Both the position numbers and the translations under genes were made by a program. Shown one piece after another: positions 1 to 45,809 of a stretch of 45,809 nt of DNA. The stretch comes from a phage. Under the pieces are notes generated by a model, which saw nothing but the letters and a program-made list of their open reading frames with translations, made no database searches and was not told the origin of the DNA. The stretch lies in the NCBI GenBank assembly GCA_024854585.1, contig GCA_024854585.1_4323.1; one strand, given 5' to 3'. Positions within the stretch are counted from its first letter, which is position 1, and every line of letters starts with the position of its first letter.

Positions 1-27
1 AAAAAAACCTCCCGAAGGAGGCTTTAT
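1..27. terminator. GC-rich hairpin plus T/A tract (aaaaacctcccgaaggaggcttt); intrinsic terminator after minus-strand gene 40..561
   Basis: Inverted repeat cctcc/ggagg flanked by A and T runs, read directly from sequence. Confidence 0.5.
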
Positions 28-39
28 ATATCTTAATTA

Positions 40-561
40 TTAAGCAGCGACAGCTGAGTCTGCTGATTGAATTAGCTGAACTTCAACCAGATTGCCGTCG
101 TAGCTCTCACCTTGCTTGATTGGGTTGCTTCCGGAAACGTAACCAGAAAGGAAGCCGCCAGCAAATGTAAAACCAGTTTCCCATGTAGTACCTGCTACTT
201 CGTCAGAAACAATGCCACTCGCGTTTACGTAAACCTTACTACCAAAAACTGGCGCAGCCGCTAGAGTTGTACGAACCCAGATTCGACCATGAGTCATTAC
301 GTTAACTGCTTCATTTACGCGAGCTGTGCCATCTGGAGTCTCGTAATGAGATTTAACAACAACACCATAAGGTTTAACTGCCGAGCCAGTTACGACTGGG
401 AGGCCAACAACCTTGTGACCATCTACAGGCTGAGCGGATGTAACGCCAACAAAAGTGCCAACCGGAATGGCTGCTGCGCCGCCAACCACACAAGCGCCGT
501 CGATGTTATACAGAGAGGTATCAGAAACCATACCAGCCAGTGCTACGGAACGAATTGCCAT
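40..561 (-). CDS. Putative head decoration / capsid accessory protein (lambda gpD position between scaffold and major capsid)
   Basis: 173-aa ORF, ATG with AAGGAG RBS; Gly/Val-rich; sits between protease-scaffold gene and (wrapped) major capsid gene. Confidence 0.45.
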   Translation of the reverse strand: MAIRSVALAGMVSDTSLYNIDGACVVGGAAAIPVGTFVGVTSAQPVDGHKVVGLPVVTGSAVKPYGVVVKSHYETPDGTARVNEAVNVMTHGRIWVRTTLAAAPVFGSKVYVNASGIVSDEVAGTTWETGFTFAGGFLSGYVSGSNPIKQGESYDGNLVEVQLIQSADSAVAA

Positions 562-573
562 GTTTATAACTCC

Positions 574-1659
574 TTATTTCTTAATTTTAGCTAAACGAGC
601 ACGCGGGTCTAATTTCTTAGGCTCATCGTCGCTGTCAGATTTGTCGGAAGCGGTAGTTGCTTTACGTACTTCAGCCATTTTATCAGATTCTTTGGCAATG
701 TCGAACGCCGCGTCGATGTATGCGTCAGACTTCTCGGAAACATCAAGCCCAGAGATTTCTTTAACATAAGCAACTTTAATACCTTTAGCATCCAGGCCAT
801 CAGCCTTCACACCAGCTTCAGCAGCAACAGCTACCAGAACAGCCAGAGCATCAGCATCAGCTTTCGCTTTAGCAACAGCAGCTTCGATTTCTGCTGGCAT
901 TGCATCTACTTTAGCTTTCAGCGAGTCGCGCTCTGCGATTGCAGTGTCAGCCTTTGCGTTCAGCGCTTCGATGTGAGAAGCGATTTCCGGGGCGACCTCA
1001 AATTCCTGTGCGCCGTCGAGTTTAATCTTAATCATTTCCTGTTTATCCTCTTTATTGATATCAACGTCAGTAGTATACGGGTTTTCCTGCTCACCGTCCA
1101 TATTCAATTTGGCAATACCTGCGCGACCGCGATATACCATTGCGAGATGATTCACTTTAATGTCACGCTGAATTGCGTCGAACTCCTGCCATCCTTCTGG
1201 TACGTCGAATAGCTCACTTTCAGACTTAAGGAAGTACTCACCAGTAACAGGGTCACCCCAACCTGGGGTGTAATCAATAACTGATGAGTATCCAACGGAT
1301 AACTCCTTTGCGTTACCTGCCATAGCTTCCTGAATGGCGGCATTATCGTAAATAACAATTGGAGCAACAACGGAGCTGCCTAATGGCTCTGCCTTTCCAG
1401 CAACTGAGCCAACTACTACCTCTTTAGCGTTCTCTGAGTTAACGAAAACATGATCAAGAGTCATTGGTTTACCCTGGTAGCTAGCTAGAGATTCATCCTT
1501 GAAAACCTCCTCGGCCGGGCGAAACTCCCGAACAGTGCGACCGTCCTCCATGTAATAGACTTGCACGCCGAGACGTGCGACTACTGGCGTATCGACTAAG
1601 AATCCATTCTCGTCGATTGTTGCCTTAAACTTTGCGCTGTCATAGCGGATTTTACTCAT
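574..1659 (-). CDS. Prohead protease / scaffold fusion-like head morphogenesis protein
   Basis: 361 aa; C-terminal Ala/Lys/Glu-rich coiled-coil segment typical of scaffolds; directly downstream of portal; AGGAGG RBS. Confidence 0.55.
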   Translation of the reverse strand: MSKIRYDSAKFKATIDENGFLVDTPVVARLGVQVYYMEDGRTVREFRPAEEVFKDESLASYQGKPMTLDHVFVNSENAKEVVVGSVAGKAEPLGSSVVAPIVIYDNAAIQEAMAGNAKELSVGYSSVIDYTPGWGDPVTGEYFLKSESELFDVPEGWQEFDAIQRDIKVNHLAMVYRGRAGIAKLNMDGEQENPYTTDVDINKEDKQEMIKIKLDGAQEFEVAPEIASHIEALNAKADTAIAERDSLKAKVDAMPAEIEAAVAKAKADADALAVLVAVAAEAGVKADGLDAKGIKVAYVKEISGLDVSEKSDAYIDAAFDIAKESDKMAEVRKATTASDKSDSDDEPKKLDPRARLAKIKK

Positions 1660-1672
1660 TAATTACAGCCTC

Positions 1673-2917
1673 CTATACTGGTTTTTGTTGTTGAGATTCA
1701 ATATCACCATCACCAATCTTAATCTCTGGTGCGATAGTACGTAGTGTATCACGGGCTTCGTTAGTATCCATAGCCCCAGCTGTAATTAGTGACGCGATGC
1801 TGTTTACGTTCTTCTCAAGAATCTCCGCCTTATCCTTGCTTGACTCCTGCGCCAGAGGGTTAAACTCAACCGACCATTCATCCACGTTAACAATGAACTT
1901 AATTAAGAACTCAAGAATAGGAAGCAATTCAGAGTTACGCTTGCGGTCAACTAGCTTATGGAATGTCTCAAGGGCTGTATTCTGGCTTGATGATACGCCA
2001 CCAACGTTCTTGTTCTTGAGGATAATTTCATGAATACCGCTCAGAGCAACGATTCTGTCAAACTTCTTATCCAGGAACGCGTCAATCCCACCAATATCAG
2101 AGTTCAGAACGCTGTATTCTTCAGACTCTGCATCAATGCCAATGGCCTGACCAACGCCGCTATTGTTGTCAACCTGTGCAAGTCGTAATCTAGCGGCACC
2201 AAATCCTTCGCTATCATCACATAACTCAGCCAGACCTTTCGCCTTCCACACTGCTTGCTGCTTGCGCTTCAGTAACTGCGTAGCCAGTCGTTCGCAGTTG
2301 GTGTAATCCTTAATTGAGTCAAGAATGTCACTTGATAGAACGCTGCGGCCCCAGCCATCATTCTGCCGACGCATTACGTTAGGAATTCGCTCTCCGTCAA
2401 TGATGTGAATGCGGCTGTAGTGCACATCGTAGAACATATCGCTTTCGTTTGTGGTGATACGATAGGTTAGCGGCTTACCAAATCGCGAGTTGCGTGGGTT
2501 CTCCTCGCGAGTTCGTACCTTTACCTGCGTACGGTCGTAAACGCGAACAGTTTCAAGCTCGGCACCTTCTCTGACCGGACTCGTTAATGCTCTATTGTCC
2601 TTAACGATAGCGACAATTGCAGCGCCGCCAAATAATCGCGCCCATGACCAAGCGTCGTTAATGTTCTGAGTCATTTCTAAATCATCCCAGCGCGACCAAA
2701 ATGCTGACTCATCATCAATACCATCAATGTGGAACCCTGCCGCTAGTGCTGTTTCCGGGATTGTGTCAATGATTCGACGCACCAGCGCATTATTCGCATA
2801 AATCGAAGCAAGAATTGTAGGGTCTTGATTCTGTAAACTCCCGTAAATCTCACTACCATCACTGCCGCCTAGAAAGATATTGGCGTAGCTGTCTGTCTTA
2901 ACCATGTTTTTCTCCAA
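1673..2917 (-). CDS. Portal protein (probable true start ATG at 2905)
   Basis: 414 aa, position between large terminase and protease/scaffold; GGAGA RBS before internal ATG. Confidence 0.6.
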   Translation of the reverse strand: MEKNMVKTDSYANIFLGGSDGSEIYGSLQNQDPTILASIYANNALVRRIIDTIPETALAAGFHIDGIDDESAFWSRWDDLEMTQNINDAWSWARLFGGAAIVAIVKDNRALTSPVREGAELETVRVYDRTQVKVRTREENPRNSRFGKPLTYRITTNESDMFYDVHYSRIHIIDGERIPNVMRRQNDGWGRSVLSSDILDSIKDYTNCERLATQLLKRKQQAVWKAKGLAELCDDSEGFGAARLRLAQVDNNSGVGQAIGIDAESEEYSVLNSDIGGIDAFLDKKFDRIVALSGIHEIILKNKNVGGVSSSQNTALETFHKLVDRKRNSELLPILEFLIKFIVNVDEWSVEFNPLAQESSKDKAEILEKNVNSIASLITAGAMDTNEARDTLRTIAPEIKIGDGDIESQQQKPV

Positions 2918-2923
2918 TAAAAA

Positions 2924-2940
2924 AGCCCCATGTAGGGGCT
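2924..2940. terminator. Hairpin agccccatgtaggggct with flanking A/T runs; terminator-RBS cassette upstream of portal
   Basis: Perfect GC stem; near-identical copy at about 38011-38029. Confidence 0.5.
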
Positions 2941-3204
2941 AGTTTATCACACGGCTTTTAATTACTCGAATTTTACTTCGAACTTGATTGTGTCGCACTT
3001 TACGCCATCCCGATCAAGCGCATATACAGTACGACCCACATTTCCGAACTCAATCACGTCAACCTCATGTCCGTTTATGTAATATCTTAGATATGGTTTT
3101 TTATTATTGTCAGTGGCTTTGGCTGCGCATTCGCTTTCAGTTAAGAAACCCTCGCCCTCTTCGCGGATATCAAACTTGTGGAATTCTCCGTTTTTTATGT
3201 AACG

Positions 3205-3393
3205 TTAACCATCATGATCATCTACGCACCAAAAATAGTTTTCATCATCAGTATCAAAACGGTTAACCCTATATTTCTTACCCACTGTGAATCCACAGTC
3301 TTCATTATCAATGTTACCAAGATATAATGCCTTTGAATAAATTGTAGTCATTTGTTTATCCCCTCTCGTTTCGATGAAGTAACTATACGCCAT
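3205..3393 (-). CDS. Small hypothetical protein; reading frame continues open for about 80 codons past its TAA stop (to about 2965)
   Basis: ORF track; likely true start at internal ATG (about 3351, MTTIYSK) after GAGAGGGG RBS; in-frame extension read directly from sequence. Confidence 0.45.
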   Translation of the reverse strand: MAYSYFIETRGDKQMTTIYSKALYLGNIDNEDCGFTVGKKYRVNRFDTDDENYFWCVDDHDG

Positions 3394-3407
3394 CCGTGGC
3401 GACTTAG

Positions 3408-3428
3408 TTTAGCAATTCGTGCTATTTA
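3408..3428 (-). promoter_or_regulatory. Palindromic early-promoter/operator motif copy (TTTAGCAATTCGTGCTATTTA on + strand)
   Basis: Contains inverted repeat TAGCA-N5-TGCTA; overlaps TerL stop codon; TATAGT-like hexamer about 20 nt toward downstream gene. Confidence 0.6.
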
Positions 3429-4987
3429 ATTCCTGCTATGCGCATTAGTCTCGCCTTAGGATCATCCGCGATGTTAAGTACAAGGTTTGCCGCCATTGTT
3501 AGACAGTCAATTTGGTCGTCGTGCTTATGCGAGTCATCTGCCGTAAAAGCCGCAACCTCAGTGAGCAATCCGTTTAGCCACGGCGATGACTCTGGAAGAA
3601 CTACGTTACCAGCCTTAATCTGTGGTAGTGCACTCATCACCCTGGTTAGCTTGTCATTATCCGGTACGTATGACTCTATCGGTGTTCGCATAACCCTGCC
3701 AGCTGATTGAATCAGGCCGATACCAGACGCTTTCTTCTCGATAATAATCTTTCTTAGGATACCATCTGACTGACTGGTTGCCCTTGATTTCTTCTCGAAG
3801 TCCAGCAGTTCAGCCTCCAACTCTGGGGCCTCCCATTTACCCCTGCGCTGATCAATAAGGTAAATCTTAGCATCTTTATAGCCCCACAACTGAAGAACAG
3901 AGAAGTCGCTGTAACTTTTAGTGGTCATTGCGGTATCGCAAGTTATGAATCGATAGTCGTACTTAGCTGGAGGTCTGAACGTATCACTGATTCGCTGGAA
4001 CCAGTCCACGTTAATTAGGTTGCCACCCAGTGCTACTGGCTCCTGCTGATATTGACTAAGGAATGTGTACGGGTCGCTATCCCACATTGCCACCAGGTCG
4101 TTTACGGATTCCTTTTTAGGAAAGTAGCTGTAGTACTTTACGCCATCTCGCTCAATGTATTCGCTGCTTAGTACGTCCTCAGCAAACTGATCTTTAATCC
4201 AGTCAGGAAGTGAATCAATGTAATCCTCAGTAACTAATGCTGGTATCTTAATCAAATCGAATTCGATACCCATGCCGCCTTCCATCATGAAATAGGTTGA
4301 GTCATTGACGTGAAGCCGCTGCTGTATCGAAATGATTGGTGTCGCTTTGCCTTTTACAGAACTGGCTCGACGTGAGCGAATCGTATTTTTAAGCATTACG
4401 TGATTATTCGATCGGTACACTGCTGATAACATATCTGCGGGTTTGTCAAAGTCATCCAAAAGAACGGCTCCGCTGTATGTTTCGGTTATGTACCCACCGC
4501 GAGCGCCAGTAATCTGGCCTCCAGCCGCCTTTGATATTGACTCAAATCTAACCTTGCCACTCTCATCAAGAACCTGAAGCTCATCGTCTTTGCAAGTGCC
4601 AAACTTGCATGGCCAGAGTGACTGAAATTCTTGAGACTTGATAAGGTCGCGTACTCGCTTCGAGTTACGCTTAACCAGGGAGTCAGCAAAAGAGATGTTA
4701 AGGTTGCGCACCTTCCTAAGCTTAACCATCGAATAGGCCGGGAAGTGGATTGAGGCAATTTCCGTCTTTCCGCTGCCTGGTGCTATGTTAATGATGGTGT
4801 CCTTGCGCTCTCCTGCGATAATCTCGTCAATTATTCTGCACAAGTACTTGTGATGCCAGTTAGGGATGTATCGCTCGCCTTGCGTGATCTGGAACCAGCA
4901 ACGAAGAAAGCCCTCGAAGCTGTGTTCTGATATCGCCTTAACGGCCATCTTTTCCTGAATGGTCATTTCTTCCCATACTAAAGACAT
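3422..4987 (-). CDS. Terminase large subunit
   Basis: 521 aa; Walker A-like NIAPGSGKTE near N-terminus; precedes portal. Confidence 0.75.
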   Translation of the reverse strand: MSLVWEEMTIQEKMAVKAISEHSFEGFLRCWFQITQGERYIPNWHHKYLCRIIDEIIAGERKDTIINIAPGSGKTEIASIHFPAYSMVKLRKVRNLNISFADSLVKRNSKRVRDLIKSQEFQSLWPCKFGTCKDDELQVLDESGKVRFESISKAAGGQITGARGGYITETYSGAVLLDDFDKPADMLSAVYRSNNHVMLKNTIRSRRASSVKGKATPIISIQQRLHVNDSTYFMMEGGMGIEFDLIKIPALVTEDYIDSLPDWIKDQFAEDVLSSEYIERDGVKYYSYFPKKESVNDLVAMWDSDPYTFLSQYQQEPVALGGNLINVDWFQRISDTFRPPAKYDYRFITCDTAMTTKSYSDFSVLQLWGYKDAKIYLIDQRRGKWEAPELEAELLDFEKKSRATSQSDGILRKIIIEKKASGIGLIQSAGRVMRTPIESYVPDNDKLTRVMSALPQIKAGNVVLPESSPWLNGLLTEVAAFTADDSHKHDDQIDCLTMAANLVLNIADDPKARLMRIAGIK

Positions 4988-5004
4988 GTTATACCCTCTT
5001 ATTG

Positions 5005-5511
5005 TTATAGCTTGCTAATAACAGACTCAAGCGCTTCCTTCATGCTATCAACGTCGTTAGCTGCAGAGTTATTGCTAATGGTAATTTCCTGCGGCTTATC
5101 AATTCCTAGCTCTTTACCCACGATGGTGGAGTTGATGATACCTGCAACGCCAAGCTGATATTTCTGCTCGTAAATTACGTTATCAATGAATTCCATCACG
5201 TCACAGTAGCCAGCCTCAGTGCGCCACCTAGCGAATCTGTTGATATTAACACCCATGAAGAGCGCCAACCCGGTTAATGTGAACACTCGAGGCTTGTGTA
5301 CCAGGTTCTCGCTAACCACGCCCTGGAATGCCGCCGTCTCAATAGCTTTGATTGCATCACTCTCAGCCCATGAGAAGTATCGAACAGCGAAATCGAAAAC
5401 CTCCTCAGGCGTGTACTTACGGTTGATTGCCACCATAGCAATATCGCCATACTTCTTGTTGTAAAGCGCCTTGAAATTTCCCTCACCCATCTTTAATGCT
5501 GCTTTGCTCAT
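5005..5511 (-). CDS. Putative terminase small subunit
   Basis: 168 aa ORF immediately upstream of large terminase in same orientation. Confidence 0.5.
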   Translation of the reverse strand: MSKAALKMGEGNFKALYNKKYGDIAMVAINRKYTPEEVFDFAVRYFSWAESDAIKAIETAAFQGVVSENLVHKPRVFTLTGLALFMGVNINRFARWRTEAGYCDVMEFIDNVIYEQKYQLGVAGIINSTIVGKELGIDKPQEITISNNSAANDVDSMKEALESVISKL

Positions 5512-5555
5512 TTAATCCTCCTTTGTTGAGGTCAGATTATATCATATTACAGACG

Positions 5556-5584
5556 AAAAAAAGCCCTCAAGCGAGGGCTAAAAA
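5556..5584. terminator. Hairpin aaaaagccctcaagcgagggctaaaaa
   Basis: GC stem agccctc/gagggct with A/T flanks. Confidence 0.45.
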
Positions 5585-5623
5585 CAACGAGGGAAACGAA
5601 ACTTAACGAGGGTATAACACTTT

Positions 5624-5806
5624 TTACTTTCGCTCACGAACGTAAGCTACCAGGAATTTGTGAGTGTCAGGGTCAGCTCCCGACATCTCTTTTACTTTCG
5701 CTACCGCATTCTCAGCGCTGATTGCGGCAACTGACGCGATGTAATCTTGAGTGCAATTCTTGCACGAGCGGCCCATTAAGCGAATGGACAACTTCACATC
5801 CCACAT
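5624..5806 (-). CDS. Small hypothetical protein (track ORF 5624..5884 trimmed to internal ATG because upstream part overlaps tRNA)
   Basis: ORF track; N-terminal 26 codons overlap the tRNA. Confidence 0.35.
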   Translation of the reverse strand: MWDVKLSIRLMGRSCKNCTQDYIASVAAISAENAVAKVKEMSGADPDTHKFLVAYVRERK

Positions 5807-5821
5807 AATGAACTCCTTGTT

Positions 5822-5899
5822 TGGCACTCCGCACTGGCCTCGAACCAGTAACCTACGACTTAGAAGGTCGTTGCTGCTATCCAATTGAGCTAGCGGAGC
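5822..5899 (-). tRNA. tRNA-Arg (anticodon UCU), CCA encoded; D-arm region atypical
   Basis: Manual fold: 7-bp acceptor stem (one G-U), anticodon stem ACGAC/GTCGT with loop CTTCTAA (U33, anticodon TCT, A37), T-arm ACTGG-TTCGAGG-CCAGT; D-arm has only about 3 clean base pairs. Confidence 0.6.
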
Positions 5900-6224
5900 T
5901 TTGAATGAGTCCCGGTTACGGCTCCGGGGCTGCCTGATACAGCCGATTAATCTGCCTATTTGCGCTAGGTCTTACAAGTCCCATAAGGGAGTGAGGTTTA
6001 CGCCTTATCCTCTTGGTCCATTGTGCCGCATACGCTACTTAATGAGCAACGGACTTACCGTGTAGTGCGCTCCGTGCGCCGTTCCATCTTGAATGGCTCT
6101 TTTGCCTACGTGGTTAATATTAGATAATTCCAGTCAGTGATGCAAGCTCTTTTTAACAATATCCATCTAAACGATTAAAAAGTAAGCCCAAGTAATCATC
6201 CCTGCGATAAACCAGATTGTTAAC

Positions 6225-6464
6225 TCACTCATAAAGGCTGTTCCCATTCTCGTCATGACCAACTCGACCTTTGAGATACCCTGCGACCCACACAAATCGA
6301 TCCCTGCTGATAACTGTAGAAACGGGCTGCCAAATCTCAGTAATGATACCGGCAACGAGTTTGTCATTTTTTCGGTCCAGCTTGCTTAATGACTCATACT
6401 TATCGTTGAGCTTTTTAGCCTGGCGCTTTACCGCATTGAACATCGCTTCATTTAGTCCGAACAT
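6225..6464 (-). CDS. Hypothetical early protein
   Basis: 79 aa ORF with GAGAG RBS and TATAAT-like hexamer plus degenerate motif upstream. Confidence 0.5.
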   Translation of the reverse strand: MFGLNEAMFNAVKRQAKKLNDKYESLSKLDRKNDKLVAGIITEIWQPVSTVISRDRFVWVAGYLKGRVGHDENGNSLYE

Positions 6465-6521
6465 TACTCAATCTCTCGTTGTGTTGATATGGTGATTATA
6501 TGCCATCCGTGGCGACTGCGA

Positions 6522-6540
6522 TTAGCTTTTATTGCTATAG
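6522..6540 (-). promoter_or_regulatory. Degenerate copy of palindromic motif (attagcttttattgctata)
   Basis: Followed at about 20 nt by perfect TATAAT-like hexamer (cataTAATca on gene strand). Confidence 0.35.
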
Positions 6541-6743
6541 AAGTTCTTGATAAAAGCCTCAGGTGTCACGCCTTGCTTGTAAGGCTTAATTAAATCCTTA
6601 ATGATGAACCAATGGAAAGTCTTCATATCAAAGACCAGTCGTTCACATGCGATAACGTATTCAGTGAAGCTCATTTTTGCCACTCCTATTGAATGTCGCC
6701 AGAACCTCAAGGCTGTCACCATCGCATTCGAATGTGTCTCCAT
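6522..6743 (-). CDS. Small hypothetical protein (may be part of a frameshifted larger gene 6522..6933)
   Basis: ORF track; overlaps 6661..6849 in another frame. Confidence 0.3.
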   Translation of the reverse strand: METHSNAMVTALRFWRHSIGVAKMSFTEYVIACERLVFDMKTFHWFIIKDLIKPYKQGVTPEAFIKNFYSNKS

Positions 6744-6849
6744 ACTTTTCGTGAAAGTACATTAAGTCATCAATAAATTCATGGCCATAAAAATAAATGC
6801 AAGTGTTAACCATTGCTCTTGCCCTACCGTTCCATCCAAATTTTCGCAA
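6661..6849 (-). CDS. Small hypothetical protein
   Basis: ORF track; an additional 37-codon ORF (about 6820..6933) overlaps upstream in a third frame. Confidence 0.3.
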   Translation of the reverse strand: MRKFGWNGRARAMVNTCIYFYGHEFIDDLMYFHEKYGDTFECDGDSLEVLATFNRSGKNELH

Positions 6850-6978
6850 GATCGTAGTAAGCCATCGCCTCTTCGCCCGTTTTGGCTTCGTCCTGCATTC
6901 GCTTACACCACTCTAATGGGCCTTCTTGTACTTCCATGATGAATCACCTTACTTAAATTATTGTTAGTTATAATGCGT

Positions 6979-7156
6979 TTTAGGACCGTTAGATTCGGTT
7001 CAATTGCTCTAGAATTTCGTATGCTAGCTCTCTGGCCTGCTCTTCGGTTAAGTGGATGGTGTGAACCTGTGGGTCTTCACGCATTCCGCAAGCCTGAGCA
7101 ATGATGAATGTGGAGTAGCCATCGAAGTGGTTGGCCTGGAGCTTTGGCTGACTTTG
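6979..7156 (-). CDS. Small protein, probable fifth member of the xEQARELAxxL paralog family (GTG start overlapping upstream stop; coordinates approximate)
   Basis: Translation ...HTIHLTEEQARELAYEILEQLNRI shares C-terminal motif with ORFs 8618..8842, 9402..9623, 9620..9877; below 60-aa cutoff of the ORF track. Confidence 0.35.
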
Positions 7157-7164
7157 TTGAAATT

Positions 7165-7377
7165 TCACTCCTCAACCACCTTATATTCATGCTTGCTTGC
7201 GCTTACTTCATTGCCTACACTCACGAACTCAGTACCACGGATAGCCTGGATTAAAAGGTTGCCATCAACGTAGTGACCGGACACTTCAACTACGTCGCCA
7301 ACTTCAAATCCACACTCACCAAGAGTCAGTACGTCTACCTCTGGTCTGTAGTCCACGTCGATAATTTCAATTTTCAT
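7165..7377 (-). CDS. Hypothetical early protein
   Basis: 70 aa; preceded by motif, TATAGT hexamer and GAAACGAACGAGG leader. Confidence 0.55.
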   Translation of the reverse strand: MKIEIIDVDYRPEVDVLTLGECGFEVGDVVEVSGHYVDGNLLIQAIRGTEFVSVGNEVSASKHEYKVVEE

Positions 7378-7433
7378 TTCTGATTCCTCGTTCGTTTCGA
7401 TGGGGTAACTATACCAAATTACCCAGATTCTGT

Positions 7434-7454
7434 TTTAGCAATTCGTGCTATTTA
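7434..7454 (-). promoter_or_regulatory. Palindromic promoter/operator motif copy
   Basis: tttagcaattcgtgctattta; 20 nt then TATAGT; 56-nt leader to ATG 7377. Confidence 0.6.
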
Positions 7455-7597
7455 ATGTTTTGTGTTTTCATTGCCTCAATAACTACACCGCCAAGAACTT
7501 CATGTTGCTTAATCGCATCGCTTTTCTTCTCATAAACCCGAACATGCTTAACGCTGTTAAACTTCCCCGTGTAGTAAGTATGGATGTAAATCATTAT

Positions 7598-7849
7598 TTA
7601 ACCCTCACCAAATCCAACATTCTTTTTCGCCTTATCCCATACTGTTTTATCAATGTACGCAGCATTAACGATAATCGACTCATATTGACGCGATGACTCG
7701 AAGTCTGAAGCGTCGAATTGCTGGTTGTTAATCTGTTGAATGACATTCTTATTAACTTCATTATCGTTGAATGCTTTAATTGAGCGAAGGTAATTGCATC
7801 CACTATTCAGCACCTCTGCATCCTTCTCTGACAGGTTAATCGTAATCAT
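7598..7849 (-). CDS. Small protein with MITINLSE N-terminus; possible ribbon-helix-helix DNA-binding protein (paralog of 7851..8042)
   Basis: N-terminal beta-strand-like ITINL followed by helical segment; first 8 residues identical to neighbour. Confidence 0.45.
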   Translation of the reverse strand: MITINLSEKDAEVLNSGCNYLRSIKAFNDNEVNKNVIQQINNQQFDASDFESSRQYESIIVNAAYIDKTVWDKAKKNVGFGEG

Positions 7850-7850
7850 C

Positions 7851-8042
7851 TTATTCACCTTTATTAAAATCGTACTGGGTGTTCTGCAATTCAATTTTGG
7901 CCGCTACGACCTGCTGCTTAACTTGCTTTACCACTTCCTTTACTGATTCGCTTCTGTGGTAAGTTCCGTATCGAATTTTAACCAGGCTTAGTGAATCAAG
8001 AAGGTCGGCAGCCATTTCCTCTGATAGGTTAATTGTAATCAT
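7851..8042 (-). CDS. Small protein with MITINLSE N-terminus; possible ribbon-helix-helix DNA-binding protein
   Basis: Internal ATG preceded by AACGAGAGGAAG leader; paralog of 7598..7849. Confidence 0.45.
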   Translation of the reverse strand: MITINLSEEMAADLLDSLSLVKIRYGTYHRSESVKEVVKQVKQQVVAAKIELQNTQYDFNKGE

Positions 8043-8097
8043 CTTTGCTTCCTCTCGTTTGGTGTGAACCAACTATAACAAAACCTGCCGGAGCGGG

Positions 8098-8116
8098 TTT
8101 AGCAATTCGTGCTATT
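8098..8116 (-). promoter_or_regulatory. Palindromic promoter/operator motif copy
   Basis: tttagcaattcgtgctatt upstream of 7851..8072. Confidence 0.55.
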
Positions 8117-8206
8117 CCACCACAACCAGGAAGATTATCACCAGGAACAAAAGCACCCAGGATAACCCGACAAGAAGCAATTGCAGCACGTCAACTAATT
8201 TGAACT

Positions 8207-8425
8207 TCATAGCACCTCTACCTCATCCCCTGCAAAGGGCCAGTCGCCTGGTGCCATTCCTTTCTTGCTTAGCGCCGGAATGAAGTCAGCATCAACCATG
8301 TAAAATGGTTCAAGCCCTTCTTCCTGGTATTTCCAGGCCATCGCTACCACTGGCAGCTTGCTTTTATCCACTCCGCTATATGGTGACTTGATAATGCGAA
8401 TCTTAATCATTTCTTCATTGTTCAT
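8207..8425 (-). CDS. Hypothetical early protein (track ORF 8207..8524 trimmed to internal ATG)
   Basis: ORF track; upstream part overlaps 8415..8621. Confidence 0.4.
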   Translation of the reverse strand: MNNEEMIKIRIIKSPYSGVDKSKLPVVAMAWKYQEEGLEPFYMVDADFIPALSKKGMAPGDWPFAGDEVEVL

Positions 8426-8621
8426 TGTGGCGCTCCATGTATTCAGCCATTTTGATGAGGTGTTCGCCCATTGCTCGTACGGTAGCCGGATCTTGCATCG
8501 GGAATGCGCCCGAGTCGTCATCAATCACGATTTCGACAGTGACGTTATCGCTACGTGTAACTGTGTCAATCCAGCAATCGTCATCGTCCATATCATGGAA
8601 GCGCTTGCGATCTGTGATCAT
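8415..8621 (-). CDS. Small acidic protein, weak member of paralog family
   Basis: 68 aa; C-terminal ...ATVRAMGEHLIKMAEYME resembles family motif. Confidence 0.4.
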   Translation of the reverse strand: MITDRKRFHDMDDDDCWIDTVTRSDNVTVEIVIDDDSGAFPMQDPATVRAMGEHLIKMAEYMERHNEQ

Positions 8622-8842
8622 AAAACCCCCTTCTCAGCGCGGTGGGCCGCTTCCATCAGGTAACACGCCAGTTGGCGCGCCTGGTCTGGCGTGTACAGCA
8701 TGTAAGTGCTTGGGCATGATTCTTCGTGAGGGTTGAAGTCAAGGCGCACCTTGAAAGTCACACGATCATTGCTGTGAATCTTCACAGCCTCAATTTCGGC
8801 CTGCTCGTTGTAGTCGTCTGCAATGCGCACTTTAGTGCTCAT
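8618..8842 (-). CDS. Small protein, paralog family member
   Basis: ...LDFNP...YTPDQARQLACYLMEAAHRAE. Confidence 0.55.
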   Translation of the reverse strand: MSTKVRIADDYNEQAEIEAVKIHSNDRVTFKVRLDFNPHEESCPSTYMLYTPDQARQLACYLMEAAHRAEKGVL

Positions 8843-8906
8843 AAATTACCCCTTAGTTGATTGTTTCACTTCAATGAGTGCACTATAGCAAATGCACTCA
8901 CGGCAG

Positions 8907-8925
8907 TTTTAACAAAAAGTGCTAT
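8907..8925 (-). promoter_or_regulatory. Variant motif copy (ttttaacaaaaagtgctat)
   Basis: Conserved ATAGCAC half-site, degenerate second half; upstream of 8618..8842. Confidence 0.45.
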
Positions 8926-9212
8926 CGTTCATCTTCTCTGGAGCATCCCTTGCCGCAACCATGGCGACCAACTTCCACGATCCCGACACCGCTTAAGCCT
9001 ATGTATTCCTGACCAGTGTCCTTATCGGTGATGACGTATATCGCTCTGACGTTCTCATATGCCAGTTCATCCCTGAACTCCTGAATCTTCACAACCTGGA
9101 CGCGATCGTTTACGTTCACTAGCATCTTCTGCCGAGCCTCTGAATCTACCCGGGTGCTTCCAAAATCACACCCAGCCAGCGCCAGTGCCGCTAATAAAAT
9201 TAGTTTCTTCAT
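8922..9212 (-). CDS. Putative lipoprotein
   Basis: N-terminal MKKLILLAALALAGC: signal peptide with lipobox LAGC. Confidence 0.6.
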   Translation of the reverse strand: MKKLILLAALALAGCDFGSTRVDSEARQKMLVNVNDRVQVVKIQEFRDELAYENVRAIYVITDKDTGQEYIGLSGVGIVEVGRHGCGKGCSREDER

Positions 9213-9409
9213 TCAATAATCCTCAATACCTTCTCTTTGCGATGCGGTGCACCGGACTTATGCAGCCAGTAGCGAGCCTGTGAAAGCTGGCTTGCATGGG
9301 CCACTGTAACCCACCAGAACAAAGCCACCCGTTTTTGGACGGCATACCACTTGACCGGATGACCGAAGGCGGTTGTTGTTTCAATCAATGCGATCCTGAA
9401 TTTACTCAT
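9209..9409 (-). CDS. Hypothetical small protein
   Basis: ORF track; overlaps neighbours by 4 nt (translational coupling). Confidence 0.45.
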   Translation of the reverse strand: MSKFRIALIETTTAFGHPVKWYAVQKRVALFWWVTVAHASQLSQARYWLHKSGAPHRKEKVLRIIE

Positions 9410-9623
9410 CGACTTCCGCCTCCACTTCCTCAGCTGCCTTAATTAGCGCCGCAGCAAGTTCGCGAGCCTGCTCAGCTGTGTAGGCCATTGCAGTTCCACC
9501 ACCATAACGAGAATCTGGTGAAAGGTCCAGGTGGACACGCTTACGCATCTTGCCGAATGGAATCTTAATCACGGACACTTCAGTTTCCTTATCCCAGGAT
9601 GAATTGACTCGAATATCAATCAT
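9402..9623 (-). CDS. Small protein, paralog family member
   Basis: ...LDLSPD...YTAEQARELAAALIKAAEEVE. Confidence 0.55.
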   Translation of the reverse strand: MIDIRVNSSWDKETEVSVIKIPFGKMRKRVHLDLSPDSRYGGGTAMAYTAEQARELAAALIKAAEEVEAEVDE

Positions 9624-9877
9624 TGTTTTTCCGCCTCTTCCGCCGCCAGGATTAATGCCGCCGCCAGATTGCGCGCCTTATCAGGACTGTAGTGCATCAG
9701 CATCTGCCCGTCCCCGTAGTCATCCGGATTGAAGTCTAGATACACAACGTCTCCTTGAGCGCTTTTTGTGATTCCGACCTCAGCTTGGTCAAAGTGAACA
9801 TCTTCAATTCTTACAGCTTTCATAATAATCCCCTCTTTGTTGTCGATGGGGTAATCATAGCTGACTACCAGATCCAT
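9620..9877 (-). CDS. Small protein, paralog family member (likely true start at internal MKAVRIEDV)
   Basis: ...LDFNPDD...YSPDKARNLAAALILAAEEAE. Confidence 0.55.
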   Translation of the reverse strand: MDLVVSYDYPIDNKEGIIMKAVRIEDVHFDQAEVGITKSAQGDVVYLDFNPDDYGDGQMLMHYSPDKARNLAAALILAAEEAEKQ

Positions 9878-9879
9878 TG

Positions 9880-9900
9880 TTTAGCAATTCGTGCTATTTA
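9880..9900 (-). promoter_or_regulatory. Palindromic promoter/operator motif copy
   Basis: tttagcaattcgtgctattta; overlaps stop of 9894..10418. Confidence 0.6.
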
Positions 9901-10418
9901 CCATTCAGGATTGATTTAGCTTTCCGGTACAACTCAATCGCCTCCTCAACCTCTTCCTCACTGTACCGTAAGTGGTATGGTAGTCTACTAGCGTGCTCAC
10001 CTTCGTAAGTTTTGAAGTTTGGTTGCCAACACTCATCAATGATAGCCGGATGAACATAAATCTTATCTCCAATGAGGCAAGCTAGATTCATACTCTCTAG
10101 GGCTGGGATAAGCTCATCCTTAATGCTCGCCATGATATCAACGCAGCCCACGAACGGCTTAACCTTACGTGCAGCTTCGTGTACAGACTTGACACCCACC
10201 ACTCCCTTGACGTTCCTTGTCATCTTCCTAATCAACTTAATCAGAACCCCCAGCGCTTCATCTCTGTATACTTCCGATGCATCAGGCTGCCCCCAGAGGT
10301 GCTGAACATGCCTATACCCGTTAGCATTGATTGCAACCCGCAGTGGCGGCAGCCCATCCTGGATTGCAATATTCATAATCTGCTCGTCCGTCAGTTTCTC
10401 TTCGTTGAAATCAAACAT
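9894..10418 (-). CDS. Hypothetical protein; internally deleted paralog of 13243..14826 (shares its N- and C-terminal segments)
   Basis: MFDFNEEKLTDEQIMNIA...LPPLRVAINANGYR and ...GVVGVKSVHEAARKVKPF...CLIGDKIYV match N- and C-termini of the 527-aa protein. Confidence 0.6.
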   Translation of the reverse strand: MFDFNEEKLTDEQIMNIAIQDGLPPLRVAINANGYRHVQHLWGQPDASEVYRDEALGVLIKLIRKMTRNVKGVVGVKSVHEAARKVKPFVGCVDIMASIKDELIPALESMNLACLIGDKIYVHPAIIDECWQPNFKTYEGEHASRLPYHLRYSEEEVEEAIELYRKAKSILNGK

Positions 10419-10960
10419 TATTTAGCATCCTTAATCAAATCATAAAATCTACCGATAGCAATCTCTGCACCAACCTTCCGCTCACCATCCAAGTCCATAA
10501 CGCTCGGGACTACCTTCATTAATCTTGACTTGAATGATTCAATAACAGCAGCATCGCTATCTATCTTTCTCCTGGCGCTCTCGCTCTTCTTATGTTCACC
10601 ATCGCAGATCTGGATTACAAGATACTTATCTGCACCGTCACCGTCGAATTGCTTTGCACTCGTCTGCTCACCATCATCATCAATCCAGATTATCTTGTGC
10701 TTAGCGTGCTTTCCTGCAACCCTTAGTTGAGGCATCCTTGATACCGTATTGTAAATGTATGAGTTCTTCAATTCTGGAATCGACCGCTCCTTAAGGTTGA
10801 TGATCTCATCAGTTTCAACATCATACTTGAGCTCAGGATAATCCCGACCCCTAAGCACCTTGAATATTTCCCTTACAGGAACCTTAAACTCACCATCGCT
10901 GGACTCCATAGCTTTACTTACCATATTCCTGATTACTTCACCAAGCGTCACTTTATTCAT
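10418..10960 (-). CDS. Hypothetical early protein
   Basis: 180 aa; first gene after divergent region A; stop overlaps start of 9894..10418 (TAATG). Confidence 0.55.
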   Translation of the reverse strand: MNKVTLGEVIRNMVSKAMESSDGEFKVPVREIFKVLRGRDYPELKYDVETDEIINLKERSIPELKNSYIYNTVSRMPQLRVAGKHAKHKIIWIDDDGEQTSAKQFDGDGADKYLVIQICDGEHKKSESARRKIDSDAAVIESFKSRLMKVVPSVMDLDGERKVGAEIAIGRFYDLIKDAK

Positions 10961-11235
10961 ATATCACCTCGTTGTTGCATACTGCGTTTCATTGATTGGT
11001 ATATTGCATCAGATTTACGCGTTAGTCAAAGTATTTCTTTGTATATTTTTCACCTAATACGCAAATCTGCCTCTAGCGCCGCATCATCTCTATATGTATA
11101 TTGCGCGTACGCCGTGTATACACTTTTTTACCCACCAGGCCCCATGCATGCCTATCCATTCCTACAATGTCATCCCCTTCCTACAAGCGTCAGAATATCT
11201 GCGCGGAACATATCAATTATCCCATCAATTATCGG

Positions 11236-11305
11236 TATACACAGTATACATATATATAATAATAATAATAATAATAAAGTAAAAGGTTGATATATATAGG
11301 TATTA
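11236..11305 (+). repeat. Copy 1 of about 65-bp AT-rich repeat (tatacacagta...ataataataataataa agtaaaaggttgatatatatag)
   Basis: Near-identical block at about 29674-29736. Confidence 0.7.
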
Positions 11306-11587
11306 TATTGTATATCGCGTGTATATCTCGCGTAAAAACGTAGGTTAGTGGTCGCTAACTTTTGTGACGACACTGAGTATACTTAGGATACGCGTATATC
11401 TGTGAGGTGCTCATCGAGTGGTAAAATCAACTTGTATGGTAGTCCATCCATCTTTCATTCACCCACTCACCACTTCATTTCACTCTTCGCAACAATCAAA
11501 AACATCATTGCACCTGAAGCAATATTGCTGTACGTGCAATAATCATGTTAATCATTGCAATATCTGCAATAATCCATAAATCTGACG

Positions 11588-11607
11588 AATAGCACTTTTT
11601 GCTAAAG
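11588..11607 (+). promoter_or_regulatory. Motif copy in + gene orientation (aatagcactttttgctaaag)
   Basis: Followed by TATAGT-like hexamer and GAGGAGAGA RBS before ATG 11661. Confidence 0.5.
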
Positions 11608-11660
11608 ACATGTAGAACTGGTGAGGCTATAGTTAGCCCATCAACAACGAGGAGAGATAC

Positions 11661-11849
11661 ATGAAACTTAAAGGCGACGCGTTCGAGCAACTAAAGCAGG
11701 AATATTCCCTGATTGGATTGAACGATAATTATGCTGACATGGTTTTGCGCGGAAAGTTAGACATTGATTTGGCTAAGCAATTCCAGTCAGAAGATGAATT
11801 CATGTGCTGTGATGGACTTGGCTGCGTCGAATGCTTGCCATTTATTTGA
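11661..11849 (+). CDS. Hypothetical small protein (Cys-rich C-terminus)
   Basis: 62 aa; ...CCDGLGCVEC. Confidence 0.45.
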   Translation: MKLKGDAFEQLKQEYSLIGLNDNYADMVLRGKLDIDLAKQFQSEDEFMCCDGLGCVECLPFI

Positions 11850-11859
11850 GGATTGAGAT

Positions 11860-12099
11860 ATGAAAATTCGCTGCACCAATGTTATTATAAGTACCGACAA
11901 GAAGGAATTGACACCATTCGTTAAAGGCTCTGTATACGACGCTGATCCGCTAATCATTAACGGCAAAACAATCCCGAACGAATGGGTGATTAATGGCGCT
12001 GAGCGACCACACAAGCACGATTCTGGCTGGATTGCTATCGCAGGCTGGAAGGTCGGAATGTTTATCCCTGGTATCGCAACGTTTGATGAGGTGAAGTGA
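11860..12099 (+). CDS. Hypothetical protein
   Basis: 79 aa; GAGG RBS. Confidence 0.5.
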   Translation: MKIRCTNVIISTDKKELTPFVKGSVYDADPLIINGKTIPNEWVINGAERPHKHDSGWIAIAGWKVGMFIPGIATFDEVK

Positions 12100-12260
12100 T
12101 GCTATTACCTTCAGATTTGAGCTATTGGGATTTTGAGGTTGTGTCAATAATGTCTGGAAAGGGCTGGCCTTGCGGTGATTGGTTCCGCGAAGACTTGCTT
12201 GAGAGTCATGAGATTATGCTCAAGGCCATAGAAAAAGCACGAAATATCACTAATTGCTAA
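12099..12260 (+). CDS. Small hypothetical protein (below ORF-track cutoff)
   Basis: ATG overlapping previous stop (GTGATG); about 53 codons; read from sequence. Confidence 0.3.
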   Translation: MLLPSDLSYWDFEVVSIMSGKGWPCGDWFREDLLESHEIMLKAIEKARNITNC

Positions 12261-12262
12261 AG
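12242..12262 (+). promoter_or_regulatory. Motif copy in + orientation (aaatatcactaattgctaaag) followed by hairpin agcccttcggggct
   Basis: Read from sequence. Confidence 0.45.
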
Positions 12263-12323
12263 CCCTTCGGGGCTTTTCATGTATATTAATCTCATCGAAA
12301 CGAAACAATGAAGGGTAAAAGAA

Positions 12324-12677
12324 ATGACTACTACGATTACTAAAAACTGGATCAGCAACGAAAACGTACTATACAAAGCTCGCGTTAAAGATGGTGTAGA
12401 ACAAATCAAGAAAGATGGGAAATGGGTTAACCTGGAAGAGCGCGGTAAGTACATCAAGACAAAGACCATTTACTGCACAAAGGTTAATCATCGAAGTGGT
12501 GTTAAGAAGAATTTCAATGTTGACTCAAGGTATCAAGTTAATATTCATTCGGGTCTTGGTCAGTGGGCGGGATATATCTATGACGAGGATGGTAGCGCGT
12601 GGCAACTTTACCGAAATGAAGAGGTTGGTTTCTTTACACTTTGCGGAACATATCTATTTGAGGCAAAATATTCATGA
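12324..12677 (+). CDS. Hypothetical protein; paralog of 16377..16577 (shared TIYCTK...Y core)
   Basis: 117 aa; KTIYCTKVNHRSG...GYIY resembles KIIYCTKNNSKT...GYYKIY. Confidence 0.5.
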   Translation: MTTTITKNWISNENVLYKARVKDGVEQIKKDGKWVNLEERGKYIKTKTIYCTKVNHRSGVKKNFNVDSRYQVNIHSGLGQWAGYIYDEDGSAWQLYRNEEVGFFTLCGTYLFEAKYS

Positions 12678-13171
12678 ACTTCAATGAGCTTTTTAGCTAT
12701 AAAGATGGTTTTCTTTATTGGAAATCGCTAGCACCATCAAAGAGCGGAAGGAAAAGCAGGATAAAGATTGGGGACAAGACCTCTGAGTTACTGACAAAAA
12801 GTGGTTATGATAGAGTCGTTGTAAACAATAAATTCTATTACAAGCATAGAGTTATATGGGAAATGCACAACGGACCAATACCAGATGGGATGCAAATTGA
12901 CCATATCAATCATGCTAGAAACGACAATAGAATTGAGAATTTAAGATTGGTAAGTAACTCTTCAAACTCAAAGAATCGAAGAATTCTAAAAAGAAACACA
13001 AGTGGATTCAATGGCGTTTACTTTTCAAACACGTTTAAAAGATGGATTGCAGAGGCAATGTTTGATGGAGTAAATTACAACTTAGGAAAATACAAAACGA
13101 AGGAAGAAGCCATAAAAGCAAGAAAGCAAGCAAACACTAAACTTGGTTTCCATGAAAATCACGGCAAATAA
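12674..13171 (+). CDS. HNH homing endonuclease with AP2-like DNA-binding domain
   Basis: HRVIWEM...DHINHARNDNRIENLRLVSNSSNSKN (HNH) then NGVYFSNTFKRWIAEAMF...YNLGKYKTKEEAIKARKQA (AP2-like). Confidence 0.8.
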   Translation: MNFNELFSYKDGFLYWKSLAPSKSGRKSRIKIGDKTSELLTKSGYDRVVVNNKFYYKHRVIWEMHNGPIPDGMQIDHINHARNDNRIENLRLVSNSSNSKNRRILKRNTSGFNGVYFSNTFKRWIAEAMFDGVNYNLGKYKTKEEAIKARKQANTKLGFHENHGK

Positions 13172-13242
13172 GCACTAAAAGCTAAAGAATATCTGAGCGG
13201 GTGTTATATAATGCCCGCATATTAACGAGATGGAGTATTAAG

Positions 13243-14826
13243 ATGTTTGATTTCAACGAAGATAAACTATCTGTTGAACAGGTTATGGCAATTGCTGCCG
13301 CAGACAACCTCCCGCCACTGCGAGTCGCCATTAATGCCAATGGCTATCGCCAATCTCAATCATTCTGGAAAGCGCCAGTCGAGATTGATGCAGCTAATGA
13401 CAAATACCCCGTAATATCTCTCGGCAATGATATTGATGTTGTTGGTAAACTGTCAGCCAACATTGCTCGTTCAGTTCAGTTCCCCGAGTCTTCAGCTTAC
13501 ATGCACTTCCTGGGGTGTATTTCTGCCGCTATGCTAGGACGCTTTACTGTTGAGTATCACGGAACTCATCAGCCTACGTCTCTGTACGTAGTAACAAGCC
13601 AGCCTCCATCGACTGGTAAATCAGCTATTAACTCGCTATCTATTGCTCCAATGATTGCTGAGACTGAGCGGCTGAATGAAGTTCGAAAGCGTGAGCGTAA
13701 AAAGATTATGGCAAAACTATCTGCATTATCAAAAGAGATGAAGCAGGAAAAGTCACCATCAGAGATGGCTTCTCTTTTCGAGGAGAAAGAGGAGTTGGAG
13801 GAAAAACTCGAGAAACTATGCGATATCGTTTTCCCGGTTTCAGATACCACACCGGAAGGTCTTGCGCGAATAAACAATCGTCAGGGTAACTTTGCAGTAA
13901 TCTCGGATGAGGCAACGAGTGTAAACTCACTACTTGGCATGACCTATGGTGACGGATCAAAGAAAACGAACAGCGAACTGGTACTGAAGGCATGGGATGC
14001 TGGCAACGTATCTATCGCTCGTGCTAACGCTGAAAACAACATGAGCTTCGTCGCTATGGGTTGCATCTCTGTAATTGCGCAGGATGAGACAATCAACGCT
14101 ATCATGAACGCTGGCGCGCGTGGTATCGGTGTATCTGAGCGTTTCCTGCTTGTACGTGAAAAGTCATTCCTGGGCGAGCGTGTATTCGTTGATGAAAATG
14201 GCGAATCGACTTATGAACCAATTGATGGCGGGTTGAAGGCTGATTACTTCCGTTTAGTTCACGAGATAATGAATGAGCAAGAAGTTAAGTTGACAGTTAG
14301 TAATTCAGCAATGAAATATCTCAACCGCGCTCGTCAGGAAATGGAACCGCACCTTGCTGACGGCGGGAAGTATTCACACACAATGTTGCGAGGTGCGCTT
14401 GGTAAGTTCGATAAACAGGCAATAAGGATTGCGGCGGTACTTCATACTGTGCGCAACTGGTTCAACCCTAACGGCGGGAGTCCACATAAGTCTAGGGAGA
14501 TTGAACTTGATACTATGCAAGAGGCTGTAATCATGTTCCAGGAACTTAGCAAGACTTATCTGTCATCTGCAAACGCGGCTGGTCACGCTGGCGACAATGC
14601 CGAGATGAATAAGCTGATTGATATCCTGATCAAGCAAGGCAAAAGCGGGAAGGGCGTAGTTGGTATTCGTTCATTGTATGAAGCGGCTCGCAAGGTTAAG
14701 CCTTTCGAGGCTCAGGCGGGAGTAATGACGAAGATTAAAGATCACCTGCTGCCAATGCTTGATGAGAAAAACTATACTTGCCTGATTGGTGATAAAGTTT
14801 ACATTAATCCACGATTGCTGGGGTGA
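13243..14826 (+). CDS. Large hypothetical protein with P-loop-like motif (VVTSQPPSTGKSAI); possible NTPase of unknown role (track ORF starts 13201)
   Basis: 527 aa from ATG with GGAG RBS; GKS motif; termini shared with 9894..10418. Confidence 0.55.
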   Translation: MFDFNEDKLSVEQVMAIAAADNLPPLRVAINANGYRQSQSFWKAPVEIDAANDKYPVISLGNDIDVVGKLSANIARSVQFPESSAYMHFLGCISAAMLGRFTVEYHGTHQPTSLYVVTSQPPSTGKSAINSLSIAPMIAETERLNEVRKRERKKIMAKLSALSKEMKQEKSPSEMASLFEEKEELEEKLEKLCDIVFPVSDTTPEGLARINNRQGNFAVISDEATSVNSLLGMTYGDGSKKTNSELVLKAWDAGNVSIARANAENNMSFVAMGCISVIAQDETINAIMNAGARGIGVSERFLLVREKSFLGERVFVDENGESTYEPIDGGLKADYFRLVHEIMNEQEVKLTVSNSAMKYLNRARQEMEPHLADGGKYSHTMLRGALGKFDKQAIRIAAVLHTVRNWFNPNGGSPHKSREIELDTMQEAVIMFQELSKTYLSSANAAGHAGDNAEMNKLIDILIKQGKSGKGVVGIRSLYEAARKVKPFEAQAGVMTKIKDHLLPMLDEKNYTCLIGDKVYINPRLLG

Positions 14827-14829
14827 TGA

Positions 14830-15165
14830 ATGTTCCTGCTGGATATATTTAAGTTCTGCGAGTCGTATTCCTATTTCACGCGCCAGCATTTGGCGCGATT
14901 CATCTACCAACACAAGGACTCTCAGAGGTTCAGCAAGGCAGCGGGCTTATCACATAGAGAGTTTTGCAGTGCTGCATCAAAGGAGTTTTGTGCGAAGATG
15001 TTGAGTGCTGGTTACATTGATGGTAAGTGTGGTGAGTTTGTTAGCAATGGTAGCTTGAAGAGGCCATTTGGGTTTAACTTCGAGGCGCTTAACGGGTATG
15101 AAAGCAAATACATAAAAGAGATGATGAATATAGGAACAATGGCTGACGACGAGTTATTTATCTAA
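14830..15165 (+). CDS. Hypothetical protein
   Basis: 111 aa; start overlaps stop of upstream gene. Confidence 0.5.
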   Translation: MFLLDIFKFCESYSYFTRQHLARFIYQHKDSQRFSKAAGLSHREFCSAASKEFCAKMLSAGYIDGKCGEFVSNGSLKRPFGFNFEALNGYESKYIKEMMNIGTMADDELFI

Positions 15166-15169
15166 AAAT

Positions 15170-15194
15170 ATAGCCTCCATTAGGAGGCTTTTTT
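15170..15194. terminator. Bidirectional terminator hairpin (atagcctccattaggaggctttttt)
   Basis: Between convergent genes 14830..15165 (+) and 15180..15569 (-). Confidence 0.6.
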
Positions 15195-15569
15195 ACGTCT
15201 TAAGATTACAGTCAGGAGAATTAAAACAAGAAGACCCATAGCTCCCGTTCCAATCCAAGGAAGTGCGGATGAGTCGTTATTGGTAATTTCAATCTTTTCG
15301 GCAGTAATTGTTGAGGCCTTAATCGAGTTGTCAGTAGTCTTTTTCCCGCTCGAACTATCCAGTGATCCTACGCTTGAATCCTTAACGGTGGCATCGCTGG
15401 AGTTACTGGAATCGACCTTATTCGCCAACCCAACTCCAACCTTGTTATTCTCGGCACCAGCCTGCGCACTAATTTCCGGCTTACTGCCAATTAATCCGGT
15501 CAGAGCAGATGTTGCTGAACATCCAGACAGAGCTACGCACATCACTAACGATGCAATCCACTTAAGCAT
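15180..15569 (-). CDS. Unimolecular spanin-like lysis protein (lipoprotein N-terminus plus C-terminal transmembrane helix)
   Basis: N-terminal signal with lipobox LSGCSA; Ser/Thr-rich linker; C-terminal hydrophobic segment AMGLLVLILLTVIL followed by RRKK; last gene of lysis cassette. Confidence 0.55.
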   Translation of the reverse strand: MLKWIASLVMCVALSGCSATSALTGLIGSKPEISAQAGAENNKVGVGLANKVDSSNSSDATVKDSSVGSLDSSSGKKTTDNSIKASTITAEKIEITNNDSSALPWIGTGAMGLLVLILLTVILRRKKAS

Positions 15570-16030
15570 AACTCAATCTCCTCATTTCTCCTGTTAACCA
15601 GGCCTTTAACTACCTTCAGTTTCCCGTTAACTCGAGCCTTGTTCCACATCCCTAGAGCCTTACAGCCTTGCTCAATATTACCCTGGTTAATTAACTTAAC
15701 AGCAGTAGATTTACTCATCGCAGAACCACCAACGTTGTAGCTAAAGCTGATTAACGCCGCCCTTGTCTGTGGTGAGATTGGGTAGGAAACTGCATTTTCA
15801 ACATGCTTACCATGAATTTGAATGTGTTTCTCCAGCAGTTTTCGGCACTCCCTGTTGCTGTAAGTCTTACCCCAAACCACGTCCGGGCCAGTGATACCGG
15901 AACAAACCGTAGGGATTCCTGCAATGTCCATGTAAGGCTTGTTCTCCACACCCTCAAAGAGCTCAATAAGCGGCGCTGCGATGTATATTGCCGCAGCGGT
16001 CGCAGCACCAACTAACATCTTCTGCTTCAT
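15545..16030 (-). CDS. Endolysin (phage lysozyme-type, probable SAR signal-anchor-release N-terminus)
   Basis: N-terminal weakly hydrophobic LVGAATAAAIYIAAPLI then ELFEGVENKPYMDIAGIPTVCSGITG catalytic-region pattern. Confidence 0.65.
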   Translation of the reverse strand: MKQKMLVGAATAAAIYIAAPLIELFEGVENKPYMDIAGIPTVCSGITGPDVVWGKTYSNRECRKLLEKHIQIHGKHVENAVSYPISPQTRAALISFSYNVGGSAMSKSTAVKLINQGNIEQGCKALGMWNKARVNGKLKVVKGLVNRRNEEIELCLSGLHR

Positions 16031-16246
16031 TTACTTACTCCTTATATTGATTGCCGTTTTCAGGTCACCAGATTCAAGCGCTCGCCTGATAGCTTGACTA
16101 TCCTTATACTTCCAGTAAGCACCCCAGGCTCCAAAAATGATTAGAGCGATAAGGCTGATTATTGCTATAGTCATTTGACCAGTTGCCGCGCCAGTTACCG
16201 CAGCACCTCCTGTTGATGCCGTAGCGGCGTTAATTACTTCCCTCAT
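16031..16246 (-). CDS. Putative holin (track ORF 16031..16324 trimmed to ATG with AAGGTGGA RBS)
   Basis: About 71 aa with one strong transmembrane segment MTIAIISLIALIIFGAWGAYW, immediately upstream of endolysin. Confidence 0.5.
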   Translation of the reverse strand: MREVINAATASTGGAAVTGAATGQMTIAIISLIALIIFGAWGAYWKYKDSQAIRRALESGDLKTAINIRSK

Positions 16247-16321
16247 ATGATCCACCTTTATGTATTTGTCAATGTTTAAGTTAGTAAAAGAATGATACAT
16301 TATCACCGCTCGGAAAAGAAG

Positions 16322-16350
16322 CATAAAAAAAGGGAGCCAAAAGGCTCCCC
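16322..16350. terminator. Hairpin gggagccaaaaggctccc
   Basis: Stem gggagcc/ggctccc; read from sequence. Confidence 0.4.
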
Positions 16351-16376
16351 GTTCGTAACGCTATGTTTTTTATGCG

Positions 16377-16577
16377 CTAGTCAGCGACAATAAATTCAAC
16401 TAACGAACCATCAATCGGCGCTAAGATTTGCGTCATATCGTCGCCATAAATCTTGTAGTATCCATCGCCCTGGTACTCTGCGCTGTACGGCTGGTTAACT
16501 GTAAATGGAAGCGTCTTGGAGTTGTTCTTGGTGCAATAAATAATTTTAGTCATCTTGTGTTTCCTCGTTTGGTTCAT
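16377..16577 (-). CDS. Small hypothetical protein, paralog of 12324..12677 core (likely start at internal MTKIIYCTK)
   Basis: Shared IYCTK.N...GYYKIY motif. Confidence 0.5.
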   Translation of the reverse strand: MNQTRKHKMTKIIYCTKNNSKTLPFTVNQPYSAEYQGDGYYKIYGDDMTQILAPIDGSLVEFIVAD

Positions 16578-16606
16578 CTCGTTTCGATGTGGTGATTATG
16601 CCGCAT

Positions 16607-17143
16607 TTATACGGCATTGGTTAGGCAAAAATTGCTATTTCTAGCTTCTTCCGTGATTTTCGTGAAACCCCATAGACTTCTCAACCTCAAGCCTGAGCTT
16701 GACAGCTGTTTCATACAATCCCCATGATAAATGTATTTTACTTTCTGCTTTCCACATTTTTCAATCCTATAGCTAACACTAGCTATCCACTTCCCCTTAT
16801 TGTTCATATACACACCATGAACACCGGATTTGTTTTTAGAATTCAACTTCATATTTTTGTGATTATCTCTATTATTAACCACTCTGAGGTTTTCAATTCT
16901 GTCATCACCTGGAACTCCATTGATGTGATCAACCTGCATCCCATTAGGTATCTCTCCATTAAACATCTCCCAGACAACCCTATTCCTTGCGTGCTTTTTG
17001 TTGTTTATTGTTATATAACAATACCCATCAAACCTAACGCTACCAGCCTTATCTCCAGGGTAGTATTTTGTGACACCTCTACCACCTTCAATCGCCCAAT
17101 AAAGAAATCCGTCTTCATAATTAAAATAATAATGCCAATTCAT
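16607..17143 (-). CDS. HNH homing endonuclease with AP2-like domain
   Basis: HARNRVVWEM...DHINGVPGDDRIENLRVVNNRDNHKN then GVHGVYMNNKGKWIASV; 3-prime end runs through a degenerate motif copy. Confidence 0.75.
   Translation of the reverse strand: MNWHYYFNYEDGFLYWAIEGGRGVTKYYPGDKAGSVRFDGYCYITINNKKHARNRVVWEMFNGEIPNGMQVDHINGVPGDDRIENLRVVNNRDNHKNMKLNSKNKSGVHGVYMNNKGKWIASVSYRIEKCGKQKVKYIYHGDCMKQLSSSGLRLRSLWGFTKITEEARNSNFCLTNAV
16621..16640 (-). promoter_or_regulatory. Degenerate motif copy inside 3-prime end of HNH gene
   Basis: ttaggcaaaaattgctattt; followed by hairpin gccgcatttatacggc and CATAAT-like hexamer. Confidence 0.35.
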
Positions 17144-17196
17144 CTCTTTCTCCTCTCGTTTCTATAAAACAATAATAGCCGCTTTCGCGGCTACTG

Positions 17197-17216
17197 TTTT
17201 AACAAAAAGTGCTATT
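17197..17216 (-). promoter_or_regulatory. Variant motif copy (ttttaacaaaaagtgctatt)
   Basis: Upstream of HNH gene; spacer contains hairpin gccgctttcgcggc and TATTAT hexamer. Confidence 0.45.
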
Positions 17217-18345
17217 AGCTAAACATTTCGGGACGGCAAGTGAATCGACCAATCTCTCCGAATTTAGGGCTGTAGATGATTACCGACGCCTGGCGATAAG
17301 AGCGATAACCACCGTTGGCACTGTACGCATCCTTACAACCAAGCTGACCATGAGACTCATCAATACCTAAGTTACCCTCTGTAATCGTTTGATGGTGGTA
17401 ATGGCCCGAGTGAGTGTAAACATACTCAGACTCACCAAAAGCCTTACGATGGTCACGAGCAAGTGTTGATAGTCTGGTATCAGGCTTTTTCAGTTCGTGC
17501 CCATGACAGTAACCAAGCAGGGTCTTTCCAAACTGTGTTACGTGAAGCGCCGCAGGAGATGCATCAACATTAACTCGAGGCTCATCCATATAGAACGCCG
17601 CCATTGCAGCGCGAAGCCAAATCATACCTGAGAGGTCGTGGTTGCCAGGGATAATCTGCACCTCAACCTCGGCGTGCTTATCAAGCATCCGACTAATTGC
17701 TCGGCGGGTAGCTCGCACCGCTACGTAAACAAGCTTGTGATAACGGCTATCTTGATCAAGAATATGACGACTCGTTGGAGTTACCGCTTCCATTCCGTCA
17801 GAGTGAAGGAAGTCTCCACCAATCAGCAATACAGCTTTCTTTGAGTTAGGGGCTTTTGCTACCGCGTAATCAAAGTAATCATTAAGGATTCTCTCAGCAA
17901 TTTCAGTACTGTAGTTCTCACCACATTCAGCGTGGTGAGCCATAGCGCCAATGTGAAGGTCGAACACGGGGTAAAGGCTCAATGTGTCCTCAAATAATGA
18001 TACTCTGAGCGCCTTAGGTTTCTCACGTGGCAAATCATCAGTTAGTGCCTGAATTACTTGAAGCATCATCTCTTCCTGCTTCTCTTTATCAATGTCAGAC
18101 TTAACCCACTGCTGCTTAATCTCACCATCCGCACCAATAAGGCTAGAAACACCCTTAACTGCGTAACCCTGCGGAATCAGATTGCTAACGTCACGGCCAT
18201 GCCCTTCACCCTGCTTCGCTAATTTACTACGACGCAATTCAACATTGCGAATGTTCATTCCGTACTTCTCTGCGATTGCCTTATTGGTCATGCCATTTGC
18301 CAGTTCTTCGCGCAGTTCTTCGTTGGTAATTTTTGCAGTTGCCAT
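17215..18345 (-). CDS. Helix-turn-helix plus calcineurin-like metallophosphoesterase domain protein
   Basis: N-terminal MTNKAIAEKYGMNIRNVELRR (HTH-like); GGDFLHSDG and PGNHD motifs typical of metallophosphatases / SbcD-Mre11-like nucleases. Confidence 0.55.
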   Translation of the reverse strand: MATAKITNEELREELANGMTNKAIAEKYGMNIRNVELRRSKLAKQGEGHGRDVSNLIPQGYAVKGVSSLIGADGEIKQQWVKSDIDKEKQEEMMLQVIQALTDDLPREKPKALRVSLFEDTLSLYPVFDLHIGAMAHHAECGENYSTEIAERILNDYFDYAVAKAPNSKKAVLLIGGDFLHSDGMEAVTPTSRHILDQDSRYHKLVYVAVRATRRAISRMLDKHAEVEVQIIPGNHDLSGMIWLRAAMAAFYMDEPRVNVDASPAALHVTQFGKTLLGYCHGHELKKPDTRLSTLARDHRKAFGESEYVYTHSGHYHHQTITEGNLGIDESHGQLGCKDAYSANGGYRSYRQASVIIYSPKFGEIGRFTCRPEMFS

Positions 18346-18427
18346 TTATAAGTTCCTTAATTCATTACGATAAAGTATAAGATAGTAAAGCTAAACAGTG
18401 GGACTAATGCTACTAGTATCAGGCTCT

Positions 18428-18685
18428 TCATTCAACTTCTTTCAACCAGTATTCAATCAAATCAGCACTAATTGCTAATTTCTGATCAAGGTCAGTCATA
18501 CAAAGGTTTCCGCATGCTGGCGAATAGTAAATCTGAACCCACTTACCGTCTTTAGTTTTTGCGTTCACATCCACATAATCAGGAGGGAACCAGTCAGAAA
18601 TAGGTATAGCTCTAAACTTTGCACCACTTTTACCATATACTAAATCGTAATGCTCTGGCTGAAAATCTAAACCCAACATAATCAA
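18428..18685 (-). CDS. Hypothetical protein
   Basis: 85 aa ORF, overlaps neighbour by 4 nt. Confidence 0.45.
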   Translation of the reverse strand: MIMLGLDFQPEHYDLVYGKSGAKFRAIPISDWFPPDYVDVNAKTKDGKWVQIYYSPACGNLCMTDLDQKLAISADLIEYWLKEVE

Positions 18686-18930
18686 TCCTTAGGCTTCGTT
18701 ATCTTAAACTTGAATCCCTCAGATTTAAGGAACTCATTAACATCAATTCTGACACCCGGCTTAACTCTTACGTATTTTCTTGGTCGCTCATCCATGTAAG
18801 AGAATTTCCCATTGAACACGACGCTGATATCTTTTATGTCAAAGAAGCGGGATATCTGCTTAATATCATCCTGAATGCCAGCTTCTCCACAATGCGCCCA
18901 TACAGCGTCGCGTCCGGTTTCAACTATCAT
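18682..18930 (-). CDS. Hypothetical protein
   Basis: 82 aa ORF. Confidence 0.45.
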   Translation of the reverse strand: MIVETGRDAVWAHCGEAGIQDDIKQISRFFDIKDISVVFNGKFSYMDERPRKYVRVKPGVRIDVNEFLKSEGFKFKITKPKD

Positions 18931-19051
18931 AAGCCGTATGCCATTTTTATGTACTCTTTAGCAAGCATCCAGCAGTAATTGTCATTATCCCTAACTGCTT
19001 GTTTTGCATAAACCTGCGCGATCTCGAACATCTCTTTATCTACAATTTTCA

Positions 19052-19273
19052 TTATTGAAAATCCTCCGGGCAATCTTTCTTCATTTCTTCGATATCAGAA
19101 ACCATACGGTCACGCCATGTATCAATATCAGTATTCAGGTAGTCTTCTTCAAAGCTCATATCCAGGCAAAATGCTAAGTCCCACGGGTTTTTGTTATATC
19201 CAGATTTCTTTAGCTCCTCAACTGCCATTAACTTAAATACTTCCCATTGGTGCTCAAATTTAAAAATTGCCAT
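19052..19273 (-). CDS. Hypothetical protein
   Basis: 73 aa ORF. Confidence 0.45.
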   Translation of the reverse strand: MAIFKFEHQWEVFKLMAVEELKKSGYNKNPWDLAFCLDMSFEEDYLNTDIDTWRDRMVSDIEEMKKDCPEDFQ

Positions 19274-19467
19274 TATTCTGATACCTCGTCAAATTTTTCG
19301 CCAAATGCGTTTTTAACAGTTTCTAAATCATCTTTGTAAGTTGGGCTAACATCAAATGCGTAACCATCTCCATCGTCAAGAACATAACTATCAGGGGTGA
19401 TTACTAATTCATATTCGTAACCGGTTTTGCGTGATTCGTAGAATTTACCAGTGTAGATAGTAGCCAT
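19273..19467 (-). CDS. Hypothetical protein (track ORF 19273..19515 trimmed to ATG after GAAACGCAGAGAG leader)
   Basis: Motif plus TATTAT hexamer upstream. Confidence 0.45.
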   Translation of the reverse strand: MATIYTGKFYESRKTGYEYELVITPDSYVLDDGDGYAFDVSPTYKDDLETVKNAFGEKFDEVSE

Positions 19468-19529
19468 TTTGTTTATCTCTCTGCGTTTCGTTTCGATGTG
19501 GTGATAATACACCACCTCACCGATTAGTC

Positions 19530-19548
19530 TTTAGCAATTCGTGCTATT
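19530..19548 (-). promoter_or_regulatory. Palindromic promoter/operator motif copy
   Basis: tttagcaattcgtgctatt between 19551..19757 and 19273..19515. Confidence 0.55.
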
Positions 19549-19550
19549 AA

Positions 19551-19757
19551 TTAAAAAGTATTGTTACGAACACCCTTTACTAAAAATTCACAACAACTAC
19601 CAGCTGATAAGTTCCACGAATTCATAATTAATGTATACCTATATGCTGATTGAACAATTATTTCAGATACTCTTCGCCATTTCTTTTTTCCTGTATATCC
19701 ACTATATATATAATCACCAACTCGGATATCGATAGGTTTCAATTTCATTAATTTCAT
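19551..19757 (-). CDS. Hypothetical small basic protein
   Basis: 68 aa; own motif and leader upstream. Confidence 0.45.
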   Translation of the reverse strand: MKLMKLKPIDIRVGDYIYSGYTGKKKWRRVSEIIVQSAYRYTLIMNSWNLSAGSCCEFLVKGVRNNTF

Positions 19758-19820
19758 TTCTTTATCTCTCTATGTGTTTCGTTTCTATGAAGTAACTATA
19801 CAACATCTTTTAAAATCGAG

Positions 19821-19841
19821 TTTAGCAATTCGTGCTATTTA
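19821..19841 (-). promoter_or_regulatory. Palindromic promoter/operator motif copy
   Basis: tttagcaattcgtgctattta overlapping stop of 19835..20254; TATAGT hexamer and GAAACGAAACACATAGAGAG leader follow. Confidence 0.6.
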
Positions 19842-20254
19842 GAAATCATTTCTTTGAATGCTGCCAGAAAACCCTCGCGACCGTAAGCCACAGCGGAGAA
19901 ACCTCCTGATTCCCTTACACTTTTCAGGAATGACTTCTGCTCGTTACTGACTGGGCTGGCCTGTGTTTTTCCAGCTCTCTTTAGCTCTATTGCGCCAAAT
20001 GGATACCTTCCTCGCACGGATTCAGGTATCAAAAACATGCAGTCTGATACGCCCTTGAGCAAACCCTTTGACTGGTCTTTTCTTGCTTGACCAATGGTTT
20101 TCTTACCCTCATTCACACAGTGGAAAAATACCATCTCTGGATAGTTATACTTAACCCAATCAGAGCAAAAGATTTGTTCGTCATCCTCTTTCGGGCATGA
20201 CTTAACTGAACCTGGGTAAAACTCAATGTAATATTCTTTATCTGTTATGTTCAC
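19835..20254 (-). CDS. VRR-NUC-like (PD-(D/E)xK) nuclease
   Basis: 139 aa; ...GVSDCMFLIPE...FGAIELKRAGKTQASPVSNEQKSFLKSVRESGGFSAV matches VRR-NUC D...E.K plus SxxQ pattern. Confidence 0.5.
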   Translation of the reverse strand: MNITDKEYYIEFYPGSVKSCPKEDDEQIFCSDWVKYNYPEMVFFHCVNEGKKTIGQARKDQSKGLLKGVSDCMFLIPESVRGRYPFGAIELKRAGKTQASPVSNEQKSFLKSVRESGGFSAVAYGREGFLAAFKEMISK

Positions 20255-22245
20255 TTCAATTCTCCAAAATTCTTAAACGCGATCACGTCCTTTCCTTTGC
20301 CGTTTTTTCTGTGTGTTACTTGCACTGGCGCACGGAACTTATCTACGTTGGTCATGATCATTCTAGCATTCTTTAATCTTCCAATTCGTGCCGCTTCTGT
20401 TCGATTCTCAATATGAGCTAGGCAGAAGTTTTTCCATAGAACACTGCAAACTCGATGGTCAGACTCAGGGTTAAAGAATTCCCACGCGTTAAACCTCTCT
20501 CCGTTATGTGCCATGATGTTGTATTTAACTACTATTCCTGTTTGATTTTTACTCAATCCAATCTGGAAATCATAAACGCGCAAGTAATCTCCTCGACGAT
20601 ACATCTTACCGGTCAGATTAGCATTCGGGTCTTTAAGCATCTCACCGCACTCTCTGCAAACCTTTGCCGCTATGTCGTTACGAGCGCCACATCCCTTTTT
20701 AATTACCGATTTAGTTTGTGGGTCCGTAATGTCTTCGCAAGTTGTGAACTGAAAGAAGTGATCGCATCTAACACCATCAATCTTATTGCCACAGCGTCGA
20801 GCAAATGGTGAGTTCTCATATCCACATTGCGGGCACTGACGGGCCTCATCACCACCTTTCCTTGAGGACTTGAACTTCTCAGCCTGAATTTCTTCAATTA
20901 TTGGGTCAAAGTAAAGCTCGGCCATATCATCCAGCGCTCCGGCAAAGTCTAATACCAAGTGATCCTCCTTCTTGAACCCCGCATCTATGTGCGCCTTTTT
21001 TAGTTTTCGCATGCCACGACCAAGAAGCTGAATCATCAAAGTCAAACTGCCAATCTTGCGCAGTATAACGCTGGTATCCCACAATGGCTGGTTTACGCCC
21101 GTAGTTAGACAGCCAATCTGGAATATTATTTTGTACTTTCCAGTCTGGCAATCAGCTAGAATCTCTCTGCGCTTCCTCTCTCCCGTGGAGTCTGTGATGA
21201 TGGCGTATGGGTATCCGTCTGGGAGTGCCGCAGCAGCCTCATCACAATGGAGTTTGCCAGCACAGGTGACCAATGCGGCGTTGCGAGTCTCAAGTATTTT
21301 TACAACAAAACCCATTATCCTTTGAGTCATGGATTGGTTGTCGTGAATCTTTGCAGCCATTGCTTCCATTTCTTTTTTGCTAAAGTCTTTAACGCCATCG
21401 CTTCCGTCTGGCGCAAACTCTGCAAGGTCGTAACCCAAATCACCAACCTCTCCGTAAACGGTTGGAACAACGAATCCCAAATCAACAAGGTAATTTGTTG
21501 GTACTTGTATTACCGTTTTGCGCCAGAATCCACGGACATTTTGGTTACTAACGACAATGTGATCGTTGTTACGATATGGGCTACCAGTAAGGCCAAAAAT
21601 CCTAAGCTCGCGACCGTACTTCTCACGACAACGACGTTTCATCTCGGTAATGATTAGCGTGTACTGCGCGCGGCCAGTGCCAAGCAACCCGGTATTAACA
21701 CCATCCTTAAATACCATCTCACCTTTCTTTGTGCTCATTTGCTCAAATGTTTCTTCGTTCTCCTCGGCTTCAACGATATCCATAGCATCAAGCATGTGAC
21801 ACTCATCTATTGCGATAACTGCCGGAACATAGTCACCAAGCCCCTTAAACAAGCCGTTAGCCGCGGTACCTTCACTAGCGACTATGGTTGGGTAGTAAAC
21901 TGATTTAACGTTAAGGCCAGCGCAATAGACGCTGTTACGGATGCCGAAGTTGCGAAGCTCTTCTGAGTTCTGGCTGATTATCTCTGACTGGCGAGAGAGG
22001 ACCATATAAGGAAGACCAAGCTGCTCCATACGCTTTCCAATCATAGCGAGAATAATTGTCTTACCAGCAGACACGGAAAGGTCAGCGATAAATGGGGCCT
22101 CGTACTTTCCAATAGCCTTTCCGATTGCATCGAATGTTACGCACTGGAACTCGTAAGGGGTTATCTCGCCAAACTGATAATCTTTCTGAATCTGCTTGAT
22201 TCTTTCTTTATCGAAGTTTGCAACCAGCTTCTCGATAGGCAACAT
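20251..22245 (-). CDS. SF2 DNA helicase with embedded zinc-ribbon
   Basis: 664 aa; motif I SAGKT, motif II AIDECH (DEAH-like), CPQCG...RRCGNK zinc ribbon. Confidence 0.7.
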   Translation of the reverse strand: MLPIEKLVANFDKERIKQIQKDYQFGEITPYEFQCVTFDAIGKAIGKYEAPFIADLSVSAGKTIILAMIGKRMEQLGLPYMVLSRQSEIISQNSEELRNFGIRNSVYCAGLNVKSVYYPTIVASEGTAANGLFKGLGDYVPAVIAIDECHMLDAMDIVEAEENEETFEQMSTKKGEMVFKDGVNTGLLGTGRAQYTLIITEMKRRCREKYGRELRIFGLTGSPYRNNDHIVVSNQNVRGFWRKTVIQVPTNYLVDLGFVVPTVYGEVGDLGYDLAEFAPDGSDGVKDFSKKEMEAMAAKIHDNQSMTQRIMGFVVKILETRNAALVTCAGKLHCDEAAAALPDGYPYAIITDSTGERKRREILADCQTGKYKIIFQIGCLTTGVNQPLWDTSVILRKIGSLTLMIQLLGRGMRKLKKAHIDAGFKKEDHLVLDFAGALDDMAELYFDPIIEEIQAEKFKSSRKGGDEARQCPQCGYENSPFARRCGNKIDGVRCDHFFQFTTCEDITDPQTKSVIKKGCGARNDIAAKVCRECGEMLKDPNANLTGKMYRRGDYLRVYDFQIGLSKNQTGIVVKYNIMAHNGERFNAWEFFNPESDHRVCSVLWKNFCLAHIENRTEAARIGRLKNARMIMTNVDKFRAPVQVTHRKNGKGKDVIAFKNFGELK

Positions 22246-22315
22246 ATCTAAATTCCTATAAAAATTGTCTTGTAGCGTTTAATTGAGTACAATACTACCA
22301 TCAAATCGGAATGAC

Positions 22316-22335
22316 TTTTAACAAAAAATGCTATT
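22316..22335 (-). promoter_or_regulatory. Variant motif copy (ttttaacaaaaaatgctatt) in divergent region upstream of helicase
   Basis: Read from sequence. Confidence 0.4.
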
Positions 22336-22346
22336 GAGGTGATGAA

Positions 22347-22829
22347 ATGAATGCAGTTGACAAGCGAACCACTAACGGTAATAACGGAACTATCCGCACT
22401 GAAGACAAAAAACAACGTAAACGACCTTCAGGCTACTACGTTTTAAAAGATGAAGTAAGAGCCGGGCTACGCGCGCGGCTTGAGATGCTCCTTGATTTCT
22501 TCGTCACAAAGGCGAATATTGCAAAGCAGTTAAAGGTAACTCCGCAGGCTGTAGAAGAATGGTTTAAGCGTGGTATGATTTCTGCGCGCGGTGCTCAACT
22601 GTCGCACAACTACTACAAACGAAACGGAGAGGGTTTTCGTGCTACATTCTGCCGACCAGACCTGCAATTTGACGGTAACGGCAAGCCACTGACACTCCGG
22701 TGCAAAAAGCGTCACATGCTACGCGTGGTTACTGAGGCTGAGTTAGCCACCAAGCCAGAGTGTCGATCATGGCGCAAGATTAAGGCCGCTAACGAGGCAG
22801 CACGAAAAGCTAAAGAGCAAGGGAAATAG
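22347..22829 (+). CDS. Putative HTH DNA-binding protein
   Basis: 160 aa; KANIAKQLKVTPQAVEEWFKRGMIS resembles Cro/YdaS-type HTH; basic termini. Confidence 0.45.
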   Translation: MNAVDKRTTNGNNGTIRTEDKKQRKRPSGYYVLKDEVRAGLRARLEMLLDFFVTKANIAKQLKVTPQAVEEWFKRGMISARGAQLSHNYYKRNGEGFRATFCRPDLQFDGNGKPLTLRCKKRHMLRVVTEAELATKPECRSWRKIKAANEAARKAKEQGK

Positions 22830-22843
22830 CACGAATTGATAAA
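22824..22843 (+). promoter_or_regulatory. Motif copy in + orientation (aaatagcacgaattgataaa)
   Basis: Contains stop of 22347..22829; 20 nt then TATAGT; GGAGGT RBS before primase ATG. Confidence 0.55.
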
Positions 22844-22894
22844 CAGTGGCGCTATACATTGTGTATAGTGCCTTTATTGTTTATGGAGGTAACT

Positions 22895-23821
22895 ATGAGT
22901 CACCATGATAAGAACGAAGTGATAGCGAAAATGAAGGGAATGTGGGGCGAATTCTACTCATCGCACCTTGGGTGGACAAAGGAGAATCTCAGCAAGAAGC
23001 ATGGATCATGCCCGAATTGCGGAGGTCGTGATAGGTTTCGCTTCACTGATGAGCTAGGGCAAGAAAAAGGAAACGGAGCAGCAATATGTAACCAATGCGG
23101 CAATGATTCGGGTGTTGGTTGGGTTATGAAGTGCTCAGGAATGAGTTATAGCGAAACAATAGATACACTTGGTGATTGGCTGAATATCGTTCCAATAGAG
23201 GTTATATCAAAAGCAAACAAAAGAGCATCAAGAACTTCACCATATAAAATGGGCGCTCAGATTGACCACGAAAGATGCTTAGAGATAATGGAAAGGACGG
23301 AAAGAGTAGCATCAACTCCACTCAGTATATACGAGGGTATCTATAGTGAGTTTGGTTTTGATGTTGGCAGGGCAAAATCAGGCGAACTAATACACGCAGT
23401 GCCTTGTTTTATGGCCTATAGTGATGGTATATCAGAAGAAATGTGCAATGTAATGTTTATCAATGAAGAGGGAGATGTTAGTTATGCTGCAAAAGATTAT
23501 ACTCGCCAGTCTATTGCTGTTATTGGTTCCTTTAAAGATGATGAGTACGCTTATCTGGTCGATAATTTCATTGACGGCTATCGCGTTCACATTGCTACAG
23601 GTAACCGCTGTGTGCTTGTTTGCCACTCCAGTTACAACATGGAAATGGTTGCTTACGCGCTTAGAAACTACAAGTTACGCGTCGCTTGTACTCGCCACGC
23701 TTTTGATTTACTCGCCGTTGCTGACGATCGCGATCTTGATGTGGTAATGCCAAATGATGATAATTTTTTTAAGTCAGGAATAAGAAAACGAATATACAAA
23801 GCAAGTGAATTACTAGACTAA
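22895..23821 (+). CDS. DNA primase-like protein (zinc-binding N-terminus); track ORF starts 22859
   Basis: CPNCGGRDRFRF...CNQCGN zinc ribbon typical of phage primases; adjacent to helicase. Confidence 0.5.
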   Translation: MSHHDKNEVIAKMKGMWGEFYSSHLGWTKENLSKKHGSCPNCGGRDRFRFTDELGQEKGNGAAICNQCGNDSGVGWVMKCSGMSYSETIDTLGDWLNIVPIEVISKANKRASRTSPYKMGAQIDHERCLEIMERTERVASTPLSIYEGIYSEFGFDVGRAKSGELIHAVPCFMAYSDGISEEMCNVMFINEEGDVSYAAKDYTRQSIAVIGSFKDDEYAYLVDNFIDGYRVHIATGNRCVLVCHSSYNMEMVAYALRNYKLRVACTRHAFDLLAVADDRDLDVVMPNDDNFFKSGIRKRIYKASELLD

Positions 23822-23843
23822 CCTCCTTCGGGAGGTTTTTTAT
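23821..23843. terminator. Terminator hairpin acctccttcgggaggtttttt
   Basis: GC stem plus T run after primase. Confidence 0.6.
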
Positions 23844-23866
23844 ACCTGAAAGATGCTACAATCAAA

Positions 23867-23888
23867 CTTAGCAATTCGTGCTATTTTA
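23867..23888 (-). promoter_or_regulatory. Motif copy in minus-gene orientation with no minus-strand gene to drive (module-boundary remnant?)
   Basis: cttagcaattcgtgctatttta sits 20 nt upstream of tailspike ATG. Confidence 0.4.
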
Positions 23889-23907
23889 CAAATGGAGACT
23901 TTACGCA

Positions 23908-26505
23908 ATGGCAATTTATGACTTAGGAACAGCGTCGCTAGCCGCAAATGGCGAGGTGACTGGGGTCGGAACAACATGGAAAGCACCGCTTACACTGATT
24001 CGTGTAGGTGCAACCATTATTTTTAAAACAAGCCCCCTGAAGATTTACACCATCTCAGAAATCATCAGCGATACGCAGATTAATGTTTATAACCCTAATT
24101 CTGAAACTGTTCCTGCAGGAACTGGTTATGCGATCCTTGCTCACGATGGGATTACCGTTCAGGGTTTAGCTCAGAATGTAGCAGAGACTTTGCGTTACTA
24201 CCAGTCTAAGGAGACATCCATCGAAGGATTGCTGCAATTTATTAGTCAAGACACTTTCGACTGGCCTAGATTCGAGCAACTTGCAAATCAATCCACCACT
24301 GGAGCTGCGGAGGCGCTTGCTAGTCAGGTTGCTGCCGCAGAAAGCGCATCAACTGCCGTTGGTGCTAGCAATAATGCACAGAACTCATACAACAGAACCG
24401 TTGCCGCAATAAATGCAGCCGGGAATACCGCCGCAGTGGCTTACTTTGCAGAACACGGTATAGGAAGCACAACAACTCCACTTTTAACATCTCTTGACTG
24501 GCAGACAATGCAATTTTATTCAGGTGGTAGTTACCAGTGCAGAATTGACAAAATGGTTAACATCCCAGCAGACTTAAGCCTAATGTTCCCGGCGACAAAC
24601 ACTACTATTTGTATTGATGTTCTTGCGACGCGCGGTATTAATGGAAGTAACGTAGTAAGAATTTCTCCCTCTACAACCTCAAACGCAGTTTTTAGGGTTG
24701 CGGAAATTACCTTTACTGGAGCTGCTGGTTCTAGGAATTTTTATGTAAGGGAGTTATTGAGTGTGCCTGGTGGAGATGCATCAAGCGGTGGGTCCAGCGC
24801 ATTAAGGGTTAGAGGTTTGCTTGATGTTTACTCGAAGGGCGAAACCTTTCTGAGGTCTTCCAACCTTAGCGACATCCCAAATAAAGAGGCTGCGAGAATT
24901 AATCTTGACGTTTACTCAAAAGCCGATCTTGGAGGAGTGTCTTCACTATCAAAAATAGGTTCGGCAAACTATAGCGACATAAGGGGTTATTCGGGTTCTG
25001 ATTATTCCATTAGTTGTTACGGAAGAGAGACGATCGCAGATAATGCTTTCGGTATATTCCAGAGAGATGATTCAGACACATCTAGCGAGGACAATGATGG
25101 TACCATTCTTGTTGACGCATTGGATAGAAGATGGAAGAGAAGCTACACGGGTCCAGTTGATGCTAGATGGTTTGGAGTGAAAGCTGACGGTGTAAGTGAT
25201 GACACTGCGGCGGCAAACAGAGCTACATCAACGCTTCAGGATGTTTCTTTTCCTCCAGGTGTAATTTTAACTAGCGGGCCAATACTTTTCGGAACTCAAA
25301 ACATAAGAGGGGCATCAACCTACCCAAATTCAAAATACGGAACAATTATACAATGCTCTGGTGATCATTCTGGATTCGAGCACTTCCCTACCGGATATCA
25401 ACCAGGTGGGTCAATAGCTAACTTTTGGATTAACTATCAGTCTAGTAAGCCAACGACAGACAGTGGTTTTAGTCGTGGCATTGATTTTGGAACCAGAGAT
25501 TCTTTAATTGACCCTCTTGCAGGTGGAGTTACAAACTTTAAGGTTGAGAATGTAATAGTAAGAGGTGCCTACTATGGATTCTACGATGTGACGTCAGCTT
25601 ATTTGATGGAGTATGTTAATTGCTGGGCGTGGGATTGCATTCAGGGCTTTAGGAAAGACTACGGGACAACCGTTAAGTACTCATCGTGCTACTCACTTGA
25701 TTGCTATGCGTCATGGGCGCTAAAGTACTGTCACGTAGCTACTTTGGTGAACTGCGCGTACGATGGCAGCTCTAATTTTGGAAACTTAACGCCGTTTATT
25801 GCAACTCAGTGCCCTGGGTTGACGATAACTGGAATGCAGCATGAATCATCAAAGGTTAATATTAATGGCGGATCAGACTTTGTTCTTATTGACTGCAATT
25901 CAGCAAAGATTTCAGGGTTTTCGATACCGTCATGGAGAAACCAAAACCCGCAAGGACAGGAGGCTTATCTTTTTAGATTCACAAACTCAGACGTTGATAT
26001 TTCAGGAGTCAACTTATCTGGTTTTGTTTCTGGTGGAAGTTCTGATGTTATTAGTGATGGAGCAAACTCTTATGTAGTGCTTGCAAATTCAGGGTCAAAT
26101 GTAAGGGTTAGCGCAAGCAACCTGCCTGTAGTCTCTGGATCGCAGTACTCTTACTCGCTCTCTGCATCCGCTGATAGCAGAATAGATTACACAAGTAACT
26201 GTGATGTTGGCGGGCTTGTTAATGGATCTGTTTTCATTAATGGATTCTCACAGCCTTCATATATTGACTACAATGTTACACTTGCAGCTAATGGTGGAAT
26301 GTCATTTCTAGGAACAGTTAGCGTCCCTGGCGTTAAGTATGGTGATTTCATAAACGTGGATGTTAGTTCCGGTCTTAGTGGTATTGATATATTTGCATCC
26401 AGGGCTGGTGGTGGGACTGGTAGTGTTAACGTATTCTTAGTTAATCACAATACATCTCAAGTTAGCGTGTCTGGTCGGGCTGTAATTAGATTCATGAGGC
26501 CATAA
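23908..26505 (+). CDS. Tailspike / receptor-binding protein with probable right-handed beta-helix (pectate-lyase-like) depolymerase domain; track ORF starts 23878
   Basis: WFGVKADGVSDDTAAANRA matches the FGAxGDGxxDDTxAxxxA signature of pectate-lyase-fold tailspikes; Ser/Gly/Asn-rich repeats. Confidence 0.55.
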   Translation: MAIYDLGTASLAANGEVTGVGTTWKAPLTLIRVGATIIFKTSPLKIYTISEIISDTQINVYNPNSETVPAGTGYAILAHDGITVQGLAQNVAETLRYYQSKETSIEGLLQFISQDTFDWPRFEQLANQSTTGAAEALASQVAAAESASTAVGASNNAQNSYNRTVAAINAAGNTAAVAYFAEHGIGSTTTPLLTSLDWQTMQFYSGGSYQCRIDKMVNIPADLSLMFPATNTTICIDVLATRGINGSNVVRISPSTTSNAVFRVAEITFTGAAGSRNFYVRELLSVPGGDASSGGSSALRVRGLLDVYSKGETFLRSSNLSDIPNKEAARINLDVYSKADLGGVSSLSKIGSANYSDIRGYSGSDYSISCYGRETIADNAFGIFQRDDSDTSSEDNDGTILVDALDRRWKRSYTGPVDARWFGVKADGVSDDTAAANRATSTLQDVSFPPGVILTSGPILFGTQNIRGASTYPNSKYGTIIQCSGDHSGFEHFPTGYQPGGSIANFWINYQSSKPTTDSGFSRGIDFGTRDSLIDPLAGGVTNFKVENVIVRGAYYGFYDVTSAYLMEYVNCWAWDCIQGFRKDYGTTVKYSSCYSLDCYASWALKYCHVATLVNCAYDGSSNFGNLTPFIATQCPGLTITGMQHESSKVNINGGSDFVLIDCNSAKISGFSIPSWRNQNPQGQEAYLFRFTNSDVDISGVNLSGFVSGGSSDVISDGANSYVVLANSGSNVRVSASNLPVVSGSQYSYSLSASADSRIDYTSNCDVGGLVNGSVFINGFSQPSYIDYNVTLAANGGMSFLGTVSVPGVKYGDFINVDVSSGLSGIDIFASRAGGGTGSVNVFLVNHNTSQVSVSGRAVIRFMRP

Positions 26506-26526
26506 AAAAGCCCCGAAAGGGGCTTT
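26505..26526. terminator. Bidirectional terminator aaaaagccccgaaaggggcttt
   Basis: Between convergent tailspike (+) and HNH pseudogene (-). Confidence 0.6.
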
Positions 26527-26534
26527 ATCTTTTA

Positions 26535-27020
26535 TCAGAAGTAAAACAGTTCTGCTTGCTTCCTTGCCTCTAATGCGGACCCAAACGTTTCGAATCGTCC
26601 GAGGTGTATTTTTCGACTGTTTACAGTTATGGATGCGTCATATTTTCCTTTATTAAAATGTACGCCTCTGTAACCTGTTTTATTGTTGACTCTTACACCT
26701 AAATTGCGCATGTTTCCTGTTCTGTCGGTTTTACTGAGGTTGCTGTAGGCATTGTTTTCTCTGTTCCTGTCAATATGGTCAATTTCAATATCACCATTCA
26801 AAGAACCTTCAACGAAAGCAACCGCAAGCCTGTGCGCCTGGAATCTATCTCCGTGGATGTTTATGCCTATTTATCCATGCCTAAGCGAACCGGCCCGCGA
26901 ACCCATCTCTACACGCCGAGATGTGGGAAGAATCCAAGAAAAGATTCCTGATTCTTTATTGTATGATAGGTGACGCATTGCTGCGTCAACCATATCTTTT
27001 GTTATTTCTTTGTATTTCAT
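26535..27020 (-). pseudogene. HNH-AP2 homing endonuclease interrupted by in-frame TAA (at 26871..26873)
   Basis: ATG 27020 reads MKYKEIT...GSLRHG then TAA then IGINIHGDRFQAHRLAVAFVEG...DHIDRNRENN...YRGVHFNKGKYDASITVNSRKIHLGRFETFGSALEARKQA in the same frame. Confidence 0.6.
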
Positions 27021-27023
27021 ACG

Positions 27024-27440
27024 TTAAAATGGAATATCCGAATCAAACTGCTGTTGTGGTTGTGGTTGTCTCTGCTGCTGATGTTGCTGTTGTTGTCTTT
27101 GCTGCTGCTGTTGTACACCATCACCACGCTGACTAAACTCAAGTCGAGGGTTATTCATGTTAATCGTTACGTAAGTCTTACCATCTTTATCACGAACATC
27201 AACAGCCAGGCTTTCAGCGCTAACGCTAACAACTTTACCCTCTTTAAATGCATCGTTGTACCAATCTAACATTGACTCTTTCGCGAAGAAGACTGCGCGG
27301 TAGTTACTATACTGAGTTTGCCCATCTTTATCCTTGTATCGCTCACTTAAGTCAACTGCAAACATTTTCCAGCTACCATTAGCATTCTGACCTTCCTTAG
27401 TGAATGGAGCGCGGCGAATCTGACCAGTAATTACGTGCAT
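27024..27440 (-). CDS. ssb: Single-stranded DNA-binding protein
   Basis: 138 aa; OB-fold-like N-terminal region, Gln-rich linker, C-terminal acidic tail ending DSDIPF. Confidence 0.75.
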   Translation of the reverse strand: MHVITGQIRRAPFTKEGQNANGSWKMFAVDLSERYKDKDGQTQYSNYRAVFFAKESMLDWYNDAFKEGKVVSVSAESLAVDVRDKDGKTYVTINMNNPRLEFSQRGDGVQQQQQRQQQQHQQQRQPQPQQQFDSDIPF

Positions 27441-27479
27441 ATTTTATCTCTCTATCGTTGGGCCGAAGCCCCGTTAAAT

Positions 27480-28130
27480 TCAGAATGTGTCGATTTGTTG
27501 TGATTCTACTTCAATCTTTTCTTCAGGACTACTTTTTTCTGCGACTCTCTTTGGTGTTGCTGGGTTGAAGCCAGTTGCTGCGTTTGCTTCAATCTCTGCT
27601 TTTCGCTCGATAATATGAGGCTCGAAAACCTTCCATCCTGCCGCATCAAGTGATTGCTTAGCATCCTTCCAAACGTTACGAAGCTCATCGAGCGTATTAC
27701 ACTTCTCAAGTTCTCGCTTAAAGTCTTTGACACCCTTGGCTGCCAGATTGCCATCATCATCTGCCTGGCTAAGGCCTAAGGCTGCTGTGATTCCGTAGCG
27801 ACGAGCGTATGTAAGCGCGGATCCGTAACCTTGAGCATCATTCTTACTGATTGGGACTATCATCAAGAAGCTAACCCACTCTCCAGATTCAGCATGAAAC
27901 AGTTTTGTCTCAACCCTCATACGGTTGGTTTGTTCATCATCAAGCACGCTCTGGAACATAACCAAGCCGCACTCATCTAAGCCTGGCTCAACAGCCGCCA
28001 AAACGTCCTCTAAGGTTGCATACTTATTCTTTAAGTGAGAGTTCTGCTTAGACTTTTCAGCCTTCGCAAATAGCGATTTGGCAGTGTGTAGCGCGTTTAA
28101 AATTGATTTGCATGATTCTGAAATTTGCAT
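27480..28130 (-). CDS. Erf-like ssDNA annealing protein
   Basis: 216 aa; KNKYATLEDVLAAVEPGL and GSALTYARRYGITAALGL...DDDGN patterns reminiscent of the ERF family; sits between exonuclease and SSB. Confidence 0.5.
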   Translation of the reverse strand: MQISESCKSILNALHTAKSLFAKAEKSKQNSHLKNKYATLEDVLAAVEPGLDECGLVMFQSVLDDEQTNRMRVETKLFHAESGEWVSFLMIVPISKNDAQGYGSALTYARRYGITAALGLSQADDDGNLAAKGVKDFKRELEKCNTLDELRNVWKDAKQSLDAAGWKVFEPHIIERKAEIEANAATGFNPATPKRVAEKSSPEEKIEVESQQIDTF

Positions 28131-28185
28131 CTTTAACCTCGTTCGTTGTTGATGTGGTAATCATACCCCACTTTTTGATCTTGTC

Positions 28186-28205
28186 TTTAGCAATTCGTGC
28201 TATAT
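28186..28205 (-). promoter_or_regulatory. Palindromic promoter/operator motif copy
   Basis: tttagcaattcgtgctatat overlapping exonuclease stop; TATGAT hexamer and AACGAACGAGG leader before the Erf-like gene ATG. Confidence 0.55.
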
Positions 28206-29168
28206 TTCGTCTCTATACTTCCTCATATCCCACTCAGGAACATCTAAATCAATCTCTGTTGCGCCCATTGCATAACCTGGCCACACATCATTCTCTTTGC
28301 ACTTTTTGTAAGTGGCAAGCGCCTCTAAATACATCCTGCGACCAACCTTCAGTTGCTCTTCTGTAATGTTGTAAAGCATTGGTAGGTAAGGCTCCTCTTT
28401 CTCGATCGCAAGTAGCCTTACTTTTGTTTTTCTTTTTTCATTAAAAGCCCTAACAAAAACATCGTGCTGTAGCGCCATTTTTGCAAGATAACCATGCTTG
28501 AATGCAAGTCTACCAAACTCATGAGGTGATGCGCTGGATGTCGTCTTAAGGTCGGTAATGCACACAACCCCATCAACAACATCTACGTGGTCAATTCGAA
28601 TCTTCACTCCGACGCCGAGAATCTCACCGAAGATTGATAACTCTTTCTGCGCCGTCTCGCTATTCACGATTGCGCTGTACGCTGGTATATTGCAAAGAAC
28701 TTCTCGCATAGACACAACTTTGTCATAGTCTGCCGCGCTAACTAGCTCCTTACACTCTACAAGCGCTTGCGCGCTCTCCTGCTGCTCAATTAGCCATTTA
28801 ACAGGCCAATCCTCACCAGAACGATACATCATCTCTACTAGCTCGCTATACCCCTTCCCGGACGTGCCGGCTACGCCAACTTTTTTAAGCGCTGCCGATA
28901 ATCCGGCTTGGCTTGTAATTAATCCTTCAATCGCGTCAAGGTCTGTAGCTCGAAGGTATTCTTTATCAAACATGTCACCTTCTAGGATGTACGTGTGACT
29001 CAGCGTTCCAAACTTAAGAGCCTTTCTATCATTATTGCGCTGCTTGAACTTCCACTTTGCTGGTGAGCCCTGAATAATCTCGACAAGTGAGCTACCGGAG
29101 ATGTGTTCAGTTTCAGCGTGGTAAGCCTCGTTGCTTAGCTCCTCTCTCGTAAAAACTTTAAAGCTCAT
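28200..29168 (-). CDS. PD-(D/E)xK recombination exonuclease (YqaJ/Cas4-like)
   Basis: 322 aa; ...IRIDHVDVVDGVVCITDLKTT (D...D.K nuclease core); first gene of recombination module. Confidence 0.5.
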   Translation of the reverse strand: MSFKVFTREELSNEAYHAETEHISGSSLVEIIQGSPAKWKFKQRNNDRKALKFGTLSHTYILEGDMFDKEYLRATDLDAIEGLITSQAGLSAALKKVGVAGTSGKGYSELVEMMYRSGEDWPVKWLIEQQESAQALVECKELVSAADYDKVVSMREVLCNIPAYSAIVNSETAQKELSIFGEILGVGVKIRIDHVDVVDGVVCITDLKTTSSASPHEFGRLAFKHGYLAKMALQHDVFVRAFNEKRKTKVRLLAIEKEEPYLPMLYNITEEQLKVGRRMYLEALATYKKCKENDVWPGYAMGATEIDLDVPEWDMRKYRDEI

Positions 29169-29171
29169 ATC

Positions 29172-29366
29172 CTATTCCTTAACCTTAACTACTTTAACAG
29201 ATTTCATATCTTCCTCAGTAAAGTACCCGGTCAGCACATCCCGGGCTTCTTCTTTAGTCTCGAATCTGTCTGCTTCGCTCTTATCTGTTGTGTACCCAGC
29301 TGGGCCGCCAAAGTAGCAGTCTCCGAACAGTGCATTGTTTTTCTCTTTGATAATGTAGTAGGTCAT
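29172..29366 (-). CDS. Hypothetical small protein
   Basis: 64 aa ORF directly upstream of exonuclease. Confidence 0.45.
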   Translation of the reverse strand: MTYYIIKEKNNALFGDCYFGGPAGYTTDKSEADRFETKEEARDVLTGYFTEEDMKSVKVVKVKE

Positions 29367-29673
29367 TTCTGCATCTCTCTATGGTTGATTGCTTTCGATT
29401 AGTTAACTATATAGTCAGCGCCATAGCCAGTCCAATTGGTTTTGCCAATCGTTGATTTAAGTTTACGTGTGAATGCTTGTAATTCCGTGTAGGCATTGCC
29501 ACTTGTTACGTAAAATGGCATCTCAGCCCAGATATAGCTCAATGTAACCATCGTGTATATCGTGTATACCGTTTCTTGCAGAGGGGTGAATTGGTATAGC
29601 TGCCACGCAATACTGTATAAATCCACATGATATTAAAATTATAACCGGAACACTCTATGGAAGTAGTTACATG

Positions 29674-29736
29674 ATATACACAGTAATATATATAATAATA
29701 ATAATAAGAGTAAAAGGTTGATATATATAGATATTT
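29674..29736 (+). repeat. Copy 2 of about 65-bp AT-rich repeat
   Basis: atatacacagtaatatatataataataataataagagtaaaaggttgatatatatag. Confidence 0.7.
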
Positions 29737-29854
29737 TAATGTAACTAATGCGTAAATTGGCGTAACAGCGCGTATATCATTTTTCGCGGATGAGATTGCA
29801 TACATCGAGTTACATCGGTTACGTGTAACTGTGATTTGTGGTGAATTTGGAGAT

Positions 29855-29875
29855 AAATAGCACGATTTGCTAAAG
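29855..29875 (+). promoter_or_regulatory. Motif copy in + orientation (aaatagcacgatttgctaaag)
   Basis: Upstream of 29981..30652. Confidence 0.5.
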
Positions 29876-29980
29876 ACAACTAGCTATCTTTGGGTATATT
29901 TAGGCGCATGGCGGCAATGGTGCTGCTTGGTCTACCGAAAATCGGCAGACCAAAACCAAACGATGGCTAAAATCTGAGAC

Positions 29981-30652
29981 ATGAAAAACATAAGAGAGAC
30001 TAAAATGAACATTGAAGCGTACAAAGAACAGCCAAAAACCATGATGAGCACGAAGGAAATTGCTGAATTGACAGGTAAGCGTCATGATCACGTCGTTCGC
30101 GACACAAAGGAAATGATCAATGAATTGTTACATTATAACTATGCCCCAGATTTGGGTCATGATGATTATCAAGTACTTACGGACAATCGCGGCTATACAT
30201 CTGAGGTTTTACTCAACAAGGAACTCACCGAAACGCTAATCACTGGCTACAGTGTCGTACTTCGCCACAAAGTAATCCGCAGGCTTCATGAGCTTGAGGT
30301 GTTAGTTAAAAAACAAGCAGAAGTGATCAGCCAGATGGTAAGCATTGATGAGTTAAAAGAGGCGCGCATGATGCTTGGTGTGGCTAATGCTCAGAATGCA
30401 CACCTGAGCCAGCGCATTGTTGCAGAGCAAAGAATAAATGAGATTTTACTCATGGATAAGAATACCGATGAAAAACTCGACATGTTGGCTTGTGAGGCTC
30501 GCCAGTGTTGGGTTAGTCGTTCTGATGAGATGGAGGAAAGATTTAAGTATGAATCGCAATGCTTCGCGCTTAAAGAAAAGACGGATGCACTTACCGGATT
30601 AATTGAGAATGAGCTAGGTATTGACATTAAGCTGTTGCTCGAAAAGAAATAG
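29981..30652 (+). CDS. Rha-like phage regulatory protein (possible true start at 30005)
   Basis: N-terminal STKEIAELTGKRHDHVVRD pattern typical of Rha-family regulators; coiled-coil C-terminus. Confidence 0.45.
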   Translation: MKNIRETKMNIEAYKEQPKTMMSTKEIAELTGKRHDHVVRDTKEMINELLHYNYAPDLGHDDYQVLTDNRGYTSEVLLNKELTETLITGYSVVLRHKVIRRLHELEVLVKKQAEVISQMVSIDELKEARMMLGVANAQNAHLSQRIVAEQRINEILLMDKNTDEKLDMLACEARQCWVSRSDEMEERFKYESQCFALKEKTDALTGLIENELGIDIKLLLEKK

Positions 30653-30667
30653 CACTAATTGCTAAAC
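30647..30667 (+). promoter_or_regulatory. Motif copy in + orientation (aaatagcactaattgctaaac)
   Basis: Contains stop of 29981..30652; upstream of lipoprotein gene. Confidence 0.5.
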
Positions 30668-30733
30668 ACTGTTCGCAAGGATGCGATACTATTACCACAT
30701 CGAAACGAAACTTACTTACTAAGGAATACTAAA

Positions 30734-30979
30734 ATGACTAACTTAATCAAATCAGCAATCATCGCAGCAGCAGTAATCATGGCAGTTGGTTGCTCTTCAG
30801 GTCCTCGTCCGGATGGTTGGTGTGCAACTCAAGCAAATGGTGTGTGCGTAGCTAAATGGAAGGGTGGTGTAGTTGTTCCGGCTGGCGAGGTTGATATTCG
30901 CTACGCTGGCATTGAAAGCAAAGCTGGCGGCGGTTACGGAGGTTCTGTTGCAGATCATGGCAGCAAGGAGTGGAAATAA
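30734..30979 (+). CDS. Small lipoprotein, possibly Cor-like superinfection-exclusion protein (track ORF starts 30659)
   Basis: [22 protein letters not shown]: signal peptide with lipobox; about 81 aa; placed next to tail fibre genes. Confidence 0.45.
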
Positions 30980-31941
30980 TGCCGCAGGGTATATTGATTG
31001 ACCTCAATGACGGAAGACCAGCGATGGAAATAACGGCAGGATTAAGGGCGCCTGCTGTGACTGGTTCAATAAATACCAATGGACTTTCAACCCCAGCAAG
31101 TTCGTGGGATTTTGGATTAACAATGTCTCCTGGCTCTACGGCTTTCTGCCTGCCAACGAAGGCAGTCCACGTTGATGCTTACGATGTTATACCTGAAGTT
31201 TATTACATGAACGGATTCCAAAAGGTTAATGACGGAGTTGGCAGGATAACACTCAGTAACTTCAATGGTGCCAATGGTCGAATAATTGACTTTGCGGGTA
31301 ATTGTTTTGAAATTCTACCAGCATCATCTTCATCAAGCCCAGGGATACTCGTTGAGAACTCAACTGATTTCCTTGCTATATCAAGCAACTCGAGACTAAT
31401 GTCAGCAGCATGGGTTGGAGGCATACAGGTTAACGGGGCGGCATCGCTACCAGTTAGCGGAATACCATTCGGCAAGTGGGATAATCCAAACGTATCACTT
31501 GAATCAGATGGATCAACAATATGGTGTAGGGATATAACCTACGGAGGTACAGATGATGTTGCGGCAAGTACTTATGTTCAGCTGGTGATATTCAGAAATG
31601 AACCACCACCAGCCGGACCAGGACTAACAATGTCGAATAGTTCTGGTCAGATTGTTTTTTCAAGTGTTCGCCGCCCATTTGTTCTTGGTGGATTCATTCA
31701 GATCAATAATGGATACCAGTCAATAAATGGTGGATTCTTTCCGCTGCTTAGATGCGGCGCTACGACTAGAGTTACTGGAGGTTATAACAACTTAAGGTAC
31801 AAAGGGGTCTGCATGTCTGGAGGCTCTGTTAGGGCTGTTCCTGGCTCTGTAATTGGTAACTACTCGACGCAATCAGGCGCTCAGTTTCCTTTCGACACGA
31901 ACATATCAATGGCACTTCCATTTATCCCAAACTTCTACTAA
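30979..31941 (+). CDS. Putative tail fibre / receptor-binding accessory protein
   Basis: 320 aa, Gly/Ser/Asn-rich, beta-rich composition; located between lipoprotein and J-like gene; start coupled to upstream stop. Confidence 0.35.
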   Translation: MPQGILIDLNDGRPAMEITAGLRAPAVTGSINTNGLSTPASSWDFGLTMSPGSTAFCLPTKAVHVDAYDVIPEVYYMNGFQKVNDGVGRITLSNFNGANGRIIDFAGNCFEILPASSSSSPGILVENSTDFLAISSNSRLMSAAWVGGIQVNGAASLPVSGIPFGKWDNPNVSLESDGSTIWCRDITYGGTDDVAASTYVQLVIFRNEPPPAGPGLTMSNSSGQIVFSSVRRPFVLGGFIQINNGYQSINGGFFPLLRCGATTRVTGGYNNLRYKGVCMSGGSVRAVPGSVIGNYSTQSGAQFPFDTNISMALPFIPNFY

Positions 31942-31945
31942 AAGA

Positions 31946-31968
31946 AAAGCCCCAATTAAGGGGCTTTA
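31946..31968. terminator. Bidirectional terminator aaaagccccaattaaggggcttt
   Basis: Between convergent 30979..31941 (+) and J-like gene (-). Confidence 0.6.
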
Positions 31969-31972
31969 TTTA

Positions 31973-34900
31973 TTACCACACTCCAACTACCACTCTTCCT
32001 CCGTTAGGTAAGTTTACAGTGATTCCGTTATTGTTAATCTGAACCGTGTTATTGGTTCCGTTAAATGCGAAGTTACCATTATTGGCATACAGTTTACCCC
32101 TTACAGTGGCGTTACTAAATTCCGCACTTCCTGACTTGTCAATCGCCCATCCTTGAGAGCCAGCAACGTAGTTGTTAGATTGAATCCTGTTACCAATCTT
32201 CGCGTTAGTAATTGAGCCATCGCCAATTACCGCACTTTGGATGATTACGTTTCCGTTCTCGACAACGAAGGGGAGCTGCCACTGACCGGATCCAGAACCA
32301 ATGCCGTTACTGATTGCGAATCTGTTTGCGTCAAAAATAAACTGACTGCGAACGTTTCCACCAGTGCCAACTAGCTCCATACTCATGCCGGATGAGTAAT
32401 TCTGTCCGTTATATTTAAGACCTAAACTGATTCCGTATTGCACGCCAGTAGATGTCGCATTGGAGAATGCGTCTAACTTCTGGTTTATGGCCGCCTCGTT
32501 ATCACCCAATCTTGCTGATAGAGCCGTGTCTGCAGTGGTCCTTGCTTCTGTCTCGGTGGCTAGCGCTGTCTGAACTTCTGTAATCGATGCTACAACTTCA
32601 TCATCTATCTGCGCTTTAAGAGCTGTGAGAGCCTCTACTCGCGCCTGAGTTTCATCAGCTATGAGATTCACTGCCTGAACATATTCAGCCTTACGTTTGC
32701 CGTTCTCCTTGGTCATGCGGCGAACATCGGAATCATTAGCTAATGCATTCTCAAGAATTGACTCTGCCTGATTCTGAATGTCCTGATTCTTTTGAATCGC
32801 ATTCTGCTCTAGGTATTTAAAACCCTCCGAGCCTTCAATATCAACCTTGATATAATCGTTGATGATGTTGGCGTCGTCAGTACTCATACCTCTAGCGAAA
32901 TAAGACCAATCAGAGGTATTGCCGATTCTGTCAATCAATCTTGCGCGATACCAGATGACCTTACCCGGCTGAATTGGCGTGTGCCAGTATTCATAGGCTG
33001 GATAAGGCAGTAACGTCAGCAAACTTGCGTTATCAGGATTGTAAGTACCATCACCATTATCTGGAACCTGCTGAAGTTCAGTGTAAGCAGTATCACCAGA
33101 TCCTTCAGGAAATCCCCATTTAACACGGATGCCAAATACCTCATCAGTTGATGCAGTGATAACTGTAGGCGCAGATGGGCGGCCAATCTTACCAGTTAGC
33201 GATACAGTTACAATATCAGACCAGGCAGACACGTTTTCAGTATCTGATACGCTGCGAACCCTAACGTCATAGATTCCTGCGTAAATACCTTCGATATCAA
33301 CTTCTGTGCTTGCTGTTCTGGGTACGTTAATCCAGTTACCATTTTCTTTTCTCCATTGAACATTGTATGTTTTAGCGTATGGCGCTTTATCCCACCCGAT
33401 AACCATCGTCTCAACTGATAACCCCTGAACAACCTTACTATAACTTGAAACGGTCAGGTTTTCTGGTGGCGACAATCTGTCAGGTTCCACAATTGAAGTC
33501 GGGCGGTCAGCAATGTTAACGCCGTAGTCAATCTCGTCATACTTGTTAGGGTCGTACTCTACCGCAGTAATCGTATACTGGAATGAGTCCTTACCATCAG
33601 TATCTGCTTTTTGAATACCGGTAACAACATACTGCTGAAGTGCCAGATTATCCTTATCAATTGCGAACACAGTATCAGGTTGAGCTACAAAGCTAAAAGC
33701 AGTATTCAGGTTGATGGTTCTACCATCTTCCGAAATGCTGGCAATAGTTCTCGCTTCAGGATTTCCGTCAGGCTTATTCAGAAGAATCCTGTCACCCGGA
33801 GCTGCGTCAACTTTAAATGGGGTAAAAACCTGCAACCCCTGAACTGATTCAATACGACCTGAAAGGTTTAACTGATAGTTGCTCGACCATGCAGCATCAT
33901 TGACCGCAATCACCTCGCCAATCATCGGAATCATGCCCTCCAACCCAGTGGTGAAGCTGATAGTTTCGCTTCTCAGGTTGGTTTTCAGGAGCCATCTGCC
34001 GCGTCTGTTTGCTTCACTTCTCCGCGTACATCCAATTGCCGTAAGGTCGACTGGATTAAATCCGAATCTGCGAGTAGCTTCCAGTTCAAATACCGGCTCA
34101 ACATCCTGCTGATAGTTGTTCTCCACATCATCAAACTGAACGTTTGCCGTGGTGTAAAGGCTTTTATCACTGGCGAAGGTTCGACTGAACAATCCGTTTA
34201 CAACGTTATCATTGGTGAAGATGTAGGATGGATTACGAGGCTTATCAACTACGATACCAATCTTTTCGCCATCATAGAAAGTCAGGCCACGGAAGATCGA
34301 ACAGATATCACGAATTAGCGTGTAAGCCTCAACTTTATTCTGCACAACCATATCGCACAGGTAGCGCGGCTCCACGCCGCCTTTTCCATCTGGAACCATT
34401 TGGTCACAGAATTGCGCAGCTTCGTACAGACCCCACTTATCAATCTCCACACCCAGATCTCTCTGATCAAGACCGTAGCGGCGGTTTGTCACTAAGTCAT
34501 AAAGAACCCACGCAGGGTTATTTGACCATGCCATTTTAAATAGACCATTCCATGTGCCACTATAAGTTCTGCTTTCAGGGTCATAGTTTGTAGGAACCTG
34601 AATCAACTTCCATCGCTTCTTGATAGAGATTGTCGGGATACCGTTAGGAAAAAGGTCAGAGCCAAACTCAACGTAAACAAGAGCTGTAAGCGGATAGCGG
34701 AATTTAGCGTCAATTACTTCCTGATAGGTTGTAATCTGCATCCCGTTAACCAGGGTGCTACTTGTTGAATCTGGTGTAATCTTGCGGATGCGAACCAGTG
34801 CGCTATCAAATTCAGCCGGAAGGTTCACGCGAATGCTTCGGTCGTAACCTGTAGTGGTCTTCCCGTTTGCAACTCCGCGAGTGTATTCCTGATATGATCC

Positions 34901-35398
34901 ACCATTAACAGACAGGTCAATCGCGTACTCGCAAGTAGTTCCGTTCAGATCTCCATTGCTTTCTTGCTTAACTAGTCGAGGCCAGAATAGCTTAACTCGA
35001 ATCGCTGAAAGCTGAGTATTGTTAACCGCAATGATGTACGGGGTATTGTTCGTGATTTCTCTGGATGCCTGAATCTCTGAGTTAGCACCATCAAGGCCAG
35101 CGATATAGTCCTGATACTGCGTGCCGGCACGGAACTCAGCGCGAACACCTTCGTAGTTGTAGCTACCATCCTGGTTTTGCACAGGAACATCAGCAAGGTA
35201 TAAATCCTTCATTGAGAAATTTGGGTCAACCTCACCATCAGCAACCGCCAAAAGAACCTTAACCTTGTTAAGTGAAATTAGGTTATCTTCCTGTTCCACT
35301 GGTTGATGCTGCTTCTGGCTACCGCCTTTAGCACCATAAATCTTAATCTCTTCAGCCATATCACAAAGCCTCATGTTTGTTTTGATCATTTGTGCCAT
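31973..35398 (-). CDS. Central tail fibre / tail tip host-specificity protein (lambda J-like)
   Basis: 1141 aa; last and largest gene of tail module after I-like gene. Confidence 0.75.
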   Translation of the reverse strand: MAQMIKTNMRLCDMAEEIKIYGAKGGSQKQHQPVEQEDNLISLNKVKVLLAVADGEVDPNFSMKDLYLADVPVQNQDGSYNYEGVRAEFRAGTQYQDYIAGLDGANSEIQASREITNNTPYIIAVNNTQLSAIRVKLFWPRLVKQESNGDLNGTTCEYAIDLSVNGGSYQEYTRGVANGKTTTGYDRSIRVNLPAEFDSALVRIRKITPDSTSSTLVNGMQITTYQEVIDAKFRYPLTALVYVEFGSDLFPNGIPTISIKKRWKLIQVPTNYDPESRTYSGTWNGLFKMAWSNNPAWVLYDLVTNRRYGLDQRDLGVEIDKWGLYEAAQFCDQMVPDGKGGVEPRYLCDMVVQNKVEAYTLIRDICSIFRGLTFYDGEKIGIVVDKPRNPSYIFTNDNVVNGLFSRTFASDKSLYTTANVQFDDVENNYQQDVEPVFELEATRRFGFNPVDLTAIGCTRRSEANRRGRWLLKTNLRSETISFTTGLEGMIPMIGEVIAVNDAAWSSNYQLNLSGRIESVQGLQVFTPFKVDAAPGDRILLNKPDGNPEARTIASISEDGRTINLNTAFSFVAQPDTVFAIDKDNLALQQYVVTGIQKADTDGKDSFQYTITAVEYDPNKYDEIDYGVNIADRPTSIVEPDRLSPPENLTVSSYSKVVQGLSVETMVIGWDKAPYAKTYNVQWRKENGNWINVPRTASTEVDIEGIYAGIYDVRVRSVSDTENVSAWSDIVTVSLTGKIGRPSAPTVITASTDEVFGIRVKWGFPEGSGDTAYTELQQVPDNGDGTYNPDNASLLTLLPYPAYEYWHTPIQPGKVIWYRARLIDRIGNTSDWSYFARGMSTDDANIINDYIKVDIEGSEGFKYLEQNAIQKNQDIQNQAESILENALANDSDVRRMTKENGKRKAEYVQAVNLIADETQARVEALTALKAQIDDEVVASITEVQTALATETEARTTADTALSARLGDNEAAINQKLDAFSNATSTGVQYGISLGLKYNGQNYSSGMSMELVGTGGNVRSQFIFDANRFAISNGIGSGSGQWQLPFVVENGNVIIQSAVIGDGSITNAKIGNRIQSNNYVAGSQGWAIDKSGSAEFSNATVRGKLYANNGNFAFNGTNNTVQINNNGITVNLPNGGRVVVGVW

Positions 35399-35410
35399 TC
35401 TACACTAAAT

Positions 35411-35432
35411 AAAAAACCCGCACTAGGCGGGT
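35411..35432. terminator. Hairpin aaaaaacccgcactaggcgggt
   Basis: Read from sequence. Confidence 0.4.
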
Positions 35433-35439
35433 ATGATGT

Positions 35440-36012
35440 TTAAGCATTATCTTCAGCGTAGCTGCCGGCACTAAACACAGAGCCGCCAACCGTTCGATAA
35501 CCATAAGGTAGGCAAACTGGATATCCAGCGGCAACCGTGTTTACTGCGGATCCGAATGCGTAAGAGGCCTTGTTGCTTGTTTGGTTGTCCTGGGTCTTTA
35601 GTCCTGTTGCTTGTGGTGATAGTAGCTGAGCAATGCCGCCAGCAGCCAGAGAAACACCAGCGCCAACAAGATAAATCTGCCCGGTAAAGATACCAACCGT
35701 GATAAGGGCCGCACCTAAAATTGTCTGAAACAAGCCGCCGGACTTGCGACCCTGGGGGATTGGCAAGATGCGTATCTCCTGAACGGCACTAAAATCAGAG
35801 ATTCGATGCTCGTTCACATTTTTGCCATCAACGAAAACGGCGTACCTTGCGTTCTGACCGACATGGCTATTCATGAATTCTTTGAATGCTGGAATCTGTG
35901 AGCATAGTGCTCGCATAGCTTCTGGAACGCTGCTCACCGCCATCTGGTGAATCTTTCCAAACTTACGGCCTAGAGACAAGCCTAACTTAATGTCAATCAG
36001 TTTCTGGGTCAT
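35440..36012 (-). CDS. Tail assembly protein (lambda I-like)
   Basis: 190 aa; C-terminal Gly/Ala-rich hydrophobic segment; position between K-like and J-like. Confidence 0.6.
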   Translation of the reverse strand: MTQKLIDIKLGLSLGRKFGKIHQMAVSSVPEAMRALCSQIPAFKEFMNSHVGQNARYAVFVDGKNVNEHRISDFSAVQEIRILPIPQGRKSGGLFQTILGAALITVGIFTGQIYLVGAGVSLAAGGIAQLLSPQATGLKTQDNQTSNKASYAFGSAVNTVAAGYPVCLPYGYRTVGGSVFSAGSYAEDNA

Positions 36013-36775
36013 AGCTTACATCCTCTTGTAAGTCCTTGTGGCGAACGATTCGCGCAGTGCGCTCTCGCCAGTAATCGGAGTAGATATCAACTGAGCTCAT
36101 TTTACCATAAAGGTGATGAATGAATCTGTTATTGCCAATGTAGATTCCAGCGTGGTTTGTCACCTCACTTTGCACCTGCATCATGATCATTGAGCCAATG
36201 GGAATGTCCGAAGTTTTTACCAGCTCAAATCCTTCATTAATCCAGTTGTCGTCATAGATATTTTCATTGTAACGTTTCTCCCACCACGGGTAATTAACTC
36301 GGTAGTCATTCAGTTTGATGCCGTATTTCTTGTGAAATTCCATTACTAACCCCCAGCAGTCAAAGCTACCAAGCCCCCACGGGCGACCAATCAGAGGCAT
36401 AGTTGATGGCTCAAGAATGCGCATATCTCCCTCCGGGATGCTTACGATAACGTAAGGAATCTCGCACTCGTTACAGCTACAGATATCCGCAGGACTGGGT
36501 CTTGTTGTGGCACCATCACCAGTGTGAGAGTGAACTACGTAAACAATAGATTCATTGTGAGCCAACTCAAAGAGGATATCTGCATACTCATTTGAGTCAA
36601 GGATGAATTCATTCTCAGGATCTTTGCTTGCATTGGTGATTCTGTGATACTTCTGGGCCCGACCCTTCTGCGTGACAACTCCACAGCACTCATGCGGGTA
36701 AACCTCTTTTGCGTGCTTGAATATTTCCAGTTTAACTTTTGGTGTTAACATTTTATCTCCAATAAAAAAGGCCAA
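35993..36775 (-). CDS. Tail tip assembly protein (lambda K-like; JAB/MPN plus NlpC/P60 domains); probable true start ATG at 36751
   Basis: HSHTGDGATTRPSPAD (JAMM H-x-H...S..D motif) and C-terminal Cys...His NlpC/P60-like region. Confidence 0.7.
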   Translation of the reverse strand: MAFFIGDKMLTPKVKLEIFKHAKEVYPHECCGVVTQKGRAQKYHRITNASKDPENEFILDSNEYADILFELAHNESIVYVVHSHTGDGATTRPSPADICSCNECEIPYVIVSIPEGDMRILEPSTMPLIGRPWGLGSFDCWGLVMEFHKKYGIKLNDYRVNYPWWEKRYNENIYDDNWINEGFELVKTSDIPIGSMIMMQVQSEVTNHAGIYIGNNRFIHHLYGKMSSVDIYSDYWRERTARIVRHKDLQEDVSYDPETD

Positions 36776-36809
36776 CCTTTCGATTGACCTAGTTTAACAC
36801 TAATTTAGC

Positions 36810-37163
36810 TTATTCAAAATAAACCTCAAAATCTATAAATACTGAAACACCTCTTGATTTAAGCATCTCAACTTCCAGTAGTTTATCATCAAAGAATGAC
36901 TTAGTGACATCAACACCATTCATTCGATATTTCATCTTGTTATCATGCTCGTCTAATGCCTTGCTCTGAGTATCAATTCTTGAAAAGTCGTAACAAGAAT
37001 CATGAAAAATACTTTTAAACTTTACAATATTGCCATTCTCATCATACGTCTGATAGTATCTGTTTGAGTCAACAACACTACATGGGTAATTACGGCCAAC
37101 AAAAAACAAACCAGCGCACTCTTCTTTGTCTTTTTTGTATCCGTTAAATTTAATTTGGAACAT
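36810..37163 (-). CDS. Moron-like hypothetical protein inserted between L-like and K-like tail genes
   Basis: 117 aa; has its own motif copy plus TATAGT hexamer and GAGAGG leader upstream, unlike flanking tail genes. Confidence 0.5.
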   Translation of the reverse strand: MFQIKFNGYKKDKEECAGLFFVGRNYPCSVVDSNRYYQTYDENGNIVKFKSIFHDSCYDFSRIDTQSKALDEHDNKMKYRMNGVDVTKSFFDDKLLEVEMLKSRGVSVFIDFEVYFE

Positions 37164-37219
37164 TTTTTAACTCCTCTCGTTTGTGTGAAGTAACTATACG
37201 CCACATTTTCCTGCACGTC

Positions 37220-37240
37220 TTTATCAAAAAGTGCTATTTA
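37220..37240 (-). promoter_or_regulatory. Variant motif copy (tttatcaaaaagtgctattta)
   Basis: Overlaps stop of L-like gene; drives moron 36810..37163. Confidence 0.5.
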
Positions 37241-38005
37241 ACTCTGATTCGCTTTAGCCTGAAGGCTTGCTGCTGCGCATCCACCAAATGAAAGTTGATT
37301 ATTCTCTCCGAATCTAATCTTGCAGCTATTAACAGTCCCGGCGCAGAAGTCCAATGAAGTGTCTGCCACTGGCTCATCATCCTTATTGAAGTATCTGTTG
37401 CCAGCATAGTCGCAACCATTACCGCTACGATACCAACCCCTAGAAGCCCAATAGCAAACAGACTGAACAAGTCTAGCGGGGATATAAATGCCATCCATAT
37501 CCATTGGGCTACTTAGCTCAAATGATGCCGTCTTGTAATCAACCTGCTTTGGTCGCTCAATGAAGTAAACGAATCGGCGATAATCACCATCAGCAATACT
37601 TCCGTCTTCATTGATGTTATCTCGCGTAGTAATCCAGATGGTAACCTTAGCTTTAACAAGTCCGTTGTATGTTCGAATCAATGCGCTAATGCGCTGGTCT
37701 ACGTTTGATACTGTTAGCGTAACTTTGTTGGCCTTGCCGTCAGAGGTCATATTGATGCCCGATATTCCGAACGGTCTTGGTCCATACTCTTCTCCACGGA
37801 AGGTTATGGTTTTCTCTGGTAGCGGATCACCACTCATCTGGGCTAGCATGATTTCTTCTGGCGTGTATGAAATGTTCTCATTATGGAACGAATAAACGAG
37901 AGAGCCAAAGGAGGTTCCGTCAACCTGGATTAGAGTCACAATCTCTCCAGGGAAAAGGCTTTGCAACTGATTTTCAAACTTTGGACTTAACATATATTTC
38001 TCCAA
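37238..38005 (-). CDS. Minor tail protein (lambda L-like, Cys-rich C-terminus); probable true start ATG at 37993
   Basis: 255 aa; C-terminal cysteines (CYWASRGW...GCDY...DFCAG...SCKI...GGCAA) consistent with L-type Fe-S motif. Confidence 0.6.
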   Translation of the reverse strand: MEKYMLSPKFENQLQSLFPGEIVTLIQVDGTSFGSLVYSFHNENISYTPEEIMLAQMSGDPLPEKTITFRGEEYGPRPFGISGINMTSDGKANKVTLTVSNVDQRISALIRTYNGLVKAKVTIWITTRDNINEDGSIADGDYRRFVYFIERPKQVDYKTASFELSSPMDMDGIYIPARLVQSVCYWASRGWYRSGNGCDYAGNRYFNKDDEPVADTSLDFCAGTVNSCKIRFGENNQLSFGGCAAASLQAKANQS

Positions 38006-38010
38006 TAAAA

Positions 38011-38029
38011 AAGCCCCATATAGGGGCTT
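38011..38029. terminator. Hairpin agccccatataggggct; second copy of terminator-RBS cassette
   Basis: Near-identical to 2924..2940. Confidence 0.5.
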
Positions 38030-38032
38030 AGT

Positions 38033-38410
38033 TTAACGCATTGAGCTAAAGACTTCCACGAATTGCATGTTTACAGTCTGAACTTCGCTACTGATTGGTG
38101 TAACTGAAATGCTATCCTGCTGAATAACAAACATTGATGTATCACCTTGCGGCGTAGTCCAGAAAAATGGAGTAATGATGTGGTTGAAGCAAAAGTCCAT
38201 CACATCGCGCCAGTCCTTGTTAGTGTAAGTCATCTGATAACTGCGCTTGTTGCTGCGGTAGCCGCCAGTACCTCTTTGCTCAAAACCATTGCCAAAGCTA
38301 ACAATTCTCACGTTGTTCGTGTTAGAAAATGCAGCCCCTCCATTTTGTATCTGAGTACAAAAATTAAACGTATCTAGAGCCATAAAAATCCTCAGGGGCC
38401 GAAGCCCCAT
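38033..38410 (-). CDS. Minor tail protein (lambda M-like / distal tail)
   Basis: 125 aa directly after tape measure. Confidence 0.5.
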   Translation of the reverse strand: MGLRPLRIFMALDTFNFCTQIQNGGAAFSNTNNVRIVSFGNGFEQRGTGGYRSNKRSYQMTYTNKDWRDVMDFCFNHIITPFFWTTPQGDTSMFVIQQDSISVTPISSEVQTVNMQFVEVFSSMR

Positions 38411-38413
38411 TAA

Positions 38414-41398
38414 TTAGTTGAATCCACGAAGGTAAGCATACGCCTTTCCACCCTGCTGGAAGGACTGAGAAATCTCTTCAGCTACGATTGCCTTAACGCC
38501 ATTTTGCAGCGCCTTGGCCTGTTCTGGATCGCTTCCAATCCCACTATTAACGTTAACAGTAATCCCGCTAACATTAACATCTGCGCCTCCAGAAACCAAG
38601 CCACCATTCGCATAACCAGAAGGGCCACCAACAACACCGCCATTTGCGTAACCTTTCATTAGTGCGTAAAGGTTTTTCACACCGATTCGGCTTGTCGCTT
38701 CTTTTGTGAATACAAACTCGCCACGGTGAACCGTACCTGCTGGCTGATATTTTCCACCATCACCAGTGTAGCCGCCACCAGCGAAACCAATTGCTGACTT
38801 TATTGACTCGAAAGCGCTACCTGCACCAGCGTCACCACCAAAGCTCTTGATTGTAGATTCAATAGCCTTAACCAAAAGTAATTGAGTTGCAATCTTGGCA
38901 ATCATTTTGAGGATGTTTGCTGTGAACTCCCTGAAATTGGCCTCACCAGTGGTTACAAGGTTAGTGATTTGCTCTGTAATCCCGTCGAATGCCGCAACTG
39001 TCAAGTCCTTAGCAATCTGGTTGTAGTCAGTGTACTTCTCTGTCAAGTCGGCGAGAGTGGATGTTACACCGGATTGCCAGTCTGACCTAAGATTATCCTC
39101 CTGCTTGTAGTATTCCTTTCTTGCTTCCAGCAACTGCTGAAAATCAACATCATCAAGAGAGCCGCCAGCATTAACCTGATTGGACTGAAGAGCCTGAATC
39201 TCTCTTGCCCTCTGTTGCTCACGAGATGATAACCCAGCACCTAAGTCGATGTTACTTGCTTCATTGTTAATCTGAAGAATCTTCTTGCGGTTATCTTCAG
39301 CTAACTTATTAGCTCGCTCCTGCAAAACAATCTGATCACCTAGCTCAGCCTTCTGTCTGGCTAACTCAAGAACTTTATCCTTTTCAATGAGAAGTCTTGC
39401 TTGCTCTTTGGTAATTGAGCCATCAAGTTGTCTCTGCTCAAGAATCCTGAATTTGGCCTCCTCCTGAAGATACTGCTTGCGCTCATTGCTTATTACTGCG
39501 CCAATATCCCTGTTTTCCTGAAGCACCTTGAGTTGAGCCTGAAGCGCCAGAACGCCAGATTCATAACCAATTGTTAAATCTCTTTGCTCCTTAACCCTAC
39601 TATTTTCTTCTTTCCTGTTCTTCTTGATCGCATCAAGCTCATCCTGAAGCGCCTTCTTCCTTTTTGCAAATTCCTCATCAGTACCTGACTGCTCATTGGT
39701 ATTCTGATTTTCTCTGCGAGTAACGTAACCAAGCTCTCCCTCTCTGATTCTGGCATCTCGCTCCTTGATAGACTTCTCTAGCTCAAGGTTTTGCTTCTTG
39801 GCGGCATCGATAATCTTCTGCTGCCCCTTGATAACATCATCACCAACGCCATCAAGACCAGGAATGTTCTGCAATGCCTGAGTTGCGCTAATTACGAATT
39901 CGCCAATCAGAACATCACCCTGGTTAATGAATACCCTGATCTGTTCAATCGTTCCGGCGATTACATCAACAAAAAGGTTTAGCGCCCCAACCGTTCTACG
40001 ACTAATTGCATCCCAGATATCAGAGATGTACTTTCTGAAATCATTCCAGGCTAGCTCAAGCGGAGTTAACTGCGCAGCTATGTCGTTAAGGTTGGCTTCC
40101 TGAGACTTGCTGAAAATATCAATCGCAGCAGTAACGGCCTCAACTTCTCCCTTTGTCTTTCTCAGGTTTTCGATTGTCGTCAACTGCCCCTGTGTGAGGA
40201 AGTTAAAGCGCTTATCCAAATCAACTAAACCCTGGATTGGGTCGCTTGCAATCTGGTTATAGTAACCAGTAATCTCCTTCGCATCCTTACCTGTCAACTG
40301 CGCCCATCTGGCGGTTGATTTGGTAATCTTGTCAATCTGCGTCAGCGTAAGGTTCCCTTGCTCAATAAGGCTTGTTGCGATGCTAGTCACAAGTCCTCTG
40401 GTTGCACCAGTAGCATCAGAAACAGAGCTAACCAACTCTCTAACCTGCGAGATTGATGCGATTGTGGAGTTGTTTGAGAACGCAATGGCGGAATTTAATG
40501 CTCTGAATTCACTCTCTGCCTGGGCAGCACCGATACCTAGAGCAACAAGCGCGCCACCCAAAACCCCAACAGCAACATTGAATGGATTTAAGGCTGCAAG
40601 CGCGAATCTAAAGGTGTTACCAATACCTCCAAATGCATCCTTAATTTGTCCGCCTTGCTGAATTGCAATAAGCCAAATCGGAATGCCGCCAGCAAGTGAT
40701 GTCCCAATATCTGTAATCTGCGCTGGCAATTGAGAGATTGCAGCCTTGTATTGACCTGCGCTTAAGCCAGAGCGTTGAAAGGCCTTGCTCTGAGCAATTA
40801 GCTGGGTGTTTGCCTTCCGTGATGCATCGGCGATTCTGTCAATAATAGGTGCTGCCTGAGAACTAACGCCAAGTTGTGCTGCTTGTAACTTTAAGTACTC
40901 CTCACGCGTCAATGTCGCTGCCTGAGCCTGCCTCTCAAGTGATGCAATGAATCTATCCGCTTCAGCCTTTGCTTTTGCTTTATCTTTTGCAGCCTGAGCA
41001 GCAGCTCTTCCCTCTTCAGTTAGCGCAGCACGTGAACGAGCGAGTTTTGCATTCTGCGTTTCAAGAGCCTCACCTAATCTGAAAAACTCCTCGTCGGGAA
41101 CTACGCCAGCCGCGAATGCCTTATCCAGACCTACAGCAGCCTCTTGCAGCTTGCGGAACTTTGCAGCCGTTGGGTCGATAGCTGTTTGCAATTTAGCTAA
41201 AGATGCTTGCTGTTCAGCCAGTGCGCGAGCTGTGTCTCTTGCCTGGTTTTTAGCAACCTGCTCAGCATTGACGAATTCACTAATGCCGGAAGCGGCTTGC
41301 TGGTTAGCTTGCCTGAACTTCTGTAGGGATTGCGTGCCCCTGTCTACTTGCGAGACGTCTACGGCTAGTGTGATTCCGGCTAATTCATTTGTTGCCAT
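38414..41398 (-). CDS. Tail tape measure protein
   Basis: 994 aa; long Ala/Gln/Lys/Glu-rich coiled-coil, Gly-rich C-terminus; follows G/GT chaperones. Confidence 0.8.
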
Positions 41399-41415
41399 CT
41401 AAGCCTCCATAATAG

Positions 41416-41443
41416 AAAACCCGCCGAAGCGGGTTATTTTTTT
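41416..41443. terminator. Hairpin aaaacccgccgaagcgggttattttttt
   Basis: Read from sequence. Confidence 0.45.
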
Positions 41444-41745
41444 CTCAGGTTATCCATCATCTCAAGAGCCTTAGCTTCAAGGATGCGCAAATCACTGAGC
41501 ACCAATTCTTCTTCAGAAACATTATACACTCTAAAGAGGAAATTTAGCACGTTGTAATCTAGACCTGTGGCTCCGTTAGCCCCGACTCTCCACTGTGTAG
41601 CCATTGAACAATAAATGTCCCATGCCTTCATCATGTTGTCATCGAAGTGTAAAACCTCAGGATCTTCATCTTCGTAATCAGAGCGGCGCATCCCAATAGC
41701 TTCCAGTTCTGCATCTGTTGGCTCTGACTGGTACTGTAGATACAC
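41434..41745 (-). CDS. T-like frame of tail assembly chaperone, probably expressed as G-T fusion by -1 frameshift
   Basis: -1 frame is open from the slippery site into this ORF (…KKLKRAVYLQYQSEP…). Confidence 0.55.
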   Translation of the reverse strand: MYLQYQSEPTDAELEAIGMRRSDYEDEDPEVLHFDDNMMKAWDIYCSMATQWRVGANGATGLDYNVLNFLFRVYNVSEEELVLSDLRILEAKALEMMDNLRKK

Positions 41746-41753
41746 CGCTCGTT

Positions 41754-42122
41754 TTAGTTTTTTACTCGCTGACCAGCAAGCGACTGCATATAAGAGGTAG
41801 TAAGCGCAACTGTAGATGCTGGGAATAAATCAGCAAACTCGATGACGTTTTCTTCATTAAATTCTTCTTCCAGATCCCAATCAGAGGCGATTGCCATGAT
41901 CAATTCTTTAGTACTTAAGTCTTCTTTCTGTAGTAACTCCTGAAGCTCTGAGGTCTTCTTGTGCTTTACTGTAAAGATAACCTCTACATCCTGGTCGTTA
42001 GCCAGCTTGAATTTTACAGGCAGCTTAAAGTCAGGAAGTGCTGCCAGTGAAAGTTTGAACTTTGCCATCTTAGTTAATCCTCTTATTGTTTGTGAGATTG
42101 CATTATAGCAGGTTGGTAGCAA
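41754..42122 (-). CDS. Tail assembly chaperone (lambda G-like)
   Basis: 122 aa between major tail and tape measure; ends ...GQRVKN with slippery heptamer. Confidence 0.65.
   Translation of the reverse strand: MLPTCYNAISQTIRGLTKMAKFKLSLAALPDFKLPVKFKLANDQDVEVIFTVKHKKTSELQELLQKEDLSTKELIMAIASDWDLEEEFNEENVIEFADLFPASTVALTTSYMQSLAGQRVKN
41757..41763 (-). other. Candidate -1 programmed ribosomal frameshift slippery heptamer A_AAA_AAC
   Basis: Minus strand reads GTA AAA AAC TAA; X_XXY_YYZ pattern just before the G stop. Confidence 0.55.
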
Positions 42123-42124
42123 TA

Positions 42125-42146
42125 AAAAACCCTCCGAAGAGGGTTT
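42125..42146. terminator. Hairpin aaaaaccctccgaagagggttt
   Basis: After major tail gene; likely attenuating terminator. Confidence 0.5.
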
Positions 42147-42151
42147 GTGTT

Positions 42152-42808
42152 TTAAACTTCAGCCGCCACAGAGGACAGTCGACCACGAATGGATACTGCG
42201 ATGGATACCGTTTCGATTTCGTTAACACCAATGGTAGGCGTGTCGTTGAAAGCGATAGTGCCGGACTGCAAACGCATTTCCTGAGCGCGAGGTACGGACA
42301 GGCGAATCGCAACAACCTGGCCTGACTCATCATAGTTACGCAGAACCGGATAAACCGGGTTAGTGTACTCATGAGCAAAGGTAAATGTGTTAGTTACGGC
42401 AGATTTATAAGTAGGAATCTGCTGTTCACGGTCATCAGAAAGACACTGGAAGTTAACGAACTGCTGTTCGCCGCCATCAGTGGAAACGTCCTGAACACAC
42501 GGAACTTCGAACCATGAAGTAATCTTAACAACTTCACCAGTTAAGCCAGCAGGGAACTTAGTGGTGTTGGAGGTATCAATACCTTCAACTGTTACCGAAG
42601 TGCCAGAAATTACAGTAATTCGTACTTGCTTGTCAGCCAGAAGTGTAGAGGCCGATGAGGTGAAAAGCAGGTAATCACCAACAACCAAGCCAGAGGCGTC
42701 AGATACAGTTAAAACAGGGGTAGCTGCGTTAGAAATTGCAGTTACATCAATTGCAGTTCCGCGAGATCCTTCTACGAAGACCTGCGTGCCATTTGATAAA
42801 TGAGCCAT
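42152..42808 (-). CDS. Major tail protein
   Basis: 218 aa; precedes G/GT chaperones; followed by strong hairpin. Confidence 0.6.
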   Translation of the reverse strand: MAHLSNGTQVFVEGSRGTAIDVTAISNAATPVLTVSDASGLVVGDYLLFTSSASTLLADKQVRITVISGTSVTVEGIDTSNTTKFPAGLTGEVVKITSWFEVPCVQDVSTDGGEQQFVNFQCLSDDREQQIPTYKSAVTNTFTFAHEYTNPVYPVLRNYDESGQVVAIRLSVPRAQEMRLQSGTIAFNDTPTIGVNEIETVSIAVSIRGRLSSVAAEV

Positions 42809-42823
42809 GTATTTTTCCTTTTG

Positions 42824-43225
42824 TTAGTCTAGACGAACATAAAAACGAACCGGGATAAACCACCCAGACTTGGATTTGATAACGGGGTTAACAACTCCAG
42901 ACTCATAAATGGTCCCGCTGTCAAGCATTGTACCATCAACTATAGATTCTGCCAATTTATTAGCGATTTGTCTGGGCTTGTCGATTCCAGTTCCAGGGCT
43001 GAAGAAAACAGAAATCTGCACCATGCCTACGTAGTATTTGCACTTCCTGCTTAATCCGTAGGTTACAGTGTCAACTTCTGTGTAATCGTACTTAAGCCAG
43101 ATTGAGCCATTTGCCGGAGGCGTGAATGCGGCATTCTCCCACGCAACTGGATATCTGACCGGAAATTCACTCACCAGTAAATCATTGACGAATTTCCTTG
43201 CCGCTAATGATAATTCATATTGCAC
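42824..43225 (-). CDS. Tail completion / tail terminator-like protein
   Basis: 133 aa; position immediately before major tail gene. Confidence 0.45.
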   Translation of the reverse strand: MQYELSLAARKFVNDLLVSEFPVRYPVAWENAAFTPPANGSIWLKYDYTEVDTVTYGLSRKCKYYVGMVQISVFFSPGTGIDKPRQIANKLAESIVDGTMLDSGTIYESGVVNPVIKSKSGWFIPVRFYVRLD

Positions 43226-43691
43226 GACGAGCCTCCTCCACCGCTTCCTGGAAATACCTGCCTAACCTTGCCTGAACAACACCTAAAACACCGGCTGGAG
43301 CCTGATTTGATGCGCCATACTCAAGCCCAGCAGCATAATCAAGTCGGTTAGTTATATAAATAACGCTTGTGGCTTTTGAATTAGCAACTGCCCTGGCTTG
43401 TCTGGCGAGATATGTTTTCGTCTGCCCACCAGTCTGATCGTACTCATTCAGTGATTGCTGAGCTGGTGAGTTTGCGGTGATTTGCCAGTTAGCCTTGAAC
43501 CTACCAGTATCGACCGGGGATAAGTCCACAATTGCGTTGGCTGTCTTGGTAACCGTGTTGGCGACTACAATTTCAAACCCCTTATCTGCTCTGTTAATCC
43601 AGTCAGTAATAGATTTCTCAAAAGTAGCCACACTTCCAATATTTCTAGCCATAAGTAGCCACCCTACGAAGAATTGGTCTATATCCAACAA
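43215..43691 (-). CDS. Head-tail joining protein
   Basis: 158 aa; synteny. Confidence 0.4.
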   Translation of the reverse strand: MLDIDQFFVGWLLMARNIGSVATFEKSITDWINRADKGFEIVVANTVTKTANAIVDLSPVDTGRFKANWQITANSPAQQSLNEYDQTGGQTKTYLARQARAVANSKATSVIYITNRLDYAAGLEYGASNQAPAGVLGVVQARLGRYFQEAVEEARRAI

Positions 43692-44028
43692 CTGTACCAG
43701 TTGGCTTCACGGGTCGCGGGTCAACAACAACAAAAGTCTCGCCATCAACTTTAATCTGATAACCCTGCTTGACTTCCACTTGAGCAGTGAAGATTCCACG
43801 CTTGTCACCGAACTGGATAAACTCGCCATCGATATCGCGCGTCTTGATTTCTCGCACCAAGCCTTTTAGCTGAAATGTCTGCGAAGGAACCTCAACCTCA
43901 ACGCCGTTAACGATTTCAACATATCCAGCGCCGGTGCTCATTTCGTAAACGCCATTGGCATCACTAAAGAAGTTAATTCCAGCGCGAGTTATTGATTCGA
44001 TTTCGTTGTAGTTCATCGGCAACCGCAC
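43645..44028 (-). CDS. Head-tail connector / head completion protein
   Basis: 127 aa; synteny. Confidence 0.4.
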   Translation of the reverse strand: MRLPMNYNEIESITRAGINFFSDANGVYEMSTGAGYVEIVNGVEVEVPSQTFQLKGLVREIKTRDIDGEFIQFGDKRGIFTAQVEVKQGYQIKVDGETFVVVDPRPVKPTGTVVGYRPILRRVATYG

Positions 44029-44429
44029 CCACCGCCACCAGCGGAAGTAATCAATCCGAAGCCGCCACCTTTCTTGCGGAGTAGTGCCTTGTACATCCTT
44101 CCGAATTGAGAAGATGATAAGTCGCCAGATGCTGCTGATTGGTTATCATAAGTGATAGAGAATTCACCGCTCAGTACATAGCTTGCCATTCTGCGACTGT
44201 ATGTCTCCAGGCCTTCACTCTCACCCTTAAATGCGCCATCAGCAAGCATCAGGTGTAATGCGTAAAGTCCTACCGCCTTATCTTTGTCTGCGCCAAACTT
44301 GCTTTCGCATACGTAGAGACGTGCCAAATCAATCCATACATTAATTGATTCGTCATCCACCGCTTTGAGCGCAGGAACAAGAGATCGCATAAACGCCAAA
44401 ATTGCATCATTCATATTAGCTCCATACAA
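44013..44429 (-). CDS. Head-tail adaptor-like protein
   Basis: 138 aa; Gly-rich C-terminus with CGCR; synteny. Confidence 0.4.
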   Translation of the reverse strand: MYGANMNDAILAFMRSLVPALKAVDDESINVWIDLARLYVCESKFGADKDKAVGLYALHLMLADGAFKGESEGLETYSRRMASYVLSGEFSITYDNQSAASGDLSSSQFGRMYKALLRKKGGGFGLITSAGGGGCGCR

Positions 44430-44455
44430 TAAAGGACGCCGAAGCGCCCTGTTTG

Positions 44456-44701
44456 TTATTTGTACTCGTTACCAGTCTCAGCCTCGGAGATGGTTTTCGG
44501 TTCTTTGCGCTTTTTCTTGCTAACAACTTCTTGCGCGATTTGTTTGGTTGCTTTGGTGTCACCCTCAATGGTGAGTTTACCCTCTGCGATTAAACGCTTG
44601 AGCCCGTCGCAAATTACATCAACATCGAAAGTGTCACCAGGCAAATATTTCTCACCTTTGTAAACGATAAGGCAAGCTCCAGTGTGTTCTAAACGAATCA
44701 T
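44456..44701 (-). CDS. Small hypothetical structural-module protein
   Basis: 81 aa directly after major capsid gene. Confidence 0.4.
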   Translation of the reverse strand: MIRLEHTGACLIVYKGEKYLPGDTFDVDVICDGLKRLIAEGKLTIEGDTKATKQIAQEVVSKKKRKEPKTISEAETGNEYK

Positions 44702-44764
44702 TTTTGTCTCCTTTTATTAGTTGATGGTTGATTATAACCCAACAAATCCATTAGGTACAGACGT

Positions 44765-44792
44765 AAAAAAGCCCTCATAAGAGGGCGATTTA
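44765..44792. terminator. Hairpin aaaaaagccctcataagagggcgattta
   Basis: Immediately after major capsid gene. Confidence 0.5.
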
Positions 44793-45737
44793 TTACGCGA
44801 AGGTGATGCCTTTGATTACAGCCATCGTCAGAGGGCGATAAACAATCAATCCCGTCGCTTTTGATGTTACAGGATAGCGGAAATGCAGGTCTTTAGGTTG
44901 AGCTGGAAGCACGTTAGTAACCTCTGGAATCTCAATACTCATATTGAGTGGATCCTTCTCAAACGCCAGAGCAGCTTTGCCACCTGCGCCATCGTAGTTA
45001 TCCAGGAACTGCAGATAACGCAGATTGATGCCAGAGTTGTTGGTAGCAAACAGCTGGGCGTAACTGATAGAGGTGTTAGGAACCAGTTCTTGCATCAGGC
45101 GGCGAGCGGAGGCAGGCAGCAAGATATCAGTTGCGGTGTGAGTGCCATTAGTCGCAGTCTCGATTGCATCAATAAGTGCGGTAATATCAGTCATGGCGGC
45201 AGCTGCAGAGCTCCACGCACCACCAGAAACAACGTTGTTGATGTTCGGATGATTGAACACGCTAGGAATTCCGTGCGGTGTAGAGCCTGACCATACCAGT
45301 TTATCCAGCAGGTTATCATGCGCTTCGAATGCAAGAGCCTGTTTGCGAGCCGACAGTGACTGACCAGTTGCCGCACCTGCTTTGATTTCGTCAGTGGAGA
45401 TCAGGAACGCGTTACCAAAGCGGAACACTTTACCCTGTTTCTCGGTCATAAACGCATCAACCAGCGGCAAGTCGTCAGAGTAATCGGCGATAATCTGAGC
45501 AATGCCAACGCCGTCAAATTCTGGATATTCGAAATATTTCGCATGACCAGGGATTTCATTGGTCACAGGGAAGATATTAACAACGGAGTTGTCTGCATAT
45601 TCTTTTTCGTAAGCACGTGCCAGATTGGCGGTCAGTTGCTTAACAGTCCAGATACCAGCGGCATCGGCTTTGTCTACGCCCATTTGCTCGAGGTGAGCGG
45701 TGATTTTTGCTTGTTCTGCATCAAATTTAATGGCCAT
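44793..45737 (-). CDS. Major capsid protein
   Basis: 314 aa; first gene of right-hand structural block, followed by terminator; completes the decoration-to-capsid order if the window is circularly joined. Confidence 0.6.
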   Translation of the reverse strand: MAIKFDAEQAKITAHLEQMGVDKADAAGIWTVKQLTANLARAYEKEYADNSVVNIFPVTNEIPGHAKYFEYPEFDGVGIAQIIADYSDDLPLVDAFMTEKQGKVFRFGNAFLISTDEIKAGAATGQSLSARKQALAFEAHDNLLDKLVWSGSTPHGIPSVFNHPNINNVVSGGAWSSAAAAMTDITALIDAIETATNGTHTATDILLPASARRLMQELVPNTSISYAQLFATNNSGINLRYLQFLDNYDGAGGKAALAFEKDPLNMSIEIPEVTNVLPAQPKDLHFRYPVTSKATGLIVYRPLTMAVIKGITFA

Positions 45738-45809
45738 TCTTTATTGTTCCTTTTCAGTTAGGTGTCTACGGATTCATTATACACGAGTTTTTAGCCCACG
45801 CAATGGTAT

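Follow-up and report, generated by a model that had tools for sequence, protein, structure and literature searches.

Gene organization around ssb

The stretch of DNA analysed (45,809 nucleotides; GenBank assembly GCA_024854585.1, contig GCA_024854585.1_4323.1), referred to throughout as the window, is the genome of a T1/Rtp-like coliphage (Drexlerviridae), and its best genome-scale match was Escherichia phage vB_EcoS_CEB_EC3a, with 87% identity over 81% of a 20-kb query. The gene of interest, ssb, is the last gene of an exo-erf-ssb recombination module in which the exonuclease gene comes first. The features of the region are given below with the evidence for each in parentheses.

27024..27440, minus strand: ssb gene, 138 codons plus TAA stop at 27024-27026 (ORF list, PHROG 44)
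27438-27440, minus strand: ATG start codon of ssb, with GAGAGATAAAAT before it (upstream sequence)
27126..27440, minus strand: OB-fold DNA-binding core, residues 1-105, MHVITGQ...LEFSQR (AF2, Foldseek, homologue alignment)
27048..27125, minus strand: disordered linker, residues 106-131, made up of GDGV and a 22-residue Q-rich tract (sequence, pLDDT, TRF)
27048..27113, minus strand: the Q-rich CAA/CAG tract proper, encoding QQQQQRQQQQHQQQRQPQPQQQ (sequence)
27027..27047, minus strand: C-terminal tip FDSDIPF, followed by the stop (sequence)
27480..28130, minus strand, directly upstream of ssb: Erf-family single-strand annealing protein (Pfam PF04404, E = 2.5e-27; PHROG 155, E = 1.7e-47)
28200..29168, minus strand: PD-(D/E)XK exonuclease, DUF3799/exonuclease VIII-like (Pfam PF12684, E = 2.5e-23; PHROG 412, E = 3.1e-96)
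26535..27020, minus strand: HNH-AP2 homing-endonuclease ORF of about 161 codons in one frame (PHROG 99, E = 7.5e-30; Pfam HNH_3 for the 3' part)
26507..26526, terminator-like on the plus strand: GC-rich hairpin between the convergent tail-fibre gene and the ssb/HNH transcription unit (terminator scan)

The ssb open reading frame (27024..27440) ends ...FSQRGDGVQQQQQRQQQQHQQQRQPQPQQQFDSDIPF (...LEFSQRGDGVQQQQQRQQQQHQQQRQPQPQQQFDSDIPF in a second rendering) and the first linker residue, G106, begins at position 27125. An identical NCBI protein (P0001, annotated as hypothetical) comes from an E. coli assembly, where it is encoded on a contig of 45,839 bp. The erf–ssb order is kept in every related contig examined that reaches far enough upstream (L017-L031), and Erf is a likely partner of the SSB. 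The 39-nt spacer between erf and ssb carries a small GC hairpin with a TTCG loop (GGGGCTTCGGCCC, 27459..27471, minus strand), which lies about 18 nt ahead of the ATG of ssb.

On its other side ssb is followed, 3 nt past its stop codon, by the inserted HNH ORF, whose single-frame translation contains one stop (an in-frame TAA at 26871-26873), an interruption that reflects either a pseudogene or a sequencing error. The insert gave no megablast match in the phage collection, and in relatives, which lack it, ssb is separated from the convergent tail-fibre gene by a mere 26 nt or so (about 80 at most); the approximately 36 nt after the tail-fibre stop are common to 58 relatives at 95-100% identity. 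The HNH element was considered as a driver of linker diversity and rejected, since an insert found only in this window within the phage collection cannot account for variation that runs through the whole family. The hairpin at 26507..26526 is preceded by an A run, which suggests that it could act as a terminator on the minus strand too.

A divergent SSB of bacterial type

The sequence-only reading had called the gene product an SSB with a DIPF tail and this assignment was borne out by several lines of evidence. The whole protein (residues 1-138) matches positions 89-228 of the 271 in PHROG 44, 'single strand DNA binding protein' (E = 1.7e-29, 104 bits), and the orthologue in phage Rtp (rtp49) is annotated 'putative single-stranded DNA binding protein'. 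The Pfam SSB model PF00436 gave no match at E<=0.1, the only hits being sub-threshold noise (dCache, AF2331-like), the precomputed Pfam entry is blank ('-') for all homologues, and a single-sequence phmmer search of the PDB returned no SSB, giving chance matches only (PsaH and the poly-Q of TFIID). As PF00436 and the single-sequence search were both negative, family membership rests on profile and fold evidence. When a profile of 74 family members (alignment A1) was compared with the PDB it detected the SSBs of Klebsiella pneumoniae (7f2n, E = 1.8e-7) and E. coli (1eqq, E = 7.5e-5), in alignments that span core and tail with the phage tip placed on ...MDFDDDIPF of the E. coli and Klebsiella proteins, so that the score comes partly from the tail.

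The AlphaFold2 model calculated from alignment A1 (mean pLDDT 82.9, with 90-98 over residues 1-100) confidently predicts an OB-type barrel with one helix over residues 1-103 (strands 2-8, 13-19, 22-36 and 42-54, helix 55-64, strands 70-75, 77-85, 88-96 and 99-103), and residues 108-132 have pLDDT values below 50, indicating predicted disorder. Foldseek comparison of the model with the PDB gave 44 matches at E<=1e-3, the best being 4dam (E = 1.8e-5), and the best 50 matches were all SSB or PriB; the fit is moderate, with TM-scores of 0.4-0.6, rmsd values of 5-7 A and about 12-20% identity in the structural alignments. The protein thus has a predicted single OB core like that of solved SSBs, a five-stranded barrel with a helix between strands 3 and 4, together with the low-complexity, predicted disordered linker and the acidic tip at the very C-terminus that characterize bacterial-type SSBs, and lacks the PF00436 match. 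On the profile evidence and the predicted fold it is a divergent bacterial-type SSB that the curated Pfam model does not take in. Of 112 family representatives taken at the 50% level, 48 end in IPF after a Q/P/G-rich stretch, and the layout met most often is such a stretch followed by ...DDIPF.

The three-part layout is the same as that of E. coli SSB (OB core, disordered linker at residues 113-168, acidic tip MDFDDDIPF). The tips read FDSDIPF in the phage and FDDDIPF in E. coli, and in both proteins the linker is of low complexity, rich in Q, P and G, and predicted to be disordered. The phage core, though its fold matches, is too divergent for PF00436, and its linker is shorter (26 residues compared with 56), far more dominated by glutamine (61% Q) and without the glycine-rich and GGWGQPQQP elements that have been manipulated in E. 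coli work, although some distant phage members do have these. In P0121, P0122, P0139, P0143, P0162 and P0167, all distant members, near-verbatim pieces of the E. coli SSB tail are present (GWGQPQQP and NEPPMDFDDDIPF), which points either to common descent of the entire C-terminal region or to recombination events that picked up the 3' end of a host ssb.

Much closer are the SSBs of Rtp (gp49), DTL, IME253, CEB_EC3a, RobRod40 and SU57 (PHROG 44), orthologues whose identity is 84-92% over the complete protein, rising to 94-98% within the core. These Rtp/T1-like orthologues share the exo-erf-ssb context and the tip, and each has its own linker allele: that of Rtp is GDSQPQQNNRQ12RQQPQQQQQ in a protein of 143 aa, and that of IME253 (140 aa) contains Q14. 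Compared with them the allele in the window has shorter pure runs and has the HNH insertion directly downstream, which is absent in the others.

E. coli SSB recruits at least 17 interacting proteins, for which the tip is the docking site, and the linkers of bacterial SSBs are poorly conserved, range from 25 to 125 residues and affect cooperative binding to ssDNA (PMC7145534). RecT proteins recognize the last seven residues of SSB (bioRxiv 10.1101/2020.04.14.041095). The SSB of phage HK620, like the present protein, is a phage-encoded SSB of bacterial type whose gene lies beside a recombination gene, and its tip (the last six residues, NDYPPF) is required to stimulate the cognate Sak4 annealase (PMC5928155); it may serve as a functional model for an Erf–SSB partnership, with the difference that the annealase is Sak4 instead of Erf and the tip is another. 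By analogy, the core of the phage protein would coat ssDNA and the tip would dock host SSB-interacting proteins, and probably also the neighbouring phage Erf, with the linker acting as a flexible tether in which, if E. coli SSB is a guide, composition would matter and exact sequence would not. T1-type phages are not known to encode a DNA polymerase, and a host-like tip makes sense on that account. A host-mimicking tip fits a phage that depends on host replication proteins and has its own Erf recombination module. The gene, which stands as 'hypothetical' in many T1-like phage genomes and escapes the SSB model of Pfam, is confirmed by this analysis as encoding a bacterial-type SSB with such a tip.

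The glutamine-rich tract and the linkers of relatives

The tract proper consists of eight CAA, nine CAG, two AGA, two CCA and one CAT codon, the last three kinds making five interruptions. The 22-residue peptide quoted in the sequence-only reading, as encoded by an imperfect CAG/CAA-type repeat, corresponds exactly to the codons at 27048..27113, and the interval it gave (27040-27125) takes in the whole linker together with a few bases of the tip codons. CAR codons occupy 17 of the 22 positions, the next-best stretch of 22 codons in any frame of the window having 10, and Q accounts for 3.8% of the codons in the window's long ORFs; the CAR enrichment of the tract is far beyond chance. Next in CAR content comes 789..890 (plus strand, frame 3, HQLQQQQLPEQPEHQHQ...), with up to 10 of 22 codons; it includes an in-frame stop and is probably an out-of-frame reading of another gene.

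The repeat is indeed imperfect. Tandem Repeats Finder reported no period-3 array in the tract at a score of at least 30, and no perfect period-3 run exceeds 11 nt, or 3.7 units (CAGCAGCAGCA); when the same CAA/CAG codons were shuffled the longest run was equally short or shorter in 75% of cases, and by this measure there was no signal of selection for or against pure repeats in this allele. What the program did report was a period-27 array of 2.4 copies with 84% matches, coincident with the tract (27048..27113). Self-similarity at nine codons (period 27) is 85% identity; codon shuffles give P = 0.002 for that period alone and about 0.01 when all in-frame periods are considered, which speaks modestly for an ancient 27-nt duplication behind the signal. 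Formation of a hairpin of the CAG/CTG kind was considered and rejected, as DNA folding gave only -1.2 and -0.8 kcal/mol for the two strands (z about 0). As in CAG polyQ tracts, CAA codons break the CAG runs into shorter pure stretches. The allele in the window is heavily interrupted, which should make it relatively stable, and is among the less slippage-prone of its family.

Linker length among related phages, which the sequence-only reading had put forward as the check on its proposal, proved to be variable, and the invariance that it named as a refutation is clearly not seen. In a comparison set of 120 cluster representatives with more than 80% identity, total length is 134-144 aa (129-145 aa when members of four 90%-identity clusters are added). 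The core up to ...LEFSQR has 105 residues in all 120, with a mean pairwise identity of 95.1%, so all length variation falls in the linker, which counted from G106 has 22-32 residues (17-33 with the cluster members). Mean pairwise identity of the linkers is 63.6%, compared with 50.8% expected from composition alone, and the 120 homologues have 102 distinct linkers and 95 distinct cores. The linkers keep a common composition, with 61% Q followed by P, G, R, K, S and H. In the last seven residues, where mean pairwise identity is 81%, none of the 120 homologues departs from F at -7 or from I-P-F at -3 to -1, and positions -6 to -4 are mostly D, N, E, S or G. Of the pairs with identical cores a fraction of 0.9 differ in linker length, a figure that is inflated and is not a rate, because the protein database is de-duplicated. 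Proteins of a sister clade, from Vibrio phages, vary in length likewise (139-195 aa).

Searches with this protein are affected by its composition, since low-complexity filters truncate it in BLAST and poly-Q swamps pattern-based searches, a point to bear in mind in annotation. In a scan of IMG/VR the core alone as query gave 11 loci, and the full-length protein gave at least five confirmed loci, its output being swamped by poly-Q patterns. One entry, P0385 (from a 966-nt ENA contig, in the cluster of P0075), has an identical core and ends ...QQQQQQLRVLLMR inside a poly-Q run with loss of the DIPF tip, which may be a real repeat frameshift or an assembly error at the contig end.

Origin of the linker variation

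Comparison of closely related DNA sequences indicates how linkers come to differ. L026 and L027 derive from separate metagenome samples; across 903 aligned nt they differ only in (CAA)5 versus (CAA)4 and one CAG/CAA substitution, both in the linker, the L026 contig having a coverage of only 1.55x. L028 and L029 (contigs at 214x and 85x) have (CAG)3 and (CAG)2, respectively, with two differences in the 315-nt core, and L030 and L031 have (CAG)5 and (CAG)4 with no core differences. The phages IME253 and Rtp carry (CAG)4 and (CAG)6 between shared flanks, and at the protein level P0075 and P0386 have (PQQ)2 and (PQQ)3 on identical cores. Larger units, of 12 and 18 nt, change as well: CAACAACAACAG is present once in L019 and twice in L020, and phage 12210I has two copies of the 18-nt unit CAACCTCAGCGGCAACAG. 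All linker indels in the DNA compared are multiples of 3, and the longest pure run among relatives is at most six units in the loci examined (that of Rtp). The form of these indels supports a slippage-type origin, that is slipped-strand mispairing or unequal pairing between short repeats, with the proviso that unequal recombination would yield the same products.

The description of the tract as prone to slippage is therefore upheld for the family, in which whole units are gained and lost, and not for the allele in the window itself, with its runs of at most 3.7 units and no propensity to form hairpins. Variation within a population, which had also been suggested as a place to look, was not seen: 43 near-identical isolates of a related phage (MK9072xx) all gave the same tblastn match (span, identity and score), indicating that the rate is not high on laboratory time scales. 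The simple-sequence-repeat contingency loci (phase-variable genes of Haemophilus, Neisseria and Campylobacter) and the CAG polyQ expansion tracts are likewise tandem repeats in coding sequence that gain or lose units through slipped-strand mispairing. Contingency loci typically have an uninterrupted tandem repeat of at least 6-8 units. In the phage SSBs, by contrast, the pure runs are short (2-6 units, 3.7 in the window) without hairpin propensity, and the unit is 3 nt or a multiple of it, so that changes in unit number leave the reading frame intact and do not switch the gene ON or OFF. Of the properties expected of a hypermutable locus the phage gene thus shows unit changes between very close relatives, and does not show a long pure repeat, on/off switching or clonal polymorphism.

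Recombination has also left its mark on the linker. Identical 105-residue cores occur with unrelated linker types and different tips (e.g. P0002, P0008, P0009 and P0113), and the difference in linker length is uncorrelated with core divergence. The linkers of L026 and L027 have the 5' half common to L019-L021 but a different 3' half, tip and stop codon. Between L019 and L020 (~433-1195 and 1201-1520) the erf genes differ at about 120 positions and the adjacent ssb cores at four, which in this alignment is a sharp mosaic boundary between erf and ssb. Judging from such comparisons, part of the linker diversity comes from recombination instead of slippage. It could be argued from the same data, and from the rife mosaicism and the phage's own exo-erf module, that co-infecting T1-like phages, swapping a linker–tip module by homologous or illegitimate recombination, generate most of the linker diversity, with slippage playing a minor part and the repeat serving as a crossover zone. 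We regard this as possible but doubtful, as L026/L027, L028/L029 and L030/L031 differ by a single unit in a pure run with 0-2 changes elsewhere in the gene, which is not what exchange of a module looks like. The two processes are not exclusive and recombination is best seen as a co-contributor.

The interpretation we favour, and hold to be probably correct, is that the tract is the disordered linker of a bacterial-layout SSB of an Rtp/T1-type (Drexlerviridae) coliphage, drifting near-neutrally by unit indels and recombination. Constraint on the linker is confined to composition and approximate length, and its DNA is built of short CAA/CAG/CCN repeats, so that the linker changes fast while remaining in frame. 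It evolves by gain and loss of whole units (3, 6, 9, 12, 18 and probably 27 nt), likely through replication slippage or unequal pairing, together with point substitutions, and recombination with breakpoints in or beside the tract reshuffles the products. The changes look like near-neutral drift within 17-33 residues, with no switch.

That the linker varies widely while core and tip are conserved might instead reflect diversifying selection on its length or sequence, acting through access of the tip to host partners, mixing with host SSB or evasion of defences. The literature offers this reading something: large deletions in the E. coli SSB linker inhibit RecO binding and alter cooperativity, although only large ones matter (PMC7145534), and another paper (PMC12143593) reports that linker composition governs condensation with ssDNA and partner binding unchanged and has a section headed to the effect that linker compatibility governs co-condensation of SSB variants. 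Phage SSBs are also known to trigger defences such as Retron-Eco8 (bioRxiv 10.1101/2022.08.27.505566). This last connection was rejected as not applicable here, as the escape mutations, in T7 and SECphi4/6/18, sit in SSBs of the gp2.5 type, a different family (bioRxiv 10.1101/2022.08.27.505566). Moreover, E. coli tip peptides bind RecO, PriA, PriC and chi equally at any length of attached linker (PMC7145534), so that the idea, raised by the sequence-only reading, of modest length changes tuning the interactions of the tip is not favoured. The narrow length band and the strongly conserved composition of the phage linkers are better accommodated by drift under stabilizing selection than by adaptive tuning, and we consider diversifying selection improbable.

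A more elaborate version, which we rate as more improbable still, would make the repeat-built linker a selected 'accordion' in which CAA/CAG/CCN units, acted on by the phage Erf and exonuclease, generate variants of length and composition that are sorted by selection, the tract being in addition a preferred crossover point that moves tips and downstream cargo (e.g. the HNH insertion) between phages. Were this so, linker variants would set the degree to which phage SSB mixes with, or is excluded from, host SSB assemblies on ssDNA or, alternatively, would allow escape from host defences that sense phage SSB–ssDNA complexes. Finally, although two plus-strand ORFs, of 71 and 99 codons, run across the tract, the notion that it is a chance low-complexity run, non-coding or coding on the other strand has practically no probability left and is refuted by the conservation data, as the minus-strand frame is conserved through the invariant IPF and the stop in more than 120 homologues, the indels keep to multiples of 3, CAR codons are enriched far above the background of the window, and the plus-strand ORFs are L/V homopolymer-like artefacts of the repeat with no family matches.

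Gain and loss of whole codon repeats is ordinary behaviour for SSB linkers, met here in a phage family that curated models miss, and its direct importance is small. The role of the linker in E. coli SSB (in cooperativity, condensation or accessibility of the tip) is still debated, and the natural phage alleles, with linkers of 17-33 residues on the same core and tip, are a ready panel for work on the in vivo role of linker length and glutamine content.

A departure from the common layout was seen at the C-terminus of one sub-family (the L015 gene from 1501, P0124, P0181 and P0220), in which a conserved extension of 14-15 residues continues past IPF with the pattern ...DDIPF-AP[IFV]GL[QM][YH]........ 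(e.g. FEDDIPFAPIGLQYGMSNIYVL). Such an extension would bury the carboxylate of the terminal Phe that is normally recognized by SSB-tip-binding pockets, and its presence in four distinct clusters at the 50% level makes an error unlikely.

Follow-up and report, generated by a model that had tools for sequence, protein, structure and literature searches.

The stretch of DNA analysed here (the window; 45,809 nucleotides) is the genome of a T1-like virulent siphophage, a coliphage of the Drexlerviridae, subfamily Braunvirinae. The present study focused on an intergenic segment, region B (29,367 to 29,980), which holds one of two copies of a repeat, the other being found in region A. Matches to region B with its flanks come from about 136 phage records, and the best relatives are Escherichia phages Rao1 (92%), ZL19, BEK3 and vB_EcoS_CEB_EC3a (hereafter EC3a), the record of the last being classified as Drexlerviridae, Braunvirinae. 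To the left of the region, and all leftward, are a 64-aa gene (orf64, 29172-29366, matching the C-terminal half of phrog_35664) and the genes for exonuclease VIII and an Erf-type annealing protein. To the right is a rightward Rha-like gene (Phage_pRha or 'anti-repressor'; 30005..30652, plus strand). These PHROG and Pfam assignments bear out the original prediction, which had placed the region between a leftward recombination operon (exonuclease VIII/Erf) and a rightward Rha-like gene. The mechanical ORF of the latter opens at 29981 but, as the PHROG alignment covers it only from residue 8 onward, translation probably starts at the ATG at 30005. The Rha-like gene is a swappable module, and lies outside the conserved element described below.

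The region had also been described as free of ORFs. A mechanical ORF of 75 aa (orf75; 29399..29626, minus strand) does exist and matches the N-terminal half of phrog_35664, but the description holds in the sense that the stretch appears to be non-coding. In an alignment of ten relatives, three carry in-frame stops or a frameshift in this frame, the window itself has a 1-nt indel in the stretch, and conservation runs in blocks and not in codon-like triplets. As there are stops and a frameshift in relatives, an indel, and a promoter-like site within the stretch, orf75 was rejected as a coding sequence despite its PHROG match. We conclude from these comparisons that 29367-30004 is effectively non-coding, with 29399..29626 judged to be regulatory DNA. 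A scan of 29300-30100 with the Rfam covariance models for known structured RNAs gave no match at E values up to 1.

Both ends of the region carry promoter-like features directed at the adjacent genes. Upstream of orf64, sequence and the alignment of ten relatives point to a leader with a Shine-Dalgarno-like AGAGAG (29367..29405, minus strand), similar to the leader of the DR-type promoters of this phage (TATAGTTAAC..ATCGAAAGCAA). Next to it, a consensus scan found a sigma-70-like promoter (TGGACT, 17 nt, TATAGT; 29406..29434, minus strand) that is conserved in the same alignment and would serve the leftward orf64-exonuclease unit. T1 has a positional analogue at 30319-30346 (TTGACT-16-TATAAT), as does TLS in its predicted promoter P51, a promoter P01 also being predicted in that phage (PMC11447400, Table S1). 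On the right, a 21-nt DR element (ATAGCACGATTTGCTAAA) followed by AAGACA, 16 nt and TATATT (29857..29900, plus strand) forms a promoter-like unit for the Rha-like gene. The DR consensus, aaATAGCACnnnTTGnTAAAA, has been reported for TLS, T1 and Rtp as a family-wide, intergenic element (PMC11447400), and in the window copies lie at 29857-29874 in region B and at 11589-11606 in region A. The element shared by the two regions is a different one: it is intergenic like the 21-nt DR of the Drexlerviridae, but it is present twice per genome and, when tested against the DR consensus, was found to lack it.

Repeat detection linked 11229-11312 to 29659-29743 (families D7 and D16; 35 nt at 91%), and a gapped blastn search within the window aligned 11236-11405 with 29675-29834 at 70% identity over 172 columns (E 6e-20). 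The predicted second copy of an AT-rich repeat with an (ATA)n run is thus present, but the length of 65 bp given for it does not hold, the shared sequence being a core of about 80 nt inside about 170 nt of weaker similarity. As read from the sequence, both copies consist of an A/T tract carrying an (AAT)n run and a core that fits the IHF consensus, with short boxes of the types GYGTAW, GTAAC and TACGYGTA on the flanks.

In region B, sequence and alignments place a first field of boxes at 29463..29572, with CACGTAA, TACGTAAC and a cluster, AATGTAACCATCGTGTATATCGTGTATACCG, at 29540-29570. The left flanking boxes proper, TAGTTACATGATATACACAG (29664..29683), are unchanged in ten relatives and have GGTATACACAGTATACA as their counterpart in region A. 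In this flank, TAGTTACAT makes a perfect 9-bp inverted repeat with ATGTAACTA (29739-29747). The pure A/T tract, (TA)n(ATA)n, follows (29684..29707, 24 nt) and is proposed, from repeats, alignments and stability, to be an unwinding element; its ATAATAATAATAATA does not vary among the 19 A and B copies aligned. The most conserved part of the shared core, AGTAAAAGGTTGATATATATAG, contains on the minus strand a perfect match to the IHF core consensus TATCAACCTTTTA (WATCAANNNNTTR; 29711..29723), a predicted site from a consensus scan. Two of the three matches to this consensus in the whole window fall in the A and B repeats, a window count that equals the chance expectation, and the core was not seen in T1 or TLS.

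Further to the right are four direct boxes, TGTAAC (29740), GCGTAA (29750), GCGTAAC (29760) and GCGTATATC (29770), which together span 29740..29778 on the plus strand at a spacing of 10-11 bp. The boxes on the two flanks of the A/T tract are in opposite orientation. At 29768-29778 lies GCGCGTATATC, the box that had been said to resemble one in region A, and it does have relatives there in GCGTGTATATC (11317-11327) and ACGCGTATATC (11390-11400). The right edge of the A/B similarity (29800..29829) reads ATACATCG-A-GTTACATCG-GTTACGTGTAAC, that is, two 8-mers of the form (A/T)TACATCG, 10 bp apart, and then the palindromic TACGTGTA, a TACGYGTA site. This had been given as a tandem GTTACATCG-GTTACATCG followed by a near-palindrome; the tandem is inexact, but the near-palindrome GTTACGTGTAAC does follow, at 29818-29829, with TACGCGTA (11389-11396) as its counterpart in region A. 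The GTTACATCG units are part of the wider GTAAC/GYGTAW box field and not a separate class of iteron. Neither region A nor region B contains a DnaA box with up to one mismatch.

The copy in region A (11229..11405; repeats, blastn, alignments and pattern scans) has the same parts: the boxes GGTATACACAGTATACA, an A/T tract at 11250-11277, an IHF core at 11280-11292 (minus strand), phased boxes at 11309-11345 and the palindrome TACGCGTA. Their order and orientation are identical to those in region B.

Conservation of the pair in relatives, which had been made a test of its significance, was found in every genome for which both regions were captured. The pair occurs in five lineages, namely Braunvirinae, T1, TLS, Hanrivervirus and Webervirus, and five further Braunvirinae carry it beyond the window; no genome of that subfamily with both regions captured lacks it. 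An alignment of the two copies of T1 has 91 columns at 76% identity (E 7e-11); that of the TLS copies has 136 columns at 70% (E 2e-12) and is joined by a second collinear block. There is no strand switch at region B of TLS. In Webervirus mtp3 and Hanrivervirus E6 the copies were picked, without homology, as the two least stable 80-bp windows of each genome, and the two windows proved to be mutually similar (E 2e-13 and 5e-11, respectively). In both phages the exonuclease gene has one copy about 350 bp upstream of it, while the other is at or near the record ends, as is region A in T1, TLS, Rao1 and EC3a. Across the five lineages, protein identity between the flanking genes amounts to only 47-73%. 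An exact-pattern scan of IMG/VR with the 19-nt core, too strict a criterion to be of use, found only 13 loci, and the B core had no match among 5,426 complete E. coli genomes, which argues that the module has not been borrowed from a host, prophage or satellite.

Among nine Braunvirinae phages, the B core (29650-29827) has a mean pairwise identity of 94.7% with 84% of the columns invariant; lower values, 82-88% identity and 61-73% invariant columns, apply to the exonuclease, erf and orf64 genes. Almost all of the 19 aligned copies keep the TATATA block, as well as three phased CGTA boxes and the palindrome TACGYGTA. The B copies are nearly invariant whereas the A copies drift more, which indicates that the two are not homogenising each other, and concerted evolution of A and B was rejected on these grounds. 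Homology to the Rtp-type relatives stops directly after the palindrome, at a mosaic junction (29827..29828) beyond which those phages carry a different DR-promoter cassette.

The boxes were also approached by an unbiased comparison of k-mers in A plus B with the rest of each genome. T1 has TGTAACA six times inside and GTGTAACA four times inside, neither of them occurring outside, while in TLS four of the eight copies of GTGAACA are inside. In the window, GTGTATA and GATATAC each occur five times inside, with six and five copies outside. Among degenerate patterns, 11 of 43 matches to YGYGTAW and 14 of 45 to GTATAY lie within the 602 nt of A plus B in the window, and three of the four strand-wise genome matches to TACGYGTA fall in A and B. 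Overall the boxes are enriched about 19-fold in the two regions, a figure to be read with the fact that the motifs are short (5-8 bp) and were defined after inspection, which makes the enrichment P-values optimistic. The box words vary among lineages and agree between A and B inside one genome, and this points to a lineage-specific binding protein and not to host RNA polymerase.

It might be argued that A and B resemble each other without any specific function, as a product of shared ancestry or composition that has been tolerated. Low-complexity runs such as (ATA)n and (TA)n align easily, and the boxes were picked after inspection. Such an explanation is nevertheless very improbable, given that the pair is kept in five lineages whose flanking proteins have diverged so far, that the boxes co-vary between A and B within each lineage, and that the B core is better conserved than the surrounding coding DNA.

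A property common to all copies is low duplex stability. Nearest-neighbour energies rank A and B as the two least stable segments, at lengths of both 40 and 80 bp, of four genomes (the window, Rao1, T1 and TLS); at 80 bp the ranking also holds for mtp3 and E6. Their z values across the six genomes range from 4.4 to 6.3, with third place reaching at most 3.6. In the window, the region A copy is the least stable segment of the genome at both lengths (z 5.0 for 40 bp and 5.4 for 80 bp), and the tract of region B lies within the second least stable (4.4 and 5.0). GC and AT skew follow the direction of transcription only, and were dropped as origin locators since they are uninformative on replication.

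DNA of this kind could serve transcription. The modules may be a shared upstream control region of two early transcription units, with the boxes as operators for a phage regulator that would switch the two units in concert, and with the A/T tract and IHF site as an architectural or UP-like element or as a promoter in its own right; this reading, the main rival to the one favoured below, is possible but doubtful. A module lies upstream of both leftward units (10418-10960 onward, and orf64-exonuclease), and these must use another kind of promoter because they have no DR element of the type that the family carries. The A/B similarity of TLS runs on for about 290 nt in the direction of P01 and P51, its predicted promoters. 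Promoters are likewise predicted at these places in the GenBank record of EC3a, and invariance over the whole B block suits densely packed control DNA. Consensus scans also find TTTACT-18-TATATT (29714-29685) and TTTACT-16-TATTAT (11283-11256) within the tract, each a 9-of-12 match. Promoter-like matches in A and B are, however, no commoner than after shuffling (6 were seen, with 3.3 and 3.6 expected). The A copies of Rao1 and 667180 have lost the TTTACT/-10 pair, and none was detected in the B copy of T1. A promoter inside the A/T tract is less favoured, as it is not kept across copies and lineages. The better sigma-70-like promoters stand beside the genes at some 200-300 bp from the tract, a long way off for an upstream element of a sigma-70 promoter, and what has been conserved family-wide is low duplex stability and boxes, not -35 and -10 hexamers. 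The DR promoters, on the other side of the tract, also point away from it, so that the tract lies behind promoters that fire outward in both directions.

The other role that had been proposed for the pair was to delimit an exchangeable 18-kb module, with breaks in synteny expected at both regions. A local break does exist, at 29827/29828 after the palindrome, where the rightward cassette has been swapped in Rtp-type relatives, but A and B are not broken jointly: the blocks of identity with Rao1 and EC3a break at about 27043 and 36754. Were the direct copies to recombine, the helicase, primase and lysis genes would, moreover, be deleted, and the pair persists in lineages where its copies have diverged greatly and show no concerted evolution. 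The exchangeable module is accordingly not upheld.

The same observations bear on a broader proposal, that the modules are sites for packaging (pac, terminase) or for recombination (RecE/Erf hot spots, or homology linkers for module exchange), which is improbable. On the recombination side, copy B adjoins the recombination genes and has the mosaic junction at its edge, to be set against the lack of joint breaks and of mutual homogenisation, and the essential genes that an exchange between direct copies would remove. On the packaging side, phased boxes are typical of small-terminase binding sites as well. The T1 record starts at the equivalent of region A, with a 2.8-kb terminal repeat, and the pac site of T1-like phages has been placed in that equivalent (PMC7718038). 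A pac site would be expected once per genome, at the first cut, whereas this element is present twice, and the restriction data on TLS are in keeping with one pac site only (PMC11447400). A better pac candidate is a separate cluster of TGCAAT repeats at 11489-11580, present in region A and absent from B; a similar cluster, of TGCAA type, opens the record of T1.

The reading favoured here, with slightly less than an even chance of being right, is that A and B are two paralogous origin-like modules, each an unwinding element with initiator boxes lying behind outward-firing promoters. It is supported by the extreme, family-wide low stability, the co-variation of boxes between A and B, and constraint above that of coding DNA. 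Dual origins had been offered as one of two alternatives in the original prediction, and are the one now preferred, on the strength of the stability seen in six phages of five lineages, the matched phased boxes and the constraint on the B core. On present comparisons the modules would be the best candidates so far for the replication origins of the T1-like family. Several points weigh against an origin. AT-rich intergenic DNA beside promoters is common and may serve transcription; the boxes are short (5-8 bp) and were defined after inspection; the IHF core is absent from T1 and TLS, with a window count at chance, and no DnaA box lies in A or B; the invariance of the B core includes spacers and exceeds what the binding of boxes would need; and the presence of RecE/Erf genes means that replication could be largely recombination-driven, without a classical origin.

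Plasmid and phage-satellite origins provide one frame for comparison. Those of pSC101 and R6K gamma combine an AT-rich region with an IHF site, and in SaPI origins iterons flank an AT-rich tract. The modules share with these an A/T segment that melts easily, in this lineage an IHF-consensus site, and a cluster of short repeats beside the tract, some of them phased at one helical turn, although these motifs were defined after inspection. Sites for host factors (DnaA box, IHF site) are frequent in such origins without being obligatory. They differ in that classical iterons are 17-22 bp long as against 5-8 bp here, and in the lack of a DnaA box and of a gene for a Rep-family initiator.

Closer parallels, in layout, are found in two phage systems with paired sites. 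In SPP1, the protein G38P binds distant oriL and oriR, and oriL consists of AB boxes and an AT-rich unwinding element (PMC5737612). The likeness extends to two distant sites with common repeats beside an AT-rich element, one of them near replication genes, in a virulent siphophage. SPP1 differs in having a dedicated protein, G38P, that hands a DnaB-type helicase to the origin, and in that oriL lies inside gene 38; in the present phage nothing resembling G38P was found, a DUF3987 protein of MCM-like type is the helicase, and both sites, for which an origin role is predicted, are intergenic. In P4, ori and crr share type 1 repeats, TGTTCAC(C/A) (annotation of NC_001609), and crr is defined by the need for both sites in cis. 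Here too there are two cis regions several kb apart with common iterons, and the primase is akin to the primase domain of the P4 alpha protein (25% identity over 256 columns, E 1e-12). The TLS box GTGAACA is the reverse complement of the P4 type 1 core, which may be coincidence. P4 alpha unites primase, helicase and origin binding in one protein, whereas the present phage encodes primase and helicase in separate genes and has no multifunctional protein of the alpha type, only the primase domain being related. By analogy, then, the A/B pair would work like the SPP1 and P4 systems and is a member of neither.

A protein that could act on the boxes is encoded about 1.9 kb from copy A. This is a DUF3987 helicase of 527 aa (13243..14826, plus strand) which, from Pfam, AlphaFold and Foldseek, has an MCM-like AAA+ fold and a C-terminal winged helix (residues about 450-527). 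At the C-terminus of the AlphaFold model, which is confident (pLDDT 88.5), the winged-helix unit runs helix-strand-helix-helix-strand-strand, and the top 50 Foldseek matches of the model are all MCM chains (E 1e-5 to 5e-3, TM about 0.35). No homology of this helicase to P4 alpha was detected, nor, by sequence, to solved structures, nor any match in NCBIfam. It is a plausible candidate for the trans factor that would bind the boxes. A second candidate is a 174-aa early protein (9894..10418, minus strand; BLASTP, phrog_7327), which consists of the N-terminal domain of the helicase (44%) and its winged helix (49%) without the ATPase (BLASTP E 5e-21 and 1e-21). This paralogue is confined to the Braunvirinae. 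A further candidate binder is an HTH protein (22347-22829) encoded upstream of the primase.

If the modules are origins, initiation is proposed to begin with a phage protein binding the boxes, the candidate being the DUF3987 helicase by way of its C-terminal winged helix or, alternatively, the ATPase-less paralogue in the Braunvirinae or the HTH protein. The DNA would then be bent by IHF, and negative supercoiling would be added by promoters firing away from the tract on both sides: on the left the sigma-70-like promoter, at a distance of about 250 bp, and on the right the DR promoter. The tract would open and the helicase would be loaded, after which synthesis would be begun by the P4-alpha-like primase together with host DNA polymerase III. 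Both copies might act as origins, as proposed for oriL and oriR of SPP1, or one might enhance the other, as with ori and crr of P4.

A more specific and unlikely version would be a two-site origin system in which a self-loading, MCM-like (DUF3987) helicase recognises the two distant paralogous modules by means of its winged-helix tail, the ATPase-less paralogue of the Braunvirinae acts as a competitor or loader, and the invariant (AAT)5 run is read in 3-nt steps. The paralogue would be comparable to Cnr acting on P4 alpha, and the run would be read as single strand three nucleotides at a time, as DnaA does with DnaA-trios. If true, the origin of a bacterial virus would here follow the logic of MCM-type systems and not that of DnaA/DnaB.

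The 2024 study of TLS reported the DR repeats, found no repeats of origin type and listed open questions on T1-like phages (PMC11447400), and no origin was found in the SU57 paper (PMC7718038). The literature covered, outside which lie the genome papers of T1 (Virology 2004) and Rtp (J Bacteriol 2006), yielded no transcription start sites, origin mapping or earlier description of the repeat pair.

T1 belongs to the original set of T phages and is notorious as a contaminant of laboratories, and Drexlerviridae are common in phage-therapy collections. For this family, the search for an origin has been narrowed to two modules of about 180 bp each, with candidate binding proteins named. Should the control-region explanation be the correct one, the modules would be the early-gene switch of T1-like phages. 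If the origin reading is true, the family would gain its origin or origins, another case of paired origins in a virulent phage would be added, and the widespread DUF3987 helicase family would acquire a role.

The 21-nt direct-repeat (DR) element ATAGCACnnnTTGnTAAA, already known from the Drexlerviridae, matches 18 sites in the window against 0.56 expected (pattern scan allowing up to two mismatches), and 17 of the 18 are credible copies, starting at positions 3408, 7434, 8098, 8908, 9880, 11589, 12244, 17198, 19530, 19821, 22317, 22826, 23867, 28186, 29857, 30649 and 37220. The element has a palindromic core, TAGCA-N5-TGCTA, and in the copies inspected by eye its TGCTA lies about 22 nt from a TATAGT-type -10 box; the promoter unit is followed by a conserved leader, CATCGAAACGA. 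Since that spacing would put the palindrome's centre at about -42, where a class II activator site lies, the DR element is suggested to be the site of a dimeric phage activator rather than a 'stoperator', and the HTH protein encoded upstream of the primase gene (22347-22829) is perhaps a candidate for this role. One copy (23867-23884, minus strand), at the junction of the primase and tail-fibre genes, is opposite in strand to the genes that flank it, and because the core is palindromic it may be active in either direction.

Immediately upstream of the DR promoter of the non-coding region A, at 11489-11580, there is a cluster of TGCAAT(A/T)(A/T) boxes with overlapping palindromes, GCAATATTGC. 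The cluster is restricted to region A, and a comparable TGCAA-type cluster is found in T1 at the exact start of the GenBank record, which has a 2.8-kb terminal repeat. The window segment is a candidate pac or terminase-binding region.

The paired AT-rich modules of regions A and B have counterparts in the Klebsiella phage mtp3 (Webervirus), at 15196-15301 and 49018-49118, where they are mutually inverted and the helicase and exonuclease genes share one strand. By this arrangement the recombination block of mtp3 is inverted relative to the Braunvirinae, and the module is still oriented in the same way towards the exonuclease gene. In phage TLS, regions A and B (about 400-440 and 28990-29010) are enriched in the boxes CGTGAACA and GGAACA, the reverse complement of TGTTCAC, the core of the 'ori type 1 repeat' of satellite phage P4 (4314-4330). 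The primase domain of the P4 alpha protein is related to the T1-like primase; the match between the boxes may be a coincidence.

The DUF3987 'DNA helicase' (13243-14826, plus strand) resembles MCM helicases in its fold, as modelled with high confidence, and the predicted structure ends in a C-terminal winged-helix domain. Judged by the length of its homologues, about 527 aa, the gene probably begins at ATG 13243 rather than at GTG 13201. An early protein of 174 aa (9894-10418, minus strand; phrog_7327, of unknown function) is a paralogue in which the N-terminal domain of the helicase is joined to its C-terminal winged helix, without the ATPase core. This paralogue is carried by Rao1 and EC3a; T1, TLS, mtp3 and E6 lack it. 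The gene at 12674-13171 (plus strand), positioned between the helicase and the early genes, codes for an HNH_3 endonuclease that also shows a weak AP2-like match; this gene is related to a second one (16607-17143, minus strand), with a 48-nt inverted similarity at their starts, and both probably encode homing endonucleases.

In region B, the 143-aa family phrog_35664 (e.g., EC3a gp44) appears to have been annotated too long. The N-terminal half (29399-29626, minus strand) overlies regulatory DNA and is interrupted by stops or frameshifts in three of ten relatives, and the C-terminal 64 aa alone (phrog_5247) look like the real gene. Further right, a hairpin at 29927-29953 (12-bp stem, TTGGTCTACCGA / TCGGCAGACCAA, 92% complementary) occupies the leader that runs from the DR promoter to the start codon of the Rha-like gene, and no T-run follows it. 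Homology to the window ends at 29827-29828 in Rtp, 601102, 667180 and 290_10, beyond which these phages have another DR-promoter cassette; given this mosaic junction, the Rha-like gene behaves as a swappable module that carries its own promoter.

Follow-up and report, generated by a model that had tools for sequence, protein, structure and literature searches.

The window analysed here (45,809 nucleotides of contig GCA_024854585.1_4323.1) is that of a T1-like coliphage of the Drexlerviridae. Its small lipoprotein gene, located directly upstream of the gene for a receptor-binding protein (RBP), probably encodes a factor that excludes LptD-dependent phages by the mechanism described for the lipoprotein Rtp45 of Escherichia phage Rtp. 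We infer exclusion in vivo, and put the probability of this reading at about 0.88. The best matches of the window were to T1-like coliphages (Drexlerviridae and relatives), with 80-95% identity over the locus; over the first 25 kb it was about 86%. The finding as such is not new: a complex of the orthologue has been solved, the type of locus is on record, and no concept is added to those of Maffei 2021 and Dunbar 2025. What the analysis supports is a correction of the earlier interpretation, in that the receptor would be LptD and not FhuA, the family PF24052/Rtp45, and the predicted mechanism steric rather than allosteric. This settles the annotation of three features of the window, with an LptD-directed exclusion lipoprotein, an LptD-binding RBP as its neighbour and LptD as the predicted terminal receptor.

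The positions of the features of the locus are given in Table 1. The lipoprotein gene runs from an ATG at 30734 to a TAA at 30977-30979, which corresponds to 81 codons plus the stop; the preliminary description, made from the sequence alone, had placed a product of about 81 residues at 30734-30979, and these coordinates were exact when start and stop were read from the sequence. A mechanical list of open reading frames gives a longer, TTG-started ORF from 30659, and the ATG was retained as the real start because all homologues of the lipoprotein begin with MTNLIK. The precursor matches the PROSITE lipoprotein pattern PS00013, with K6 within the first seven residues, an uncharged h-region and a cysteine at position 20; this lysine is the only one in the n-region. 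The lipobox AVGC proposed earlier was recovered by this prediction despite the alanine at position -3, which is off the strict [LVI] consensus (usually Leu, Val or Ile). Among the relatives, position -3 varies between A, T, M, I and S, while G19 and C20 are invariant in the 27 aligned sequences. The codon of Cys20, the residue predicted to be acylated and to become residue 1 of the mature protein, lies at 30791-30793. As there are only three credible lipobox ORFs in the whole 45.8-kb window, the lipobox of this product is not a chance pattern. In E. coli, the residue that follows the lipobox cysteine (position +2) sets the sorting of lipoproteins by the Lol system, and the serine found there in the window lipoprotein therefore predicts sorting to the outer membrane. 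Asp at +2 is absent from all its aligned or listed relatives.

Table 1. Features of the lipoprotein locus and copies of the promoter motif, in window positions.
Feature	Position	Strand	Basis or remark
Rha/anti-repressor-like gene	29981..30652	+	Pfam and PHROGs matches
Inverted-repeat promoter/operator motif ATAGCACTAATTGCTAAA (TAGCA-N5-TGCTA)	30649..30666	+	one of 13 copies
Copies of the motif ATAGCACGAATTGCTAAA	3408-3425, 7434-7451, 8098-8115, 9880-9897, 11589-11606, 12244-12261, 19530-19547, 19821-19838, 22826-22843, 23867-23884, 28186-28203, 29857-29874, 30649-30666
-10-like TACTAT (30687-30692), then conserved leader TACCACATCGAAACGAAAC	30687..30711	+	aligned in register
Ribosome-binding site AAGGA, 8 nt before ATG	30721..30725	+	read directly
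Predicted superinfection-exclusion lipoprotein gene, 81 aa, Rtp45 orthologue (PF24052)	30734..30979	+	profile, PDB and homologue matches
Signal peptide, residues 1-19, ending in lipobox A17-V18-G19-C20	30734..30793	+	PS00013 match
Cys30 (30821-30823) and Cys38 (30845-30847)	30821..30847	+	invariant; disulfide pair in Rtp45 (PMC12685063)
Gly-rich five-residue insertion S62-K-A-G-G66 relative to Rtp45	30917..30931	+	alignments
LptD-type RBP, DUF6453, 320 aa	30979..31941	+	PF20051, 464.8 bits
Intrinsic terminator, bidirectional, ending both the lipoprotein-RBP operon and the J gene that converges on it	31946..31967	.
Lambda-J-like central tail tip protein, 1141 aa, carries the RBP	31973..35398	-	PF24801, PF09327, PF13550, phrog_31

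Profile and structure searches point to a single family for the product. It matches Pfam PF24052 ("Phage_lipoprotein") with 131.5 bits (curated cut-off, 27 bits; E = 1.1e-38), residues 1-80 falling on profile positions 1-80, and phrog_4281 with E = 3.8e-36. The best and only real match in the PDB is 9rps_D, 'Phage lipoprotein' (E = 9.6e-36); chain D of 9RPS is Rtp45 of Escherichia phage Rtp (UniProt Q333D9). Compared with the rtp45 product of the Rtp genome, 62 of 81 positions are identical (77%), the differences being 14 substitutions at aligned positions and a single 5-residue indel, and this identity fixes the fold of the window lipoprotein. The insertion at residues 62-66 marks the 80/81-aa length class of the family. 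Like the window lipoprotein, Rtp45 has a signal peptide, the lipobox cysteine Cys20, the Cys30-Cys38 pair and the conserved hairpin segment; residues 30-35 read CATQAN in the window and CATQAS in Rtp45. Across 27 aligned sequences (63-96% identity), no variation occurs at G19, C20, C30, C38, K41, W42, G51, E52, D54 or R56, and the hairpin segment K41-W42...G51-E52-x-D54-x-R56 is likewise conserved. On this evidence the window lipoprotein is an orthologue of Rtp45.

All 53 close homologues belong to PF24052. An exhaustive profile search of 1.84 billion cluster representatives returned 17 matches, 15 of which are genuine clusters; the two others, P0065 and P0070, were rejected as repeat artefacts. 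A lipobox, the two cysteines and a hairpin motif resembling GE(I/V)D-x-R(Y/F) were found in every one of the 15 distant clusters, the motif being a variant in a few. PF24052 is, judging from these searches, a small and phage-restricted family. The SE lipoprotein of phage Oekolampad (bas18_0026) and those of other Dhillonvirus/Queuovirinae members belong to it as well, and the logic of their locus is that of the window, with the lipoprotein and an LptD-type RBP downstream of gpJ. The Dhillonvirus members are about 31-41% identical to the window lipoprotein and thus far more divergent from it than Rtp45. According to PMC12685063, the Oekolampad protein is 35% identical to Rtp45 and could not be expressed, so that it has no structure. 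Public records label the orthologues inconsistently, as hypothetical protein, lipoprotein, Cor or tail tip protein.

The gene next to the lipoprotein gene identifies the likely receptor. The preliminary description had set the lipoprotein just upstream of a putative fibre gene and beside a J-like gene. This position was confirmed, the former gene lying on the same strand and the J-like gene on the opposite strand, convergent with the lipoprotein-RBP pair. The neighbour, however, is no fibre but a globular RBP (DUF6453) carried on the J tip. It is homologous to the Oekolampad RBP that was solved on LptDE (9rpt_C, E = 1.8e-66) and 97.8% identical to gene 038 of phage OzMSK, which is unable to infect two lptD loop-deletion strains (PMC13035648). 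The locus type, consisting of an RBP and its cognate exclusion protein downstream of gpJ, was defined by Maffei et al. 2021, and one allele of it was tied to LptD (PMC8594841). The rtp45 locus is arranged as in the window, upstream of an LptD-type RBP gene and convergent with gpJ, but Rtp44 shares only 39% identity with the window RBP, which is of the OzMSK/ACG-M12 subtype. The phage is predicted to use the essential protein LptD as its terminal receptor. On the other side of the lipoprotein gene, this virulent phage carries a Rha-like gene (29981-30652, +) that has its own copy of the promoter motif. The same slot is occupied by a DNA methylase gene in OzMSK and by nothing in other relatives, and it is a variable insertion point beside the host-recognition cassette.

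The way in which the lipoprotein would block LptD is provided by the complex of its orthologue. As described by Dunbar et al. 2025 (PNAS; PMC12685063), cryo-EM of Rtp45 with Shigella flexneri LptDE and LptM showed that Rtp45 binds closed LptDE at the periplasmic membrane interface, between LptE and LptM, with a Rtp45-LptD interface of about 1,000 square angstroms. Residues 30-35, bracketed by the Cys30-Cys38 disulfide, pair as an added strand with LptD 318-323, and a long hairpin runs up the LptD lumen. Extracellular loop 4 of LptD is shifted by as much as 20 angstroms and kept there, a position incompatible with binding of the RBP. The mechanism is thus steric, in contrast to the long-range allostery exerted by T5 Llp on FhuA. 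The paper also reports that the lipid anchor of Rtp45 was unresolved in the map and that neither Rtp45 nor its complex was modelled correctly by AF3, as judged against the experimental structure.

Since the window lipoprotein keeps all of these named elements of Rtp45, we infer the same mechanism for it. The precursor would be exported, acylated at Cys20 and then cleaved by signal peptidase II, and Lol would sort it to the inner leaflet of the outer membrane because its +2 residue is Ser. The mature lipoprotein is expected to dock on the periplasmic side of LptDE, between LptE and LptM, where its residues 30-35 would add a beta-strand to LptD and its long hairpin would extend up the lumen. The hairpin would force extracellular loop 4 outward and keep it there, and the phage's own RBP, the product of the next gene, would no longer be able to bind LptD. 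Infected cells and debris would thus cease to adsorb the progeny as well as competing LptD-dependent phages. The proposal of the preliminary description that the lipoprotein inactivates its phage's own outer-membrane receptor is supported by the 77% identity to the orthologue Rtp45, by the solved Rtp45-LptDE complex (PMC12685063) and by the adjacent LptD-type RBP. In the sections of the same paper that were covered, exclusion by Rtp45 is deduced from the structure and the spot assays used resistant lptD mutants only; a plating or adsorption assay with Rtp45-expressing cells was found neither there nor in the further literature searched.

As the Drexlerviridae are virulent, the likely benefit to the phage is that its progeny are spared adsorption to cells already infected and to debris. 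Protection of progeny from adsorbing to debris was reportedly proposed for Rtp45 in 2006, in the original Rtp genome paper. The progeny-protection view has also been stated for Cor and Llp (PMC11990801). Against the preferred reading count the 14 substitutions and the Gly-rich insertion relative to Rtp45, the alanine at lipobox position -3, and the operon shared with the RBP gene, which does not point to early expression as an exclusion factor would lead one to expect.

The promoter of this operon belongs to a series. At up to three mismatches, the 18-mer ATAGCACGAATTGCTAAA is found in 13 copies in the whole window, against 0.09 expected by chance, which bears out the earlier suggestion that the lipoprotein gene has its own motif-type promoter. 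Every copy lies upstream of a gene and in one common register; a TATAGT-like -10 follows after about 22 nt, and then come the leader TACyyCATCGAAACGA, a ribosome-binding site and ATG. The lipoprotein copy shares bases with the stop codon of the Rha-like gene that precedes it, and its TACTAT and leader (TACCACATCGAAACGA) are in register with the GTATAGTTACyyCATCGAAACGA of the other copies. Another candidate for the repeated element, TGCGATACTAT, was not enriched (10 matches versus 12.8 expected), and the inverted-repeat motif was preferred. A generic sigma-70 scan of 29300-32300 returned no site in the 30653-30733 gap; it misses the lipoprotein promoter because the spacing between TTGCTA and the -10, 22 nt, is unusual. 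The centre of the inverted repeat precedes the inferred start site by about 42 nt, a position that would be that of a class II activator site. The repeat therefore looks like a phage-regulator site overlapping the -35 and not like a plain sigma-70 promoter. In the original Rtp genome paper (2006), conserved inverted repeats upstream of genes are said to be sites for a putative regulator, Rtp52.

At its other end, the lipoprotein gene overlaps the start of the next gene by one base (TAATG at 30977-30981). This translational coupling to the RBP gene would suit an accessory or assembly factor of the RBP, or a tail-tip component, instead of an exclusion factor, and one record indeed names the orthologue 'putative tail tip protein'. 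Such a role has little chance of being the right one: the export and lipidation signals would remove the protein from the cytoplasm, where tails are assembled, Rtp45 co-purifies with LptDE and was seen bound to it (PMC12685063), and a preprint accepts Rtp45 as an exclusion factor.

The preferred reading, exclusion at LptD, places the lipoprotein next to two known systems. Cor (T1, phi80, N15, HK022; phrog_1119) is likewise a small outer-membrane lipoprotein encoded beside the J/RBP locus, and it is reported to block its phage's own receptor. Its target is FhuA, whereas the receptor of the window lipoprotein would be LptD; T1 cor is transcribed alone and opposite to the RBP genes, whereas the window lipoprotein gene is in an operon with the RBP gene; and the T1 locus (L019) carries other genes, ST32 and ST31, instead of a DUF6453 RBP gene. 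That the product might be a true Cor-family lipoprotein of the T1/phi80/N15 type, blocking FhuA, is suggested by its agreement with T1 cor in size and in location next to the J locus, by one public record that annotates the orthologue as 'Cor superinfection exclusion protein', and by a sub-threshold match of T1 Cor to PF24052 (17.7 bits versus the cut-off of 27 bits). A PHROGs scan of the window lipoprotein, however, returned phrog_4281 only and did not match phrog_1119, hhalign aligned it with T1 Cor over 23 signal-peptide and lipobox columns only, and BLASTP against T1 Cor reached the signal peptide only (residues 8-45, with a large gap). The partner RBP, moreover, is of the LptD type and is not the T1 FhuA module. 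With no homology in the mature part by any of these three methods and no FhuA-specific module beside the gene, membership of the Cor family was rejected, and FhuA blocking by a Cor of this type is highly improbable.

The second system is Llp of T5 (PDB 8A60, with FhuA). Like Rtp45, Llp faces the periplasm, binds its receptor from the inside and alters extracellular loops, which prevents binding of the RBP. The two differ in that Llp acts on the TonB-dependent transporter FhuA by long-range 'reverse' allostery, whereas Rtp45 physically displaces LptD loop 4. The T5 llp gene adjoins the RBP gene, as in the window, but is divergently transcribed from its own promoter. Membership of the Llp family (T5, BF23) was rejected, since hhalign against T5 Llp (L022) gave a probability of 21% that was dominated by the signal peptide. 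The term 'Cor-like' used in the preliminary description holds as a functional analogy but not by sequence, the likeness to T1 Cor and T5 Llp being confined to the signal peptide and lipobox. By this comparison the window lipoprotein would work like Cor and Llp while belonging to neither family.

Related loci were compared with the window to see how the lipoprotein and the RBP are associated. The lipoprotein alignment supplied sixteen of them, from IMG/VR, and two came from phage records with a match to the region. In 17 of these 18 loci, all of which were chosen for similarity to the lipoprotein gene or the region, the lipoprotein gene is directly followed by a DUF6453 RBP gene and a convergent J gene. 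Lipoprotein identity across loci L001-L017 is 74-96% in most and about 60-68% in one. The identities of the RBPs to that of the window form three groups, of at least 90%, of 64-78% and of about 39%; in Rtp itself (L013), the lipoprotein has 77% identity and the RBP 39%. The identity of J varies independently of both, and the length class of the lipoprotein (76 aa or 80/81 aa) is loosely linked to the RBP subtype. These identities indicate that the two genes of the cassette, lipoprotein and RBP, evolve at very different rates. The pattern fits a mobile cassette in which the inner-face binder would be more tightly constrained than the loop-binding RBP.

The same contrast, 74-96% identity for the lipoprotein versus down to 39% for the partner RBP, could also be taken to mean that the main role of the protein is interference with LptDE, with throttled lipopolysaccharide export and a changed envelope, receptor masking being a side effect. 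The Rtp45 hairpin does fill the LptD lumen, the path of the lipopolysaccharide, and displaces part of LptM (PMC12685063), and the family is present in podoviruses without a DUF6453 RBP. The near-constant pairing with an LptD-type RBP is nevertheless what receptor masking predicts. In the same source, Rtp45 expressed well when it was overexpressed together with LptDE in growing E. coli, and the literature searched shows no effect on lipopolysaccharide export or outer-membrane integrity. A main role in LptDE interference is accordingly considered very unlikely.

The podovirus members just mentioned are PF24052 lipoproteins of the 67-78-kb Gordonclarkvirinae, Kuravirus and relatives (tblastn matches H48, H49, H53, H58 and H60-H62). 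One of them, Bas87_0096 of Escherichia phage AnnaHegner_Bas87 (PQ850594.1; 3926-4252 in locus L023), matches PF24052 with 122.6 bits and has the lipobox LTGC. Their genes have small early genes as neighbours, and neither a DUF6453 RBP gene nor a J gene is close by. Gordonclarkvirinae podoviruses are described as O-antigen-dependent, the LPS core being probably the terminal receptor, and Kuravirus and LptD appear together, in the literature searched, only in the BASEL-completion paper and in unrelated sections of it. These podoviruses may use LptD, or may exclude LptD-dependent competitors. A further distant member (3001-3279 in locus L018, IMGVR_UViG_3300045988_135422) is encoded on a 31-kb viral contig; it has 92 residues and a PF24052 score of 82 bits. 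It has no adjacent DUF6453 RBP or J gene, and four neighbouring proteins are without a Pfam match.

Because the lipoprotein is far better conserved than the RBPs, because the orthologue sits inside the LptD lumen and because the podovirus members lack such an RBP, the protein could act as a 'plug' of LptD in general, with cross-exclusion of every LptD-dependent phage and perhaps a throttling of lipopolysaccharide export in the infected cell as well. This broader role is unlikely; if it were true, the presence of the family could flag LptD as an unrecognised receptor or competition point for podoviruses. Under exclusion of LptD-dependent phages by the Rtp45 mechanism, two consequences for the design of phage cocktails can be drawn: phages with the lipoprotein-RBP cassette should exclude one another, and resistance to cassette-bearing phages should map to the lptD loops.

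The two other lipobox ORFs of the window encode proteins of a different kind. The second lipoprotein of the preliminary description (8922..9212) is a real lipobox ORF, though one of the minus strand. With the sequence MKKLILLAALALAGC|DFGS and the lipobox LAGC|D, it matches phrog_16585, a family of unknown function. The Asp at +2 is a Lol-avoidance signal; inner-membrane retention is therefore predicted, and the blocking of an outer-membrane receptor is unlikely. As a Cor relative it was rejected, its phrog_1119 match being weak and at the level of the signal peptide only and BLASTP against T1 Cor being non-significant.

The third, absent from the preliminary description, is a 129-aa Rz-like spanin (15180..15569, minus strand; MLKWIASLVMCVALSGC|S) that matches phrog_1804 with E = 9e-49. 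The product of 30734..30979 is itself a small outer-membrane lipoprotein of a virulent phage and could on that ground be a lysis lipoprotein, the outer-membrane component of a spanin. Since the window already has this Rz-like spanin, and since the product is without a spanin family match and its gene lies at the host-recognition locus, a lysis function has a negligible probability.

An AT-rich block, TACACAGTATACATATATATAATAATAATAA... AGTAAAAGGTTGATATATATAG, is present in two copies about 18.4 kb apart, at 11229-11312 and 29668-29743. One of them falls within the divergent gap that precedes the Rha-like gene.

Follow-up and report, generated by a model that had tools for sequence, protein, structure and literature searches.

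A probable moron-type cassette at the L-K tail-gene junction of a T1-like phage

The moron concept of Hendrix and Juhala was developed for lambdoid phages, with lom and bor of lambda and the morons of HK97 as examples, and classical morons have been described in temperate phages, where they are expressed from the prophage. The open reading frame considered here (ORF117, for its 117 codons) resembles the lambdoid morons in being an extra gene whose two neighbours adjoin each other in relatives, in lying inside the late/tail region, and in having its own upstream promoter-like element, an intrinsic terminator at its 3' end and a differing base composition. The relatives of the phage that carries it have been described as virulent T1-like phages (PMC7718038). 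Unlike the lambdoid morons, ORF117 belongs to a phage that is presumably virulent and has no prophage, so any benefit would have to fall in lytic growth; its putative promoter is the phage's own recurrent module and not a foreign sigma-70 promoter; and its family is confined to the Drexlerviridae and not imported from bacteria, with no match to ORF117 among complete E. coli genomes.

A second group of described elements consists of free-standing homing endonuclease genes and the PeSL-type cassettes, reportedly termed 'mobile regulatory cassettes' of T4-type phages by Arbiol et al. in 2010. With these ORF117 shares the combination of a single ORF with a stem-loop and a promoter motif that recurs, as well as insertion between conserved genes, variable presence and apparent recombination at repeated regulatory sequences. 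It differs from them in having no nuclease motif and in that its regulatory motif is unrelated in sequence and its mobility by way of the module is putative. Searches with Pfam, PHROG and NCBIfam, together with fold searches, found no nuclease of the HNH, GIY-YIG, LAGLIDADG or similar type in ORF117, and a homing endonuclease identity was ruled out on the absence of a nuclease motif.

A third comparison is structural. Gp54 of phage Bas11 (PDB 9axb) is the second trigger of the defence protein CapRel-SJ46 (PMC11578894). Both Gp54 and ORF117 are small accessory proteins of Drexlerviridae phages, and Gp54 is itself non-essential. The likeness is one of predicted structure only, and SH3-like barrels are common; identity is 16%, and a profile search of PDB sequences, run at E values up to 10, detected no sequence homology, returning chance-level matches among which 9axb was absent. 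Gp54 is a single domain of 66 aa while ORF117 has an additional conserved ββαβ domain, and the genomic location of Gp54 is unlike that of ORF117. The described group to which ORF117 can be compared without any family-level difference is the protein family phrog_14592.

The locus and the layout of the cassette

The window, i.e., the whole stretch of 45,809 nucleotides that was analysed, is essentially the whole genome of a T1-like siphovirus in which the tail genes lie on the minus strand. Positions 35900–38100 are 88–90% identical to the Escherichia phages SCS31, SU57, ACG-M12 and ECH1 (Drexlerviridae, Braunvirinae), and the phage that hosts ORF117 is a Guelphvirus/Rtpvirus-like member of the Drexlerviridae. 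The preliminary description had placed a 117-aa ORF at 36810..37163, where it would interrupt the conserved order M-L-K-I-J. The coordinates are right, the strand, which had not been given, is minus, and Pfam matches of the neighbouring products confirm an interrupted order of M-L-ORF117-K-I-J. From 5' to 3' on the minus strand, the features are:

38414..41398, minus strand: tape measure gene, assigned from an order and length as in annotated relatives, without a Pfam scan
38033..38410, minus strand: M (Pfam Phage_min_tail)
37238..38005, minus strand: L (Pfam Phage_tail_L, E 4e-44), with its stop codon at 37240-37238
37237-37220, minus strand: upstream box ATAGCACTTTTTGATAAA, its first base directly after the L stop codon, a degenerate palindrome TAGCA-N5-TGATA
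37198-37193, minus strand: −10-like hexamer TATAGT, inside the conserved GTATAGTTAC, with 85% identity to a repeat copy at 3352-3392
37171..37192, minus strand: conserved leader TACTTCACACAAACGAGAGGAG, containing the Shine-Dalgarno sequence
37178-37171, minus strand: Shine-Dalgarno sequence GAGAGGAG, 7 nt 5' of the ORF117 ATG
36810..37163, minus strand: ORF117, 117 aa, ATG at 37163-37161 and TAA at 36812-36810
36760..36790, minus strand: intrinsic terminator, a 9-bp hairpin (36790-36769) followed by the U-run UUUUUUAUU
35993..36751, minus strand: K (Pfam Prok-JAB and NlpC/P60), likely start ATG 36751
35440..36012, minus strand: I (Pfam Lambda_tail_I)
31973..35398, minus strand: J (Pfam FNIII-A_GpJ, Phage-tail_3 and Phage_Tail_Tip)

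The ORF list started K at a TTG at 36775, a position that falls within the terminator hairpin. Because K homologues are 252 aa long, this start is probably wrong and the ATG at 36751 is probably the correct one. An Rfam scan of the window returned a single tRNA, which lies away from ORF117.

Downstream of the L stop codon, the minus strand reads through the box ATAGCACTTTTTGATAAA, a 21-nt spacer, GTATAGTTAC and the leader TTCACACAAACGAGAGGAG with its Shine-Dalgarno sequence. The three elements previously reported upstream of the ORF, a motif copy, a TATAGT hexamer and a leader, are thus all present when read on the minus strand. In its general form the module consists of a box ATAGCAC-N4-TGNTAAA, then TATAGT, then the leader ACGAGAGGAG. 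The box occurs 17 times in the window at ≤1 mismatch, compared with 0–3 matches in each of 10 shuffles even at ≤2 mismatches. Fifteen of the 17 copies stand 57–89 nt 5' of a co-oriented start codon, the copy at 29857 is 124 nt from one, and the one ORF that follows the copy at 23884, of 43 codons, is doubtful. Genes that follow the other copies encode a DNA helicase, a primase, an Erf-like annealing protein, an anti-repressor-like protein, an HNH endonuclease and a lipoprotein, along with many ORFs of 60–75 aa. The late region (~19 kb of packaging, head and tail genes) holds only two box copies, that of ORF117 and one at 3425, and both stand ahead of phrog_14592 genes. The statement that the motif is typical of 'early' genes is therefore true at the level of sequence, the other copies preceding replication and small-ORF units, and from position and recurrence we infer that the module is probably an active, specifically early promoter. 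Among divergent cassettes the box, the −10 hexamer and the leader are kept and the spacer is variable; every homologous L-K cassette has retained the box.

The spacing of the module is unusual. No −35 element was found 16–18 nt from TATAGT, and a consensus promoter scan made no call at the module. The distance from TTGATA to TATAGT is 23 nt at ORF117 and 22 nt in most other copies, a spacing of 22–23 nt that rules out a canonical sigma-70 −35/−10 pair. A sigma-54 promoter was also rejected, as the spacing of TAGCAC-N4-TGC is wrong, the GG is missing and the element lies ~45 nt from the likely start. With TATAGT taken as the −10, the centre of the palindrome TAGCA-N5-TGCTA falls near −42, about where the activator sits in class II promoters, and by this analogy an activator acting at the palindrome is a lead and not a result. 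A literature search returned nothing relevant on promoter mapping or on morons in the Drexlerviridae.

At the opposite end, the preliminary description had not included the terminator, which lies 19 nt 3' of the ORF117 stop codon (hairpin −13.7 kcal/mol, z −4.3); its conservation extends to every homologous locus. Directly 3' of the U-run come GGAGA (36760-36756), the ribosome-binding site of K, and then the K ATG at 36751, and the 3' end of the cassette supplies this ribosome-binding site. In the proposed mechanism, the module would drive transcription of ORF117 alongside the replication and small-ORF genes and independently of the late tail transcript, and the terminator would confine the ORF117 transcript and may also attenuate late read-through into K-I-J. 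It is very probable that the module and the terminator, with the single ORF and its ribosome-binding site between them, form a self-contained cassette of moron architecture between L and K.

Distribution among relatives and a history apart from the tail genes

By alignment, the cassette spans ~477 nt, from 37237 to 36761, i.e., from the L stop codon to the K ribosome-binding site. A homologue occupies the L-K junction in phages ACG-M12, SCS31, ECH1, SU57, phiEB49, BEK6, G8 and AugustePiccard as well as in metagenomic contigs. In CEB_EC3a the gap between L and K is 10 nt, and the deletion in the alignment coincides exactly with the limits of the cassette; in the DSM 12242 isolates (44.2-kb), Jk06, AHP24, C119 and others, the match is ~480 nt shorter than the L/K query. 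Two relatives carry other genes in place of the homologue, an HNH endonuclease gene at the L-K junction of JulesPiccard and an opposite-strand Rha-like gene at that of IME253. At least 80% of the L/K query was covered in 11 of 687 matching phage records, and among 50,697 phage records tblastn located an ORF117 homologue in 15, with the L-K position in 10 of these. A scan of IMG/VR for ORF117 returned only phiEB49 itself. Universal presence in relatives, which had been named beforehand as a sign of a structural role, was not what the synteny comparison across L-K found: the gene is not universal, and most relatives are without the cassette at precisely its boundaries.

The cassette also stands apart from its flanks in composition and divergence. 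ORF117 has a GC content of 32.2%, compared with 44.3% for the window and 43–49% for the tail genes, and a GC content this low is reached in just 0.5% of 354-nt windows. Against ACG-M12, dS is 0.066 for ORF117 and 0.63–1.22 for M, L, K and I, with nucleotide identities of 96–98% for ORF117 and 87–89% for the flanking tail genes. Against phiEB49, dS is 0.48 for ORF117, 1.5 for I and 2.6 for K (M and L were not computable). A mosaic appears in the comparison with AugustePiccard and a metagenomic contig, L010, in which the N-terminal domain is 58–61% identical, the C-terminal domain and terminator 77–88% and the flanks 88–91%. The decoupled dS values and the mosaic identity show lateral replacement of the whole cassette or of parts of it. 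These comparisons show a history separate from that of the flanking tail genes, with lateral exchange by recombination, and they show a swapping of the N-terminal domain between alleles, with the C-terminal domain and terminator kept.

Across all comparisons dN/dS is 0.19–0.59 for ORF117 and 0.02–0.15 for the tail genes, and in the ACG-M12 comparison the value for ORF117 is about ten times the tail-gene level. As estimated from these ratios, selection on ORF117 is purifying, although far more relaxed, or more diversifying, than that acting on the tail proteins. Such a pattern of divergence would not be expected for a tail part that co-evolves with L and K.

The same ratios bear on whether ORF117 is a gene at all. 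The stretch might be a regulatory spacer only, as it is rich in AT, a composition that makes long ORFs less frequent yet still possible by chance, and Pfam gave no match. Against this, the family comprises 43 clusters at 90% identity that keep a full-length frame down to 45% identity, no comparison gives a dN/dS as high as 1, the Shine-Dalgarno sequence has ideal spacing and the predicted AF2 fold is confident; conservation effectively refutes the spacer-only reading, which retains almost no credibility.

The reading of ORF117 as a moron, put forward in the preliminary description, is accepted here because ORF117 is an extra gene between genes that adjoin each other elsewhere, has its own promoter-like element and terminator, deviates in composition and has an independent history; synteny, module, terminator, GC and the separate history support both its architecture and its accessory status. 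As an accessory gene, ORF117 would be dispensable for tail assembly. The explanation taken as a whole, a moron-type cassette in a virulent T1-like phage with the expression and role proposed here, is reasonably probable, and it is held with moderate confidence.

The phrog_14592 family at three late-gene junctions

Residues 1–117 of ORF117 align with positions 1–116 of the 116 positions of the phrog_14592 profile (E 1.9e-41). The earlier remark that the product has no recognisable motif therefore holds for Pfam, NCBIfam and PADLOC, whose scans returned nothing usable, and fails for phrog_14592, of which ORF117 is a member (E 2e-41 when rounded). The family extends to two further late-gene junctions. 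The M-L gene of JulesPiccard belongs to it, as do the TerL-portal gene of Opt-79 and its relatives and the small TerL-portal gene of IME253 and RobRod40, which is annotated as a 'virion structural protein'; rtp22 of phage Rtp lies at the TerL-portal junction, as does the small gene of IME253 and RobRod40. Members from the L-K, M-L and TerL-portal junctions have the same module upstream and the same two-domain layout, and 14 residues are invariant over the three junction types. Two additional features of the window relate to this family:

2916..3425, minus strand: second cassette, at the TerL-portal junction, with a box at 3425-3408, an ORF at 3351..2962 and a terminator at 2940-2916
38029-38011: lone terminator at the M-L junction, 92% identical to the terminator at 2940-2916 and with the same UUUUUUAUUGGAGAAA tail

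The paralogue at 3351..2962 (minus strand) matches phrog_14592 with an E value of 3e-30 and the ORF117 profile with 4e-6. Because its frame is broken by a TAA at 3207-3205, at a position that is Tyr in the RobRod40 homologue, it is a pseudogene or the product of a sequencing error. The lone terminator at the M-L junction may be the leftover of a lost cassette. Contig L010 carries an N-terminal domain of the TerL-portal type fused to a C-terminal domain of the L-K type, a fusion that indicates domain shuffling between paralogues.

The HNH genes that relatives carry at the TMP-M and L-K junctions have the same box, so the module looks like a portable promoter for anything inserted into the late operons, and the repeated module and terminator/RBS sequences would act as recombination handles that move such cassettes. 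A rival reading is that the cassette brings the phage no benefit by way of its protein and is instead selfish filler spread by recombination at the module or terminator, or that occupancy of L-K destroys the target of a homing endonuclease, such as the HNH gene of JulesPiccard, and guards the genome in co-infection. Relatives do have free-standing HNH genes with the same box at these junctions, there are signs that the cassette has been transferred laterally, and the nonsense codon in this genome's own paralogue suggests weak selection on the protein. Set against these points are dN/dS values of 0.19–0.59, which amount to purifying selection across deep divergence, the 14 residues that are invariant over three junction types, a frame that is intact in 43 of 43 database clusters, and Pfam, PHROG and NCBIfam searches that found no nuclease motif. 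On this balance a selfish or junction-guarding element is very unlikely.

The L-K, M-L and TerL-portal junctions represent tolerated insertion points with a ready promoter/terminator frame, which would be useful for the engineering of T1-like phages. By itself ORF117 is routine, one more accessory gene in a well-sampled phage family that has already been catalogued as a PHROG; of greater interest are the by-products of the analysis, a portable and oddly spaced promoter-like module and the cassettes of one family that shuttle among three late-gene junctions. A bolder generalization can be formulated from these, in which phrog_14592 is the cargo of Drexlerviridae-specific promoter-ORF-terminator cassettes that hop among L-K, M-L and TerL-portal, and from phage to phage, through recombination at the module, the products, with a fast-evolving Gp54-like barrel on a conserved ββαβ scaffold, are counter-defence or decoy proteins that CapRel-type immune sensors of the host have come to recognise in their turn, and the module represents an activator-dependent promoter class new for T1-like phages. 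As a single package this is speculative and quite unlikely to be right.

The predicted product and its possible role

ORF117 encodes a product of 13.9 kDa (pI 5.4) with no signal peptide, transmembrane or hydrophobic segment. The AlphaFold (AF2) model has a pLDDT of 79 overall and 88 for the C-terminal domain alone. In it, residues 1–63 form a predicted five-strand SH3-like/Gp54-like barrel whose β1-β2 loop is long, residues 64–76 a variable linker, and residues 77–117 a ββαβ domain. We infer that the product is probably a soluble cytoplasmic two-domain protein.

A role in the particle has been assumed in annotation. The label 'virion structural protein' is attached by RefSeq to phiEB49 gp37, to the ACG-M12 homologue and to the TerL-portal paralogues, and it has been copied by PHROGs; it traces to phiEB49 gp37. 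In line with the label, ORF117 could be an optional virion component, its C-terminal ββαβ domain anchoring it to the tail tip or head and its SH3-like N-terminal domain either exposed, for decoration or adhesion, or delivered with the DNA. All three insertion sites lie inside morphogenetic operons, and a conserved C-terminal domain with a variable N-terminal one fits a design of an anchor plus a variable head. The labels themselves carry little weight, however, as mass spectrometry of T1-like virions also lists replication proteins; for purified virions of Sfin-1, shotgun LC-MS/MS also listed a helicase, a primase and a holin (PMC6714547). Further, the gene is missing from most of the relatives whose L, K, I and J proteins are near-identical, the family adjoins head genes and tail genes alike, the promoter-like module is that of the non-structural genes and not that of the structural operon, and neither dS nor dN/dS follows the values of the tail genes. 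A virion component is therefore unlikely, and synteny and divergence both speak against annotating the product as a 'virion structural protein' or a 'putative tail fiber protein'.

As an accessory protein, ORF117 would most likely act by protein binding in conflicts of the phage with its host or with other phages, as a factor of counter-defence, host takeover or exclusion. The variable SH3-like barrel, which resembles Gp54 of Bas11 in the model, would bind the target, and the conserved ββαβ domain may mediate oligomerisation. A function as a conflict protein is a tentative assignment, plausible while falling somewhat short of probable. As a small and fast-evolving family, phrog_14592 offers candidates for screens for anti-defence genes or defence triggers. 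The ORF117 gene is unmentioned in the papers on ACG-M12, Rogue1, AHP24 and SU57.

Small-protein representatives of the family numbered about 14 among 1.84 billion. Matches in repetitive proteins of 900–3750 aa, which covered only residues ~16–95, were judged to reflect a YD-repeat-like β-hairpin resemblance rather than homology.

Recurrence and geometry of the promoter-like module

The promoter-like module recurs at 17 sites in the window, including positions 3425, 7451, 8115, 8925, 9897, 11589, 12244, 17215, 19547, 19838, 22334, 22826, 28203, 29857, 30649 and 37237. Its geometry is unusual, with a palindrome (TAGCA-N5-TGCTA) located 22-23 nt upstream of the TATAGT hexamer and centred at approximately -42, and a conserved leader, CATCGAAACGAGAGG, following TATAGT. 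A -35 element at canonical spacing was not found in the recurrent module within the window, and the module might represent an activator-dependent promoter class. The late operon is without the recurrent module, and the two copies in the late region both precede phrog_14592 genes.

Cassettes and inserted genes at late-gene junctions

A second cassette of the phrog_14592 family, consisting of module, open reading frame and terminator, lies between the packaging gene TerL and the portal gene.

Features of the TerL-portal junction
3422..4987, TerL, flanking gene
2916-3425 (-), second cassette
3425-3408 (-), module
3351..2962 (-), ORF paralogous to the 117-aa ORF between the tail genes L and K (ORF117)
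2940-2916 (-), terminator
1673..2917, portal, flanking gene

The paralogue is interrupted by an in-frame TAA at 3207-3205, a position occupied by tyrosine in the RobRod40 homologue, and is therefore either a pseudogene or the product of a sequencing error. A solo terminator at the M-L junction (38005-38035), located at 38029-38011 (-), is 92% identical to the terminator 3' of this paralogue, and the UUUUUUAUUGGAGAAA junction is common to both. As JulesPiccard possesses a phrog_14592 gene at the M-L junction, the solo terminator in the window could be a trace left by a cassette that has since been lost.

Other genes occupy the same type of location in relatives (ACG-M12, IME253, JulesPiccard and phiEB49), in which TMP-M and L-K are the junctions with an inserted gene for a free-standing HNH endonuclease. 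The same box precedes these inserted genes and the HNH endonuclease gene of the window (16607..17143), and the intergenic junctions of the tail operon therefore look like hot spots where mobile genes carrying the module insert.

The L-K cassette and the start of K

The box of the L-K cassette in the window (37220-37237) belongs to a TTTT/TGATA subtype, while every other L-K cassette examined has GAAT (AAAT in one contig, L015) and TGCTA. Because the subtype differs and the promoter is 78% identical to that of the ACG-M12 cassette, compared to 96-98% for the ORF, the sequences suggest that a recombination breakpoint lies downstream of the box and upstream of the -10. Downstream, the mechanical ORF call places the start of K at TTG 36775, within the terminator hairpin; the true start is likely ATG 36751, which has GGAGA just 5' and agrees with the 252-aa homologues.

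In an exhaustive search, a hairpin in ORF117 (residues ~35-72, RYYQTYDENGNIVKF) matched repeats of repetitive proteins of 900-3750 aa, which we read as YD-repeat-like mimicry, not homology.

Additional features of the window

An AT-rich repeat (TACACAGTATACATATATATAATAATAATAA...AGTAAAAGGTTGATATATATAG) is present in two copies (11229-11312 and 29668-29743) 18.4 kb apart, which flank the replication/small-gene block, are surrounded by divergent transcription and could be origin-like or regulatory regions. An 81-aa ORF (30734..30979 (+)) with a lipoprotein-type signal and an upstream module copy matches phrog_4281 (no assigned function) and, judged by position, could encode a Cor-like exclusion lipoprotein or spanin component. 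T1-like phages have been reported to carry an arginyl tRNA, and the window contains a tRNA gene (5825-5899 (-)), detected with Rfam at 50.6 bits, 5' of the small terminase gene.
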